DNA of 64,000 nt. Source: Syntrophorhabdaceae bacterium. GTDB taxonomy: Bacteria; Desulfobacterota; Syntrophorhabdia; Syntrophorhabdales; Syntrophorhabdaceae. Below the pieces are notes generated by a model that searched no databases, was not told the origin of the DNA, and was given only the letters and a program-made list of their open reading frames with translations. Shown piece by piece: positions 1 through 64,000 of the stretch. The translations under genes were made by a program, and so were the position numbers. The stretch spans positions 224,001 to 288,000 of the forward strand of contig OY762209.1 of assembly GCA_963665295.1 (NCBI GenBank), written 5' to 3'. Position 1 is the first letter of the stretch. The number at the start of each line of letters is the position of its first letter.

Positions 1-1178
1 ATGCTGAAGATCGCCATAAGCATGGAAATTACGATAAAACCGATGACGAGACCCATGAGGAGGATCATGGCGGGTTCGATGAAACTCACAAACCTCTTTA
101 TGGAATCCCTCAGACTCTTTTCATAGGCGGTAGCTACCTTGAGGAGCATGGTGTCGAGCTGTCCCGTCTCTTCGCCGACCCTTATCATGGAAAGGGCAAG
201 CGGGGGAAGCACATTCGCGTCGGCAAGGGGATCGGCGATGCCCTTGCCTTCTTTCGTTCCTTTTGAAACGGTCTCAATGGCCTTCGCGATCACCTGGTTA
301 CTGATGACGTCCTTGGAATTGTTGAGGGCCTGAAGAAAGGAGACCCCGCTTCGAAGGAGCGTGCCCAGGGTCCTGCAAAACCTCGCCGTCTCTATCTTTT
401 TTATCAGGTCGCCCAGGAACCTGAGCTTGAAGGCATCCCATTGATACCTCCCCCGGTTGGATTTCAGGTAGGTCCTGAAGCCGATCCACGCACCCGCGAT
501 GGCCGCTGCCCCCACCCACCAATACGCCCTCATTCCCGCACTCACCGCAAGGAGTATCTTGGTGGGAAGCGGCAAGGCGCCCCCGAGTTCCGTAAATATG
601 ACGGAAAACTTGGGAAGCACGAAGGTGAGGAGGATAATGATGGAGAGCCCGCCTGTGAGGCTCAGGATTGTGGGGTATATCATGGCGGAAAAGATGTGGT
701 CCTTCAGTTCCTTGGTCGATTCGAGGAACTCGTTCAGTTTTTCGAGCACCACATCAAGGACGCCCCCTGTCTCGCCCGCCCGTATCATGTTCACATAAAG
801 CTTGGGAAAGGCTTTCGGATGCTTCTGAAGGGCGTCGGAAAAGGAGCTGCCTTCCCTTATGGACTTGAGGACGGACCGCACGATTTCCTTCATCTCCTTA
901 CCTTCCGATATTTCGGAGAGGATATTGAGACCCCTGTCCAGGGGAAGTCCGGCGCTCAGGAGGACTGAAAGCTCCGTGGTGAAGGTGAGGAGGTCCCCTT
1001 TCGACTTCTTGAAGCTTATTTTCCCCTTCAAGCCTCCCTGCCGGGGGGCCGTCACTTTCAGGGGGATTACGCCTGTGTTCTTGAGCCTTTCTATGGCGAG
1101 CTTCTCATCGGTTGCTTCAATGACGCCCTCGATGGTCTCACCGGCCATCGTGGTCGCCCGGTAGGAAAAAACCGCCAT
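1..1178 (-). CDS. gspF: Type II secretion inner-membrane platform protein GspF/PilC family (3' end outside window)
   Basis: Not in the ORF track because it is truncated. Manual translation from ATG at 1178 gives MAVFSYRATTMAGETIEGVIEA..., later LLSAGLPLDRGL, YVNMIRAGETGG and MIRVGEETGQLD. The start overlaps the gspE stop (TAATG). Confidence 0.9.
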   Translation of the reverse strand, partial: MAVFSYRATTMAGETIEGVIEATDEKLAIERLKNTGVIPLKVTAPRQGGLKGKISFKKSKGDLLTFTTELSVLLSAGLPLDRGLNILSEISEGKEMKEIVRSVLKSIREGSSFSDALQKHPKAFPKLYVNMIRAGETGGVLDVVLEKLNEFLESTKELKDHIFSAMIYPTILSLTGGLSIIILLTFVLPKFSVIFTELGGALPLPTKILLAVSAGMRAYWWVGAAAIAGAWIGFRTYLKSNRGRYQWDAFKLRFLGDLIKKIETARFCRTLGTLLRSGVSFLQALNNSKDVISNQVIAKAIETVSKGTKEGKGIADPLADANVLPPLALSMIRVGEETGQLDTMLLKVATAYEKSLRDSIKRFVSFIEPAMILLMGLVIGFIVISMLMAIFS

Positions 1179-2701
1179 TATACCTCCTGGGTAACCCTCA
1201 GGACTTCTCTTAAAGTCGTGATGCCCCTTTTCACCTTTTCAACTCCGTCTTCGAGCAGGGTTTTCATGCCCCGTCCCCTTGCCGCGTCTCTCGTTTGGAT
1301 GGAGTCCGCGTTCTTGAGTATCATTCTCCTGATCTCTTCATCCACCACCAGGAGTTCGAAGATGCCCTGCCTGCCGTAATAGCCCGTAAAAGAGCATTTC
1401 TCGCACCCCCGGCCCTTGAAGAGGGGTGTGTCCCTCGTCAGACCCAACATGTCGAGCTCATTCTGGTCCGCCCTTGCCGTGTCCGGTTCCTTGCATTCCT
1501 GACATATGACCCTTACGAGGCGCTGGGCGAGAATGCCCCTCACCGTGGAGGAGAGGAGGAAACTTTCCACCCCCATGTCGAGGAGCCTCGTTATGGCGCT
1601 CGGCGCGTCGTTCGTGTGAAGGGTGGAAAAGACCAGGTGACCTGTAAGGGCCGACTGGATCGCGATTTCCGCGGTTGCAAGGTCCCTGATTTCGCCGATC
1701 ATGATGATATCGGGGTCCTGCCTCACGATGTGACGGAGAGTATTGGAAAAATCCAGGCCGATCTGGGTCTTCACCTGGATTTGGTTCACTCCCTTCAGCT
1801 GGTACTCCACGGGGTCTTCGACGGTGATGATCTTCCTGTCCGGGAAGTTGACCTTATCCAGGGCGCCGTAGAGGGTGGTGGTCTTCCCGCTTCCCGTGGG
1901 ACCCGTGACGAGGACGATGCCGTTCGGCTTCTTTATGAGGCCATTGAAGGTGGCAAGGGTTTGGGGCAGGAAACCCAGCAAGTCGAGATCGACTACGACG
2001 CTCTCCTTGTCGAGAATCCTCATAACCACGCCTTCGCCGTGCACGATGGGGATCGTCGATACCCTGAGGTCTATCTCCCGCTCTCCCACCCGGAGCCGTA
2101 TCCTTCCGTCCTGGGGCAGCCTCCGCTCGGCGATATTCATCTTCGACATGATCTTTATCCTGGAGACGATCGCCGCCTGCAGCCTTTTCGGCACAGTCTC
2201 CGCGTCGTGGAGCACCCCGTCTATCCGGTACCTCACCTTCATTTCGTCCGAAAAAGGTTCGATGTGAATATCGCTTGCCCTGCTCTCCACCGCCCTCGTG
2301 ATCAGGAGGTTGCAGAGTTTTATGATGGGGGCTTCGGACGCAAGGTCCTTCAGATGGCCTATATCCTCCTCGTCCTCATTGATGAATTCGATTTCCTCTT
2401 CATCCATGTCTTCGATGATCCCCTTGATGTTCTGTGAATCCTGGCCGTAGAACCTCGATATGTATTCGTCGATCAGGGCCCCGTCGCTCGTGTACACGAC
2501 AACGTCCGCGCCGACCGCCACCTTCAGGGCGTCCACGATCTCCCTGTCCGAGGGGTCCGCCATGAGCACCTTCAACGCGTTGTTTTTCATTTCCAGGGGG
2601 ATGACCCTGTTTTCCCTGACAAATCTGTAAGAAACCCCTTCCAACACAAAGGGCACCTTGGGGAAATCATCCGGGTCGAGATATAAGGCGCCTTCCATCA
2701 T
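1178..2701 (-). CDS. gspE: Type II secretion ATPase GspE/PilB family
   Basis: ASDIHIEP, ERRLPQDG, Walker A GPTGSGKTTT, TVEDPVEY, RQDPDIIMIGEIRD, STLHTND and CxxC...CxxC zinc motif. Confidence 0.95.
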   Translation of the reverse strand: MMEGALYLDPDDFPKVPFVLEGVSYRFVRENRVIPLEMKNNALKVLMADPSDREIVDALKVAVGADVVVYTSDGALIDEYISRFYGQDSQNIKGIIEDMDEEEIEFINEDEEDIGHLKDLASEAPIIKLCNLLITRAVESRASDIHIEPFSDEMKVRYRIDGVLHDAETVPKRLQAAIVSRIKIMSKMNIAERRLPQDGRIRLRVGEREIDLRVSTIPIVHGEGVVMRILDKESVVVDLDLLGFLPQTLATFNGLIKKPNGIVLVTGPTGSGKTTTLYGALDKVNFPDRKIITVEDPVEYQLKGVNQIQVKTQIGLDFSNTLRHIVRQDPDIIMIGEIRDLATAEIAIQSALTGHLVFSTLHTNDAPSAITRLLDMGVESFLLSSTVRGILAQRLVRVICQECKEPDTARADQNELDMLGLTRDTPLFKGRGCEKCSFTGYYGRQGIFELLVVDEEIRRMILKNADSIQTRDAARGRGMKTLLEDGVEKVKRGITTLREVLRVTQEV

Positions 2702-2931
2702 CCTGCATAACTCCTTGATATTTCAGATATCGCACTGGTTAATTATAACACAGATAAAAACGCCGGGCAACCCACTCTGCCTTCTTATCGGGCCTCAGGC
2801 CTTGCGCCTGTGGCCGGACTCGGGATAAGGCGGAACCCCCGGGAGGGGTCGGGGACGCGGTTCAGGGTAATCCTGCCCGCATTTCTTTTGAAACTTCTCA
2901 GGGGTTGTGGAAGGTGGCGGCATTTAAAGTG

Positions 2932-2970
2932 ACCGGCAGCTCCGCTTAAGCTGCGAGCGGAGCTGCCGGT
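2932..2970 (-). terminator. GC-rich hairpin downstream of oxidase 1
   Basis: 15-bp perfect inverted repeat ACCGGCAGCTCCGCT/AGCGGAGCTGCCGGT. The U-tract is weak. Confidence 0.6.
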
Positions 2971-3000
2971 ATCGCTCTAAAATCAGGTGCCTCTTATTGT

Positions 3001-6000
3001 CTACCTGTTCGCAATCGTCCACGCGGGATCTGCGTCGCTCGGGAGTGTGCCGTCCCCGAGGAAGGTCACCCCATCCAGGTACCAGACCGCGTTCACGCCG
3101 GTGCTGTGCCTCCACACAATGTCGGGATGGCCGTCGCTGTTGTAGTCACCCGTACCGGCAATCGTCCAGGCGGAGTCGGCTACGCTCGTTAAGGCTGCAG
3201 TCGAGAGAAGCGACGTGCCGTTCATGTACCAGACCGCGTTCGCACCGGAAGTGTGCCTCCAGATAATGTCGGGTTTGCCGTCGTTGTTGAAATCATCCGT
3301 ACCGGCAATCGCCCAGCCAAGGTCGGCTTCGCTCGGTAGGGCTGCACTGGAGACGAACAACCCGTTGTTCATGTACCAGACCCTGTTCGCGCCGGTGGTG
3401 GTGTTTCTCCAGAGGATGTCGGGGTAGCCGTTGTTATCGAAGTCGCCCGTGCCCACCATCTTCCACGCGGCGTCGGCATCGCTCGGGAGTGTGCCGTCCC
3501 CGAGAAAGGTTGCCCCATTCATATACCAGATCGCGTTCACGCCGGTGCTGTGCCTCCAGAGGATGTCGGGATAGCCGTCGTTGTTGAAGTCACCCGTGCC
3601 GCCGATCACCCAGGCGGGGTCGGTTACGCTCATTAAGGCTACAGTCGAGAGAAGCGACGTGCCGTTCATGTACCAGATCCTGTTCGCGCCGGTGGTGGTG
3701 TTTCTCCAGAGGATGTCGGATTTGCCGTCATAGTTGAAATCGGGCGCCAGGCCGCGATCCAGCACAAGGGGCCTCATCATGTCCGCCTCTTCATGGCCCA
3801 GGATATGGCAGTGCCACATGTATTCCTGACCTAAGTTGGTCATGGCATTCACTGTGCCGGCGACGCTGAAGCCCATAGTGGAGCCGATGGGTTGCGTCGG
3901 ATTGAGGTACCTCACGCTGTTGGGGACTGCGAAGGGAAGCGTAGGCGGGGTGGCCCGAAATGCCACAATCACGTCCTGGAAGGGATTCATTCTTACGGTT
4001 TCCTTCCAGCCCAGTTCGTTCGGCTCGGGCGGAATGATCTCGCCGTTCCAGCCGATACGGTTGACCACCTGCACGTTCACAATGTGAAAGTGTATCGGAT
4101 GGGCGTCAACGCTGTTGTTGGTGATCTTCCAGAGCTGGGTCTGGTTTGTAGTCGCAACGTCCGTTACGGGATCTACGAAAGCGTAAGGGACCGCTGCAGT
4201 CTGGCCGTCCGGGGCCTGGTCTCCGAGGTTGACCAGCATTCTCCCGTAACCGCCCATGGGCTCCCACGTGTCGTTCAGAGACTTTCCCTTGAGCGGCATC
4301 GAGGCGCCGTTGACGGTCATGGTGGTGTCGAATATCTTCGAATAGTTGTCGGTGTAGGTCACGTTATAGGGACCGTTTGGCAGTCCGTACGCCGCTTCCG
4401 TAACGATCGGCGCGGGCTGGGAGCCCGCGAACATGGCGGGCAGGCCCGATGCGGTATTCTGGAGAGCCGCGAGGTCGTATACAGGGGATGGGGCTGCCGC
4501 GCTTACCCTGAACTGCATGATAGTCCGCGTATTGGGCCCGAACCCGGCCACTGTCGAGGGCGATCCGCCACTCGCGCTCTGGTCGGGATTGCCGGTGTAG
4601 TAGTCGTTACGAGGGTCGCCTCCGGGCAGGGGCGCCGGTGCGTCGTTGTAAAGGATGAGGGTGGAACCGGCCGGTATGGCCGAGAAATCGATAATCACAT
4701 CAGCCCGCTCGGCAGGCATCAGAAGGAGCGCTTTACCGAGAATATTGCCGTCCGGGTCAAAGGTGACGGGCTGGCTGGGGATGACCACGGGAGCGGGAAG
4801 GAAGCCGCCTTCCGTACCGATCTGGATTATATCGGGACCTATGTTTGCAGGGTCGGGTGCGCCTCCGTCTCTTCCATCGGTGGGCCAGGTGGCGGGGAAA
4901 CAGCCCGCGGGGTTAAAACCTATCACGCACGTGCAGTTCGTGGTCACTGTAGCGGAGCAGGCCGCGCGGGGAATGGCTGCCGCCATCGCTACTTCCGTAC
5001 AGGTGGCCGCAGGAACCCCTGCGCTATTGCACTTCACGGCCTGGGTCGCCGAGTCTACCGCATAGTAGAGCTGCAGGTTGAGGGGCCGGTCGTTGGCGGC
5101 ATTAAGAATTCTGAACCTGTAGGCTTTCGGGTCCACAGTAAGATTGGGATAAGCGGTCCCGTTGACCATTGCGGTGTCCATGAATGCCTCGGGCGCGTAG
5201 GACGGCTGCGGCAAAGGGGTCACATAGCTTCCGGCTGCAACCGGGGGCCAGACCCACGGGCCGTAGTCCCACCTGCCGTACGGGTTCAGCCCGTTTGCCG
5301 TGGTGAGGCTCTGGTTCGGCTCGTATACATGGGGGAGCCACAGGTCGCCGTTCGTGCCCCAATTGACCGTGTCCCAAAGAGAATCCTGGGTGGCTATATT
5401 CAGGGGGACGAAGGTCTTGTCCTGGAAAACGAGAGGCACTCCATAACGGAATCCGCACACCGTCGCGCCGCCTCCCGCACAGGTATTGGGGAGCAGTCCC
5501 GTGGTAATCGCGTATTCCTCCTGGGGATCGGTCACGAGATAAGCCGCCGCCCCGCCGGCATAGACATTGAGCCGGGTTGTGCCCATGGCGTGGTCGTGAT
5601 AGAACATCAACCTCGCGCTCTGCTGGTTGGAGTAGAAAATGGTCTGAGATCCGGCGGGAACCGTACCCATATCGGGGACATTCCGGAAGCTCTGGCCTTG
5701 AGGGTAGTTGGGCGAGTCCCCGGCAGGAACGAACCACTGGTGGGGGGTACCGTCACTTATCCAGGGGGTTGCCCCTCCATGGAGGTGGATGGCCTGACGG
5801 TTCTGGGTAAAATTGCCCGAGATCAGCGATGCGGGGTTCGCCATATCGCCGATCGTATAGGCCCCTGCACCCATGACCGTCGTGTCCACAGGGATAAAAA
5901 GGTTCCCCAGCGTGCCCACGCCAAGCTGGTTGGTGAACTTGATACGCACCGGCCGGTCCTTTGTGGCCAGGATCAAAGGTCCCAGATACTGGGTGGCGTT

Positions 6001-6423
6001 AGCCGCGGCGGCAGGAGCAAGGTCCTTGTAGCCTCTCAGCTTGGTTGCCTTGGGGAGGTTGGTGTGCATCTTCGCCGTGTAATCCACGATGCCTATTTCA
6101 TAATAGTCATCATTGGGAAAGGTTGCATTCGTCACTTTCGTCGCTACGGGGATATACTGCCCCAGGTTGTTTTCATTACACGTGCCCGTACCCGGCGTGG
6201 GGGTGCTCACAGTGCACCCCGGCAATCCGACACCGGGCAGTCCATCGACAAACTTCGAAAGGGCCGTCCCCGTGTTGACCGCGCCAACAAGGCCTTGAGG
6301 GCTGTTGGCGTAAAACGTCACGCCCGCCGGTCCCAAGGCGCCTCCATAGACAAGTTGGCCGCCCGAAAAAAGGACGGCCGCCGCCAATCCGACACCTGCC
6401 ATAAATTTTGATCTCTTTCTCAT
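3001..6423 (-). CDS. Exported multicopper oxidase 1 (Geobacter OmpB/OmpC-like) with five C-terminal FG-GAP/VCBS repeats
   Basis: All four Cu motifs present: HLHG, FYHDH, HPIHFH, WHCHILGHEEADMM. DFN.DG.PDILWR repeats at the C-terminus. Start moved to ATG 6423 (MRKRSKF..., GGAGGAG RBS, signal peptide). Confidence 0.9.
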   Translation of the reverse strand: MRKRSKFMAGVGLAAAVLFSGGQLVYGGALGPAGVTFYANSPQGLVGAVNTGTALSKFVDGLPGVGLPGCTVSTPTPGTGTCNENNLGQYIPVATKVTNATFPNDDYYEIGIVDYTAKMHTNLPKATKLRGYKDLAPAAAANATQYLGPLILATKDRPVRIKFTNQLGVGTLGNLFIPVDTTVMGAGAYTIGDMANPASLISGNFTQNRQAIHLHGGATPWISDGTPHQWFVPAGDSPNYPQGQSFRNVPDMGTVPAGSQTIFYSNQQSARLMFYHDHAMGTTRLNVYAGGAAAYLVTDPQEEYAITTGLLPNTCAGGGATVCGFRYGVPLVFQDKTFVPLNIATQDSLWDTVNWGTNGDLWLPHVYEPNQSLTTANGLNPYGRWDYGPWVWPPVAAGSYVTPLPQPSYAPEAFMDTAMVNGTAYPNLTVDPKAYRFRILNAANDRPLNLQLYYAVDSATQAVKCNSAGVPAATCTEVAMAAAIPRAACSATVTTNCTCVIGFNPAGCFPATWPTDGRDGGAPDPANIGPDIIQIGTEGGFLPAPVVIPSQPVTFDPDGNILGKALLLMPAERADVIIDFSAIPAGSTLILYNDAPAPLPGGDPRNDYYTGNPDQSASGGSPSTVAGFGPNTRTIMQFRVSAAAPSPVYDLAALQNTASGLPAMFAGSQPAPIVTEAAYGLPNGPYNVTYTDNYSKIFDTTMTVNGASMPLKGKSLNDTWEPMGGYGRMLVNLGDQAPDGQTAAVPYAFVDPVTDVATTNQTQLWKITNNSVDAHPIHFHIVNVQVVNRIGWNGEIIPPEPNELGWKETVRMNPFQDVIVAFRATPPTLPFAVPNSVRYLNPTQPIGSTMGFSVAGTVNAMTNLGQEYMWHCHILGHEEADMMRPLVLDRGLAPDFNYDGKSDILWRNTTTGANRIWYMNGTSLLSTVALMSVTDPAWVIGGTGDFNNDGYPDILWRHSTGVNAIWYMNGATFLGDGTLPSDADAAWKMVGTGDFDNNGYPDILWRNTTTGANRVWYMNNGLFVSSAALPSEADLGWAIAGTDDFNNDGKPDIIWRHTSGANAVWYMNGTSLLSTAALTSVADSAWTIAGTGDYNSDGHPDIVWRHSTGVNAVWYLDGVTFLGDGTLPSDADPAWTIANR

Positions 6424-6551
6424 ATACTCCTCCTTTTCATACCATTCCTCAACCGTGACTCCGGCAAAGCCGGAGGTTCGGTGAACCGTGAACCGCTCAA
6501 AGCTGTTGTAACCGTGGGTCACCTGAAGGCCGGGGTTCTGAATGCGGTTAG

Positions 6552-6567
6552 TGCAACAACGGTGCCG
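6552..6567 (-). promoter_or_regulatory. Sigma-54 (-24/-12) promoter of oxidase 1
   Basis: Minus strand reads CGGCACCGTTGTTGCA (GG-N10-GC), matching the YGGCAC-N5-TTGCW consensus. Confidence 0.75.
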
Positions 6568-6674
6568 CATGGGGCCGCCGGGGAGGCGCACCCGCAACCG
6601 TTGGTTGACTACGTCGATACCCCTTTGCAAAACGGTCCCTTTCGGATTCGGAAGACTGCCTTCTTTCGTCATTC

Positions 6675-6733
6675 TGTCTTGAGTGACAAGGTTTTTGTAT
6701 TGGCCAACAAGACTTGTCTCGTTCCGTAAGACA
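6675..6733. promoter_or_regulatory. Three phased GTCTTG-N5-CAAGAC-like enhancer sites
   Basis: TGTCTTGagtgaCAAGG, TGTATTGgccaaCAAGAC and TGTCTCGttccgTAAGACA start at 6675, 6696 and 6715. Confidence 0.65.
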
Positions 6734-6963
6734 GATAAGAAGCTATTTATTACCTTTATTTTGATGGATTTCGTGGTGGTGAAAGTGTGAGGACGACACA
6801 AAAGGGCAAGGCACATTTTCTATGGCCCATCCCTTGAACGTACGGGCGCCCATGGTTAGATTTATTGAAAAGGCGGTTTCGCAAGAGGCCGTACAGGCAA
6901 GGGGGTTGCAGACAAGTGGAGAGATTAACGAGATTTCTGTGCAGAGGAGTTCGATCACGGAGC

Positions 6964-7929
6964 ATGTTCCCGGTCCTGAGAATCGCATTGATTCTGCCGG
7001 CGCTCATCATGTCTGTTTCCGGTGAAGCCGTATCCGCAAAAATCGACATAACCAGGGCCAGTCAGCGCATCGAGAATATCATTATCCCCGACGACAGCCT
7101 GCCGTTTATAGGGTTCTGGAAAACAGACTGCAGCTACGCCTTCGGACTCGCCCTGGAGAGGGCGGGCGACGGCAAGTATTCCATATCCTTTTCAGGTCCC
7201 TCGGGAGGCTACCCACCCGGCCCCGGGCGGCCGCCTACATCGCTCGTTCATGACCCTCATTACAAAGTGATCGATGCAAATACCATCGAAGTCAAGGAAG
7301 ACAAGGGGTTTGTAAGATATTACCGGTGCGCGGATTCCAGATTCTTCAAGAAAGCGGGCACGGGCACGCCTCCCGCAGCTACAAAGAAGGACCCCGAACC
7401 GGACCCGGGCTCCCTTCAAGTCATGGGATTGAAACTGGGCATGGACATCACGGAGGCGCGAAAGGTAAGGCCCGACCTCCGGATCAAGCATCTTGACCCC
7501 AACCTGCCTAAAGCGGATTGGCCGGACGCGGTGGGCGAGGCGTCCGGTCTCAAAGTATTCTTTGCAAACAAAAAGGTCGCTTCCATAGAGTATTCGAGGA
7601 GGTTCCTGCCGACCCTCTCCCTGTCCCAGTGGAGATATGCGAGATCCGATCTCGATCGAAAGTACGGGCTTGCGGGACAGTTCGAAGATAGAGTGGTCCG
7701 GGCGTCCGATGCGGGGAAGGCCGAAGCGGGGATTGGGGATTGTCAATACCGGAACGACCCGGATATTCAGTCCTTTGTATTGAATTGCATCCGGGAAGGG
7801 TCTTCCACGGGTAATTATTTCCGGATAAAGCTCAACCCGGAATCGCTCACGATCCGGCTGCAGGATGAAACCCCGAAAACCACGCACAGGAACCGACGTG
7901 GCGCCGGGAGTGAGAACGCGCCGCGTTGA
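6964..7929 (+). CDS. Exported hypothetical protein, tandem paralog A
   Basis: Signal-like N-terminus and strong similarity to the next ORF (IIPDDSLPFIGFWKTDCSYAFGLALERAGDG). Start uncertain. Confidence 0.7.
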   Translation: MFPVLRIALILPALIMSVSGEAVSAKIDITRASQRIENIIIPDDSLPFIGFWKTDCSYAFGLALERAGDGKYSISFSGPSGGYPPGPGRPPTSLVHDPHYKVIDANTIEVKEDKGFVRYYRCADSRFFKKAGTGTPPAATKKDPEPDPGSLQVMGLKLGMDITEARKVRPDLRIKHLDPNLPKADWPDAVGEASGLKVFFANKKVASIEYSRRFLPTLSLSQWRYARSDLDRKYGLAGQFEDRVVRASDAGKAEAGIGDCQYRNDPDIQSFVLNCIREGSSTGNYFRIKLNPESLTIRLQDETPKTTHRNRRGAGSENAPR

Positions 7930-7975
7930 CCGTCCGATTACGGACAGGGAGGTCGTAAAGATAAGAAAGACGACA

Positions 7976-8968
7976 GTGAAGGAAACAAGACTTCGGCCCA
8001 AAGGCGTTCAGTCGCGGGGTCTATTCCTGGCGGCAGGCATCGCACTGGTCCTCGTCCTCGACCTCTGCCTCCCCTGTGAAGCGAGATCTGCGAAGATCGA
8101 TCGGACCAGGACCGGCCAATATATGGAGAGCAGCATCATACCCGACGACAGCCTGCCGTTTATAGGGTTCTGGAAAACAGACTGCAGCTACGCCTTCGGA
8201 CTCGCCCTGGAGAGGGCGGGCGACGGCGAGTATTACGTATCCTTTTCAGGTCCCTCGGGGGGCTACCCGGCGGGCTCCGAACGGCCCCCGACATCGCTTG
8301 CGGGCGACCCCGGTTATCGGATCATCGATGAGAATACCATAGAGGTCAAGGAGAGTAAGGGGTTCGTGAGATATTACCGGTGCGAGGATTCCAGGTTCTT
8401 CAAAAAGGCCGATGCAAGCCCACCGCCGGCCGTCACGAGAAATGACCCGGAAACAGACCCCCGGTCCCTGGAAGTCGTAGGGCTAAAGCTGGGCATGACC
8501 ATGGAAGAGGTGAAAAAGGTGAGACCCGACCTCCGGATCAGACATCTTGACCCCAACCTCCCCGGCGCAGACTGGCCGGACGGGGACGCCGAAACGCCCG
8601 GTCTGAAAATACTGTTCGCAGACAAGAAGATTGCCTATATAGAATACTTCAAGTGGTTCACCGTAAGGCTGTCCCCTTCCCAATGGAAGTACATAATATC
8701 CGATCTTGGTCGAAAATACGGACTCGTGGCCCAGTTCGGAGGGAAAGAAGCCCCGCCGTCCCTTACGGGAAGCGTCAAGGATGTCATGGGGGACTGCGAG
8801 TACCTCAATGCTCCCGACCTTCCGTCCTTCACGCTGAGCTGTACCAAAAAAGGCTCGCCCATGGGCAATTATTTCTTCATAAAGGTCGACTCGGAGTTTA
8901 TTCGTATCCTTCTGCAGGATGAGAGCCGTCAGAGTATTCACAGGAGCAGGTCGGGGACCGGGGGTTAA
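7976..8968 (+). CDS. Exported hypothetical protein, tandem paralog B
   Basis: Paralog of the previous ORF along its full length. Start uncertain (7865-7976). Confidence 0.7.
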   Translation: MKETRLRPKGVQSRGLFLAAGIALVLVLDLCLPCEARSAKIDRTRTGQYMESSIIPDDSLPFIGFWKTDCSYAFGLALERAGDGEYYVSFSGPSGGYPAGSERPPTSLAGDPGYRIIDENTIEVKESKGFVRYYRCEDSRFFKKADASPPPAVTRNDPETDPRSLEVVGLKLGMTMEEVKKVRPDLRIRHLDPNLPGADWPDGDAETPGLKILFADKKIAYIEYFKWFTVRLSPSQWKYIISDLGRKYGLVAQFGGKEAPPSLTGSVKDVMGDCEYLNAPDLPSFTLSCTKKGSPMGNYFFIKVDSEFIRILLQDESRQSIHRSRSGTGG

Positions 8969-8990
8969 AGCATGGTTCCTGCCCTCTTCC

Positions 8991-9467
8991 TCAGGGGTTG
9001 TCCAGGGCGACTATCAGCTTCATGGTGATATCGTTGAACTTCAGGATCTTCTTGCCTTTATGCTCTCTCAGGAATTTGTTCGCATCCTTTTCTTTTTCAA
9101 AAGGAATCGGTTCATGGCCCATGGGGCCGTACATGTCGCTCCATATCACATAAAACGCCTGTCGCGCGTCGATGGACGCCTTCGAGTAATAATCCTTCAC
9201 GGTAATGGCCTTTATGTCCTTCGCGCTGACCGCCGGATCGTATTTCTTCATGTCCAGATAGTATTTGAACATGCACTTGGACCCGTCAAAGGTGGCACGC
9301 CGGGCATCCTTGAATTCAATCACGCTATTCCAGTCAACGAACATGGAGACGAACATCCCGCATGCGGGACACCTCTCCTTCCGGGCGGGATCAGTTCCCG
9401 CAGGGCCTTGGGCAATGGAGGTCGAGACTGCCCAGAGTACGAGTATGCAAGTGACAATGCCTTTCAT
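8991..9467 (-). CDS. nosL: NosL-family copper chaperone-like protein
   Basis: CPACGMFV, FDGSKCMF, VKDYYS and GPMGHEPIPF motifs. Signal peptide from ATG 9467 with GGAGG RBS. Confidence 0.85.
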   Translation of the reverse strand: MKGIVTCILVLWAVSTSIAQGPAGTDPARKERCPACGMFVSMFVDWNSVIEFKDARRATFDGSKCMFKYYLDMKKYDPAVSAKDIKAITVKDYYSKASIDARQAFYVIWSDMYGPMGHEPIPFEKEKDANKFLREHKGKKILKFNDITMKLIVALDNP

Positions 9468-9480
9468 CGAAATCCCTCCC

Positions 9481-10254
9481 TCATCCGGTCTTTCCCGCCA
9501 CCACCCTCTTTTCCTGTTCCGTGGAAACGGGCGCCTCAAGGCCGGCGGCGTGACCCGCTGCCCCGGCTTCACTGATACGGCCGTCCCTCATCTCGAACAT
9601 CCGGTCCGCATATCCGGCCAATTCGGGATTGTGGGTGACCATGACCACCGTGAGCCCCGCGCTTCTGTTCAGCGCCTTCAAGACATCCACAATCTCCCCG
9701 GAGCGCTTCGTGTCGAGGTTCCCCGTCGGCTCGTCGGCGAGCAGTATTTCCGGCTTGTTGACCATGGCCCTCGCGATGGCCACCCGCTGCATCTCCCCGC
9801 CCGATATCTGGCCCGGCAGATGAGCCTTCCGGTGGTCTATTCCGAGAAGGCTGAGGAGTTTCTCCGCCTCGTGCTCCGTCCCCGGCTTACGGAAAAAGGT
9901 CAGGGGAAGGACCACGTTTTCCATGACGGTCAAGGTCGGGATGAGGTAGAAATTCTGGAAGATGTAACCGAAGGCCTCTCTCCTTATCTTTGTGAGGTCC
10001 CGCTCGGAAAGTTGTTTCTTCTCCCCGAAGATCGACCTCCCGTCAAGAGAAAGGGACCCTGAGGTCGGATTATCGAGACAGCCCATCAGGTTGACAAGGG
10101 TGGTCTTCCCCGATCCGGAGGGCCCGATTATGGAGACGAAATCCCCTTTGTTGATCTGGAAGGAAACGTCGTTCACGGACCTTACTTCCTCTATGCCCCG
10201 GGTGTAGATCTTCGTCAGGTTGGTTGCCTCTATGGCTATGGCCTTGCCGCTCAT
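9481..10254 (-). CDS. ABC transporter ATP-binding protein (LolD/MacB type)
   Basis: GPSGSGKTT, ISGGEMQRVAIARA, LLADEPTGNLD, VTHN. Confidence 0.9.
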   Translation of the reverse strand: MSGKAIAIEATNLTKIYTRGIEEVRSVNDVSFQINKGDFVSIIGPSGSGKTTLVNLMGCLDNPTSGSLSLDGRSIFGEKKQLSERDLTKIRREAFGYIFQNFYLIPTLTVMENVVLPLTFFRKPGTEHEAEKLLSLLGIDHRKAHLPGQISGGEMQRVAIARAMVNKPEILLADEPTGNLDTKRSGEIVDVLKALNRSAGLTVVMVTHNPELAGYADRMFEMRDGRISEAGAAGHAAGLEAPVSTEQEKRVVAGKTG

Positions 10255-10415
10255 CTGCCCGCCTCCCACGCGGCACGGGGACCGCATAGCGATTCTGTCG
10301 CCGGGATCCCTGCGAGGGCCATGACAACGACCTGCGCGGAAAGGACGGCGGTCAAGACGGTCCTTGCCTTTCTTCCGGGCAAGTGTCTATAGGCGATCCC
10401 GTATGCGGTGATCAT
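10251..10415 (-). pseudogene. Internally deleted MacB/LolE-type ABC permease (54 aa)
   Basis: MITAYGIAYRHLPGRKARTVLTA resembles a permease N-terminus and is fused to VVVMALAGI...AAWEAGR, resembling a permease C-terminus. ATGA overlaps with both neighbours. Confidence 0.65.
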
Positions 10416-11092
10416 TTTCTCTGCTCCTCCTGGGTGGATTGTGCGGAAAAGACGAACTCGTCCATGAGGATAAGATTCTTTTTCGTGGCGCGCAACGCTG
10501 CCCTGAAGTCGGCTTCAGCCTCCGGCGCGGGGTTCTTTATCTCCGCCGCCTTCCCTGTCGCCTTTCCCGTGCCCACGTCATAATGCTCGAAGTCCCTGAG
10601 GGTGAGCCCCGTCAACTGCCGGGCGAACTTCTGGTCCCTCAGTTTCGCCGCATACTGGCTCGTCATCTTCTGAATGTAGAATCCCCTTATGGTCCCGTCC
10701 ATAGTCTGCACGAGGAACACCTGGATGCCGCCGAACTGACCCTTCTGGTTTACCCCGTGGATGTACCCGATCTTCTTCTTGCCCGCATATATCTCGTAGA
10801 TCGTATACGGGACGTCGATGGTCTCGTAGATGCCCCGGAACTTGTCGCCGAGCCGGGTCTCCACGGTCTTCATGAGCTTCTCCCCTCCTTTCTTCTGGAT
10901 CGAGGTATAGATCGTCCTGTACCCCGTCGATTCCGGGAAGAGACGCGCCACGTCACGGTCAGGATCGTTGAGATCGCACCCCACCGCGCCGAAAACAAAG
11001 CCCCCCGTGCCGAAAACAACGAGAAGGGTCATGATCACGCAGCCTGCCAGGGCCTGCTTCACGTTGAAGGTAATTCCATACGTTTTTTTCAT
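10412..11092 (-). CDS. Exported protein, FMN-binding/RnfG-like fold suspected
   Basis: N-terminal hydrophobic segment. The KIGYIHGVNQKGQFGGIQVFL pattern resembles FMN_bind proteins, but there is no SGAT flavinylation motif. Confidence 0.55.
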   Translation of the reverse strand: MKKTYGITFNVKQALAGCVIMTLLVVFGTGGFVFGAVGCDLNDPDRDVARLFPESTGYRTIYTSIQKKGGEKLMKTVETRLGDKFRGIYETIDVPYTIYEIYAGKKKIGYIHGVNQKGQFGGIQVFLVQTMDGTIRGFYIQKMTSQYAAKLRDQKFARQLTGLTLRDFEHYDVGTGKATGKAAEIKNPAPEAEADFRAALRATKKNLILMDEFVFSAQSTQEEQRK

Positions 11093-11198
11093 AGCACCCG
11101 CTTTATAGTAATAGAATTGCACCACCACGGTGCTGCCGGTGGATTTGCGGTCGGGCCGCTCAATAGACAGGCGCCGGGCTTCTCCACGCTATCTCCCT

Positions 11199-11214
11199 TG
11201 CAACATTCATACCC
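11199..11214 (-). promoter_or_regulatory. Sigma-54-type promoter of the 11092-8991 operon
   Basis: Minus strand reads GGGTATGAATGTTGCA (GG-N10-GC with TTGCA). Confidence 0.6.
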
Positions 11215-11296
11215 GGACCAGGGCTTGCCCTAGTTCCATGGTCACTCAATCATTACCACTACTTGAATGATTGAGGCCGGAAATCCCACCGTCTCA

Positions 11297-11335
11297 TGTC
11301 TCCTGAAAGAAGACACGAGTCTTGCCCCGCAAGAA
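11297..11335. promoter_or_regulatory. Two GTCTTG-N5-CAAGAC-like enhancer sites
   Basis: TGTCTCCtgaaaGAAGACA and GTCTTGccccgCAAGAA lie 21 bp apart. Confidence 0.6.
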
Positions 11336-11579
11336 TATTATATCCCGGAAACGGGAATAAAGGAAGGGGACAGCGTGCATTCCTCCATGCTGTCAGGTAT
11401 GGATCTCAAGAAAAGTTGACATGAAAACTGTTCGTCCGATACAATCGGGATTATATTGAAGTAGCGTTTCTGCAAGCCGGGGAGGGATGGGGACGAGGCA
11501 GGCAGGGTGATCCGCCCCGCGCCCATCCCGTTAAAATCCTCTTTCCGTCATTCGATGGGGCAATTTGAGGAGGCACGAT

Positions 11580-12125
11580 ATGAGAAGGTTTCTCGAAGCG
11601 TCATTGGTCACCGCGGTTTTGATCCTTTCCCTCGGCACAGCCCATGGGGACGGAGCACCGGGCGCCCTCAAGTGGTCCTATGAAACGGGGTTCCTCGTTT
11701 CCTCTTCTCCGGCCATAGGGGCGGACGGGACGGTCTATGTGGGTTCGCAGGACTCCAAGCTCTATGCGATGAGCCCCAATGGCGCTCTCAGGTGGTCCTG
11801 TGCAACAGGGGGACCCATCTCCTCTTCCCCGGCCATAGGGGCGGACGGGACGGTCTATGTGGGTTCGGAGGACCGCAATCTTCATACCATCAATCCCAAC
11901 GGCACGTTCAAGTGGTCCTATGCGACGGGGCGCAAGATCTACACCTCTTCCCCCGCTATCGGGACCGACGGTACGGTCTTTATCGGATCGGAAGACCGCA
12001 AACTCCACGCCGTCCACAGCGCGTCAAAGGGTCTCGCCGAAAGCCCCTGGCCCATGTTTCGCCTCAACACAAAACACGCAGCCGGGACCTTTGCACCTCC
12101 GGATGCAATCCGGATCAGGAAATAG
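11580..12125 (+). CDS. Exported PQQ-like beta-propeller repeat protein (three repeats)
   Basis: Three SSPAIG.DGTV(Y/F)(V/I)GS.D repeats, signal peptide and GAGGAGG RBS. Confidence 0.8.
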   Translation: MRRFLEASLVTAVLILSLGTAHGDGAPGALKWSYETGFLVSSSPAIGADGTVYVGSQDSKLYAMSPNGALRWSCATGGPISSSPAIGADGTVYVGSEDRNLHTINPNGTFKWSYATGRKIYTSSPAIGTDGTVFIGSEDRKLHAVHSASKGLAESPWPMFRLNTKHAAGTFAPPDAIRIRK

Positions 12126-12175
12126 GGGATCGCTCCCGCCCCGGTCGAACCGTTTTCCCGGGGCACGGGGCGCCC

Positions 12176-13183
12176 TCAGTAGCCTTCGAGCTTGAAATCC
12201 GTAAATATCATGGCCCACGTTGCGATAAGGGCGAAGATCAGATAGAAGGCAACTGCAACAAGGGTGAGCCGTTTCTGGATCGAGGGGAGCAGATCCTTAA
12301 GGCTGGGGATGTTTCGCGCAGGCATGACGAGACCGGTCGAGATTCCCGCCACCGCGCCCCCGAGGAGGGTAAGGTAAAGGGCGTAGCCCACGTAATGGTA
12401 TTCCTTCTGAAGGATGCAAAAGGGGCAGTGGTGCGTGGGCAACTGGTAGAAGTAGAGGGAGATGAAGCAGATGAGGGCGGCCACGGACACGACGAAGGTG
12501 AGGGCGCTCAAAAAAGAAAAGCCATACCCCACCGGTACCATTCCCCTCCTGATAAAGAGAAGTCCGGACGCTGAGGTGAGAAAGACAGAGGCAAAGAAGG
12601 CTATCTTCGCGGGTATGGTGGGAAAGGAAGGAAGGAGGGCCCCGGCCCCCTTCGCTTCGGGGCTGAACAGACTGCCGCAGCACGAGGTAATCACATGGGC
12701 GTCGAGGTTAAGGAAGTAAGCCCCCTGGAGGACCATCTCCGTGAGGATCAAGGGGGTTATACCAAGAAGAAGGAGATATTTCTTCTTTATGAGAGGATAA
12801 TCGATTGCCCTGTTGTCCGTATAGTTGACCACGAGCCAAACCCCTCCGAGTATGAAGTTGACAATCTTGAAAAGGAGGGTCGGGTATCCGTACCCGTTGA
12901 TGTTGAGCGTCCCGGCGGCGCACATGGCCCCCACAAAGAGGCTGCTCAGCTTGTCGGCGGTGAAGATGAAAAGGAACAGGGAAAAAAGTTGGAAGCAGAA
13001 GGCGTAGCTCATTACCGTGGAGATGAGGTATGTCTGCCTTTCGAGGTTGAGCTGCACCTCGCTGCCGCTCCTCAGGTCCCAGCGCCTCACTATTCTTACG
13101 CCGTAGGACGCGGCGTAGAGGACCATGAAGCTCACCACGAGGGAGCCTACAAAGAGCGCTATGATCGCGGGGTGCATGATCAT
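12176..13183 (-). CDS. Polytopic membrane protein with Cys/His motifs
   Basis: Many TM segments with GAMCAAG, TSCCGS and THHCPFC motifs. Coupled to the ABC ATPase. Confidence 0.75.
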   Translation of the reverse strand: MIMHPAIIALFVGSLVVSFMVLYAASYGVRIVRRWDLRSGSEVQLNLERQTYLISTVMSYAFCFQLFSLFLFIFTADKLSSLFVGAMCAAGTLNINGYGYPTLLFKIVNFILGGVWLVVNYTDNRAIDYPLIKKKYLLLLGITPLILTEMVLQGAYFLNLDAHVITSCCGSLFSPEAKGAGALLPSFPTIPAKIAFFASVFLTSASGLLFIRRGMVPVGYGFSFLSALTFVVSVAALICFISLYFYQLPTHHCPFCILQKEYHYVGYALYLTLLGGAVAGISTGLVMPARNIPSLKDLLPSIQKRLTLVAVAFYLIFALIATWAMIFTDFKLEGY

Positions 13184-13866
13184 GGGCGCATCCCCGGACC
13201 GACTATCCTCCCATCCCGGAACTCTATCACCCTTTCCACCAGAGTGGAATCGTACATCAGGGGATCGTGGCTCGCGATGAGTATGGTTTTGCCTTGCCGG
13301 TTAAGGTCGGCCACGATCTCCATAAACTCCTGCGAAAGCTTTGTATCGAGATGAGCAGTGGGCTCATCGGCGATGATGATCTCCGGGTTGTTGATAAGGG
13401 CGCGGGCGATGGTGACGCGCTGGGCCTCTCCTCCGGAAAGCCATTCCACCTTGGATGAGGCCTTGCCGGCAAGGTTGAAGAGCCCGAGAAGATCAAGGGC
13501 CCTCGCGCGCAGGGCGCCGTGTTTCTCTCCCGAGGGGTAGGCGGGGACCATGACGTTCTCCAGCGCCGTCACCCCCCTTATGAGGTTGAAATGCTGGAAG
13601 ATAAACCCGAAGCTCGTGCGCCGTATCTCGGCAAGGAACCTTTCCGGAAGGCTCGTTATCTCCTTTCCGAAGACCTCGACCCTTCCGGATGTGGGCTTTG
13701 TCATGGCGCCTACGATGCTGAGGGCCGTAGTCTTCCCGGACCCGCTCGGTCCCCTGAGCACGGTGATTTTATGGGGTTCGATGGAGAGGCTTATGTCATC
13801 GAGGGCCGTGAATTCGTTGGAATTCCCCTTATTGAAAATCTTGGTCACATGTCTGAGATCGATCAT
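13180..13866 (-). CDS. ABC transporter ATP-binding protein (LolD type)
   Basis: GPSGSGKTT, LSGGEAQRV, ADEPTAHLD, ASHD. Confidence 0.9.
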   Translation of the reverse strand: MIDLRHVTKIFNKGNSNEFTALDDISLSIEPHKITVLRGPSGSGKTTALSIVGAMTKPTSGRVEVFGKEITSLPERFLAEIRRTSFGFIFQHFNLIRGVTALENVMVPAYPSGEKHGALRARALDLLGLFNLAGKASSKVEWLSGGEAQRVTIARALINNPEIIIADEPTAHLDTKLSQEFMEIVADLNRQGKTILIASHDPLMYDSTLVERVIEFRDGRIVGPGMRP

Positions 13867-13870
13867 GACG

Positions 13871-15007
13871 TCAGAGCCTCATTACTTCGTCGGGGTCGAT
13901 AATGGCGGCTTTCCACGACGGTATGATGGTTGCGGTGGTATAGGGAATGACGGTAAGAAAGAAGAGGGCGGCGATCTGGTAAGGGTCCACATAAGGAACA
14001 AGCCGGAAATGAGGATAGAGGACGGACCAACCTTTAAGCACGGGTTCGAAGAAGATGTAGGAAGCGAAGAAGACATGGGCATAGGCCGCCACCGCGCCGA
14101 TCAGGAAAGCGGAAAGGGAAATCACGATGCCTTCCCACGATTTCATGACGATCACTTCCGACGTCTCCCAACCCACGGCCTTCAATATCCCGATCTCCCG
14201 CCGCTCCTCGAAACTGAGGCTCGTCGCCTTGTCCCACGCGAAGATGGCAAAGGCCAGCACGGCGCCGCCAAGGACGAAGACCAGAAGACCGCCGCGCCAG
14301 TCGAAGACAGCGTCATAGGTTCTCAGGATTTCATCCTTGAGAATAGGCCTCGTATCGGGCAGGAGCCTTTTGATCTTATCCGCCACGGTAGCCCTTTCAT
14401 TTCTGTTTCTCACGAGGAGACTCACATCGGTCCAGTACGGCTCTTTCACATTGAAAAGGGCCCGGAAATCCGCCTGGGAGACTTCGATGAGATCGGAGGA
14501 GACAATCTCCGACGGGGCGGTAAATATGTGGTCCACCTCGAAACTCAGATAGCTGCCGTCAAAGGCCTTGAGAGGCACAATATCGCCCTTCCGGATGCCC
14601 AGCGTCCTTGCTACGCCGCGGCCGATGCGCATGGCCCCTTCCCGGGGCCCCTTGTCCGGGTCAGTGGCCACGAGGGTATAATTGGCCCCCGTCGCAGGTT
14701 CGAAGTAATACCCCCAGAGCCGCCCCCTGACTCCCCGCACGCCGGGTATCTCCTGCATCGCCGTCATGTAGCTCCCGGGGATGAGGTCATGCCTTCCCGC
14801 CATGATCCTTTGGACCACGATCTCAGGGGCTCCCTCGAGCACGAGTGACGCCTCTTTCTTGATCGACCCGGTGAAGAAAAAGATGGAAGCCAGGATGAAG
14901 ACAATGACCGTGTATATGATGAGTAAAGCGAGGTTCTTCCCCCACTTCCTGAGAAGGGAAGAGAGGGCGAAGCCGATGATGTTCTGCTGTTTTTCAATCC
15001 AGGCCAT
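13871..15007 (-). CDS. ABC transporter permease (LolE/MacB/FtsX type)
   Basis: One TM, periplasmic domain, ERREIGILKAVGW, three TM, and a PSWKAAIIDP ending. Confidence 0.85.
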   Translation of the reverse strand: MAWIEKQQNIIGFALSSLLRKWGKNLALLIIYTVIVFILASIFFFTGSIKKEASLVLEGAPEIVVQRIMAGRHDLIPGSYMTAMQEIPGVRGVRGRLWGYYFEPATGANYTLVATDPDKGPREGAMRIGRGVARTLGIRKGDIVPLKAFDGSYLSFEVDHIFTAPSEIVSSDLIEVSQADFRALFNVKEPYWTDVSLLVRNRNERATVADKIKRLLPDTRPILKDEILRTYDAVFDWRGGLLVFVLGGAVLAFAIFAWDKATSLSFEERREIGILKAVGWETSEVIVMKSWEGIVISLSAFLIGAVAAYAHVFFASYIFFEPVLKGWSVLYPHFRLVPYVDPYQIAALFFLTVIPYTTATIIPSWKAAIIDPDEVMRL

Positions 15008-15302
15008 GGCGTATTCCTGCAGGGGGGCTTATGATCGATCCGGACGGGAAATGTTCCAGGGACACGGGGTGGTCCTGGAAAGGGGTCGCCCTGTCCGCCA
15101 TAGTGGGGTTTCTCGTGTATCTCGCATCGGTAAAGAGACAGAGGTCCGTAAGTTCAAGCCTCTCCGCCAGGAGCATCCTCTCTTGAATAAACGGCCTTTC
15201 GGCGCGCGCTGTCCAGGCCGCATGGACAAAGACGAGGGCTAGGGCCGATATGCCCGCGGCAAGGGCCCCGAGGTAGATGGTCGACCGCCTCGGAGCCGTC
15301 AA
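14994..15302 (-). CDS. Small hypothetical membrane/exported protein
   Basis: Overlaps both neighbours in the operon. LTDLCLFTDARYTRNP motif. Confidence 0.65.
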   Translation of the reverse strand: MTAPRRSTIYLGALAAGISALALVFVHAAWTARAERPFIQERMLLAERLELTDLCLFTDARYTRNPTMADRATPFQDHPVSLEHFPSGSIISPPAGIRHGLD

Positions 15303-15796
15303 TCGACGCTCCCCAGGACCGATTCGGTTATCTCGCCGAAAGTCAACACTCTCTTACCCTTGTGGTCCTTCAGGAATGCCTTTGCGTCGGCTTCCTTTCC
15401 AAAAGGGATAAACTCCCTTCCCATGGGACCGAAGACATCGCTCCCCTGGACGTAGAAGGCTTTCATGCCGTCGACAGGAGCGACGGTGTAGTAATCCGTC
15501 ACATAGACTGCCTTGATGTCGGCCGGTTTCTTCCCCGGTTTATACTTCTTGAGGTTGACGAGATATTTGAACATGTCCTTTGACCCGTCGAAGAAGTCGA
15601 AGGAGCCGTCCTTGAAAACGACTTGTGTCACAAAGTCAGGGTATTTCGCGACAAACATCCCGCATACCGGGCATTTGGCCCTCGGCCCGGGTTTGGCGGG
15701 GCCCTTTTCGAGCCCCCACCCTGTGGACGTGACCGCGAAGGTCGCCGCAATCAAAAAGAGAAAGACCTTTTTCCGAAGCATAAGCGGTTTGCTCAA
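15299..15796 (-). CDS. nosL: NosL-family protein
   Basis: CPVCGMFV, FFDGSKDMF, VTDYY, GPMGREFIPF. Confidence 0.85.
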   Translation of the reverse strand: MSKPLMLRKKVFLFLIAATFAVTSTGWGLEKGPAKPGPRAKCPVCGMFVAKYPDFVTQVVFKDGSFDFFDGSKDMFKYLVNLKKYKPGKKPADIKAVYVTDYYTVAPVDGMKAFYVQGSDVFGPMGREFIPFGKEADAKAFLKDHKGKRVLTFGEITESVLGSVD

Positions 15797-16326
15797 TGCT
15801 GGTGGCCCTTGTCCATGGACATTTTCATCTTCATCATCTTCCGTTTGTCCCGAATCATCTTCGTGTCGGCGTACATGTCTTCGTAGGCCGCCTTCATGGC
15901 TTCATCGAAGCCGGCAAGCTGCCCCCCGTTGCTTTTAATGAACCCTTCCGCGTCAGCCTTGTTGGCGAAAGCCCATTTTGCCCTCTTGGACATGACACCG
16001 GGTTTCGTCCCGCCGATAACCCAGAATGCCTTTTCCGCATCGATCAGGTTCTTTGTGCCGAAATCGGCAACCTGGATGCTTTTCGGTGTCTTGTCGAGGT
16101 TCACCGCGGATTCCACGGCCGCGCAATGGAGGCTGCAGACGGCAACCTCGGACCCGTCGCCATAGGTGATGAGCATTCTGCTGTGAGCAAACTGTCCCCT
16201 GTCCATACCGCAGTAATTGCAGGCCTTGTGCTTCTCCACATCGGTTTGGGCGAAGGCAAAACCGCCCGCAAAAAGAAGGAGTGTTACCGCCAGTATTACG
16301 AGTGACAAGGATTTACTATTTCTCAT
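15793..16326 (-). CDS. nosL: NosL-family protein with Met/His-rich tail
   Basis: CNYCGMDR, CSLHC, GVMSKRAKWAF. C-terminus is MMKMKMSMDKGHQH. Confidence 0.8.
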   Translation of the reverse strand: MRNSKSLSLVILAVTLLLFAGGFAFAQTDVEKHKACNYCGMDRGQFAHSRMLITYGDGSEVAVCSLHCAAVESAVNLDKTPKSIQVADFGTKNLIDAEKAFWVIGGTKPGVMSKRAKWAFANKADAEGFIKSNGGQLAGFDEAMKAAYEDMYADTKMIRDKRKMMKMKMSMDKGHQH

Positions 16327-16520
16327 GTGATCCTCCTTATGAATTTATTTTCGGTGAAACGAATATCCACTGAAGACAATTTCCGTCTAAAGAATAAGCC
16401 CTGGAGACCGTCCTGTCAACGTGGCAGGCAGAAACGCCGTCAGTCCCCCGGCCGCCCTCTTCTTTCGTCATATCTTCCTTATTACTCAAAAACTCAAAGG
16501 TGAACGGAGTGGGTTGTCCC

Positions 16521-16913
16521 TTACGACCTGGGGGGCTTGTACGGCGTGGGATAATAGAGAGATGCCGTACCTGCGGGTTTTTCGACTACCTCTCCTGAAG
16601 GCCGGGGATAGAAGGGAAACCGGAAATCGCTTGACAACGTATCATCGGACCATAGCAAATTATAGGAATCGGCATCGTGACTGCAATTGACGCAGGACGA
16701 AAGAACAGGACATGCCTTTTGCGCGCCCGAACAGCAATGGCAGGCGAGCCTTGCTGCCTGGTCCTGTTTCATTGCGCCGCACTGCGATATGGGCCCCAGG
16801 GGGTAACACAGGGAAAATATGAAGACCGCCATGAGCACTTTCAGAAGCTCCCTTTTTCGGACGGAAGAAATGCACCTTTTCATGTTATCCTGTGACACTC
16901 CCCGGGCAAGCAT
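16521..16913 (-). CDS. Small Cys-rich exported protein with Pro-rich end (CutF/CruR-like candidate)
   Basis: Hydrophobic segment, CHCC and CPVLSSCVNC motifs, ending PTPYKPPRS. Sits upstream of the nosL operon. Confidence 0.55.
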   Translation of the reverse strand: MLARGVSQDNMKRCISSVRKRELLKVLMAVFIFSLCYPLGPISQCGAMKQDQAARLACHCCSGAQKACPVLSSCVNCSHDADSYNLLWSDDTLSSDFRFPFYPRPSGEVVEKPAGTASLYYPTPYKPPRS

Positions 16914-17033
16914 GAGATAATAGACGGAAAATATAAAGCATAGACAAACATCAGCACCGGTAGGGATAAAGTCAAGGGGGGGCGTTGCATATCCGGTGAA
17001 TTCGCCTCCTGTGACGAATCGTTGGCCCGCTGC

Positions 17034-17062
17034 TTGACGGGCCCCGGGGCAGGCCTTAGATT
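17034..17062 (+). promoter_or_regulatory. Sigma-70-type promoter of the cus-like operon
   Basis: TTGACG-N17-TAGATT. Confidence 0.45.
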
Positions 17063-17129
17063 AGTCTAGTGGGCAAGGTGCGAGCCTTATCGTGCAAAAA
17101 AGAAGAAAGCGAGGGTCCTGGGTCTGATC

Positions 17130-17534
17130 GTGCGGGGGAATTCTATTGTAAGAACACTCATAGTCCTTTTGTCGGTCTGGATTTGCGCGCCCGCGGCCTA
17201 CGGGCGCGATTTTACGGTCCGTCGGACCGTGGACGGCTATACCGTGGACATCGCCATCAACCGGAACCCCCCCGTTCTGGGCCCGAACCGGCTCAAGGTC
17301 GAAGTAAAGGACTCCACGGGAAGACCGGTGGCGGGCATCTCCGTGACGGTGAACTATTACATGCCGCCCATGCCCGGAATGCCCCCCATGAACTATACGG
17401 TCAAAGCCCAGCCCCAGGGCGCGGCATATAGCGTAACAATGGACCTCATCATGACGGGTCCCTGGAATATAGTAGTAAGGGCAACTGTGCCGGGAAAACC
17501 TCTCCGGGTCACAGTCCCCATCGACGTGAGGTGA
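17130..17534 (+). CDS. YtkA/FixH-like periplasmic protein
   Basis: Signal peptide, YYMPPMPGMPPM and M.GPWNI motifs. Coupled to cusB. Confidence 0.75.
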   Translation: MRGNSIVRTLIVLLSVWICAPAAYGRDFTVRRTVDGYTVDIAINRNPPVLGPNRLKVEVKDSTGRPVAGISVTVNYYMPPMPGMPPMNYTVKAQPQGAAYSVTMDLIMTGPWNIVVRATVPGKPLRVTVPIDVR

Positions 17535-18688
17535 CTATGAAAACATCAGGGCAGATAAAAGGGTTCTCCCGGGCTACGAGAGGCTTTCTCGCAATCACGG
17601 CGGCAATGTTCTTCATCGCGGCCGGTGCGACATGGGGGGCAGACGGCGAAACGGTGAAGGTAGAGGTCCCCGTAGACAAACAACGCCTCATGGGCATCAC
17701 CACCGTTCCGGCGGCAATGAAGCACATGACCAAACGATTGAGGACAGTGGGAAGGGTCGAGGTGGACGAACGAAAGCTCACTACCGTCAATATTAAGGTC
17801 GAAGGCTGGGTCGACACCCTTCACGTCAATTATGCGGGGCAGTACGTAAAGAAAGGCATGCCCCTGGCCGAGATATACAGCCCCGAACTCATGTCTCTCC
17901 AGCTCGAATTGCTTAACCTCAAGCAGCTGACGGAACGGGGCGCCCGGTTTCAGAGAACTCTCGAATTCAAATGGGGAGACAGGTACGGCACCACGGGCAC
18001 GGCGACTACCTTCGACACGGGCGGCCTCTTCCTCGTGGCACGGCAGAAGCTCGCCCTCTGGGAAATCCCCGAAGAACAGATAAAGAAGATTGAAGAGACA
18101 AAAACGCCCATAAGGACCCTCACGGTCAGAAGTCCGGAAAGCGGATACATCTTCCAGAAACCGGTGGTCAAGGGGACCCGGGTGGGCCCCGGGGACAAGC
18201 TCTTCGATATCGCCGACCTCTCCACGGTCTGGGTGCTCGCGGATATATACGAATACGAAGTGCCTTTCGTGAAGGTAGGACAGAAGGGCAGGATTACCCT
18301 CAGTTATTATCCGGAAAAGGAGTTTGTGTCGAAAGTCGATTTTATATACCCGTCCTTTTCGGGCCAGACCAGGACAGCCAAAGCACGGTTTGTCCTTCCC
18401 AACCCCGGGGGCCTCCTCAAGCCCCAGATGTTCGCCAACGTGGAAATGGACCTCGACATGGGCAAGAGGCTCGCAATTCCCGAGACCGCCGTCCTCGACA
18501 CGGGAACGCGACAGATTGTCTACGTGGACGTGGGGGACGGATACTTCAGTCCGAGGCAGGTGAGGCTCGGAGCGAAAGCGGACGGCATGGTGGAGGTTTT
18601 GAAGGGCCTCAAGCCCGGTGAAATAGTGGCAAGGTCCGGAGTCTTCCTCATCGACTCGGACGCGAAGCTCAAGGGAGTGAGTCAATGA
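17531..18688 (+). CDS. cusB: RND periplasmic adaptor, CusB family
   Basis: GWVDTLHVNYAGQYVKKG.PLAEIYSPEL, IADLSTVWV, LKPQMFA. Confidence 0.85.
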   Translation: MTMKTSGQIKGFSRATRGFLAITAAMFFIAAGATWGADGETVKVEVPVDKQRLMGITTVPAAMKHMTKRLRTVGRVEVDERKLTTVNIKVEGWVDTLHVNYAGQYVKKGMPLAEIYSPELMSLQLELLNLKQLTERGARFQRTLEFKWGDRYGTTGTATTFDTGGLFLVARQKLALWEIPEEQIKKIEETKTPIRTLTVRSPESGYIFQKPVVKGTRVGPGDKLFDIADLSTVWVLADIYEYEVPFVKVGQKGRITLSYYPEKEFVSKVDFIYPSFSGQTRTAKARFVLPNPGGLLKPQMFANVEMDLDMGKRLAIPETAVLDTGTRQIVYVDVGDGYFSPRQVRLGAKADGMVEVLKGLKPGEIVARSGVFLIDSDAKLKGVSQ

Positions 18689-21600
18689 TTGCAAGGATCA
18701 TAGAACTTTGTGCGAGGAACAGGCTCGTCACGATACTCGGGGTCCTCATCATGGTGGGCTGGGGGTACTGGGCCCTCACACACTCTCCCCTTGACGCCCT
18801 TCCCGACCAGAGCGACACCCAGGTCATAGTCTACGCGGATTGGCCGGGAAGAAGCCCCGACCTGGTGGAAAACCAGATCACCTACCCCATAACTTCAACG
18901 CTCCTGGCCGCCCCGCAGGTAAAGGCGGTGCGGGGATTCTCCTTTCTGGGCAGTTCCTTCATCTATGTAATATTCAAGGACGGAACGGACATCTATTGGG
19001 CCCGGACCAGGGTACTCGAATACCTTCAGGCCGTGCGGGGAAAGATCCCCCAGGACGTCAACCCGGTCCTCGGTCCCGACGCGTCGGGGGTGGGATGGGG
19101 ATTTTCCTATGCCCTGGTGCCCGAATCGGGACAGTATGAGCCTTCCGAGCTTCGCTCCCTCCAGGACTATAACGTGAAGCTCGCAATAGAGAGCGTGCCC
19201 GGTGTCGCGCAGGTTGCGAGTATCGGCGGCTTTGTGAAACAATACCAGGTTACCGTAGATCCCAACAAACTCCTTTCATATGGAATACCGATCAACAAGG
19301 TCTTCGAGGCGATAAGAAAAAGCAACAGTGATGTGGAAGGAAGGGTAATAGAATTTTCGGGCGCCGAATATGTGGTGCGCGGACGGGGATATGTGAAGAG
19401 CGTCAAGGACCTCGAGATCGTGCCTGTCGGCGTGGACGGCACAGGGACGCCCGTATACCTGAAAAATATCGCCCGTATCGATCTCGGACCCGAACTCAGG
19501 CGCGGCATCGCGGATCTTGACGGGAAAGGACAGGTGGCGGGCGGCATTGTGGTCGTCAGATACGGGGAGAACGTACTGGACGTCATCAACAGGGTGAAAG
19601 AAAAGATCCGAAACGATATCGCGCCGAGTCTCCCCAAGGGGATAAAGATCGTCACCACCTATGACCGGTCGGACCTCATCCGCCAGGCCGTGGGCACCCT
19701 CAGGAACGAGATCATCATCCTCTTCATCGTGGTGAGCATCGTAAGCCTGGTCTTTCTCCTTCACCTGCCGAGCGCCTTTGTAGTCATCCTCACTTTGCCG
19801 GGAGCGGTCCTCATCTCATTTATATTCCTCTATTACCTGCGGGTTACGTCAAACATCATGAGCCTGAGCGGTATCGCGATCTCCATAGGCGTCCTTGTGG
19901 ACGCCTCCATCATCATGGTGGAGAACGCCCACAAGAGGTTGGAGGAGGCATCGGCGGGAAACGGGGGACCCGCGAACAAAACGGATATCATCATCGAGGC
20001 AGCCAAGGAGGTAGGGCCTTCCCTCTTCTTCGCCCTTATGGTTATTACCGTGGCGTTCCTGCCCGTTTTCACGCTCCAGGACCAGGAAGGGAGGTTATTC
20101 AGGCCCCTCGCCTATGCAAAGACCTTCGCCATGCTCGCCGCGTCGGGCCTTGCCATTACCCTTACTCCCGCCCTCATGACCGTGTTCATAAAGGGCCGCA
20201 TCCGGCCGGAGCGGGACAACCCTGTGAACCGGCTCCTCCAGAGGATCTACGACCCCGTGGTCCGCTTCAGCCTGGGGGCAAGGGGGAAGGTACTCATAGG
20301 CGCTCTCGTCCTTATGGCCGTCACCGTCTACCCCATAATGAGGCTCGGATATGAATCCATGCCCTCCCTCTATGAAGGAGCGCTCTTTTACATGCCCGTC
20401 ACCGCCCCGGGGCTGGGCATCTCCGAAGCCTCTTCACTCCTCCTGTTGCAGGACAAGACACTCAAGGAATTCCCCGAAGTGGCTCAGGTATTCGGCAAGG
20501 CAGGTCGCGCCGAAACCGCGACCGACCCCGCACCCCTCGAGATGTTCGAGACTACCATCAACCTGAAACCGAGGTCCCAGTGGCGGAAAGGGATGACTCT
20601 TGAGAAGCTGACCATGGAGATGAACGATGCTCTCACCATGCCCGGGGTATCCAACGCCTTTACCGCGCCCATCAAGGCGCGGGTCGACATGCTCTCCACG
20701 GGCGTGCGTACGCCCCTCGGTATGAAGATTTATGGGCCCCGCATAGAAGAGATCGAAAAGATAGGCATCGCGGTGGAGCAGATTTTAAAAGGCGTCCCCC
20801 ACACGAGGAGCGTCTATGCCGAGCGGGTCAGTACGGGCTATTATCTCGATATCACGGTAAACCGGGAAGAGGCGGCCCGCTACAACCTCACCGTGGATGA
20901 CGTGAACGAGATCGTCCAGTCATCGGTGGGAGGGATCAATATCACCACCACCATCGAAGGCAGGGGACGCTATCCCGTGAATATCCGTTATGCGAAGGAA
21001 CTCAGGGAGGATGTGGATTCCCTGAAACGGGTCCTTGTGCCGGTTACCATGTCGTCGACCCAACCCGATCTGCCCGCGGTAACGGCCCCGGGCTCGGCCC
21101 ACGTGCCTCTGTCGCAGCTCGCGGACATCACTGTCGTCCGGGGTCCCACCCAGATCAAGAGCGAGGCGGGCATGCTCACGGGGTATGTCTACATAGACCA
21201 TACCGCGGCCGACACGGGTACTTATATCAGGGATGCAAAGAAGCGCCTGGCGTCCTACAGGCTCCCCGACGGCTACCGTATCGAATGGAGCGGGGACTAC
21301 CTGCGCCTGGAGAATATCCGTCGCCACCTGAAGACGGTCATACCCCTCACGATTATCCTCATTCTCATCATCATCTACCTGAGCACGGGGTCCTTCATGA
21401 AGACCTTTATCGTACTCCTCGCAGTCCCCTTTTCCCTTGTGGGTTCCTTCTGGTTCCTCTATATCTTCGGTTTTCACCTGAGCGCCGCGGTCTGGGTAGG
21501 CATTATCGCCCTTGCGGGACTCGACGCGGAAACGGGCGTGGTAATGCTCCTCTATCTGGATATCTCCTATAACAGGTGGAAGGCGGGGGGGAGACTCAAG

Positions 21601-21867
21601 GAGCAATCGGACCTTAACGACGCGGTCATGCACGGCGCGGTGAAGAGGCTCCGGCCCAAGATCATGACCGTGGCAACCATGCTCGCCGGGCTTATCCCCA
21701 TCATGTTCAGCAGCGGGATCGGTTCCGAGATCATGAAGTCCATTGCCGCCCCCATGATAGGGGGCCTCGTGACCTCCACAGTCCTCGAACTTACGATTTA
21801 TCCGGCGATCTACATGGTCTGGAAGAGACGCGAGTTGGCCAGGGAAATTCCCGCATTCCGGTCATGA
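18685..21867 (+). CDS. cusA: Heavy-metal RND efflux pump, CusA family
   Basis: LDALPDQSDTQVI and GPDASGVGW motifs. The three Cu(I)-binding Met contexts (YMP, PLEMFET, RVDMLSTG) are present. Confidence 0.92.
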   Translation: MIARIIELCARNRLVTILGVLIMVGWGYWALTHSPLDALPDQSDTQVIVYADWPGRSPDLVENQITYPITSTLLAAPQVKAVRGFSFLGSSFIYVIFKDGTDIYWARTRVLEYLQAVRGKIPQDVNPVLGPDASGVGWGFSYALVPESGQYEPSELRSLQDYNVKLAIESVPGVAQVASIGGFVKQYQVTVDPNKLLSYGIPINKVFEAIRKSNSDVEGRVIEFSGAEYVVRGRGYVKSVKDLEIVPVGVDGTGTPVYLKNIARIDLGPELRRGIADLDGKGQVAGGIVVVRYGENVLDVINRVKEKIRNDIAPSLPKGIKIVTTYDRSDLIRQAVGTLRNEIIILFIVVSIVSLVFLLHLPSAFVVILTLPGAVLISFIFLYYLRVTSNIMSLSGIAISIGVLVDASIIMVENAHKRLEEASAGNGGPANKTDIIIEAAKEVGPSLFFALMVITVAFLPVFTLQDQEGRLFRPLAYAKTFAMLAASGLAITLTPALMTVFIKGRIRPERDNPVNRLLQRIYDPVVRFSLGARGKVLIGALVLMAVTVYPIMRLGYESMPSLYEGALFYMPVTAPGLGISEASSLLLLQDKTLKEFPEVAQVFGKAGRAETATDPAPLEMFETTINLKPRSQWRKGMTLEKLTMEMNDALTMPGVSNAFTAPIKARVDMLSTGVRTPLGMKIYGPRIEEIEKIGIAVEQILKGVPHTRSVYAERVSTGYYLDITVNREEAARYNLTVDDVNEIVQSSVGGINITTTIEGRGRYPVNIRYAKELREDVDSLKRVLVPVTMSSTQPDLPAVTAPGSAHVPLSQLADITVVRGPTQIKSEAGMLTGYVYIDHTAADTGTYIRDAKKRLASYRLPDGYRIEWSGDYLRLENIRRHLKTVIPLTIILILIIIYLSTGSFMKTFIVLLAVPFSLVGSFWFLYIFGFHLSAAVWVGIIALAGLDAETGVVMLLYLDISYNRWKAGGRLKEQSDLNDAVMHGAVKRLRPKIMTVATMLAGLIPIMFSSGIGSEIMKSIAAPMIGGLVTSTVLELTIYPAIYMVWKRRELAREIPAFRS

Positions 21868-21889
21868 CCGGGCAGGCCCGTCTCGCCCG

Positions 21890-22726
21890 CTACTTTCTGA
21901 GATAGAGGAAGTCGACCTTCCCTGCCGCCATAACGCACATGTGGGCAAACCCGTACTTCCCTATGATTGCCGGCGCCCGGTCCGCGTCGTCCTTTTGGTC
22001 TCCGAAGTCGATAAGGGTGCGTTTGTCGTACCTCAGGCCCCACCTGTTGTTAAACCGGCCCACGACCGTGGTGGCCGGATCGAATGGCCGGCAAGCTTCG
22101 CCCTTGAAAAGGCCCGCCGGTGCGGCATCGTCCACGAGCATATAGCGGAAAGAAACGCGGGGCCGGCCCACAGAGCAGGACTTGTTCATGTGGTAATACC
22201 TGATGATGTCACGGGCGTTCTCCGCCTCTATCCTGTCCACCCCGAAACTGAACAGGGTGTGGGTCCCGTCCCCGACCTTCCAGATATGCTGCTCCTCATA
22301 TGCCGTGGTCCGTGCCGGATCGAAGACGACACAATCTTCCTTGATATCTCCCTTCTTTTCCGCGGATCCGCCCTCGAGCCCCTCTGTACCCGGGCCTGTG
22401 CAGCGCGCGTTGAAGAAGACCGTGTTCGACTGGGTCTTTACGTTCACCGGTCTTACGGCCTCTATGTAGGCCCAGGTTTCGGAAGCGGCGGCAGCGTTCT
22501 CGATCACGAAGGTGTCGGTTACATCAAGGGCCCCGGGCTACCCCAGGTTCCTGGGTCTGGCAGGGATACCCTCTTTCAACGGCTGAGAGGCCCCTTTCGG
22601 AACAGACTCAACCGCTGCCGGACCATCGGCATGGGCTGTTACCGCGAAGACCGTGCCGGCCGCCGGTGCTATGCCCGCCAGGACAGCGACGCCGGTACTT
22701 TCTTCAGGCCTGAATTGTGTCACCAT
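21890..22726 (-). pseudogene. Exported hypothetical protein interrupted by an in-frame TAG at 22538-22540
   Basis: ORFs 22538..22891 and 21890..22507 share a frame (NLG*PGALDVTDTFVIEN). Internal repeat C..FDP..T. 5' end approximate. Confidence 0.55.
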
Positions 22727-22779
22727 TCTATGACGTGGGGCGTCCCGCGTCAAGCGCGGGCCTTCACTGCCCTTTTCAC

Positions 22780-23529
22780 CTACTTGATGGTCAGAAGCTC
22801 CAGTTCGTAGACGAGCGTTGAGTTTGGAGCGATTACCTTCCCCCTGCCATAAGCCAGGTAGGCAAGGGAAGGAGGAACCACGACCTGCCACCTGGAGCCC
22901 ACAGGCATGAGCTTCAGGGCGTCTCTCACGCCTTTCACGACGCGGACGTTGCCCATCTCGAAGGTCAGGGGTTGATTGGTCTTGAAGGTATTCTCGAATT
23001 CCGTTCCGTTGACGAGGGTCCCTTTAAGGTTGACTTCTACCGTGTCCTTCTCCGTGGGTATCTTACCTTTGCCTTCCTTGAGTACCTTGTACTGGAGTCC
23101 GCTGGGGAGGGTCACCACGCCTTCCTTGGTCTTGTTGGCGGCCTGAAATTCTTCGCCTTCCTTCTTGTTGTCAAACCCGGCGATGATCTTTTCCCTCCGC
23201 TGCTTAGCCATGGCCTCGGCCCTGTAGGTGATCATGATCGCGTCCACGTCCCCCTCGGTCAATTCGAGTTTGCCTCCCGCGGCGGCATCCTTCATTCCCC
23301 TTATTACAAGGTCCATGTCTATGTCCATGCCTAGCCGCCTGTAGTTCTTGACGGTCTCCACGCCGAGACTGTAGCTGATCCTGTCCTTCTTTGTCTTGAG
23401 GAGCGGCGTCGCAACAGCGCCGGACGTGGTGTCATCCGCCATGGAAGGCGAAGCCAAAGTGAAGCCTCCCAGTGCTGTCACCAGTCCGATTGTGAGGGTC
23501 GCCACCCCCTTTGTCCATTTCTGTCTCAT
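22780..23529 (-). CDS. FKBP-type peptidyl-prolyl isomerase (FkpA/FklB/Mip family)
   Basis: SYSLG, GVVTLPSGLQYKV, PPSLAY and PNSTLVYELELL motifs, plus a signal peptide. Confidence 0.9.
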   Translation of the reverse strand: MRQKWTKGVATLTIGLVTALGGFTLASPSMADDTTSGAVATPLLKTKKDRISYSLGVETVKNYRRLGMDIDMDLVIRGMKDAAAGGKLELTEGDVDAIMITYRAEAMAKQRREKIIAGFDNKKEGEEFQAANKTKEGVVTLPSGLQYKVLKEGKGKIPTEKDTVEVNLKGTLVNGTEFENTFKTNQPLTFEMGNVRVVKGVRDALKLMPVGSRWQVVVPPSLAYLAYGRGKVIAPNSTLVYELELLTIK

Positions 23530-23583
23530 GAGTCCTCCCTCTCGAAATTCAAATCAACGTATTCAGTATATCATGGTAAAGAA

Positions 23584-23611
23584 GCAGGGGGGAAAGATTC
23601 TTCCCCCCTGC
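23584..23611 (-). terminator. Hairpin between the oxidase remnant and the FKBP gene
   Basis: GCAGGGGGGAA/TTCCCCCCTGC inverted repeat followed by TTCTTT on the minus strand. Confidence 0.6.
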
Positions 23612-23634
23612 AGTGTTGTTGCCGCGACTGAAAC

Positions 23635-23916
23635 TTAAGGCAACGTTGTGAAGGTTACCACGTTGCTCCTGGCGCTGTTGCCGACCGCCGTTCTTGTGGC
23701 GACACGGTAAAAGTAGGTTGTGTTCGCCGTCAGGCCGGTCATGGTCCTCGTGGCGAGCGTGGCCGGGGTTACGTTTGTCGTATTGACCCCTGTCGTAAAG
23801 GCCGCGTTCGTCGCACGCTGAATGGCGATGCCCGTCACGTTGGTGCCGTCGATAGGGCCGTCCTCGACCTGGTCCACAAGCAGGTAGGGGGCGGCAAGGC
23901 GGCCGGGTTGGTTGCC
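23635..23916 (-). pseudogene. Remnant of a fourth OmpB-like oxidase: domain-1 fragment fused to a C-terminal fibronectin type III domain
   Basis: GRLAAPYLLVDQVEDGPIDGTNVTG resembles [25 protein letters not shown] in oxidase 3. It continues into an Fn3-like IQRATNAAFT...TGLTANTTYFYRV...SNVV. Confidence 0.6.
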
Positions 23917-24659
23917 TCATTACCCCTTATGCGTGTCCTTTTTCCCAAAACGCTTGTTTCCTTATGAAGGAGACAGGCTTCTCCACCTTGCCTCGGTTTT
24001 CGAACTGAACAGCGCCGCGCGCCACATCCTGCGAAGACTGCTTACAGGATCACGTTGCCTCGGTAATCCGCCCGATGGCGCAATCCTACTCGCTTTCCTC
24101 AAGGCTTTACCTTTTTCTTCGCTTCCTTCCATCCCCATCCTGAAGCAGATTCCCATGGTGTCACGTCCCGCACCGTTCGGGGGTTGCCGGCATAACCCTG
24201 CCCATTCTGCCCCGGCTTTTGCCCGCGGCCTTCCGCGGGTTGCGTCGTCACGAATATTTTCCACTTGCCATGTGCCTTTCATCACCCGCCACCTCATCGT
24301 CAATTCATCCTCACCATATCCGTACCGCGGCAAAGGGCACCCGGACTTTCGCAAGGCGCCTATCGCGCACGACCGGTACGCTATTAGCCTTTGGTAACAA
24401 GCTCTGTGTCAGCAGGGGTAATAAGGGAATCACTGTACTTTGCACTGTTATTTCCACATGTTACCTTCACCGATGGCAGGCGGCTCCTATTCCTCTGTCT
24501 TGGATTGTAAACTGCAATCTCGCCGGAGAAGATTATGGCAGTCAGGCGGACGGGAGTTGGGCCGGGGAGGAGGCGCTTCACGATTATTGTTGCAGCCCGG
24601 GCCGGCGGATGGTAATAAGATTACAATGAGGCTCAAGAAGAACCTGGGGGTGTGAAGAT

Positions 24660-25079
24660 ATGGAGATAGTCAACCGGAAGATCACTTACGAAACGAAGGG
24701 CAGCGGCGACCTCATAAATATTACCGTTGAGCTTCATCGCATTATCGAGGAATCCACGCTGATGGACGGGAGCCTCACCGTCTTCGTGTCAGGCTCCACC
24801 GCAGGGATCACGACCTTCGAATACGAACCGGGAATGATAAAGGATATAGGAGAGTTTTACGAGAAACTCGCCCCGGCAGGCGTTCACTACCACCACGACG
24901 ACACGTGGGGGGACGCAAACGGGTTCAGCCACATACGCGCCGCCTTTACAGGCCCGTCCCTCTCCATACCTTTTGAGGAAGGGCGGCTTCTCCTGGGCAC
25001 CTGGCAGCAGGTAATACTCGCCGAGTTCGACAACAGGCCAAGAACAAGGTCCCTGACCATCCAACTAATGGGAATATAA
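24660..25079 (+). CDS. yjbQ: YjbQ/UPF0047 family protein
   Basis: GSTAGITTFEYEPG, NGFSHIRA, LGTWQQV. Confidence 0.85.
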   Translation: MEIVNRKITYETKGSGDLINITVELHRIIEESTLMDGSLTVFVSGSTAGITTFEYEPGMIKDIGEFYEKLAPAGVHYHHDDTWGDANGFSHIRAAFTGPSLSIPFEEGRLLLGTWQQVILAEFDNRPRTRSLTIQLMGI

Positions 25080-25084
25080 TCCAA

Positions 25085-25240
25085 GAGTTTCATCTCAGCA
25101 CGCACCGCGAGCGAGACTGCATTTTCTATTATCTTTGTCTGTTGGAGAGCAGTCCAAGCGTCACCCAGCTCACACAGTGAGCGAGAGGGGGAGGCTCTAC
25201 CGGCTTAGCCGGTGGAGGGGGCGACGCAAACCCCGTCAAC
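25085..25240. repeat. REP-like intergenic element between convergent genes
   Basis: Hairpin CTCTACCGGC-TTA-GCCGGTGGAG flanked by G-runs. Only one copy in the window. Confidence 0.4.
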
Positions 25241-26612
25241 TGCGCCCGTATTTCTTTTTCAGGAACTCCAGCCCGGTCATGGGGTAAAGGGCATAGATCA
25301 GGATATCACCCATGTCTTCCGTGATGCCTGCCAGCGCTTCTCTTGCCTTCGGCAACTCGGACTCAAGGATGTCGCCGGGTCTCGTATCTATGGGAACGTT
25401 GCCCTTTTCGTAGCCCTTGAGGGCCTTTGCGCGGATCTCCTCGTTGACGGGCGCGGGGGGCCTGCCGTAGAGGCCGTAGAAATAATCCTTCACCTCTTTG
25501 GAGATCATCCTGTATCTTCCCGCGATCACGTTGAATACTGCCTGGACGCCGACAATCTGGCTCGTGGGGGTGACGAGGGGAGGAAACCCGAGGTCCGCCC
25601 TGGTGCGCGGTATCTCTTCGTACACCTCCTTAAGCCTGTGAATGGCCTTCGCCTGTTTGAGCTGGCTCACGAGGTTGCTTATCATGCCTCCGGGTATCTG
25701 GTGCATGAGAACTCCGATGTCGATGACGGCAAACCGGGTATTGTCCGCAAACTGCATGTATTTCGGCACGATCGTTTCAAGGTACTCGTCAATCTCCGCG
25801 GCGATTTCCAGGTCTACCCCGGTATCGTAGGGGGTCCCGCGGAGGGTTATGATAAACGGCTCCACCGCTGAATGGGAAGACCGGAGCGCCAGGGGAGCGA
25901 GACATGTATCGATCCCGTCCGCGCCGGCCTCAATCGCCTTGAGACAGGCCATGGAGGCCATGCCGCTTGTGTAATGGGTATGGAGGTGTACGGGTATGCT
26001 CAAATTTGCCTTGAGGGCCGAAACGAGGTCATAGGCGTCATAAGGGGAGATGATGCCCGCCATATCCTTGATACAAAGGGAATGGGCTCCCATCTCTTCT
26101 ATCAGTTTCGCCTTTCCCACGTAATAATCTATGTTGAAAATAGGGCCGCCCAGTTTCTTTTCCGTGAGGGAGTAGGAGAGGGTGCCCTGGATGTGTTTGC
26201 CGCACTTCTTTATGGCGTCGAAAGCAGCGATGAAGTTACGCTCGTCGTTCAGGGCGTCGAAGACCCTGAAAATATCGATACCCACCTCCGCGGCCTTTTC
26301 CACAAAAGCCTCTACCACGTCATCGGCATAGTTTCGGTAGCCCACGAGGTTCTGTCCCCTGAGGAGCATCTGGAACTTCGTGGTAGGCATCTTCTCCTTA
26401 AGGAGCTTCACCCTTTCCCACGGGTCTTCGTTGAGAAAACGGGTCATCACGTCAAATGTCGCTCCGCCCCATACCTCCATGGAGTAGAACCCCATGCGCT
26501 CCATTTTCTCCGCGATGGGCAGCATGTCTTCAGTGGTCATTCTTGTGGCAAAAAGTGACTGGTGACCGTCCCTGAACGTCAGGTCTGTGATTTTGATGGG
26601 TTTCCCTTGCAT
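25236..26612 (-). CDS. Pyruvate/oxaloacetate carboxyltransferase (pyruvate carboxylase B / OadA-like, no biotin domain)
   Basis: RDGHQSL, EVWGGATFD, MLLRGQNLVGY, IKDMAG, HTHYT, PPLVTPTSQIVG. Confidence 0.9.
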   Translation of the reverse strand: MQGKPIKITDLTFRDGHQSLFATRMTTEDMLPIAEKMERMGFYSMEVWGGATFDVMTRFLNEDPWERVKLLKEKMPTTKFQMLLRGQNLVGYRNYADDVVEAFVEKAAEVGIDIFRVFDALNDERNFIAAFDAIKKCGKHIQGTLSYSLTEKKLGGPIFNIDYYVGKAKLIEEMGAHSLCIKDMAGIISPYDAYDLVSALKANLSIPVHLHTHYTSGMASMACLKAIEAGADGIDTCLAPLALRSSHSAVEPFIITLRGTPYDTGVDLEIAAEIDEYLETIVPKYMQFADNTRFAVIDIGVLMHQIPGGMISNLVSQLKQAKAIHRLKEVYEEIPRTRADLGFPPLVTPTSQIVGVQAVFNVIAGRYRMISKEVKDYFYGLYGRPPAPVNEEIRAKALKGYEKGNVPIDTRPGDILESELPKAREALAGITEDMGDILIYALYPMTGLEFLKKKYGRS

Positions 26613-26705
26613 TGTTAACCTCCTCGCAAAAGTCGTGAATAGTTATCACGTATGCCCGAAAAAATCAATGGAATATTTCTCCCAAGTCTGCTATCCTTAT
26701 AGCCA

Positions 26706-26782
26706 CGGGAAGTAGCTCAGCATGGTGGAGCACAGCGTTCGGGACGCTGGGGTCGCAGGTTCAAATCCTGTCTTCCCGACCA
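26706..26782 (+). tRNA. tRNA-Pro(CGG)
   Basis: Acceptor CGGGAAG/CTTCCCG, anticodon arm CAGCG-TTCGGGA-CGCTG, GGTTCAAATCC T-arm and encoded CCA. Confidence 0.95.
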
Positions 26783-27013
26783 TAAACATATCAATGATAT
26801 TGGGGGTTGCATTTTTTTGCGACCCCTATTTTTTTGTTACCGTCGTCGAAACACGCCCTATCTCCCGGACCCGGGAAGTTGCGTAAGCACTCGTGCAAAG
26901 GGGGCGGAGTGTTCGGGGGCTCACGCCCGGAAACATCACCTGCGCAAGGCATCATGATGGTCATGCCGTTTTTTGTGGATAATGAGACAATTTTTTGTTA
27001 TCATTGTGCCGTT

Positions 27014-27086
27014 GGTCCCATCGTCTAGTGGCCTAGGACGCTGGCCTCTCACGCCGGAAACAGGGGTTCGAACCCCCTTGGGACTA
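27014..27086 (+). tRNA. tRNA-Glu(CTC), CCA not encoded
   Basis: Acceptor GGTCCCA/TGGGACT, anticodon arm CTGGC-CTCTCAC-GCCGG and GGTTCGAACCC T-arm. Confidence 0.93.
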
Positions 27087-27156
27087 TTTTCTCCTTTTTC
27101 AACGCCTTTCCGCCTTTCTTTTCCGGCCCCTTTCCCGTGCCCCGGCGCCTCAACCC

Positions 27157-27215
27157 GTCTCGTTGTGTCACACATTCGTCTTGCGGGGCAAGACTCAAAT
27201 CTTGCGGCAAGAGAC
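27157..27215. promoter_or_regulatory. Three phased enhancer-like sites, the central one a perfect GTCTTG-N5-CAAGAC
   Basis: GTCTCGttgtgTCACAC (27157), GTCTTGcggggCAAGAC (27178) and ATCTTGcggcaAGAGAC (27199), with 21-bp spacing. Confidence 0.65.
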
Positions 27216-27314
27216 AATTCACGCGGCCTTCCCCTCCCCCTCGTTTGCATCTTTCTATCCATAACATGTTGTTTTTGTGCCTTTTTTTCTCAATACCCCT
27301 TCTCCAGGGCCTGA

Positions 27315-27330
27315 TGGCACGTATTTTGAT
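27315..27330 (+). promoter_or_regulatory. Sigma-54-type promoter of oxidase 2
   Basis: TGGCACGTATTTTGAT has a perfect -24 element and TTGA instead of TTGC at -12. Confidence 0.6.
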
Positions 27331-27525
27331 TGTCCTTTCACAATATAAGGGAGCAATTGCGTTCTTAATCAGGCGGATGTTCTGCCTGGCGCTATCTCCG
27401 GCGGGGCGGAGATCGACGAGGCAACTGGTAACGGACGCCCGGCCTCGCTTCGCGGGTTCGGGCAAATTCACTGACACACGTTTGTACACAGATCAAAGGA
27501 GCAATCAAACAAGGAGGTATGCACC

Positions 27526-29727
27526 ATGAGGAAGCGATCAAGGTTCAACCGTTTGCTGGTATTGTTTTGTGTTTTATCCGTGCCCTTCTGGCTTGTCGGG
27601 GGCGTAGGCGCGAGCAGCCTGGTGGGGGACCAGACATGGCTGCCCGGCGACACCATATTCCCCGATATCGCCTTTACCCAGGCCATGCCCGTATTCGGTC
27701 CGGGCGCGGGCGCAACCCCCAGGGTAGATGCCCAGAAATACAACAACATCACCATAACCATGGGAGAGACGACGCAGCGAGTCCTTCCCGCCCCCTACGA
27801 TTTGACCCGTGTATGGGCCTACCAGACCACGGACACAAAGAAAGGTACCTTATTGGGGACAGCCCACTGGCCCGCGGTAACCCTCGTAGCCAAAAGGGGA
27901 AGCGCCACCACGATAAAATACGTGAACGACCTTCCCAGCTTCAACCCCCTCAACCCCACGGGGACAGGGATGGTCCAGGGCCTCCTCACTATTGACAAGA
28001 CCATCCATTGGGCCGACCCTCTCGACAGCCCGGCCATGAACTACTGTATCGACGACCCGACGCAGCCCGGCTGCGACATTCCTTTTATCGGCTCTCCTCC
28101 CGCGGTGCCGCACCTCCACGGCGCGGAACAGTCCTCCGGCTTCGATGGTGGTCCGACACAGTGGTTTACCGCCAACGGCGCTGAGGGACCCGGTTACTAT
28201 TCCATAGGGACTCCCGGCCCCGGCGAGGCCATATACAAGTACATCAACAAGCAGGAGCCCGGCACCCTGTGGTTCCATGACCACGCCCTGGGTGCGACCA
28301 GGACGAATGTGTACACCGGACTTGCGGGGTTCTATTTCGTGAAGGACTCCGGCAAGGAGCCCAAGAACCTCCCGAAAGACCAATACGAGGTCGAAATGGC
28401 CCTTCAGGACCGTCAGTTCGACACGAACGCCCAGTTCTTCTTTCCCGACGGCAGCGGCCTGTGCGGATCAGGGGGCGCCACCGACCCGTGCCTTAACGGC
28501 CCTCCGCCCAATCCCGGGGTTCACCCCTTCTGGATCCCCGAGTTCATCGGTGACGTATCGGTGGTAAACGGGGCGGCCTGGCCCTACCTTGCGGTGGAGC
28601 CGAGGCGCTATCTTTTCCGCATCCTCGACGGCGCCAATGCGAGGGTGTACCGTCTGACCTTCGGCAACGTCACCGGAGGAGAGGTCTTGCCTCCTGTGTA
28701 CCAGATAGGGTCTGACGCCAACTATTTCGACCAGCCCGTACCGGTGAGCCAGGTATTTGTCGCGCCGGGCGAGCGCGCATATGTAATCGTCGATTTCTCC
28801 GGTGTTCCCGCGGGCGGGACGGTAACCCTCATGAACGACGCGCCGATCCCCTATCCGAACGGACTCGTGCCGGGCGTGGATGTAAACCAGGTGGGCATGG
28901 GTCAGATCATGCAGTTCCGGGTCTCCCTTCCCCTCGCCGGTCAGGACAAGAGCTGCAACCCGGCTGTCGCCAACCAGTGCAAGAGACCGACCAAGATCGT
29001 ACGTCTCGCCGACGGCGCGGGAGCCATTGCAGCAGGGGTTACGGTCAACAGGATCAGGCAGCTTGCGCTCCTGGAGGCCGACGGCCCGGGAGGACCGCTT
29101 AACTCCTTTCTGAACAACACATACTGGGACGGTTCCAGGTCCGCCAATATCACCACCATATTCCCCACGGACGGCGTGAGTGAGTTGCCCCAGGTGGGGT
29201 CCATCGAGCAGTGGGAGATCATCAACCTCACCCCCGACGCCCACCCTATACACGTGCACCTCACCCAGTTCCAGGTCCTGAACAGACAGGCATACAACAC
29301 GGACCCCGCCACCGGCTATCCTGCCTCGTACAATGGAGCCTTCGGCACCGCGGGCCAGGCCCCTCTGCCCGCGGGCTGCACGGCGGGTTCGTACTGTCCG
29401 GGCTACGGACCTCCCCTTTCCTATAACGTGCTCAACGCGGACAATGCCCTCGGCGGCAACCCCGCAATAGGTCCGTTCCTGACGGGCGCGATCATCCCTC
29501 CCGAAGCAGGGGAGAGCGGCTGGAAGGAGACGGTCAAAGCCTATCCCGATCAGGTTCTCCGGATCCTGGTCAGGTGGGCGCCTTCGGACAAGACCGTCAA
29601 GTCGGTGAAGGCCGGGAAGAACCCCTACAGCTTCGATCCGACCCAGGGCCCCGGTTACGTGTGGCACTGTCATATCCTCGACCACGAAGATAACGAGATG
29701 ATGCGGCCCTACAACGTGACGAAGTGA
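27526..29727 (+). CDS. Exported multicopper oxidase 2 (CotA/bilirubin oxidase-like)
   Basis: HLHG, WFHDH, HPIHVH and [14 protein letters not shown] motifs, signal peptide, AGGAGG RBS. Confidence 0.92.
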
Positions 29728-29815
29728 TCCATTGCAGTTGAGGAACATATGGGGAGGGCCGCATCGGGCGGCCCTCCTTTTTCAACGCCCCGGACATTAC
29801 AGGGAGGAGAACCAA

Positions 29816-30199
29816 ATGGAAAAGAGAAGGGAGGCCGCCCGTAAGGCCATGCTCATACCTGCGGCGGCTGTTTTCCTCATTTTGACGCTTACAGGCATAT
29901 CCGTTTCTTACACCAGGGACGACCTTGAAAAGATCAAGACCACAAACGTTTGCGAAAGCTGCAACCTCCGGGGCGCCTCCCTCACGGGGCTTGACCTTTC
30001 CGGTGCAAACCTCGCCCATGCGGACCTTACCGGCGCGAACCTCACGGGCGCCAACCTCACGGGGGCCAACCTCACGGGGGCCACGCTGATCGATGTGAGG
30101 TTCCTCGACGCGAACCTCACGGGGGCGAACTTCTCGGGGGCCACATGGATAGACGGTTCACCATGTAAAGCGGGCTCCACGGGAAAATGCGGCAAATAA
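29816..30199 (+). CDS. Exported pentapeptide-repeat protein
   Basis: ANLTG repeats, CxxC and terminal Cys residues, signal peptide, GGAGGAG RBS. Confidence 0.85.
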
Positions 30200-30263
30200 G
30201 GGCCCGTTGTGATATCATCTGAACTGTGACCACAATCTTTTTCAGGAGGAGAAGCTAAAGAAC

Positions 30264-31055
30264 ATGAGACGGATATTCCTCGTTGTGCCCGGTTTGATCC
30301 TCGCAGTCTCCCTCGCCGTTCCCCTTGCCCGGGCGGACGACAAAAAAGCCCCGGAAGGGGAGCGGGCAAAAGAGAGTTATACCCTCGGTTACCGCCTGGG
30401 CAGCAACCTGAGGCTGCAGGAGGTGGACATTGACTTCGACGTCCTTGTGTCGGCCATGAGGAGCGGCCTCGCCGGGGAAAAGCCTGCCTTGAGCGTCCAG
30501 GATATGAACGCCATCGTAAAGGAGCTGAGGAAAAAAACGCTTGTCAGGACAAACAGGAAGTTCGAGGAACTGGCCGCCCTCAACCTCGGGAAAAGCAAGG
30601 TGTTCCTTGCGGAAAACAAGGCGAAGGAGGGCGTAATCACCCTGCCGAGCGGGCTGCAGTACAAGGTGGAGAAGGAGGGGAGCGGCCCTGTCCCGAAGGC
30701 GACCGATCACGTGGTCGTCAGCTATCGCGGGTTCCTCGCGGACGGCCTGGAGTTTGACAGTACGGGGAAGCGGGGAGGCTCCACGGCCGTCACGGTCAAA
30801 GGCGTAATAAAGGGTTGGACGGAAGCGCTCCAGATGATGAAGACAGGATCAAAGTGGCGGCTCTTCGTGCCCCCGGAACTCGCCTACGGCAAACGCCGGT
30901 TCGGGCGCATACCCCCTAACAGCCTCCTCATCTTCGACCTGGAACTCCTCTCCATCGGGGAACCCTCTCAGCCGGTCCGTCACGATCCCACGGTCGGCAA
31001 GAAGACAGGGGCGGATGATGACGAAGACCACCCGGCGGACGGGCTTTCCGACTAG
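30264..31055 (+). CDS. FKBP-type peptidyl-prolyl isomerase
   Basis: SYTLG, LPSGLQYKV, FDS, VIKGWTEAL, PPELAYG, IPPNSLLIFDLEL. Confidence 0.92.
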   Translation: MRRIFLVVPGLILAVSLAVPLARADDKKAPEGERAKESYTLGYRLGSNLRLQEVDIDFDVLVSAMRSGLAGEKPALSVQDMNAIVKELRKKTLVRTNRKFEELAALNLGKSKVFLAENKAKEGVITLPSGLQYKVEKEGSGPVPKATDHVVVSYRGFLADGLEFDSTGKRGGSTAVTVKGVIKGWTEALQMMKTGSKWRLFVPPELAYGKRRFGRIPPNSLLIFDLELLSIGEPSQPVRHDPTVGKKTGADDDEDHPADGLSD

Positions 31056-31091
31056 GACGGTGCCGGGGTCGCTCGCGGTCCGTTGCAGGCC

Positions 31092-31706
31092 TTAGATGTT
31101 GGAAACCATGGCAGCCTTGAAAAAGCGAAGGTTCAGAAAGTCCCTGAACGACGTAAGGGCTTTGCCCCTGTGGCTGATGGCATTCTTTTCTTCCAGGGTC
31201 AGTTCGGCCATGGTCTTCCCGAATTCAGGCACCCGGAAGACCGGATCGTAGCCGAACCCCGCGGTCCCCTTCCTCTCGAACTCGATGAAACCGGGCAGGG
31301 CCCCGTAGAAGATGTAGCTCACTTCCCTTTCAGGGCGATAGTAGGCGAGGTATGCCTTGAACACGGCCTTCCTCTTTTCCCACTCCACCCCCTCGAGTTC
31401 CGACAGAAGCCGGTCAATCCGCTCTTCGTCGGTCCTTCCGTAGCGGGCGGACAAGACTCCCGGCCGGCCGTCCAGGGCCTCGACCTCAAGACCCGAATCG
31501 TCGGCAAGGGTCTCCATGGCGAACCTGTCGCCTATCTTTCGCGCCTTCTTTATCACGTTCTCCGTGTAAAGGAGGCTGTCTTCTTCTACCACTACCTTCT
31601 CGTCGAAATCATCCAGGGAGTAGCACCTGTCGAACTCGCCGGCAAGGATGTCGGCGATCTCGAGGAACTTGCCCCTGTTGCCTGTGGCGATGATGAGACT
31701 TTTCAT
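31092..31706 (-). CDS. rdgB: dITP/XTP pyrophosphatase
   Basis: ATGNRGK, ADDSGLEVEALDGRPG, GFGYDP, ISHRGKA. Confidence 0.93.
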   Translation of the reverse strand: MKSLIIATGNRGKFLEIADILAGEFDRCYSLDDFDEKVVVEEDSLLYTENVIKKARKIGDRFAMETLADDSGLEVEALDGRPGVLSARYGRTDEERIDRLLSELEGVEWEKRKAVFKAYLAYYRPEREVSYIFYGALPGFIEFERKGTAGFGYDPVFRVPEFGKTMAELTLEEKNAISHRGKALTSFRDFLNLRFFKAAMVSNI

Positions 31707-31730
31707 GGAAAACCCCGGGCTTAAAGACCG

Positions 31731-32459
31731 TTACGCCGGGAACAGGGGGCCAAGGGCCACCTTCTGAGCCCGCGTGATCTCGTTTATTCCTCTGTACGCA
31801 TACTGGTACATGGTATCGAACTGTTCCTTTGTAAAGGGTGTCTTTTCCGCGGTCCCCTGCACTTCGATAAGCAGGCCCTTTCCCGTCATGACAAAATTCA
31901 TGTCCACTTCCGCCTTCGAATCTTCCTCGTAGGAAAGGTCGAGGACAACCTCGCCGTTGACGAGGCCCACGCTGATGGCCGCCACCGAATCCCTGAGGGG
32001 TATCTTGTCGATAATCCCCCGCCTCTTCATATTCCAGAGGGCGTCCACAAGAGCCACGTATCCGCCCGTTATGCTCGCCGTCCTCGTGCCGCCGTCGGCC
32101 TGTATGACATCACAATCGATCCATATGGTCTTTTCGCCCATCACATCCAGGTTTACAATGGCGCGCAATGCCCTGCCTATGAGCCTCTGTATCTCGTGGG
32201 TCCTTCCCCCCACCCTTCCCTGCGCCGCCTCCCTGGCGGACCGGGTGTGCGTTGCCCGCGGCAGCATGGAATACTCGGCAGTCAACCATCCCTTGCCGCT
32301 ATTCCTGAGGAATGGCGGGACCTTGTCCTCTATGCTCACCCCGCATATCACCTTGGTCTCGCCCATCTCCACAAGGACCGACCCTTCGGGGTACTTCAGA
32401 AAGTTCTTTGAAATCTTCAGGTCCCTTATCTTATCGACTACTCTTCCGCTCGCCCTCAT
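31731..32459 (-). CDS. rph: Ribonuclease PH
   Basis: [35 protein letters not shown]. Confidence 0.95.
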
Positions 32460-33073
32460 TTTTTTATACCTCTTCCCAAATATTTCTGCAAATTGTCACT
32501 TACCTTTCCGAGGGTCTCCTCCGCCTGTTCCTTCGGGCATTCGATCCGCATGAATATACCCGGCATGTCAATGCCCAGAAGGGGGAACAAGGGGAGCTCA
32601 AGGACCTTCTTGCCGAAGGTCTCGGCCACGAGGGAGGCGAACTCCCTGGATTTCGGCGCATGCATTCCGGGCACATCCTCTATGGACGGCACCTGACCCG
32701 TCTTCTTCCCGGCGTTCGTCACCGCGATCGTTACGTCCTCCTGCTGTCCGAAACTGAAATCGACTGCAATGAAGAAGGAGGCCCGAAGCCTGTTGATCTT
32801 GTTTGCGAGGACCACCTGGGCCTCGATGTCGTCCGTACCCTCGTAGGCGCTCACCACAAAGCCTTTTCCCGTCAAATGCTTCTTCAGAAGCATCGAGGCG
32901 GTGGGGTCCTTCTCGCCCACATGATACAATACAATATGTTGGGCACCATAGGAACAAAAAAACGGGAAAAGGAGACACCAGGCAAAGAAGCCGATCCCTG
33001 CCGCCGTGCGGACGGCAAGGCCTCCCGGCCCTGTCTTCAGGTCTTTCGCCCCCTGGGGACGCCTCATTTTCAT
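32456..33073 (-). CDS. Divergent N-acetylmuramoyl-L-alanine amidase-like exported protein
   Basis: Amidase_3-like segments ([26 protein letters not shown]). Zinc-ligand motifs are not recognisable. Confidence 0.45.
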
Positions 33074-33861
33074 CAACCTTCCGATCTTCCTGCCTCCGGG
33101 TTCAGGCGGGTAATTACTTCGCTGATGTCCACACCGCCGGGGACCGGGACGCCCTGGTAGAAGACCTGTTTGTCCGCGATCCTTATATCCCCCTTCGAGA
33201 TGAGGACCAGTGTCTTCGCAATGAGAGGGGCCTCGATCGCGAGCTCCTCCCACCCCGCTATCTTCATGAGCATTTCCCTGGAGGACCTGTCTCCCCTGAA
33301 CGCGTTGTCGTACATGAGATCGATCTCGGTTCCCTGAAGCATGCTTTTCGCAAAAGCAACAGGAAGGCCCTTGTCCGGGCCGCCGGCAGCCAGGTAAACC
33401 GTGGCCCCGAAGGTCCTTTCTCCCGCGCCGACCATACCGGCGATCACGTCCGTCCTTTTCCCCACGTACGCGCGGGGCGGGGACGGGTGGATGCCGAGGA
33501 TCGCACAAGACTCGTACAATTCCGGGGAGACCCCCTGCGTATAGCCTCCCAGGAATATGAGGTCGAAGCCGTATTTCTCTATTCTCGACTTGACGAGGAC
33601 GTCAAAAGGGTCCCTTCCCTCTTCCGGAGTGAGTCCCTTCTCTTCCAGGAACCTCTTGCGGCTCACCGGTTCGAGGGGAATGCCCGACTCCGCGGCAAAA
33701 GCCATTATCCCGTCGGATGCAGGTGATTCGCCTTGTTCCCTGTCCATGAATATGAGGGATATTCTCCCCGCCACGACCCCCTGTTCAAAGGCGCCGTGAA
33801 TATCTTTCAAAAGGGCGAGGGCTTCCTGGTCCTCCCCCGTGGTAAACCAGCATATGTTCAC
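33073..33861 (-). CDS. PurN-like formyltransferase family protein
   Basis: FDLIFLGGY, LGIHPS, GATVYL and DKGLP patterns. Confidence 0.65.
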   Translation of the reverse strand: MNICWFTTGEDQEALALLKDIHGAFEQGVVAGRISLIFMDREQGESPASDGIMAFAAESGIPLEPVSRKRFLEEKGLTPEEGRDPFDVLVKSRIEKYGFDLIFLGGYTQGVSPELYESCAILGIHPSPPRAYVGKRTDVIAGMVGAGERTFGATVYLAAGGPDKGLPVAFAKSMLQGTEIDLMYDNAFRGDRSSREMLMKIAGWEELAIEAPLIAKTLVLISKGDIRIADKQVFYQGVPVPGGVDISEVITRLNPEAGRSEG

Positions 33862-33994
33862 AAAACCTCCATTGATGCTTTCACGCCTCCCGGGGCCTGA
33901 CCCCGTCCGGGCGGTTTACTCGCTCTTCCTGCGTTCCATCACTTTCCGTGCCACGAATCCGATCAGCCAGATGGCGGCGACACCCGGCGCCTCC

Positions 33995-34921
33995 CTATTC
34001 CTTCTCCAGGAGGTAGTGTTCAAGACCGACCGCCGCGAGGGCCCCGTCTCCCACTGCGGTGGTGATCTGCCTCAGCCTCTTTTTCCTCACGTCCCCCGCG
34101 ATGAACAGCCCTTCCGTCCGGGCGGCGAGGTTCTCGTCGGTGATTATGAACCCCGCGTCATCCCTGTCCACGAGTCCGCCGAGAAACGACCCCTGGGGCC
34201 GTACCCCCACATAGATGAATACGCCGTCAACCTTCACCTCCGAATGCTCCCCTGTTACCGTATCTTTCAGGAGGATCGACTCCACCTGGTCCTTTCCTTT
34301 GATCTCCACAGGCACCTTGTTCCAGAGAAACTCCATTTTGCCGTTCCTGAAGGCCCTTTCCTGGATGATCTTCTGCGCCCTGAGCGTCTCCCTTCTATGG
34401 ACCACGTAAACCTTTTTCACGAGGTTCGCGAGGGCAAGTCCCTCCTGGATTGCGGAGTCGCCGCCCCCTATCACCGCCACATCCAGGTTTTTGAAGAAAG
34501 CGCCGTCGCACGTGGCGCAGTAGGAGATGCCCCTTCCCAGAAGCTCGTTCTCACCGGGGATGCCGAGTTTCATCGCCTCCGTCCCCGACGCGACGATCAG
34601 TCCGCGGCATTCGTATACGTCTCCTCCCGCCTTGACCACAAAACGGCCTTCTTCGCGGGTCACCTCTTCCACCTCCGAGAATTCCCGCGTCTTAAGACCG
34701 AACCGTCTCCCCTGGTCCGCCATCCCTCCCATAAGCTGCCTGCAGGGCACGCCCTCGGGAAACCCCGGGTAATTTTCCACATATTCATACTGCATGGGCG
34801 TTCCGCCAAGGACCCCTTTTTCAAGAAGCAGCGTCTCGACGCCCGCTCTCATCAGGTAAATGCCTGCCGTAAGCCCTGCCGGGCCGCCTCCCAGGACTAT
34901 GGCTTCATGAAATTCTCCCAT
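33995..34921 (-). CDS. trxB: Thioredoxin-disulfide reductase
   Basis: GGGPAGLTAG, ISYCATCDG, GGGDSA and AGDVR motifs. Start at MGEFHE with AGAGGAG RBS. Confidence 0.92.
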   Translation of the reverse strand: MGEFHEAIVLGGGPAGLTAGIYLMRAGVETLLLEKGVLGGTPMQYEYVENYPGFPEGVPCRQLMGGMADQGRRFGLKTREFSEVEEVTREEGRFVVKAGGDVYECRGLIVASGTEAMKLGIPGENELLGRGISYCATCDGAFFKNLDVAVIGGGDSAIQEGLALANLVKKVYVVHRRETLRAQKIIQERAFRNGKMEFLWNKVPVEIKGKDQVESILLKDTVTGEHSEVKVDGVFIYVGVRPQGSFLGGLVDRDDAGFIITDENLAARTEGLFIAGDVRKKRLRQITTAVGDGALAAVGLEHYLLEKE

Positions 34922-34992
34922 CTCTATGACTCCTCTTTTTACCGGTTCGATTTCGACAACCTGATTCATTGTAAGCGATATAACACGGATAT

Positions 34993-35709
34993 TCAACCAT
35001 TATGAAGACCGGGGTCCGCTGCCTTTCTCTTTCTCCCCGTGCAGATGGTTGTGCAGTCCCTGCACAGGAGGTTTCTGTTGCAGAGCTCGAAGAAACGTTC
35101 CGGGTGCCTGAAGAATTGGTACTCCCACTGGATTACGACGAGAAGGGACAGGCCGACGAGTGACCACGTCCAGAAAGATTGAAGGAAGACAAGAGGGGCG
35201 AAGGCCATGAGGTAGCCCCAGTTGTTGATCCTGCAGGAGTTGCAGCACTTGTTGCCGATGATCCATTCGAAGGGACACCAGACGGTGACGCAGAACTGGT
35301 CCATGAAGATGAAAAAGACGACCACGAGCATAAGCCCCGTGGGGTCCAGCGCGCCGAGGTGAAAGAGAACCCCCGTGACGAGGACAACCAGAGTCCAGTA
35401 GACCGCCGTCTTCGCGGCGCCCCGGTTCATCCTTGCAGTATAAGCCCTCAATTTCTCTTCCCCGGAAGGCGTGAGCGGGCTGCCGGAGTAATTCCTCCGG
35501 AACATCTTGCCCGACGAAACCAGGGGGTTGAAAGAGGGGATCATGCGCTTAATGAGGATGAGGGCGATTGCGGCCCAGAGCACATGGTAGACCCTGAAGA
35601 AGGCAATCTTGTACGTGAAGGCCCCGGCGAGGACCCGGGGACAGGCAAAAGCAAGGACGAGGCAGAGGACCAGCACAAGGCCCTTCCAAAGGAGTTTGAC
35701 CCTGTTCAC
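34993..35709 (-). CDS. Cys-rich hypothetical membrane protein
   Basis: Several TM segments, with WCPF...KCCNSCRINNW and C...CRDC...C motifs. Confidence 0.7.
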   Translation of the reverse strand: MNRVKLLWKGLVLVLCLVLAFACPRVLAGAFTYKIAFFRVYHVLWAAIALILIKRMIPSFNPLVSSGKMFRRNYSGSPLTPSGEEKLRAYTARMNRGAAKTAVYWTLVVLVTGVLFHLGALDPTGLMLVVVFFIFMDQFCVTVWCPFEWIIGNKCCNSCRINNWGYLMAFAPLVFLQSFWTWSLVGLSLLVVIQWEYQFFRHPERFFELCNRNLLCRDCTTICTGRKRKAADPGLHNG

Positions 35710-35775
35710 GGATACGTCCTTGCCGCGCCGTCCGGGCGGGCCCGGTCCATCGACGAATACGTCCTGCCGGGAATC

Positions 35776-36081
35776 CTACGCCTCCTCGAGCACTTTGAGA
35801 TCCACCCGCTCCACCATGGCGCCTACCTTCTCCCTGTACGCGGCCATGTGGGGCGCGCTGAGATGGTCCCGCAGCGCGTCGAGGCTCTCCCATTTCTCGA
35901 TAATGGTGACCCCGTTTTCATCAGGGGGCTGAAAGGGAAAATCAAAGGCCATATCCACGGCGGGAAAGTACTCGATACACCCCTTCTCCTTTCTCACCGT
36001 AGCCATGTTGACCTTGAAAATCTCCAGAAAACGAGCCCGCGTCCCCGGTTTTACCTTGACCGATGCGATTACATTGACCAT
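35776..36081 (-). CDS. ABM (antibiotic biosynthesis monooxygenase) family protein
   Basis: EKGCIEY and IIEKWESLDALRDHLSAPHM motifs. Confidence 0.85.
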   Translation of the reverse strand: MVNVIASVKVKPGTRARFLEIFKVNMATVRKEKGCIEYFPAVDMAFDFPFQPPDENGVTIIEKWESLDALRDHLSAPHMAAYREKVGAMVERVDLKVLEEA

Positions 36082-36431
36082 ACAAACCCTCCTCAACCTT
36101 TTCAGGGCCCATGGCCCCGATTGTATGCAACCTTCGTTGGATTTTATCCACCGGCAGCCCCCGTGTCAACGGGTTTTTTGGGCCGCCCCGTTTCCCGGAC
36201 CTTGTAGGACAAGCGTGTAGGAAAATTGTCTTGACAGCCATGGTCTTCTTGTCCTATCATGCTTATACGGGGGACGTTCAGACACAATCAATAAACGGCT
36301 ATTCTCAGGCAGTCTGTATCCGCCCCGTCGCCCCCTTCGGGAAGGCAGGGAATGCACGCCGGTTGGAGCATATCTATGGATTCAGCGCACGGAACGACTC
36401 AATCAGCAACAACGATTAAAGGAGAGGAATT

Positions 36432-37826
36432 ATGAAACCAAAAGCATTATTCAGTCTTGTTGTCGGTATCTGCTTTTTTGCATGCATGGGTCTTGTCGGC
36501 CCGGTCTTCGCCGATGAACCCCTCACCGACGCGAAGATTCTTTCACTGGGACCCGAGGAAGGGGCGAAGTCCTTAGGACCGGTCGACGCCAGCACGACCC
36601 CGAAACTGAGTTTCAAGAGCACCTATTTATCCTCCGTGCAGTTCGGAACATCAAAACAGAAGATAAGCAGTGTCCGGCCCGGGGAATACATCTATGGCGT
36701 TTACGATGTCAAACTGGCCGGTCAGTCTACGAACCTTGATAGATATTACTCGATAGACAAATACTCATATAATACCGGCTTTTCAAGTGTGTACAATGTC
36801 GGATTGATGCAGTTCTCATGGGGCTGGCAGATTCCGGCCAACATCGCGAAGAATAACGACAAGCCTGTCCTCTTTGCCCAGTTTTCCGCTACGAACGGAA
36901 ATACCATCAAGAAGAGCATGAGCTTCTCGGTAAAGAGGGACGGCATCTCCAACTCCAACAGAGCCTATATGAACCCCATGGATAAGGTCCTCAAGGCCCA
37001 GATCATCAATAACTGCAAGGCCGTGGACACCGATCTCAAAAAGACTTCGAGTCTGAAGTTCAACTCCCACTATCAGTCCAACTCGGCTTCAGCCACGGCA
37101 TTTCTGAAGAACCTCAAGTCGTGGCGGCCCAACGCCGTCCTTATCCACTCGCATGGCAGCGGCGACACGATCCTCCTTAAGGACGAGTCATATATAGACG
37201 CCACGTCCCTTGCCGCCTCGGGGTTTACCGCCCCTGCGGGACTTTTCTACGCCGCCGTCTGTGAGGGAGCCCTCACAAGCGCCTTGGGCGACGCCTTTGT
37301 AGCAGCGGGATATAACGCCTTCATCGGATATACGGTAAGCGTCTATACCACCAGGAATGCGGACTTCTACAAGTACTTTTTCGACCTTGCAGTCCAGCCG
37401 GACGTCTCGGTAGCCACTGCCCTCAGCGACACGATAGCATGGGCCAACGGCCAGGGCTGGGACGATGTAGCCACCGCGACGATAATCGGAGACGGCTCCG
37501 CCGTGTACCTCGGGGGCACGACAGGTGACGGCGCGTCCGAGAAGGAGACAACCGTGACAACGGAGAAAACGGCTCTCCAGGTAGAGAAGTGGAAACCTTT
37601 CGTAGCGGCTGAAGCCACGGTTGCCATGAAGAACGCGGTCATGGAGGCCGACGAGATCGAAGAGGTAAAGAACCTCAAGGAAGAGTATGGCGCCGATCTG
37701 GTAACGGGCGTCCAGACGTTTCCGAACGTGTATCGCGTATCTTACAAGCTGAAAAACGTGTACTACTATGGCGTGGATGTCGATAAGACCACGGGCAAGG
37801 TGGTCTATCAGGGAACAATGGACTAA
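36432..37826 (+). CDS. Secreted protein with clan-CD (C25/CHAT-like) peptidase motif
   Basis: Signal peptide, VLIHSHG and FYAAVC His/Cys dyad pattern, PepSY-like C-terminus. Confidence 0.55.
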   Translation: MKPKALFSLVVGICFFACMGLVGPVFADEPLTDAKILSLGPEEGAKSLGPVDASTTPKLSFKSTYLSSVQFGTSKQKISSVRPGEYIYGVYDVKLAGQSTNLDRYYSIDKYSYNTGFSSVYNVGLMQFSWGWQIPANIAKNNDKPVLFAQFSATNGNTIKKSMSFSVKRDGISNSNRAYMNPMDKVLKAQIINNCKAVDTDLKKTSSLKFNSHYQSNSASATAFLKNLKSWRPNAVLIHSHGSGDTILLKDESYIDATSLAASGFTAPAGLFYAAVCEGALTSALGDAFVAAGYNAFIGYTVSVYTTRNADFYKYFFDLAVQPDVSVATALSDTIAWANGQGWDDVATATIIGDGSAVYLGGTTGDGASEKETTVTTEKTALQVEKWKPFVAAEATVAMKNAVMEADEIEEVKNLKEEYGADLVTGVQTFPNVYRVSYKLKNVYYYGVDVDKTTGKVVYQGTMD

Positions 37827-37860
37827 AGCGGCACGTTTCATCCGGATAGCATGACAAGAA

Positions 37861-37892
37861 CGGGGCAAGGGTCTCCCAAGACCCTTGCCCCG
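37861..37892 (+). terminator. Stem-loop terminator
   Basis: CGGGGCAAGGGTCT/AGACCCTTGCCCCG, 14-bp inverted repeat. Confidence 0.65.
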
Positions 37893-38013
37893 TAAAATTG
37901 AAGACGCCTGCGGCCCTCCAGCCTCCTCCTTTATCTTCGTTGACTTTTCTTCCGGGATACTATAACTTTAAATATATTTCGCACGTCCATACGGAAAATG
38001 AGGGGGTTAGAGA

Positions 38014-38454
38014 ATGTCCAGTCTGAATAAGGCAATGATCATCGGGAGGCTAGGCGCGGACCCTGAATTGCGCCACACGGCGGACGGTACCGCCGTAGCG
38101 ACATTCAACGTTGCCACCACTGAAGTCCGGAAGGACAGAAACGGGAACAAGCAGGAAAAGACCGAGTGGCACAGGATCGTCGCATGGAGACGGTTAGGCG
38201 AAATCGCGGGAGAGTACCTCAAGAAGGGCCGCCTCGTGTTCGTGGAGGGCAAGATCCAGTCCCGCGAGTATGAGGGGAGAGACGGCATTAAGAGGAGGAC
38301 CTTCGAAATCGTTGCGGACAACATGCAGATGCTCGGGACCGGCGGCGCGGCGCCATCCGAGGGCTATGAAAGACGAGGCTCGTCCGGCCCACAAGGCGGC
38401 CGCATGGAAGACGATTTTATCCCCGAAATGGAGGAAGACGACATCCCCACGTAA
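38014..38454 (+). CDS. ssb: Single-stranded DNA-binding protein
   Basis: LNKAMIIGRLGADPE, TEWHRIVAW and acidic tail EEDDIPT. Confidence 0.95.
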   Translation: MSSLNKAMIIGRLGADPELRHTADGTAVATFNVATTEVRKDRNGNKQEKTEWHRIVAWRRLGEIAGEYLKKGRLVFVEGKIQSREYEGRDGIKRRTFEIVADNMQMLGTGGAAPSEGYERRGSSGPQGGRMEDDFIPEMEEDDIPT

Positions 38455-38515
38455 GTCCCGCCCGGACCCGTCCTCCGGACGGGGTGCCCCATCCGGTGAG
38501 GGATACGACAGACCC

Positions 38516-39586
38516 TTACTCTTCTTTGGCCTTGCCGGCCTGCAACTCGGGATCGGCCCTTTTCACGGAGTGTTTCAGTCCTTCCACCCGTGATTCGACA
38601 AGACCCCTGCTTTCCGCTGCCTGGACAAACTCTTTGAACTGGCCGAATCCCAGTTGGTTGAAATAGACCTTCTTCTCTATCAGTTTCGAATTCACGCTCC
38701 GATAAGAATGGTGCGTGGCTGCGTTTCCCCTGTCGAGTTCCGAAAGCACCTCGAGGAGCACCTTGAACCCCTGTTGAAGAGTACCTTCCTTCTTGAATAT
38801 ACTCGGAACCGGGTACACGAGGGCTTCAGGCCCCTTACCTTCGATGGTGACATAGCCCGCCTTCACTGCGGCTGCCACAAATTCGCTCCAGTGTGAGAAA
38901 TTCAGCTTCTTCTCGTTGAAGTTGGCATTGAGCATCTTCATTCGTATCTTGACCGATCCGATGCCGGGGTTGATCTTCTTCTTCAACATGAGGTCCGCCG
39001 CCTCGGCAAGGAGCATGAACCAGTCCTCGATGCCCATGGACGGCGCGGGTGGGGCGGCCTTCCCCTGCTGAGTCTTGTCCTCCACCGCGGGGGGGCTTTT
39101 CTCCCCGGTCTCGTCGTCGTTGCCTCCGGGCACAAGCTCCCTGTAGTCCACGTAACTGTCCGCGAGGGCGAGGAGGTCCTCGGACGCGTTCTGGGTATTA
39201 CATACGATATGGACGATCTTCCCCGCCCTCCTGAGGGCAAGGACCAAAAACCGGAAGTCGCTGTCGCCCGTGACAAGGATGAAGGTGTCTATGTGGTCGT
39301 GTATTCTCATTATCTCGAGGGTGTCGGAGACAAGTACCATGTCGGAGCTGTTCTTCCGTCCCTTAGGTATGTGGACAAGGTAAAAATATCTCCTCGTGAG
39401 CGAGGGGGCGAGCTTGGAAAAAGATGCGTTGGTCCAGTTGCCGTATGCACGGGCAGTGACTATCCTGCCTTTCGCCTCGGCGAATTCGGTGAGACCTTCC
39501 AGGAAAAGGGAATCAGACCCGGGATTCACATTCTCGAGGTCCCATAATATTGCCACATTACTCATCTTCTCTCCATTTCCCGCCAT
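38516..39586 (-). CDS. NYN (LabA/DUF88) domain protein with OST-HTH/LOTUS-like domains
   Basis: LWDLEN, KNSSD, LVTGDSDF, plus two F....L.F..(W/F).EFV.AA repeats. Confidence 0.85.
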   Translation of the reverse strand: MAGNGEKMSNVAILWDLENVNPGSDSLFLEGLTEFAEAKGRIVTARAYGNWTNASFSKLAPSLTRRYFYLVHIPKGRKNSSDMVLVSDTLEIMRIHDHIDTFILVTGDSDFRFLVLALRRAGKIVHIVCNTQNASEDLLALADSYVDYRELVPGGNDDETGEKSPPAVEDKTQQGKAAPPAPSMGIEDWFMLLAEAADLMLKKKINPGIGSVKIRMKMLNANFNEKKLNFSHWSEFVAAAVKAGYVTIEGKGPEALVYPVPSIFKKEGTLQQGFKVLLEVLSELDRGNAATHHSYRSVNSKLIEKKVYFNQLGFGQFKEFVQAAESRGLVESRVEGLKHSVKRADPELQAGKAKEE

Positions 39587-39798
39587 ATCCTGGCGGCATG
39601 ATTAACAATCAGTATACAACATTTCGGAGGGTAATGGCAGCCTTAATACTTTCACCCAGTGAAGGGGCCCTTCCTGCCCCGGAATACCCTCGGAGGGCCT
39701 TGCGAAAAATCCCTATTGATTTAGCGCCCTTTTTAGGCTATACTGAGAGTTCAATCCGGCCCCAGCGCGGTACCACCGTCAGCCACTAATGAGGGAGT

Positions 39799-41616
39799 AT
39801 GGAACAAGGTAAAATAAGAAATATTGCAATCATTGCGCACGTCGATCACGGCAAGACCACGCTCGTTGATCAGTTATTCAGACAGAGCGGACTTTTCCGG
39901 GAAAACCAGGTCGTGGAAGAACGGCTCATGGACTCCATGGACCTCGAAAGGGAGCGGGGCATCACCATCGCCTCCAAGAACGGGTCCTTCCTCTACAAGG
40001 GCCACACGATCAACATCATCGACACACCGGGCCATGCCGACTTCGGCGGCCAGGTGGAAAGGGTCCTCAAGATGGCGGACGGAGCGCTTCTGCTCGTTGA
40101 CGCCGCCGAAGGTCCCATGCCGCAGACCTATTTCGTCCTCAAGAAGGCCCTTGCCCTCCATCTGCCCATTATCGTGGTGATAAACAAGATCGACAAACCC
40201 GCGGCGCGATGTGACTGGGTGGTGGACGAGGTCTTTGACCTCTTCGTCAAACTCGAAGCGCCCGACCACATACTCGACTTCCCCGTTATCTATGCATCGG
40301 CGAAAGACGGGTACGCAACCTTTGACCACACTGCCAAGAGCGGGACCATGGTGCCTCTCTTCGATATGATAGTAGAGTCGATCCCCGCGCCTGTAGGGGA
40401 CTCTGAAGGCCCGCTCCAGATGCTCGTAAGCTCTCTCAGTTACTCCACATTCCTGGGCAGGCTCGCCATCGGAAAGATCACATCGGGCACGTTCCGCATC
40501 GACAAGGATGTGGTGGTTGCAAGACCCGGCGACAGCGCGGTCAGGCCCGCAAGGATTACAAAGATCTATCGCTTCAAAGGCACCGAGAAGGCCGAGACGG
40601 ATGAGGCCGGAGTGGGTGAGATCGTCGCGGTGGCCGGCATGGAAGCCATTACCATAGGCGAAACCCTTACCGACCCCTTAAACCCCATACCCCTCAAGGG
40701 CATAGAAGTAGACCCCCCCACCGTGTCCATGACTTTCGTTCCCAACGATTCGCCCTTTTACGGGAAAGAAGGCAGGTTCGTCACGTCCAGGCACGTGAGA
40801 GACAGGCTCTTCAAGGAAACCCTCTCCGACGTGGCCCTCGTGGTAGAGGACCTCCAGGACATGCAGGGATTCAAGGTTTCCGGAAGAGGAGAGCTTCATC
40901 TTTCCATCCTCATCGAAAAGATGCGCCGTGAAGGGTATGAATTTCAAGTAACGCGGCCTCAGGTAATCTTCAGGGAACAGGACGGCACAAGGCTCGAACC
41001 TTATGAAGAACTCACGGTCGATGTGGACGAGAACTATATGGGCAGGGTCATCGAAAACCTGGGCGGAAGAAAGGGCATTATCATCGACATGCGCCAGGAA
41101 AACGGGATGGCCAGGCTGAAATACAAGATACCGACCCGGGGGCTTCTGGGTTTCCGTTCAGAGTTCCTCACGGAAACGCGCGGCATGGGGGTCATGAACT
41201 ACGTGTTCCTCAAGTTCGACGAGTACGCGGGAGAGATCAAGAACAGGAGCAGGGGCGTGCTCATAGCCATGGAGGAATGTACTACCGTGGCATATGCCCT
41301 CTTCAATCTCCAGGAAAGGGGTAAGCTGTTCCTCGGCCCCGGCGAAAAGGTCTATGCTGGACAGATTATCGGCGAGCATTCCAGGGAAGCCGATATCATC
41401 GTCAACCCCGCGAAGGGAAAGAAACTTACCAACATGCGCGCTTCGGGTTCCGACGACGCGGTAATCCTCACGCCCCACGTCCAGATGACCCTGGAAGAGT
41501 GCATCTCCTATATCAATGATGACGAATTGGTGGAGATAACTCCATTGTCGATCAGGCTGAGGAAGATGATATTGGATGGTTTGGAGCGGAAGCGAGCCAA
41601 AAACGCCGCCGCTTGA
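39799..41616 (+). CDS. typA: Translational GTPase TypA/BipA
   Basis: [41 protein letters not shown]. Confidence 0.97.
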
Positions 41617-41988
41617 AATCGCTTGTATTCTTCCGTATCTCGTCGTTGCCTGCGTGCGGAGGTGTCCTCAGCGTACTATAAGTACGCCTCCGGGGACCTC
41701 CTTCTTGTCGCCTAGATATACGAAAGACTACAAGCGATTTCAGTACGTGGGTCCATGGTCGAACAAGACCATAACCTTTCCGTATATGGGGCCGCCTCCG
41801 GGGACACCCTTCTGTCGCCTGGATATACGAAAGAATACAAGCGATTTCAGTACGTGGGTCCATGGTCGAACAAACAAACTACTACAACTACAACAACTAG
41901 GGGCGTCCGCGCGGGTGCGTTTGAGACCTCCTTCCTGTCGCCTGGATATAGGAAAGGCTACAAGCCGTCTCAGTATGTCGGTCCATGG
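41614..41988. repeat. Palindromic REP/MITE-like element plus tandem array of three ~80-bp units
   Basis: Inverted repeat TGAAATCGCTTGTA/TACAAGCGATTTCA spans 41614-41742. Direct copies at 41686, 41794 and about 41925. Confidence 0.8.
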
Positions 41989-42015
41989 CGCCTTCCTGCG
42001 CGCAATGCGCGTCGG

Positions 42016-42798
42016 CTACTCCGGGGGGTGTTGCCCGGGGGCTTCACTTACGGCGGGGCTTGGATTGGCGGTTTCCCCTCCTTCCCTCACGTCCTCTATC
42101 ACGTCTTCGTACTCGGGGATCACTATGCCTCTTCTTACCATGATATTGTAAATAATCCGGCTCTTGTTTTCCACGTAGCGGCCGTTGCCGTCAACGCGGA
42201 ACTTCCTCGGGTTGGGAAGGACCGCGGCAAGGCGCGCTGCTTCCCCGGCGCTTAAGGATGAGGCGGGTTTTCCATAATAACGCTGGGATGCGGCCTCTAT
42301 GCCGAATATGCCGTCTCCCCATTCCACCACATTGAGATAGATTTCGAGAATTCTCTTCTTCGCGAGGGTCCGCTCAAGCCTCCACGTGATGACGGCCTCC
42401 TTCATCTTCCTCAGGGGGTTCTTCGAAGGGGAAAGATACAGGTTCTTTACAAGCTGCTGACTGATCGTGCTTCCCCCGAATCTGAACTTCTTCGCCAACA
42501 GGTCCTTTTCGATGGCCTTTTGCATGGCGTCCAGGTCAAAGCCGCTATGGGACCAGAATTTGTCGTCTTCCGAGATGAGCACCGCTTTCACGAGAAAAGG
42601 GGATATCCTCGTAAGGGGGACCCACTTCTGCCGTATGGCGAACTTCTTCCCCTTGCTCCTCCACTCGTCCTCGCGGATCTCCATGAGAGCTGTCTTCTTC
42701 GGGTTCTCTCTCTTCAGTTTCGAGAGGTCCGGATAAAGGCTGTAGTAGCCCAGCCCGCACAGGATGACGATAAAAAGAAGCAACACGATCTTCTTCAT
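42016..42798 (-). CDS. mtgA: Monofunctional peptidoglycan transglycosylase
   Basis: SEDDKFWSHSG, GGSTISQQLVKNL, RKMKE, ILEIYLN. Confidence 0.92.
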   Translation of the reverse strand: MKKIVLLLFIVILCGLGYYSLYPDLSKLKRENPKKTALMEIREDEWRSKGKKFAIRQKWVPLTRISPFLVKAVLISEDDKFWSHSGFDLDAMQKAIEKDLLAKKFRFGGSTISQQLVKNLYLSPSKNPLRKMKEAVITWRLERTLAKKRILEIYLNVVEWGDGIFGIEAASQRYYGKPASSLSAGEAARLAAVLPNPRKFRVDGNGRYVENKSRIIYNIMVRRGIVIPEYEDVIEDVREGGETANPSPAVSEAPGQHPPE

Positions 42799-42984
42799 AT
42801 CTCCATAGCATAATAAAATGGTGAAAAAAAGGCAAATAAGGGGAAGAACACGATTATTTCAGGGGGATTGGAACCGGTATACAATACAATGTTGACTTTG
42901 GCCGCGCTATGGAGGTATGTATACAAATCGGGTATCCGGTCATCTTATGGAATAAATCATAGTAATAACGAAAAGGAGAAATTC

Positions 42985-45627
42985 ATGGTACGCCACAAAT
43001 GCCTCATCCTCCATCTCTTCCTGGCAGCGTTCCTCTTTTCCGTCATCTTGAGCTTGCCCGCCCATGCGGCCCCCGCCGATAAAGGATCGCCCATGTATTC
43101 TGAAGCCGGGACCACTCACATAGAGGCCGCTTCGACCGACCCCCTCGACAACTGGGTATGGAGAAACCCCCTCCCCCAGCCGAATCTCCTCTCAGGCGTC
43201 GCCTACGGCAATAATATCTATGTGGCCGTGGGGTACTACGACACGATCCTTACCTCCCCCGACGGGGAGACGTGGACCTCGAGATTGTCCGGGATGGGCG
43301 TTCGATTTACCGGCGTTGCATACGGGAACAACATGTTTGTGGCCGTGGGATGTTTGTGGGGTAACACTGTGAAGGTCCTTACCTCACCCGACGGGGTGAC
43401 GTGGACCGAGGCATACTCTAAATCAACGTATCTGGAGCTTCATGGCGTCACATACGGCAACGACAAGTTCGTGGCAGTGGGGGACGACACGGTCCTTACC
43501 TCACCCGACGGGGTGACGTGGACGGAGACGTTTCTGGAGAACGGTACTTCCCTCACCGGAGTCGCTTATGGTAACGGCACGTTTGTGGCGGTAGGGAGTT
43601 ACGGCGAAGTCCTCACTTCCCCTGATGGGGTAAAGTGGACCCACAGGTCCTCGGGAATGGAAAAGTCTTTCTCTGGTATCGCTTACGCAAAAGGTTTGTT
43701 TGTAGCAGTAGGCGATTACGCGGTCTTCACGTCCCCTGACGGGGTGACCTGGACGAAGAGGATTGCAAACGACCACGTTCTCTTCAAGGGAGTCGCTTAC
43801 GGTAACGGCACCTTCGTCACAGTGGGTTATACCACGGGTCCTACCGTGCCCGGCCTTTACGCTATGGCCTTTACGTCCCCGGACGGGGTGACGTGGGCAG
43901 ACCGCCTCAGATTTGCGATAGTTCCCGGTTCGCTTTTGGGCGTCGCTTACGGCAACAACCTTTTTGTGGCGGTGGGTGGTGCCGGCGCGATCTTTATCTC
44001 CCCCGACGGGGAGACGTGGACGAAGAGGGACGGGGGCATGCGGGATCTTGGACTTAAAGGCATCGCTTATGGAAACAGCACGTTCGTGGCCGTCGGGTCC
44101 CGGTACACCTCCGAGAGTACCATCCTGACTTCTCCTGACGGGGTCGCGTGGACGGACCGGGTCCCGCGGCCGGCGTCCAAATTTAACGGTGTCACGTATG
44201 CCGTCAGGACCTTCGTGGCAGTGGGCACGGGCGGCGCGATCGCCACATCGCCCGACGGGGTGACGTGGACGGAGAGGGACACAGGGACCGGCGCCGAACT
44301 GAGGAGCGTTGTATACGGGGGAAACAAGTTTGTGGCGGGGGGCTATGAAGACACAATCCTCACTTCCCCTGACGGGGCGACGTGGACCTTAACGACCACG
44401 GGGACGGGCGAGAATTTTCAGGGCATAACCTACGGCAACGGCACTTACGTGGCCCTTAGCGTTGGTGGTGCATCTTACATCTCCCCTGACGGGGTAACGT
44501 GGACCAGGAGGCCTGCGCCGTTGTCCTTGGGTATCACCTGGGGAGTCGCTTACGGAAACGGCACGTTCGTGGCGGTAGGGGAAGACGGCATCACCACCTC
44601 ACCCGACGGGGTGACATGGACCCGAAGGAGCACAGGGACGTATGGCGGCTTCTACGCCGTTACGTACGCCGACAACACCTTCGTGGCGGTGAGAACCGAT
44701 GTCTACACCTCACCCGACGGGGTGACGTGGACCAGGAGGTTCCCCGGTATGGATTTCCGATTCAACGCCGTCGCTTACGGCGCGAAGTCCTTTGTCGCCG
44801 TGGGAGAGGTCGGCGCAATCCTCCAATCCATCGGGGGCAAAGCATACCCCCTCACCATCACAAAATCCGGCGCAGGTAACGGCGCGGTAACGAGCGATCC
44901 TCCTCGTATCTCATGCGGAGATACATGCTCCTCCACATTTACCGAGGATACGAAAGTGACCCTCACCGCTACGGCCTCCTCCGGATCGACCGTCAAATCC
45001 TGGTCGGGCTGCGTCCCCTCTTCGGGCGGATGCGTCGTGGCCATGAAGAATGCCCGATCGGTAACCGTCAAATTTGATCTCGCGGACCCCGTCAGGCTTA
45101 CCGTAGGCAAAGTAAAAAGGTCCGACGGGGACGGCACGGTGACAAGCGCCGACGGAAAGATCAACTGCGGCAGGGACTGCGTCGAATCCTATGTCTCGGG
45201 CGCCTCCGTAACACTTACCGCAAGCCCGGCGACCCTTTCCACCTTCCTTGGCTGGTCGGTCCCCGCATGCACCGGCGTCGGACCCTGTACATTCCCCGTT
45301 GAAAAGAAACAGACCGTGAAGGCCACGTTTATGGGACCCCAAACCCTCACAGTAACGAATATATCGGCAAGCAGGGGCAAGGGAACGGTTACAAGCGTTC
45401 CGGAAGGTGTAAACTGCGGCAAAACATGCAGATACAAGTTTGCCCATAATGTCTCCGTCGTCCTCTCCGCCGTTCCGGAGTCCGGGTCCTATTTCGCGGG
45501 CTGGTCTCCCGACTCCCTGTGCTCCGGCACAGGAGACTGTACGGTGGTTATGGACAAGGCGAAGAGCGTCACCGCGAAGTTCAAAAAGGGAACCGGCCCT
45601 GCCCGGGAGGAGACGGAGAACCGGTAG
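42985..45627 (+). CDS. Secreted surface protein: about 13 SPDG.TW (Asp-box/BNR-like) propeller repeats plus three InlB-B-like domains
   Basis: Repeats VAYGNGTFVAVG...TSPDGVTWT, and C-terminal G.GTVTS...I.CG..C...F.GWS..C domains. Start MVRHKC with AAGGAG RBS. Confidence 0.85.
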   Translation: MVRHKCLILHLFLAAFLFSVILSLPAHAAPADKGSPMYSEAGTTHIEAASTDPLDNWVWRNPLPQPNLLSGVAYGNNIYVAVGYYDTILTSPDGETWTSRLSGMGVRFTGVAYGNNMFVAVGCLWGNTVKVLTSPDGVTWTEAYSKSTYLELHGVTYGNDKFVAVGDDTVLTSPDGVTWTETFLENGTSLTGVAYGNGTFVAVGSYGEVLTSPDGVKWTHRSSGMEKSFSGIAYAKGLFVAVGDYAVFTSPDGVTWTKRIANDHVLFKGVAYGNGTFVTVGYTTGPTVPGLYAMAFTSPDGVTWADRLRFAIVPGSLLGVAYGNNLFVAVGGAGAIFISPDGETWTKRDGGMRDLGLKGIAYGNSTFVAVGSRYTSESTILTSPDGVAWTDRVPRPASKFNGVTYAVRTFVAVGTGGAIATSPDGVTWTERDTGTGAELRSVVYGGNKFVAGGYEDTILTSPDGATWTLTTTGTGENFQGITYGNGTYVALSVGGASYISPDGVTWTRRPAPLSLGITWGVAYGNGTFVAVGEDGITTSPDGVTWTRRSTGTYGGFYAVTYADNTFVAVRTDVYTSPDGVTWTRRFPGMDFRFNAVAYGAKSFVAVGEVGAILQSIGGKAYPLTITKSGAGNGAVTSDPPRISCGDTCSSTFTEDTKVTLTATASSGSTVKSWSGCVPSSGGCVVAMKNARSVTVKFDLADPVRLTVGKVKRSDGDGTVTSADGKINCGRDCVESYVSGASVTLTASPATLSTFLGWSVPACTGVGPCTFPVEKKQTVKATFMGPQTLTVTNISASRGKGTVTSVPEGVNCGKTCRYKFAHNVSVVLSAVPESGSYFAGWSPDSLCSGTGDCTVVMDKAKSVTAKFKKGTGPAREETENR

Positions 45628-45831
45628 CCGGGGAAGAAGCAGGCCTTCCCTTGCCTCTCTTCGGCGATATCTTCAGGGAAATGGACCCCGGTCCTGCCCG
45701 CAATGTGAAGGACCGTGCCTACCCCCTTGGGTCGGCACATAGTTTATGATATTCTGTTGAGGCGGCACAACGAACCGGCCGGCACGGCCTGTTCTCCGGA
45801 AATGGTTTTCATACCTGTCGATGGAGGGGAC

Positions 45832-47076
45832 ATGAAAAAGACTGCGAAAACGGGTATCCGCCGGGAACACTCATGGAGATTTCCCGCCGAGTTCGAGAGG
45901 CAGGAGGCGGTGTGGCTGGGCTGGGTGAGCAAGGAATACATCACGGGATACGACACGGACCCCGTGTTTCTCCAGATCGTGAAGGCCCTCTCTCCGCACG
46001 TGAAGGTGCGCGTTTGCGTTCCCCATGCGGAATACGAGCAGCACGTCAAGGAAATCCTTCACGAAAGCGGCTGCCCCATGGAGCATGTCTCTTTCTTCGT
46101 GATCCCCTTTACCATGCCTTACTGGCGTGATTTCGGCCCTATCTTCACGGTTGCCGACAAGACCGGCGTCTTGAGTATCGCCGATTTCAATTTCAACTTC
46201 TGGGGCTACCTGCCTGAAAGCCACACGGAATCCCGGATGCTGGAGCGCATTGACCGGACCGTCGCGAAATCCCTCGGCATTGGAAGCAGGATGACCCGCC
46301 TCATCAGCGAAGGAGGCGACAGGGATGTGAACGGCAAGGGCACGATCCTCCTCACGGAAGCGTGCGAGCTCAGGCGTAACCCCAATATGGCCCGGGAAGA
46401 AATCGAAGCGGAATTCACGGAGATCCTCGGCGTCACGAACTTCATATGGCTCAAGCAAGGGGCGGTGGAGGACGACGCCTACAATGCGACCGGCCTTCCC
46501 GGCCCCGGGGGCGAAGGGGTAGCCTTTCGCAGCGCCTCCGCCGACAACCACGTGGACGAATACTGCCGGTTCGTCGCGCCGGATACCGTTCTTCTCGCCG
46601 AAGTGACTGAAAAGGAGGCCGCCATGGGGCCCGTGGAAAAGGAGAACCGGCGGCGCATGGAGGAAAACTATGAAGTGCTGAAGAAAGCGCGGGACCAGGA
46701 CGGAAATCCTTTCAAGATCGTTCGGATTCCCATGCCGGAGCGGCTCTACTTCACCGCCGGTCCGTCCGACGAGACCTACGCATACCTCGCCTCTTCGGCG
46801 CATTTTGTTGATGGGACCCGCTTTCCCTTTGGCGAGCCCATAAAGGTGGTGCCCGCCCAGAGCTATTGTAACTTCCTCATTTCCAACGGCGTAGTGCTGT
46901 CACAGAAGTACTGGAAAAAAGGAATGCCCGACTCCATGAGGAAGAAAGACCAGGCAGCCCTCAAGGTCCTTCGAAAACTCTTCCCGGACCGGGAGGTCAT
47001 CCCCATCGACACCATTCCCATAAATTTCGGCGGTGGCGGTATCCACTGCTGCACCCAACAGGAGCCTCTCCCGTAA
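45832..47076 (+). CDS. aguA: Agmatine deiminase (peptidyl-arginine deiminase family)
   Basis: FPAEFE, WRDFGP, EGG, HVD, SYCNF, GGGGIHCCTQQEP. Confidence 0.9.
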   Translation: MKKTAKTGIRREHSWRFPAEFERQEAVWLGWVSKEYITGYDTDPVFLQIVKALSPHVKVRVCVPHAEYEQHVKEILHESGCPMEHVSFFVIPFTMPYWRDFGPIFTVADKTGVLSIADFNFNFWGYLPESHTESRMLERIDRTVAKSLGIGSRMTRLISEGGDRDVNGKGTILLTEACELRRNPNMAREEIEAEFTEILGVTNFIWLKQGAVEDDAYNATGLPGPGGEGVAFRSASADNHVDEYCRFVAPDTVLLAEVTEKEAAMGPVEKENRRRMEENYEVLKKARDQDGNPFKIVRIPMPERLYFTAGPSDETYAYLASSAHFVDGTRFPFGEPIKVVPAQSYCNFLISNGVVLSQKYWKKGMPDSMRKKDQAALKVLRKLFPDREVIPIDTIPINFGGGGIHCCTQQEPLP

Positions 47077-47209
47077 CACGGGGCCGCCGACAATACACAA
47101 AGGCGCAGCTTCCCGGGGACAGATGTCGTCACGGCGGCAGTGCGACGAACCCACCGGCATTTCCGCCGTTGGTCGGGGTTGTTTATGGTCCCCAGGACGG
47201 GCGGCGGCG

Positions 47210-48916
47210 CTAATGGTCGAAATGTAACGTAATAAGGTGTTTATCCTGACGGACCGTGAAACCGACATGGTCTGCGTGCCGGCGGATGAGCAGGCCGGAC
47301 ATGCACAGGACGGCATTTTCGTCCTCGAGAAGCTGCTCCGGTGACGGATATTCCCTGACGTCGGGAAACGGCTGTCCGGCGTAGGTTACCTCCACGTCGA
47401 GATTGTATTCGTCAAAACGGGCCCGCACATCTATACCCCCTTCGGATAATCTCAACATGACCATGGATTCCAGCAATTCGCTGACCGCCGCCTGCGCCCG
47501 TTGCACCACCACGCGGCGAGCGCCCCAGGCGGCGCCCCTGCCTTCCAGGAAACGCACGGCCGTGTCGATACTTGCGAGCACAGGTTCAACGCTAAGGTCA
47601 GCGCTCTGCGATGTTCCTATGCGAAATAGAGAGTTTAGGGCCACCGCGCACAGGCACGCAAGGGCAAAAGGGGACCCTACGATGCTGTACAGCCACCCCG
47701 GGAGTCTTTGCGTCAACTCCGTCATCTGAATTGCCGCCAGTCCGACAAGGATGGACATACCCACCACGAAGATACGCCGCGTATCCATCATCCTGGAGAC
47801 AATAAGCTCCATGCCCGAAGTAATGAGAAAGGCGGCGGCATAGGCCAGAATGGCCCCCATCACCGGAACCGGCATGAGCGAGAGCAGTTTGGCTATGGGA
47901 GGGACAAAGGCAGCGGCCAGAATGACCAGGGCTGCCATGGTACCGATGCGGCGCGCCGTAGCCCCTGTGGCCATGGACAGGGCGATATGAGAAGAGGAAA
48001 TGCCCGAACCGCTGGTTCCCAGGGCCCCACACAGGACGACCCCCATTCCGTCGGCCAGTATTCCCTTGCCGACATTCTCCATGTCCGGCCGGACCATCTC
48101 CGCCTGATTGATCTTCTGACACGTAATGATACCGGCAACCGAATCGAGAGAAGAAACGAGGGCGGCGATAAGGAAAGGGACCAACAGGGTCCCCTGGAAA
48201 TGCCAGTCCGGCAGGGAAAACGAGGGCAGCGCAACCAATCCTCTGCTCATGACGCCCCGAAACAAGGCGCCGTCTATTATGCCCAGCAGGAAAGAGGCGA
48301 CATAACCGGCCGATAGTCCGATCAGCAAGGAATAAAGCCGTATATGGCCCCGGGGCCATATGCTGAGGGTTACCATGAGGGACAAGGTTATGCAGGCGAC
48401 AATGACCGAACGTGGATCGACTTCATTGTTGCCATGGATTCCGAGAAATTTCGTCGCCGCCGGACCGGCCATGGTCATGCCGAGCATCGCCACCGCGACG
48501 CCGCATACCTCGGAAGGGAAAAGGCTGCGGAAACGCTTCACAAACCGTGAAAACGCCATGCTGAACGCGCCCGCGCAAAGGATCATGCCGAAGGCAAGGC
48601 CCAGGCCGCCCATTCTTGCCGCCTGAATCGCAACAGGCAGATATATGGGGCCGGTGATATGCACGGCCAGATAGCCGCTGCCTATGCCTTTCTTCCCGAA
48701 ACACTGGAGAAACGTTCCTGCGGCCACCGCAAGGATGGAGGCGGTCACGATCCTCTCCGCATCATTCAGGGTCCCCCCTGCTTCCGTGACCAGCATCAGG
48801 GGATAAACGATGAAGACAAGCGCCAGGGCGGCATGCTGCACGGCAAGCAGCAGCGTTGCCCGCAGCGGCGGTATATCATTAACCCCATAAATGATGTTAA
48901 CAGGCTTCTGTTCCAT
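47210..48916 (-). CDS. NCS2 (xanthine/uracil) permease with C-terminal soluble domain
   Basis: LAVQH, GILADG and PVPVMGA motifs, many TM segments and an extra C-terminal domain. Confidence 0.85.
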   Translation of the reverse strand: MEQKPVNIIYGVNDIPPLRATLLLAVQHAALALVFIVYPLMLVTEAGGTLNDAERIVTASILAVAAGTFLQCFGKKGIGSGYLAVHITGPIYLPVAIQAARMGGLGLAFGMILCAGAFSMAFSRFVKRFRSLFPSEVCGVAVAMLGMTMAGPAATKFLGIHGNNEVDPRSVIVACITLSLMVTLSIWPRGHIRLYSLLIGLSAGYVASFLLGIIDGALFRGVMSRGLVALPSFSLPDWHFQGTLLVPFLIAALVSSLDSVAGIITCQKINQAEMVRPDMENVGKGILADGMGVVLCGALGTSGSGISSSHIALSMATGATARRIGTMAALVILAAAFVPPIAKLLSLMPVPVMGAILAYAAAFLITSGMELIVSRMMDTRRIFVVGMSILVGLAAIQMTELTQRLPGWLYSIVGSPFALACLCAVALNSLFRIGTSQSADLSVEPVLASIDTAVRFLEGRGAAWGARRVVVQRAQAAVSELLESMVMLRLSEGGIDVRARFDEYNLDVEVTYAGQPFPDVREYPSPEQLLEDENAVLCMSGLLIRRHADHVGFTVRQDKHLITLHFDH

Positions 48917-48990
48917 AGGAGGTCGTTACGACTTGGGAGAGTATAGCAAGAATTTCGCCGCAAGGGAAAACAAAAGGAGACTCCGGTCAT

Positions 48991-51111
48991 TCAGGAGGCG
49001 GTACGCGGGCCTCTCAGCACGATTAGTGCGTCGGCGGCAATAGGCGCATCTCCGTCAAGCATGACGGGGTTGATATCCACTTCCTTGATTTCCGGGTGCT
49101 CGACCCCTATGTCACCCAATCTTACGAGAATGTCGGCAAGGCGCTCCATATCCGCGGCCGGCATGCCGCGAAAAGGACCGAGAACCTTTCCGGCCGCGAT
49201 CCCCCTCATCATGTCTACCGCCTCCGCCTTCTTCAACGGCGCTACCCGATAGGAAATATCCTGCAGAACCTCCGCGAAGACGCCACCCAGGCCGAACATT
49301 ACACAGGGGCCGAAGTGGGCGTCGTTGATCAGTCCGATGATAAGCTCCCTGCTCCCCTTGATCATCCGTTGAACGAGTACGGAGCGCTGCCCGGCTCCAC
49401 TCGCCTCCATTATTTCCCTGTACGCCTCCGTCCCTTGGGCGAGGGTCCTGATGTCGAGGTATACGAGACCGAGTTCAGTCTTGTGCGCCATGCCGGGGCC
49501 GCCCGCCTTAATGACGCAGGGAAATCCGATATCCGTCAGGGCTCGTTTGAAGTCCTCGAAATTATGCACTTCTTTCTCTTCGGTAACGGGGATGCCTCCG
49601 GCCCGCAACACCTGCTTTGATGCATGCTCCGTGAGTATGGTCCTGCCTTCCCCTTGAGCCGCCTGTACCTCGTCGAAGGTTAACGGAGGGTGCTTTGCCC
49701 CTTGGCCTGACGTTTCCTTCCCGGACAACGCCGTTGTTCTGAATTGTGCGTACTCCCACAATCGGGCCAAAATTCTGCAGGCCCTTGCCGGATCTGTATA
49801 GACCGGGATGCCGCCGGCCAGGAAAACCGGAAAATCCTCGGATACCGCCCGCATAGTCCCGGACATGGTGGCTACGGCAATGGGCTTACTCGCTCGCAAC
49901 GGTCCCATGGCTTCGATAATATCGTCCCTGAGTCGCTCGCCCCCTACTGCGGTGATAAGCAAAAGCATATCTATATCCTCGCGGGCGACTATCCTCACGG
50001 AATCCTTATGCACCCCGGGCGCCACAAGCGAAATAAAGCCCAGATCGACAGGGTTGCCCGCGGTCGTACCTGCGAGAGCAAGCGTTTCCCGAAGTCTCTC
50101 AAGGGTAAATGCGGAAAATTGAGGCACCTCCAGTCCCAACTCCACGCACAGGTCGGTGCTGCTCACGGCCATGCCGCCCGGTCCGCTGACGATGCCCACC
50201 CGTGGTCCCGCAGGCACCGGCTGGAGGTGGAAGGCATAGAGGCAGTCAAGCATTTCCTCGAAGCTCCCCACGCTGACGATCCCCGCCTGCCTTAGTGCGC
50301 CGTCCCACACCTTCCTTGAACCGGCCAGGGCGCCGGTATGAGACGCCGCGACCCTCGCGCCCGCTTCAGTGTTACCGCCTTTCCAGAGGATAATGGGCTT
50401 TCTTTTCGATATCTCTTTTGCCAGGGCGTAAAAGCGCCTGCCGTCCTTTATTCCCTCGATATATGCGACGATTGTCCTTGTGTCCGGGTCTTCTCCGAGG
50501 TACTCCAGAAAATCGGTTACCGAGAGGTCGCATTCGTTCCCGCAACTCACTGCCTTACTGAACCCGATCCCGTTCCCGTTCACAATGTGGGTGAGGAAAT
50601 CTGCAAAAAAGCCGCTCTGCGATACGAGGCCTACAGAACCTGTTATCCTGCCCCCTCCCGTGGGAAAAGGGAGCCTGGATGAGGGACAATGGATACCGAT
50701 GCAGTTCGGACCTATGATGCGAGAGCCTGTCCGGCGAGCGAGACGGACCATTTCCTGTTCGAGCCCCTTGCCCTTATCTCCCGTCTCCCCGAATCCTGAA
50801 GTCGTGATAACAATAGTCCTCACGCCCTTCGAAACACAACCCTCCACCGCTGCCTTTGCGGCGGCTGTAGGCGTGAGCACGATCGCCATATCCACGGGAC
50901 CGGGGATATCCCCGATATTTCCGTATGCCCGCACCCCCATGACCTCGCTTTCTCGCGGGTTCACCGGATAAAGGTCCTTAAACTCCATCTCTATAAAGCG
51001 TCCCGTAAGCAGCCGGCCGATCTTTCCCGCCTTGTTGGAAGCGCCGATCAGAGCTATGGACTTGGGATGGAAGATAGGGTCAAGCTCGGCAAACATTCCC
51101 GTCGCTGACAT
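48991..51111 (-). CDS. NDP-forming acyl-CoA synthetase (acetate-CoA ligase family, alpha-beta fusion)
   Basis: PKSIALIGAS, IIGPNC, SHTGALAG, HKTELG, FGLGG, EVDINP. Confidence 0.9.
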   Translation of the reverse strand: MSATGMFAELDPIFHPKSIALIGASNKAGKIGRLLTGRFIEMEFKDLYPVNPRESEVMGVRAYGNIGDIPGPVDMAIVLTPTAAAKAAVEGCVSKGVRTIVITTSGFGETGDKGKGLEQEMVRLARRTGSRIIGPNCIGIHCPSSRLPFPTGGGRITGSVGLVSQSGFFADFLTHIVNGNGIGFSKAVSCGNECDLSVTDFLEYLGEDPDTRTIVAYIEGIKDGRRFYALAKEISKRKPIILWKGGNTEAGARVAASHTGALAGSRKVWDGALRQAGIVSVGSFEEMLDCLYAFHLQPVPAGPRVGIVSGPGGMAVSSTDLCVELGLEVPQFSAFTLERLRETLALAGTTAGNPVDLGFISLVAPGVHKDSVRIVAREDIDMLLLITAVGGERLRDDIIEAMGPLRASKPIAVATMSGTMRAVSEDFPVFLAGGIPVYTDPARACRILARLWEYAQFRTTALSGKETSGQGAKHPPLTFDEVQAAQGEGRTILTEHASKQVLRAGGIPVTEEKEVHNFEDFKRALTDIGFPCVIKAGGPGMAHKTELGLVYLDIRTLAQGTEAYREIMEASGAGQRSVLVQRMIKGSRELIIGLINDAHFGPCVMFGLGGVFAEVLQDISYRVAPLKKAEAVDMMRGIAAGKVLGPFRGMPAADMERLADILVRLGDIGVEHPEIKEVDINPVMLDGDAPIAADALIVLRGPRTAS

Positions 51112-51551
51112 TCGGTCGTCTCCTCATTTCACTCCTGGAGGCTCAGTATTCGATGCATCATCACACCGTAATATGACTGGCGCCGACGGGATAGGCTCGG
51201 TTCCATGATTTCGATGGCTCTCACCGCCCGTTCCGCCATTCTCGGTCCAAGATATTGCTTCAGTTCTACTCCCGGGTCAAAACAATGTCAAATGAATTCC
51301 CCCATGACTCTGCTTCACCCGGCGGCGCCATTCCAACCGGCCTTCATCTCCGGCATCGACTGGTTAAGATATTCCAATTGTTGCCGTGGGGGAATAAGCG
51401 GGAGCATGACCGATCCTTAACTCGATTAAAGGGACGGCCTTTTTCCTGCTGTTGCGATAATGCCGGGACAACCCCTATCACACGATGGCGAGTAATAGAG
51501 CACCGAACAGGCGTGCGGTACGTTCCATTAATGTTCGTTTGTAGTTATGCG

Positions 51552-51593
51552 GAAACAGCAGCTCCGCTGAACTGCCTGCGGAGCTGCTGTTTC
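51552..51593 (-). terminator. Hairpin downstream of oxidase 3
   Basis: GAAACAGCAGCTCCGC/GCGGAGCTGCTGTTTC, 16-bp inverted repeat. Confidence 0.6.
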
Positions 51594-51618
51594 ACCTTTG
51601 AATCCTGGTCCGTTTGAT

Positions 51619-54600
51619 CTAATGGTTCACTAACTTCCAACCGGCATCGGTTACGGTCGCGAACAGCTGACCCCCCGTAAACGTTACGTTGCTCATATAC
51701 CAGACCGCGTTCGCGCCTGTCGAGTGTCTCCATAGCAGGTCGGGGTAGCCGTCGTTATTGAAGTCGCCTACGCCGGCTATCGCCCAGTTCAGATCGGCCT
51801 CGGTCGGGAGAGCGCCGGTCCCGATGAGCGTTGCTCCTGCGTCCATGTACCAGACCCTGTTCGCGCCTGTCGAGATGTTTCTCCACACCACGTCGGGATA
51901 GCCATCTCTGTCGAAGTCATCCCAACCGACAATCGTCCAGTTCGCATCGGCCTCGGTGGGGAGCGTCTTATCCCCTATGACCGTTACGCCATTCATATAC
52001 CAGACCGCGTTCGCGCCCGTCGAGTGTCTCCATAGCAGGTCGGGATGGCCGTCGTTGTTGAAATCTCTTACGCCGACTATCGCCCAGTTCGGATCGGCCT
52101 CGGTGGGGAGCGTACCGGTCCCGATCAGGGTAGCGGCATTCAAATACCAGACCCTGTTCGCGCCTGTCGAGATGTTTCTCCACACCACGTCGGGATGGCC
52201 GTCGTTATTGAAGTCATTCCAACCGACAATCGTCCAGTTCGCATCGGCCTCGGTCGGGAGCATCTGGTCCCCGATGAGCGTTACGCCATTCATATACCAG
52301 ACCGCGTTCGCGCCTGTCGAGTGTCTCCATAGCAGGTCGGGGTAGCCGTCATTGTTGAGGTCCCAAGGACTCGGCCGCTGCAGTACCATCGGCCGCATCA
52401 TGTCGTTCTCTTCATGGCTCAGGATGTGGCAGTGCCACACGTATTCCTGACCGAAGTTGTATAACCGGTTCGTCATCGGCGGCACAATATTACCCCCGTC
52501 CGTCGGGTCGATCTGCGAGAAGCCCATGTCGGAGCCCAGAGGGGTCGCCGGGTTCAAAGGACGAATGCTGTTGGGCAGAGAAAAAGGAACGCGGGGAACA
52601 ATCGGCCTCAAGGCAACGATGGTGTCTTCCAGAGGGCTCATCCTGACCGTGTCCTTCCATCCCAGTTCGTTGGGATCGGGCAGCCTGATAAATCCGTCCC
52701 AACCGACACGGTTCAGTACCTGCACGTCAAACAAGTGAAAATGAATCGGGTGGGTATCCACGCCGTTGTGGGTAATCCTCCAAATCTGCGTTTCGTTCGG
52801 ATTCACCACTTCAGTGGGGGGATCTACGAAGTTCTGGAGTACAAAATTCGCAATCGCCGCGTTGGTGAACGGCAATTCGAGGCCTAATTTGGCGCTCATC
52901 CGTCCGTAGTCATCAAAGGTCGCGCCCATTTCGTCATGGATGGCCTTCGGATCCATCGCGTAATTACTCACTATGGTGCCGTCAACCTTCTTGAAGCTGA
53001 TGGCGCCGTCGGAAATCCTCGAAATGCCCCAGTTGGGCCACGTAGCGGGGAAGGTGGTATTGTAGGCGGAGGTGTGGCCTGCGCCTGTGCCGTAAGCTGC
53101 CTGCCCCACGAGGATCGTCTCCTGGCCCGATGCGAAAGCGCCCGGCGTGGCCCCTGAGGCGAACGCGGCCTGAAGGGTGGCAAAGAAGGTCGTGTCGTAG
53201 TCATCCACCGGCGCCGAGCCACCCGCTCCCGCCACCGTGATCTGCATGACGGTCCTGATATTGGGTCCGGCACCTGCTGCAATGGCGGTGTAGCCGCCAA
53301 TGTCTGTCCGGTTCGGGGCGCCGGTATAGTAGTCATACTGGGGAACGAGGGCCGGGAACGCCGTAGGGGCGTCATTGTACAGAATCAGGGTCGCTCCCCC
53401 GTAATTCGTGAAATCAACGACCACATCCGCTCTTTCAGCAGGGCCGAGGAAAAGCGTACCACCACCCTGGTTCTGCTGAAGCACGTTCCCGAAGTTGAAC
53501 ATCGTGGGGTCGGTGTTCCACTGTACCGGGTGGTTGGGAAGCACTACAGGGGCCGGCAGAAAACCGCCCTCGCTTCCGACCTGGATAAACGCGGGACCTC
53601 TCTTCGCAGGATCAGGTACTCCGCCCTCCCTGCCGTCCGTAGGCCAGTTATTCGGGAATCCCCCGGTCAGCGCCGCGGGCACCATCCCCACTTCTGTCAG
53701 GGATGTGTATACCGCCGCAGTGGCGGTAGCCTGCACGCCTGCCCCCCCAGGCGGGGCGATGGTCACCGTGGGGGCTACCGTATAGCCGCTTCCCACGGTA
53801 TCAAGGGCAATGGCCGTAACAACACCGCCCGTCACTGTCGCGGTAGCGGTAGCGCCGGTTCCGTTGCCGCCGGCGATGGTCACCGCAGGTGCGGAGGTGT
53901 AGCCGGAACCGCCGCCGGTAACGGTGATGCCGCTTACGATCGGAGTCGCTCTGTAGAACTGGAGATTGAGGAACCTGTCATGCGCCGCGTTCAGGATCCG
54001 GAAACGATACTTCTGCGCCGACACTTGGTAGGTGGGGTAAACAGTGCCGTTGACCATCATGGTATCAAGAAATGCCTCGGCTCCCCACGATGGGTGGGGT
54101 GTGCCGGGCATTTGAGGCGGCTGCAACTCATTATAGTTGGGGTTGGCAGGATCAGCGTAGGGGTTTGCAACCGGCCCAAAATCGACGCAGAAGGGTTTCA
54201 CTGCGTCGGCGGACGACCCGCACACCGGGGTCGCCGGGAAAAACCATGGGCCATAATGCCAACGTCCGTACTGGTTGATCCCGCTCAAGTCTGGGTTATA
54301 AGGGTTCTGGGCGGGCATATATACGTGAGGCCACCAGAGGTCGCCCGTGACAGGCGTCGCCGTGGCGGGTTTCCCGGGGTTCGATCCCCATGCCCAGGTC
54401 GGGTCGGTAGTCATTACCGTAGCAGCGTTTACAAAGGTCTTGTCCTGGATAATGAGAGGAACCTGTGTGGAAGGGAGTGTTCCTGCGGCAAAGGTCCGAC
54501 CGTTGATAGTCCCACCCTGGACGAGGGCCGTCTCCACCGGGTCTTGTATCAGGTAGCCTGCCGCATTGCCCGCGTACACATTAAGACGGGTGATGCCCCA

Positions 54601-55512
54601 GGCATGGTCGTGATAGAACAGCAGCCTGGCGCTTTGCTGGTTGGTGTAGTAATAAGTCTGCGATCCCTGGCCGGGATTGTTGGTGGCGCCCGAAACAGCG
54701 CAGGTCGTCTGACCCGCGCAACCGGTGATGGTTGCTCCTGCCGCGGTAAACCACATGTCAGGCACATACGAAACGCTCACGCCCTTGCGGTAGGAAGTGG
54801 TCTCCGCCGCAGGCGTGATCCACTGGTGGGGAGTGCCGTCGCTGATCCATGGGGTGTGGCCTCCATGGAGATGGAGGTTCGCCCTGTTCTGGGTGAAGGT
54901 GCCGGTTATTGTCGAAATCGGAGCCTTTGTTACGGGGTCGTAGTTGATTTCAAAGCTCCCCGAACCCATTACGCTGCCGTCTACGGGAAGAAAAAGATCA
55001 CCCCCCGTCCCCGCGGGGAGGCTGTTGGTAAACTTGATGCGTACGGGCCTGTCTTTCTGGGCGATAATCAAGGGCCCAAGATAGTGGGGCACCAGCAGGT
55101 CGGCTCCGCCGTTCGTCTGGCGGTACCCTCTCAGCTTGGTGCCGCCGCTTGTGGCGGTCGTCTTATCCGAACCGCTGACGGCCGGAATTTGCGAGTGCAT
55201 CCTCTCTCGATACTGCACGAGCTCGATCTCATAATAATCGGACCCCGGATAGGTGCTCTGGTCCGCAACGGCAACAGGAATGCACTGTCCCAGATTGTTG
55301 GGAGTAGTGCACCCCAGGGGGGCCAGGGTATCCATGAATTTGGTGAACGCCGGACTGTTTGCCCAGTTCGGCGTAAGAAAATAGTCGGGAACGTAGTATC
55401 CGTTAGCCCCCACATCAAGCGCCTGCGCGGGAGGCGCCCCCTTTCCCCAAGGGAGGGCGGCTAATATCAGCGCCAGACCGATAACCACGGCAAAACCTCT
55501 ACTCTTCGACAT
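51619..55512 (-). CDS. Exported multicopper oxidase 3 (OmpB-like) with GSGYT-repeat insertion and five FG-GAP repeats
   Basis: HLHG, FYHDH, HPIHFH and [14 protein letters not shown] motifs, signal peptide, GAGGAGG RBS. Confidence 0.92.
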
Positions 55513-55529
55513 TTCTTCCTCCTCTTCTA

Positions 55530-56015
55530 ATGAAGTCTGTCAAGCATATAATTACTGCCCGTTAAGACTATGTTCACGTTGTGGCGGCTTCCAGCCTTTT
55601 TGACCCCTCTATCCAACCTCTTTTGTTCTCCGGGCCTTATGCCCAACTTACGTTATACAGATCTAAAGGGGCGGTGGAAGTTGACCAAGCTTTGTCGTAC
55701 AGGCCTTATGCCTTCGAGGATCCACGATCCTCCTTCCACCACAACGTATCTCCTTATGCCGCCCGGGCGCAGCTCATTTCTTCCGTAAACATCCTACTGT
55801 CGCGCATCAGTGCAAAGATCACCCTTATGAACTTGATGATCATGGCGCAGAGTGCCTCCTTCATTTTGAGCGGACGAAGCAGTCCTTTCCGTTTGTTCTC
55901 GTAATACTCCTTGAAGAACACGGTCCTATGGACTATCCTCATTGCCATGAAGTAGAGGCATCTCCTTAAGAGCCGCAGTCCTTTCTTGGAAACGATCTCT
56001 CGCCGGCCCCTTGAC
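55530..56015 (-). mobile_element. IS110-family remnant: transposase C-terminal fragment (55754-~56015) plus right end
   Basis: SKKGLRLLRRCLYFMAM...FKEYY...KEALCAMIIKFIRVIFALMRD..F is typical of the IS110 C-terminus. Outward-facing TTGACA at 55543-55538. Confidence 0.75.
55576..55747 (-). ncRNA. Candidate IS110/IS1111 bridge (seek) RNA in the element's right end
   Basis: Starts just after the transposase stop. 12-bp closing stem with a G-U pair on the minus strand, and two GGC-AUAAG-GCC hairpins. Confidence 0.5.
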
Positions 56016-56024
56016 TGATAAGAA

Positions 56025-56041
56025 CGCAATATGCGTGCCGC
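56025..56041 (-). promoter_or_regulatory. Sigma-54 promoter upstream of the IS remnant and oxidase 3
   Basis: Minus strand reads CGGCACGCATATTGCG (GG-N10-GC). Confidence 0.75.
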
Positions 56042-56125
56042 AACTCCGCCAACCTAAATATACCACAATTTCCTGCATATACGGTAAAGTAGGAGATTTG
56101 ATGAAGCGTCCCTGTATCGAAAATC

Positions 56126-56182
56126 GTCTTGAAAAGCAAGAATGTGTCTTGAAAAGCAAGAATGTGTCTTGAAAAGCAAGAA
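56126..56182. repeat. Perfect 20-bp tandem repeat forming three GTCTTG-N5-CAAGAA enhancer-like sites
   Basis: GTCTTGAAAAGCAAGAA(TGT) starts at 56126, 56146 and 56166. Confidence 0.85.
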
Positions 56183-56422
56183 CGCAAGACGTTCGAGGGC
56201 GCCCGGTATAAGCTCCGGGGTCTTGTCTCCAACATGGAGTGGACGGGAGAAAAGTACGCGCCAAAACGACCTACAGGAGTACCTGTGCCATGTTTCCATA
56301 AACGATAAGGATGCAGTGAATCCTCCTTTAATGTTTGAAAACGGGGCTATTGACTGGAATAATGGTTCGGACGTCATAAGGAGGGGGAAAGCAGGTGATG
56401 CATTTGGGGAGGACGGCGTGAT

Positions 56423-56451
56423 TTGACAAAAACGCCCAAAATCCTTATAAT
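56423..56451 (+). promoter_or_regulatory. Consensus sigma-70 promoter of the moxR-vWA pair
   Basis: TTGACA-N17-TATAAT. Confidence 0.8.
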
Positions 56452-56490
56452 ATCCGTGATATTTTTCACTATCATAAGGAGGCTGCAAAG

Positions 56491-57345
56491 ATGAGTAATA
56501 CCGCTCAAGGTTATAAAGGAAGTGATGACTATATAGCGTCCAAGCCGCTCATGGAGATCGTCAACGTGGCGATTGCACTCGGAAAACCCCTCGTAATCAA
56601 GGGCGAGCCGGGCACGGGCAAAACGCTGCTCGCGCACAGCATTTCCGGGGCTCTCAACAAGAAGCTCTATATATGGAACATAAAATCATCCACTAAGGCG
56701 AAAGACGGCCTCTACGTGTATGACACGGTCCAGAGACTGAACGACGCCCGGTTCAAAGATAAAGACATTACCGACATCAGGCAGTATATCAAGATGGGCA
56801 AGCTCGGCCAGGCATTCAAGGCCGACGAGAAAGTGGTGCTCCTCATAGACGAGATCGACAAGGCGGATGTGGAATTTCCCAACGACCTTCTGAACGAGCT
56901 GGACGAAATGACCTTTCACATACCCGAACTGGACGAAGAAGTCGTGGCCAAACACAGACCGGTCGTCATCATCACGAGCAACTCCGAAAAAGAGCTTCCC
57001 GACGCATTCCTGAGAAGGTGCATATTCCACTACATCGAATTCCCCGACCAGGACATGATGGAGAGGATCGTAAAGGTCCACTATCCCGACATAGAGAACA
57101 AACTCATGAAAGAGGCGATCAAGCGGTTCTACTGGATACGCGAAGTCGAGGGTCTGAGGAAGAAACCCTCCACGAGCGAACTCATCGACTGGATAAAGGC
57201 CCTTTCCCTGGGCGGCATCAGCGTCGACAAGATAACGGCCGAGATACCCTTCCTCGGGACCGTCCTCAAGAACGAGCTCGACACGGAACGGTTCGTAAAG
57301 ATGTCACAGGGACACGGAAATCTTGGGTTTAAGAGAAGATTCTAA
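56491..57345 (+). CDS. MoxR-family AAA+ ATPase
   Basis: GEPGTGKT, LLIDEIDKAD, TSNSEKELPDAFLRRC. Confidence 0.9.
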   Translation: MSNTAQGYKGSDDYIASKPLMEIVNVAIALGKPLVIKGEPGTGKTLLAHSISGALNKKLYIWNIKSSTKAKDGLYVYDTVQRLNDARFKDKDITDIRQYIKMGKLGQAFKADEKVVLLIDEIDKADVEFPNDLLNELDEMTFHIPELDEEVVAKHRPVVIITSNSEKELPDAFLRRCIFHYIEFPDQDMMERIVKVHYPDIENKLMKEAIKRFYWIREVEGLRKKPSTSELIDWIKALSLGGISVDKITAEIPFLGTVLKNELDTERFVKMSQGHGNLGFKRRF

Positions 57346-58562
57346 TGTTCACCAATTTTTACTATATTCTGAGGAACAAAGGGGTGCCCGTCTCGGTTAC
57401 GGAATGGGTGTCCTTCATGGAAGCCCTTTACAACGGCCATTTTCAATCGAGCCTGAACCACCTCTACTACGTGGGCCGTGCATTCCTTGTAAAAAGCGAA
57501 GCCTATTACGATCAGTTCGACCTTGCCTTCAAGGAATACTTCGGCGGCATAAAAACAGACGACGTGGACCTGTCCAAGGTCCTCGACTGGCTCGATAACC
57601 CCCTTAACAAGCTCCCGCGGCTCTCCAAAGAGGAGATAGCCGAGATGCAGCAGCGGATGGAAGAATTCCGCAAACAGCACGACATGGAAGAGCTTATGAG
57701 GCAGTTCCGTGAGAGGCTGAAGGAGCAGACGGAGAGACATGACGGGGGCAGCAAGTGGATCGGCACAGGAGGAAAGTCCCCCTTCGGCGCCTACGGGAAC
57801 CATCCGGGCGGCATAAGGGTCGGGGGCGAATCCTGGATGCAGTCCGCCGCCAAGGTTGCAGACGAGCGGAGGTTCAGGAATTACCGCAACGACATCATCC
57901 TCGACGTGAGACAGACAAAACTTGCCCTCAAGAAACTGAGGGAACTGAAGCGTGAAGGCGCCCAGGAAGAGCTCGACATCGATGCTACCATCGATAAGAC
58001 GGCAAAAGAGGGCGGCGAGATAGAACTCGTATTCAACAGGTCGAGGGAAAACTCGGTGAGAATTATCCTCCTCATGGATACGGGCGGGTCCATGCTTCCT
58101 TACACGGAACTCTGCGAGAGGCTTTTTTCCGCTGCATCCCAGATGGAGCACTTCAAGGAATTCAAATATTTCTTTTTCCACAACAGTATATATCAGGATA
58201 TCTACGAAGACATTGCGAACTACAAGCGGATACCCACAGAGAAGTTCTTGTCCAATTTTGACAAACGGTACAAACTGGTCTTCGTCGGAGACGCGAGGAT
58301 GGCCTTTTCGGAGCTTTTCGACGTGAACGGCTGCATCGATTACTTTTCCTCGAACGATACGCCGTCCATAGAATGGCTTATAAAGATCAGGGAACAATTC
58401 CCCGACTCGGTGTGGCTGAACCCCACCCACAGGAATTACTGGGGACACTATACGGTCGATACTATAGGGAAGGTCTTCCCTATGTTCGAGCTTACTATCG
58501 ATGGACTGAAAGACGCGATCAAGTCTTTGAAGTCGAGGTCGAAACGGCCCATCCCGAACTAA
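57345..58562 (+). CDS. VWA-domain (CoxE-like) partner protein
   Basis: MIDAS-like DTGGSM, VGDA and VWLNP motifs. Coupled to moxR. Confidence 0.85.
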   Translation: MFTNFYYILRNKGVPVSVTEWVSFMEALYNGHFQSSLNHLYYVGRAFLVKSEAYYDQFDLAFKEYFGGIKTDDVDLSKVLDWLDNPLNKLPRLSKEEIAEMQQRMEEFRKQHDMEELMRQFRERLKEQTERHDGGSKWIGTGGKSPFGAYGNHPGGIRVGGESWMQSAAKVADERRFRNYRNDIILDVRQTKLALKKLRELKREGAQEELDIDATIDKTAKEGGEIELVFNRSRENSVRIILLMDTGGSMLPYTELCERLFSAASQMEHFKEFKYFFFHNSIYQDIYEDIANYKRIPTEKFLSNFDKRYKLVFVGDARMAFSELFDVNGCIDYFSSNDTPSIEWLIKIREQFPDSVWLNPTHRNYWGHYTVDTIGKVFPMFELTIDGLKDAIKSLKSRSKRPIPN

Positions 58563-58619
58563 CCCGCTGTCCTTCGAAATAAGTCTTAAGTTTTTCGGGG
58601 ATTTGCTTTATACTTTACC

Positions 58620-59393
58620 GTGCCTTTCAAGAAGCTCTTATATTTCTTCTACGCAAGGATCCTCGAACGGGACGTCAAAAGAGATGAATTGCCCACCCAC
58701 ATAGGCCTCATCCTTGACGGCAACAGGAGATACGCGAGAGAGATGGGCTTCGAAGACGTAACCAAAGGTCACGTGGAAGGGGCCCGGAAGCTGGATGACG
58801 TGCTGCAATGGTGCGCGGAACTCGACATCAAGATCGTCACCATCTGGGTATTTTCCACGGACAACTCCCAGAGGGACAAGGACGAGATAGAAGGTCTCCT
58901 CAGGGTCATAGAGAGGAAGATAGACGAACTCTCAAAGAACCCCATAATCAGGCTGAACGGATTCAGGATCAAGGTCCTGGGGAACCTCGAACTCCTACCC
59001 GACAGGCTCAAGGAGACAATCAGGCGATGTGAGGACCGCACCAAGGACAACGAGGACCGGATACTCAATATCGCCGTGGGTTACGGAGGAAGAGAAGAGA
59101 TAGTCGAGGCCGTGAAGCGGGCCATCAGGGAAAAAGGTGCTTCGGGAGCGGAAGACCTCGCCGGAAGCATCACCATGGACGACATAACGAGCAACCTTTA
59201 CACGGTCGGCATTCCCGATCCCGACCTCATCATCAGGACGAGCGGCGAGATACGCCTGAGCGGCTTCCTTCTGTGGCAGAGCGCATATAGCGAGTTCTAC
59301 TTTTGTGATGCCTTCTGGCCGGTGTTCAGAAAGATAGACTTTTTGAGGGCAATAAGAAGTTATCAGCAGCGGAGCCGGAGATTCGGAAAATAA
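58620..59393 (+). CDS. uppS: cis-prenyltransferase (undecaprenyl diphosphate synthase family)
   Basis: ILDGNRR, FSTDN, YGGR, PDPDLIIRTSGE.RLSGFLLWQ. Confidence 0.9.
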   Translation: MPFKKLLYFFYARILERDVKRDELPTHIGLILDGNRRYAREMGFEDVTKGHVEGARKLDDVLQWCAELDIKIVTIWVFSTDNSQRDKDEIEGLLRVIERKIDELSKNPIIRLNGFRIKVLGNLELLPDRLKETIRRCEDRTKDNEDRILNIAVGYGGREEIVEAVKRAIREKGASGAEDLAGSITMDDITSNLYTVGIPDPDLIIRTSGEIRLSGFLLWQSAYSEFYFCDAFWPVFRKIDFLRAIRSYQQRSRRFGK

Positions 59394-59452
59394 CGAAGGA
59401 CCAGGAGGACCCGATTGGTACATGACACCTCACCGGCAATGGCAACCCGGTC

Positions 59453-60247
59453 TTGAACAAGCATTCCATAGTAAAATCCCCGGCCCTGTCCGTATTCCTG
59501 AGGATCGTCCTCGGACTTGCCGCCGTGGGCCTGATAGTCTTCATCTTCTATTTGTACCTTGAAGGCGGCTGGCGGGAGATTATCGACTTTTACCGGTACT
59601 TCCTGAGCCCCAAGAGGCTCAGGCTCTTCATCGCCTCTTTCGGTCCTTTCGCATCCGTGGCCTTCGTGGTGATCCAGGCCCTTCAGGTCGTGTTTGCCCC
59701 CATACCCGGGGAAGTCACGGGCTTCGTGGGAGGGTTCCTTTTCGGGAACACGGTGGGCACCATCCTTTCCACGCTCGGACTCACCATCGGCTCGGTCATG
59801 GCCTTCGGCATCGCCCGGATCTTCGGCATGAAGCTTGTGGAAAAGGTGGTGAAAAAGGAGTACATCAGCAAGTTCAACTTCTTCGTCACCCACAAGGGCC
59901 TCTACGTAAGCTACATACTCTTCCTGATACCGGGGTTTCCGAAGGACTCCCTCTGTTACCTGCTGGGCCTTACGCGGTTGAAATTCCTCGACTTCTTCCT
60001 TATGACCCTTCTCGGGAGGTTGCCCGGCACCATAATGCTCACCTTTCAGGGCACCGCCATCAAGGACGCCCAGTATAAGACCTTTTTCATACTCTTCGCG
60101 GCAAGCCTCGCTGCGACGGTGCTCCTCTATTTTGCAAAGAACTACATCATCAAGGCTTTCACTCACGTAGTGCACAAATTCCGGAAGGCGAAGAAGGGTA
60201 AACCCGTGGAACCACACCGGAGCAAGGAACAACACGGGAAGAAGTAA
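59453..60247 (+). CDS. TVP38/DedA (VTT) family membrane protein
   Basis: QVVFAPIPGE, FLIPGFPKD and GRLPG motifs. Start uncertain. Confidence 0.85.
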   Translation: MNKHSIVKSPALSVFLRIVLGLAAVGLIVFIFYLYLEGGWREIIDFYRYFLSPKRLRLFIASFGPFASVAFVVIQALQVVFAPIPGEVTGFVGGFLFGNTVGTILSTLGLTIGSVMAFGIARIFGMKLVEKVVKKEYISKFNFFVTHKGLYVSYILFLIPGFPKDSLCYLLGLTRLKFLDFFLMTLLGRLPGTIMLTFQGTAIKDAQYKTFFILFAASLAATVLLYFAKNYIIKAFTHVVHKFRKAKKGKPVEPHRSKEQHGKK

Positions 60248-60294
60248 ACCGGTCCTGCCCATGAAAAGGCGGGGAGGAACATATGGTCGCGGGG

Positions 60295-61158
60295 TCAGCC
60301 CATCTCTTCAGGACGGAACCTGAAAGGAATCTCTATACTGTCCACATTAAGGGACGCCGGTATGGGAGGTAAAGGGTCGACTGCCTTCAACGCCCGTTGG
60401 ATCGATTCGTCGAATATCCTGTTTCCTGAGCGTTTGTCCACGGTAACGTCCACAATACGCCCGTCTTTCCTGACCTTTATCGTTATTTCAGTTTCAAGTT
60501 TCTTGGGGGCCGCCCCCGGGACACCCCATGCGGACATTATCTTTTCCCGGATATCCATGTAATATTTCTGAGTCACCAGATCGAGGGGCTTGCCTCCGCC
60601 TTCGCCTGAGAAAGGAAGGCCCGCCGGCCCTGACCCGCCCCCGCCCGCTGCTCTTCCCGACCCGTCGGGTGCGCCTCTTTTCGTGATATCCACGTAATCG
60701 GTCCTCTTCCTGATCTCCCTTAACCGTCTGTTCAGGTCGGCCAGTTCCTCCTTCGTGGCAGTCTCCCTCTCCTTTTTGACCGCTTTAGGCGTCTCCTTTA
60801 CGGGGACCTTCTTCTTCGAAAGGGATACCACCTCTTTCTCCGGCCGCCGGGGCACGGGCACGGGCTTCACTTTCACGGGTTTTTCCTTTACCGCCTCGGC
60901 TTTCTTTGCCTTGGCGGGCTCCGCCTTCTTCGCCGGTTTGGGCGGCTCCTTTGCAGGCGCCTCCACCCCCTTGGGAATGCCCACGACGCCCGGGCTTTTC
61001 GGACCTCCCCCCATGTCTCCCACGAGACTCACGGAGTATGCCGATGACAGGTCTATCTTTCTTGAGGATTTACCGACTTGAACGCTGAAGGCGCCAATGA
61101 CTATGAAGTGCACCAGCGTTGACACCACAAGCCATTTGTACCACGCTTCTTCTTTCAT
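60295..61158 (-). CDS. TolA/TonB family energy transducer
   Basis: TM segment with S-x3-H (STLVH), Lys/Pro-rich linker and C-terminal SGNRIFDESIQRA. Confidence 0.8.
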   Translation of the reverse strand: MKEEAWYKWLVVSTLVHFIVIGAFSVQVGKSSRKIDLSSAYSVSLVGDMGGGPKSPGVVGIPKGVEAPAKEPPKPAKKAEPAKAKKAEAVKEKPVKVKPVPVPRRPEKEVVSLSKKKVPVKETPKAVKKERETATKEELADLNRRLREIRKRTDYVDITKRGAPDGSGRAAGGGGSGPAGLPFSGEGGGKPLDLVTQKYYMDIREKIMSAWGVPGAAPKKLETEITIKVRKDGRIVDVTVDKRSGNRIFDESIQRALKAVDPLPPIPASLNVDSIEIPFRFRPEEMG

Positions 61159-61568
61159 CGCTCATCAAGGGGCTTGGTCACTATGTTGATTTTTTCGATG
61201 CCCGCTTCCCTGACTATACCCATGCACGTGACCACAAACCCGTAAGGAACTTCCTTGTCCGCTCTGAGATATATCTCCTTGTCCTTCTTGTTTGCAAAAA
61301 GGAGCTGGATGGCGGCCTTCAGATCTTTTACGTCCAGTTTCTTTTCATTCAGCACGAGTCTCTCTTCCTTGGTGACGTTCAGTATCTGGGGCTCATCCTT
61401 GGTGGGCATGGGCTTGGTCGTCACCTTCGGGATATCGATGTTCATTCCGTGCTGCATCATGGGGGCGGTAATCATGAATATAATGAGGAGCACGAGCATT
61501 ATATCCACAAGGGGCACCACGTTTATCTCGGAAAGGGGTCCTCCTTTCGAGTCTCTTGATGCCTTCAT
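61155..61568 (-). CDS. tolR: TolR/ExbD
   Basis: EINVVPLVDIMLVLLIIFMITAP, RADKEVPYG. Confidence 0.88.
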   Translation of the reverse strand: MKASRDSKGGPLSEINVVPLVDIMLVLLIIFMITAPMMQHGMNIDIPKVTTKPMPTKDEPQILNVTKEERLVLNEKKLDVKDLKAAIQLLFANKKDKEIYLRADKEVPYGFVVTCMGIVREAGIEKINIVTKPLDER

Positions 61569-62224
61569 TTCTCGAGGATATTGAGCAGATACATGGATGC
61601 GTTCTCCATCTTGGACACAATCCTTTTCAATCTGCTGTTAAAATAGTTGTAGGCAAGAACCGCGGGTATTGCGGTGGCGAGACCGATTGCGGTGGCGATA
61701 AGCGCTTCACTGATACCGGGGGCGACTACTGCGAGGCTCGTTGTCCCCCTCACCCCTATCTCCCTGAAGGAATCCATGATGCCCCAGACGGTGCCGAAAA
61801 GTCCGATGAAGGGTGCTGTATTGGCGGTGGTTGCCAGAAAGGAGAGCCGCCGCTCCAGGATCTCCGACTCCTCTGTAATGGTTATTCTCATGATATTCTC
61901 GATAAGAGGCAACGTTTCCGCCTCCAGCCGGGGGCTGTCTTTCTGTTTCGACGCGATCTCCTTGTAAGTCGCGACCAGCAGCCTGTAAAACGGATTGTCG
62001 GGATTCTCCCTGTATGTGGTAAGGAGTTTCCTGAAGGAACCCGTCTCCCTTGCCGCTGCGAGAAACCTGACCCCCTCCTTTTCCGTCTTTCCGAACTGCC
62101 TCATCTTTACCAGCATTATGGTCCACGATAAAATGGAAAAGATAAAAAGGATACCCATTATCACCTTGGCCATCAGTCCCGCCGAGGTGATGAGTCCTAT
62201 AATACCGCCTGTGTACATGTCCAT
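61565..62224 (-). CDS. tolQ: TolQ/ExbB proton channel
   Basis: APFIGLFGTVWGIM, APGISEALIATAIGL. Confidence 0.9.
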   Translation of the reverse strand: MDMYTGGIIGLITSAGLMAKVIMGILFIFSILSWTIMLVKMRQFGKTEKEGVRFLAAARETGSFRKLLTTYRENPDNPFYRLLVATYKEIASKQKDSPRLEAETLPLIENIMRITITEESEILERRLSFLATTANTAPFIGLFGTVWGIMDSFREIGVRGTTSLAVVAPGISEALIATAIGLATAIPAVLAYNYFNSRLKRIVSKMENASMYLLNILEK

Positions 62225-62281
62225 TTGCGATGTCTCCCCTGAAACTCCGTGGTAGATTTTACATTAAAACCCCTATCTTGT

Positions 62282-62390
62282 AAAGAAAAACCCCTGGGGG
62301 AGGCCCAGGGGGAAGGGGGGTTATTATGAGAAGCTTATGGAGGTAATTTTCAGTTTAATGGTGCTTGTACTTTTTTTCTCATACTTATAG
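62282..62390 (-). ncRNA. Candidate small RNA with C-rich anti-SD motifs and intrinsic terminator
   Basis: UAUGAGAA/UUCUCAUA stem, ACCUCC and CCCCCCUUCC motifs, and terminator CCCCUGGG-CCUCC-CCCAGGGG-UUUU. Confidence 0.45.
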
Positions 62391-62874
62391 CCGTTTCACA
62401 GGCTTTTATCGGGCTAAAATCACGTGAAATTCTCTCACTATGCTCGGCAACGGAGCCACGTTTTCCATATCGTGAATTATTTAACATGCCCTGTTCTAAT
62501 AGTACATCATATCAGTTCATCTGTCAACCCCAAAATGATCTTTTGTAAAAAATAATACCCGGGCAGATTCGCCCTTACCCTATTAAGATTGGGCTTATAC
62601 ACCCTTTCCGGAGCAACCAATATGTACAGAATAGCGTACACCAGCGTCCGTATTCGGTTTTCACCCCGAAGGAGTAATGAATACGGGTCGGCGCGCGATA
62701 TGGAGCAGGAAAACGTCTTGAGGGCCACGGAGCAGGAAGGACCGGTTTCTCGCGCACACGCCGGTTGCCGTGACCCTGGAAAAATAGGCTTGATTTCGCC
62801 TCATGGCTCAACGTACAATAGGCGTAAGCGGAAGCATTCGAGTAGGACATAAAAGGGCAAAGGAGCGTCTTCAT

Positions 62875-63600
62875 ATGGCAAAGATAATGGAAGGTATTCA
62901 GTTCATCGCAGGACAGGATGAGTTCATCCCCGACTCTCACGTGTACATCATAGGTGAGCCCGGTTCCAACGATCTCTCCATGGTTGACGTGGGGCTTACA
63001 GGCAAAGGAAACTACAAGATTCAGTCCATTCGAAAGATGGGCATCGAGCCCGCATCCATCAAGCGGATCATCATGACCCATACCCATCTCGACCATATAG
63101 GCTGTCTTTCGGAAATAAGGACCCAGATCCCCGAAGCCGAATTATGGGTTCACGCCCTCGAGGCGGAACCGTTGGAAAGGGGCGAGGATAACGCAGTCTA
63201 CGGGATGGCGGAGTTCAAGACCATGTGCCAGATGCAGTTCGGGATCAAAGCCGGGGCCTTCAAGGTGAAGGTGGACCGCAAGCTTCAGGGCGGGGAAACC
63301 CTGAATATGGGTAACATGACCTGGGAGGTCATCCACATCCCCGGCCACTCCATGGGCGGGATCGCGCTTTACAACCGGGCATTGAAGGTACTCATCCCGG
63401 GCGACGTCGTGTATGCGGACTACGCCATAGGCAGGTTCGACCTTTTCGGCGCGAACGCGGCCCAGTTGAAGGCGTCTCTCTATAACCTCGCGGAGCTGGA
63501 AGTGAACATACTTCTGCCGGGACACAATCAACTCGCGAAAGACCTGCCTCCCGGCTACATCATGAAAACCGCGAAAACCTGGGAGCCCTATCTCACCTGA
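62875..63600 (+). CDS. Metallo-beta-lactamase-fold hydrolase
   Basis: THTHLDHIG, PGHSMG, GD and PGH motifs, AGGAG RBS. Confidence 0.9.
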   Translation: MAKIMEGIQFIAGQDEFIPDSHVYIIGEPGSNDLSMVDVGLTGKGNYKIQSIRKMGIEPASIKRIIMTHTHLDHIGCLSEIRTQIPEAELWVHALEAEPLERGEDNAVYGMAEFKTMCQMQFGIKAGAFKVKVDRKLQGGETLNMGNMTWEVIHIPGHSMGGIALYNRALKVLIPGDVVYADYAIGRFDLFGANAAQLKASLYNLAELEVNILLPGHNQLAKDLPPGYIMKTAKTWEPYLT

Positions 63601-64000
63601 GCGGTAAGACCAAGGCATGGCGTTTCCGTAGGTTGCTCCGGCGGCAGCCGGCAACCCCGCCTTTGCCTATGGCTATCGAAAAACTATTGACCTGATTTCC
63701 GCAGGATCGTCCTGCCCGCCTTCAGCATACCTTCAATAAGACTTAATTATGAGTCAACTGGAAAATTGCCATGTATTGAAATTATCCCGGGCGATGGCAC
63801 CATAGATCATGACGCCGCCGGTTGATATCCCTAGCCCGAAGTTCCCCGCCCAATATTAACCCATCACCTTGATATTCCAATGATTATGGCAGAAATTGAT
63901 TTCCCGTTACTGGCTACAGTCCGAGGAGGGCAAGGGCGCGGGCCTGGAGAGGTGTCGGATCAGTAAGAAGGGTGAAGGCCGGGGCCATGGAGTCCAAAAC

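Follow-up and report, generated by a model that had tools for sequence, protein, structure and literature searches.

The bridge/seek RNA mechanism of IS110/IS1111 elements has been known since 2024. The closest described systems are IS1111-type elements with a downstream seekRNA (ISEc11 and others; PMC11187229) and the bridge RNAs of the IS1111 group (PMC11208160), which in the parts of these sources considered here have a long right end carrying the RNA and a short left end, as does the family presented below. Further features shared with PMC11187229, as far as considered, are a complement to the top strand that precedes the match to the bottom strand, a junction promoter, and a subterminal inverted repeat that starts 7 bp from the left end. 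Judged by the order of its parts the layout of our family is IS1111-like, and a downstream region occurs in some IS110-type elements as well (same part of PMC11187229). The repeat of IS1111-type elements, however, is typically near perfect over 11–13 bp (PMC11187229) or spans 7–17 bp (PMC11208160), whereas here it is imperfect, about 9 bp long and placed at offsets 7 and 4. Our family also differs by its 424-aa recombinase, whose best plasmid matches are IS110 proteins of Bacillota at about 30%, and by its target, the Shine-Dalgarno (SD) sequence.

IS621 (PMC11208160; PMC13626964; PDB 8wt6) shares with our family a two-loop RNA, four guides, a dinucleotide core, a discontinuous donor guide and a junction promoter. 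Nevertheless, its RNA lies in the left end, the order of the guides is opposite, the target is REP, and the parts of these sources considered report no enclosing stem. IS900 of Mycobacterium avium subsp. paratuberculosis, also an IS110-family element, targets translation initiation signals (CATG-N6-TCTCCTT) and rarely breaks genes, according to the part of PMC8141618 considered. We read its orientation as antiparallel to the gene, with the hed ORF on the opposite strand, whereas the family described here is co-oriented, cuts within the SD and rebuilds it from the right end. ssr9/MITEPpu9 of ISPpu9 (PMC12288879, in part) is, like our locus, an RNA-bearing IS110 piece without a transposase, in one case beside a truncated transposase end; it has both ends and is mobile, whereas the present relic has one end, occurs once and cannot excise. 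Our search for the marks of a MITE-like derivative, both ends and several copies, found no left end and a single copy. A bridge RNA of about 170 nt with target and donor loops, as here, is described for CazIS110-1 (10.1101/2025.10.25.684509, in part). Targeting of ribosome-binding sites by an IS110 element (IS900) and RNA modules without a transposase (ssr9) are already known. We found no literature on a bridge RNA guide that spells an SD sequence, and the target logos in PMC11187229 and the tables in PMC11208160 may list SD-targeting elements; for a recombination guide turned cis regulator no literature was found either.

The remnant between a predicted promoter and the oxidase gene

All positions refer to the window, i.e. 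the whole stretch of 64,000 nucleotides that was analysed. The 477 bp at 55998-55522 (minus strand) are the right-hand part of an IS110-family element. They end just in front of an open frame on the same strand (51619–55512, ATG at 55512) for a secreted multicopper oxidase of 1297 aa with FG-GAP repeats. Contigs of two public sequencing runs, one of them possibly from the source sample, cover 54800-56155 without differences, and thus the relic is not an assembly artefact. In contigs of four runs, which drop rare variants, neither a variant nor a joint bridging the relic was seen, and the depth does not increase there.

The preliminary description of this DNA had recognised an IS110 right end with only C-terminal codons of the transposase, and the homolog search bears this out. 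The open frame of the stub runs from 56029 to 55754, and over the final ~82 codons it shares 78% identity with proteins of 420–424 aa with PF01548 and PF02371; the NCBIfam profile NF033542 matches it with an E value of 1.4e-7, while a Pfam search of the stub gave no match. Full-length relatives encode a 424-aa recombinase with DEDD (PF01548) and Tnp (PF02371) domains, and this copy retains only the C-terminal stub, a decaying stretch of the last ~81–82 codons plus stop without the catalytic domain (55754–55998, minus). The joint between host leader and IS remnant, ascribed to a deletion, lies at 55998–56009 (minus). Of 55 long alignments with full elements, 42 begin at 55998 or 56001, and a GGCCGG match may extend the homology to about 56008.

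The proximity of the stub to a predicted sigma-54 start, also pointed out earlier, was confirmed. A -24/-12 motif (GGCACG-N4-TTGC) at 56026–56039 (minus) is the sole match in the window, where 0.09 matches are expected (8 of 100 shuffles had one), and rpoN is present in the genome. The predicted transcription start is near 56014, and IS homology begins 5–16 nt past it. Upstream of the motif, three TCTTG-N5-CAAGA palindromes with 20-nt spacing form a tandem repeat (56126–56185, minus), and two or three similar boxes with a spacing of about 20 nt precede six of nine homologous oxidase genes. In four homologs a sigma-54-like motif follows the last box after 111–116 nt (102 nt here), and because this geometry is common to the oxidase homologs the sigma-54 promoter is probably native. 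A sigma-54 promoter at 56026-56039 is therefore plausible as a prediction, and the palindromic boxes are probably activator-binding sites of the oxidase promoter. Together, boxes and sigma-54-like motifs would mark a common regulon of large secreted multicopper oxidases. The distance from promoter to ATG is about 200 nt in three of the four homologs and 527 nt here. The closest oxidase homolog (71% identical, genome G079) lacks both the IS and a sigma-54 motif, and its upstream region is unrelated. No activator with the usual peptide motif was found within C1:200-310 kb.

Boxes with sigma-54-like motifs were also seen upstream of window 6816-3001 and of 27526 and at the relatives' loci L160, L162, L164 and L167, and four further box-plus-motif pairs occur elsewhere in the genome. 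A fourth oxidase paralog (G000:C1:5074808-5075442) seems to be split and to lack a start. The divergent MoxR/VWA genes have a perfect sigma-70 consensus promoter (12/12; window 56423-56451, plus strand), which is conserved in relatives. Just upstream of the palindromic boxes lies a 20-codon scrap of an IS1380-family transposase (56195–56254, plus; 75% over 20 aa to a genomic frame matching NF033539), a second IS scar unrelated to the IS110 relic.

For comparison of the ends, an alignment of 26 relatives plus the stub served to collect 138 loci, 58 of them from genomes and the others the 80 best among 327 matches in metagenomes. Of these loci and the window, 111 yielded the RNA, 103 a right end and 124 a left end. 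Named hosts include Syntrophorhabdus, other Thermodesulfobacteriota and Nitrospirota. Full-length copies of the IS, whose recovery had been proposed as a check, were thus obtained from relatives, and none was found in this 5.5-Mb genome. Left ends start with AG-CTTACTATA, right ends terminate with CTTCATTAGAAG-AG, and the core is fixed as AG because locus L118 carries joined ends (L118:60-120), which correspond to a tandem copy or an excised circle. In 94 full elements the median length is 114 bp for the left and 240 bp for the right end. The subterminal inverted repeat is imperfect and about 9 bp long, with best offsets of 7 (left) and 4 (right) in 48 of 94 elements and 8 of 9 positions matching in 69–94 of the 94; its right copy lies at 55528–55536 (minus) in the window. 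When the ends are joined, TTGACN stands 17–18 nt from the left-end TACTAT in 85 of 94 full elements. By this spacing the joined ends form a predicted junction promoter across the circle, a feature known for the IS110 family (PMC11208160, in part), and the TTGACA at 55538–55543 (minus) would be its -35 half. Some right ends carry extra sequence downstream of the RNA (L032, L034-L037, L147, L148, L151, L152, L154) or upstream of it (L024, L137, L145, L155), possibly nested mini-elements or cargo.

The terminus of the element in the window is the core dinucleotide AG at 55522–55523 (minus), as deduced from the ends of full elements. The end had been placed at 55530; the true end, core AG 55523-55522, is inside the ribosome-binding site. 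The resulting hybrid SD, GAG|GAGG (55518–55524, minus), has been rebuilt, since the element end with its core supplies GAG in front of the host GAGG. At 55540-55509 (minus) a pairing is predicted (p 0.85-0.9) between the right end of the element and both the start codon and the bases that follow the SD; it leaves GAGGAG mostly open. According to the fold prediction, it could damp translation.

The bridge RNA and its guides

The stub is followed by a 172-nt region (55576–55747, minus) with a closing stem, a target-binding loop and a donor-binding loop. The region with its 12-bp closing stem (55576-55587/55736-55747), two identical hairpins, an outward TTGACA and the oxidase RBS had been reported before, and all these parts are present. 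The minus strand folds with a z score of -5.4 (0 of 200 shuffles), the plus strand with -2.7. In the family fold derived from 59 non-redundant copies, the closing stem encloses two stem-loops, each with a large internal loop; 96.6% of the cells are paired and 11 of 36 pairs show two-sided change, counts which, as the sequences share kinship, represent support and not a probability. This pairing was reached by none of 500 shuffles and slid controls gave 32–52%, and the covariation among homologous IS ends that had been named as a check is thus present. The family model scores the window RNA at 170.6 bits, compared to 167–190 bits for whole copies (this copy was used in building the model). Covarying stems together with loops that match donor and target, as described below, indicate that the 172-nt RNA is a true bridge/seek RNA, as its likeness had suggested.

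Not every structural feature noticed earlier carries weight. The hairpins and the large internal loop exist, but folding of the single sequence shows the donor loop only, and the target loop emerges only in the family fold. The closing stem is mostly invariant, and we dropped it as proof of structure because its inner 10 pairs show no two-sided change. The identity of the hairpins at 55633 and 55702 occurs in 2 of 59 family members and is incidental. An Rfam search with the RNA gave no match up to E 5, and in the 5.5-Mb genome the RNA itself was the sole match (150 of 1429 candidates scored), in agreement with blastn.

Guides were located by mutual information between RNA columns and flanking DNA in 111 copies, all on the minus strand in the window, and the four guides track element ends and insertion targets across these copies, as the earlier reading had asked of the loops. 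The right target guide UCCUC (55716–55720) is complementary to GAGGA at 55521-55517; over the family, 55718 is complementary to flank position +3 in 100 of 100 copies and 55717 to +2 in 99 of 100. It precedes (55720-55716) the left target guide ACAA with the core AG (55695-55690), in which 55692 equals flank position -1 (97 of 101 copies); right guide first and left guide second is the arrangement of IS1111-type elements (PMC11187229, in part). Towards the donor, the right guide GUAAGUU (55645–55651) is complementary to the left end, which is lost in this copy, with matches in 103 of 103 (55651) and 102 of 103 (55650) copies and just two variant rows per position. The left donor guide is discontinuous (AG, five nucleotides looped out, AAGAG; 55618–55629) and identical to the right end, with 55628 and 55622 each equal to the right-end base in 101 of 101 copies.

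The four-base right guide changed eight times on a quick tree of 81 recombinases, and the rare guides CCGC, CCCC and CATC are accompanied by matching flanks. When flanks were permuted within the SD clade, positions +2, +4, +5, -1 and -3 fitted their own flank better than permuted flanks, while +6 to +8, -2 and -4 to -8 fitted no better. In the window the right guide pairs with GAGGA beside the core in 5 of 5 positions; the left flank of this copy is deleted, and the right guide alone can be compared. Among the distinct right flanks, those shorter than 200 nt were dropped (10 of 43 and 11 of 53) and one CATC row was kept apart. Of the remaining sites, 24 of 33 with SD-type guides, the window included, have an ATG 7–16 nt on and an ORF of at least 60 codons, compared to 1 of 42 with CTTC guides (GAAG-type). 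As background, 513 of 2300 AAGGAGG words in this genome precede an ATG and an ORF. The excess of SD sites over this background reflects either target choice or loss of harmful insertions.

From its pairing with the flanks, the target guide is an anti-Shine-Dalgarno sequence. In this lineage the target guides specify (A)AG|GAGG; insertion takes place at AG|GAGG, and the SD is restored in the process. The oxidase RBS is thus the insertion junction, and the element sits here because its guide spells the Shine-Dalgarno sequence. The anti-SD nature of the guide, which explains the position of the element, had gone unnoticed in the preliminary description.

The CTTC guide is used by two separate clades (among L021-L058 and L084-L156) and by L128, and the insertion site of both clades is TTTC-AG-GAAG. 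Common to their 52 distinct left flanks are ATT at -52 to -50, TG.AA at -43 to -39 and G..AT at -34 to -31. This pattern about 50 bp upstream of the sites looks like a conserved DNA site, possibly a promoter class, which looks to have been reached twice by convergence.

History of the copy and rival explanations

We consider it probable that the locus is a passive relic of an IS110-family element programmed for ribosome-binding sites. The element would have landed in the oxidase RBS, co-oriented with the gene, and moved the sigma-54 promoter about 1.6 kb away, and its own end GAAG-AG would have rebuilt the SD behind the insertion. In the simplest course, a later single deletion may then have taken most of the native leader together with the left 1.1 kb of the element, comprising the left end and 80% of the recombinase gene. 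It would have reached to about 10 nt past the predicted sigma-54 start and left both promoter and RBS in place. The remainder is probably transcribed as a leader of about 500 nt when the sigma-54 promoter fires. Its RNA would have neither a recombinase nor a left end to act on and would be drifting, and the right end would persist because any further loss must halt short of the RBS. Probably the RNA survives only through being welded to the start of the oxidase gene. Homologous oxidase loci included no empty site that corresponds exactly to this locus, and for this reason the order of events is only inferred; such a site should read approximately CAAAG-GAGGAAGAAATG with a native leader of about 190 nt.

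The truncation series in other genomes fits such a course. Of the matches to the right end (n=29), 4 belong to full elements, 7 lie at contig edges, 3 are long partial copies, 4 are shorter than 50 bp and one is the window copy, which leaves 10 interior 5'-truncated relics of 50 bp or more from other genomes. One of the ten keeps the whole RNA, one most of it, and eight are at most 131 bp long; the right end served as the query and is bound to be present, whereas the loss of the RNA is not built into the search. Behind six of the ten, a GAGG is followed by a start codon and a long ORF. Against six short right-end relics there was a single left-end one, numbers too small to show an effect of welding to the RBS. 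Right-end scars of 57–128 bp fused to host RBSs with long ORFs behind were seen at L183, L186, L006, L189, L199 and L177.

Within the copy, stub and RNA differ in their state. The stub has changed in 5 of 68 family-conserved columns, a level reached by 2 of 110 relatives, and it bears 14 private changes in 178 positions vs 3 in 147 for the RNA (Fisher p 0.023; p 0.037-0.093 with other panels or with a 3-base block counted once, overall 0.02-0.09). In the RNA no consensus pair and no guide is broken. Nevertheless, the family fold lies 12.0 kcal/mol above the optimum, the fourth worst value of 59, and the refolded RNA buries the anti-SD in a 7-bp hairpin.

Its slower decay raises the question whether the RNA has been retained as a structured 5' UTR that hides the anti-SD in a hairpin and stabilises or tunes the oxidase mRNA. 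Besides its placement between a plausible promoter and the RBS, the three private changes speak for this: together they widen the gap to the guide fold from 2.2 to 12.0 kcal/mol, give the copy the lowest free energy of the 59 members, and surpass 98% of 400 random triplets in stabilising the alternative fold (post hoc, with three substitutions per triplet, while one of the real changes is an insertion). These statistics, however, are borderline and post hoc and concern three events, and the same alternative hairpin is already optimal in the intact relative L078. Pairing of the guide with the SD in cis within the fused leader was rejected as a candidate at a predicted probability of 0.0. Relics elsewhere are usually without the RNA, and related genomes hold no shared copy. 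Active relatives also conserve the RNA well, and a decay in stages could yield the same contrast. We therefore regard co-option as a 5' UTR, as proposed earlier, as unlikely; slower decay and refolding provide one weak hint, but the truncation series argues against it. Somewhat less likely again is that the bridge RNA was domesticated as a 5' leader under the sigma-54 promoter and selected to refold and bury the anti-SD, as a stabiliser or switch acting in cis.

Improbable, and less so than the readings that follow, is a decay in stages, in which the recombinase gene was the first to go, while RNA and ends kept working with the help in trans of a sister copy that has since disappeared. It alone accounts for the better state of the RNA, action in trans is experimentally possible (PMC11208160, in part), and a decayed 60-codon scrap of the same family is found at C1:1090077-1090256. 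Against it stand the absence of a dated series and the weak selection on a non-autonomous copy in place. It is compatible with, and partly nested in, the passive-relic explanation.

That the host promoter makes an RNA that today loads a recombinase encoded elsewhere in the genome, the in-trans guide of the preliminary description, is very improbable. All guides are intact, and read-through can supply bridge RNA in IS621 (PMC13626964, in part), but no intact IS110 recombinase was found in the 5.5-Mb genome, and the IS110 genes found are all broken. One is 26% identical and split by an insertion, another is cut at the C-terminus by an IS3 element, and further remnants are a truncated copy of the latter and the above scrap; the scrap aside, these three genes show 26% identity or cannot be aligned, and each is either interrupted or truncated. 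Neither the left end nor a full copy was found in the genome, and the guide fold is disfavoured. The relic RNA could at most serve an incoming relative. Least probable of all, the use of TTGACA as a sigma-70 -35 box for the oxidase, which had also been suggested, draws on a perfect consensus hexamer pointing at the gene but fails on a distance of 26 nt to the ATG, a -10 slot that coincides with the SD and reads AGGAAG, a start that would fall inside the oxidase ORF, a promoter scan without a minus-strand site here, and a partner in the left end (TACTAT, 85/94).

Consequences for the family and its hosts

As a locus, the remnant is ordinary debris, the one-ended relic of an SD-targeting IS110-family element. 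If the RNA were selected as a leader, this would be a recombination guide turned cis regulator. The family is more useful, since it offers a clean natural series with all four guides mapped: several times on the tree, a change of one to three guide bases has switched the target from the SD to another site or back. SD targeting offers an abundant site that is occupied without breaking a reading frame, and it leaves right-end scars of 30–480 bp on host RBSs. With such scars fused to ribosome-binding sites, part of the sequence of some leaders and RBSs in these bacteria derives from transposons.
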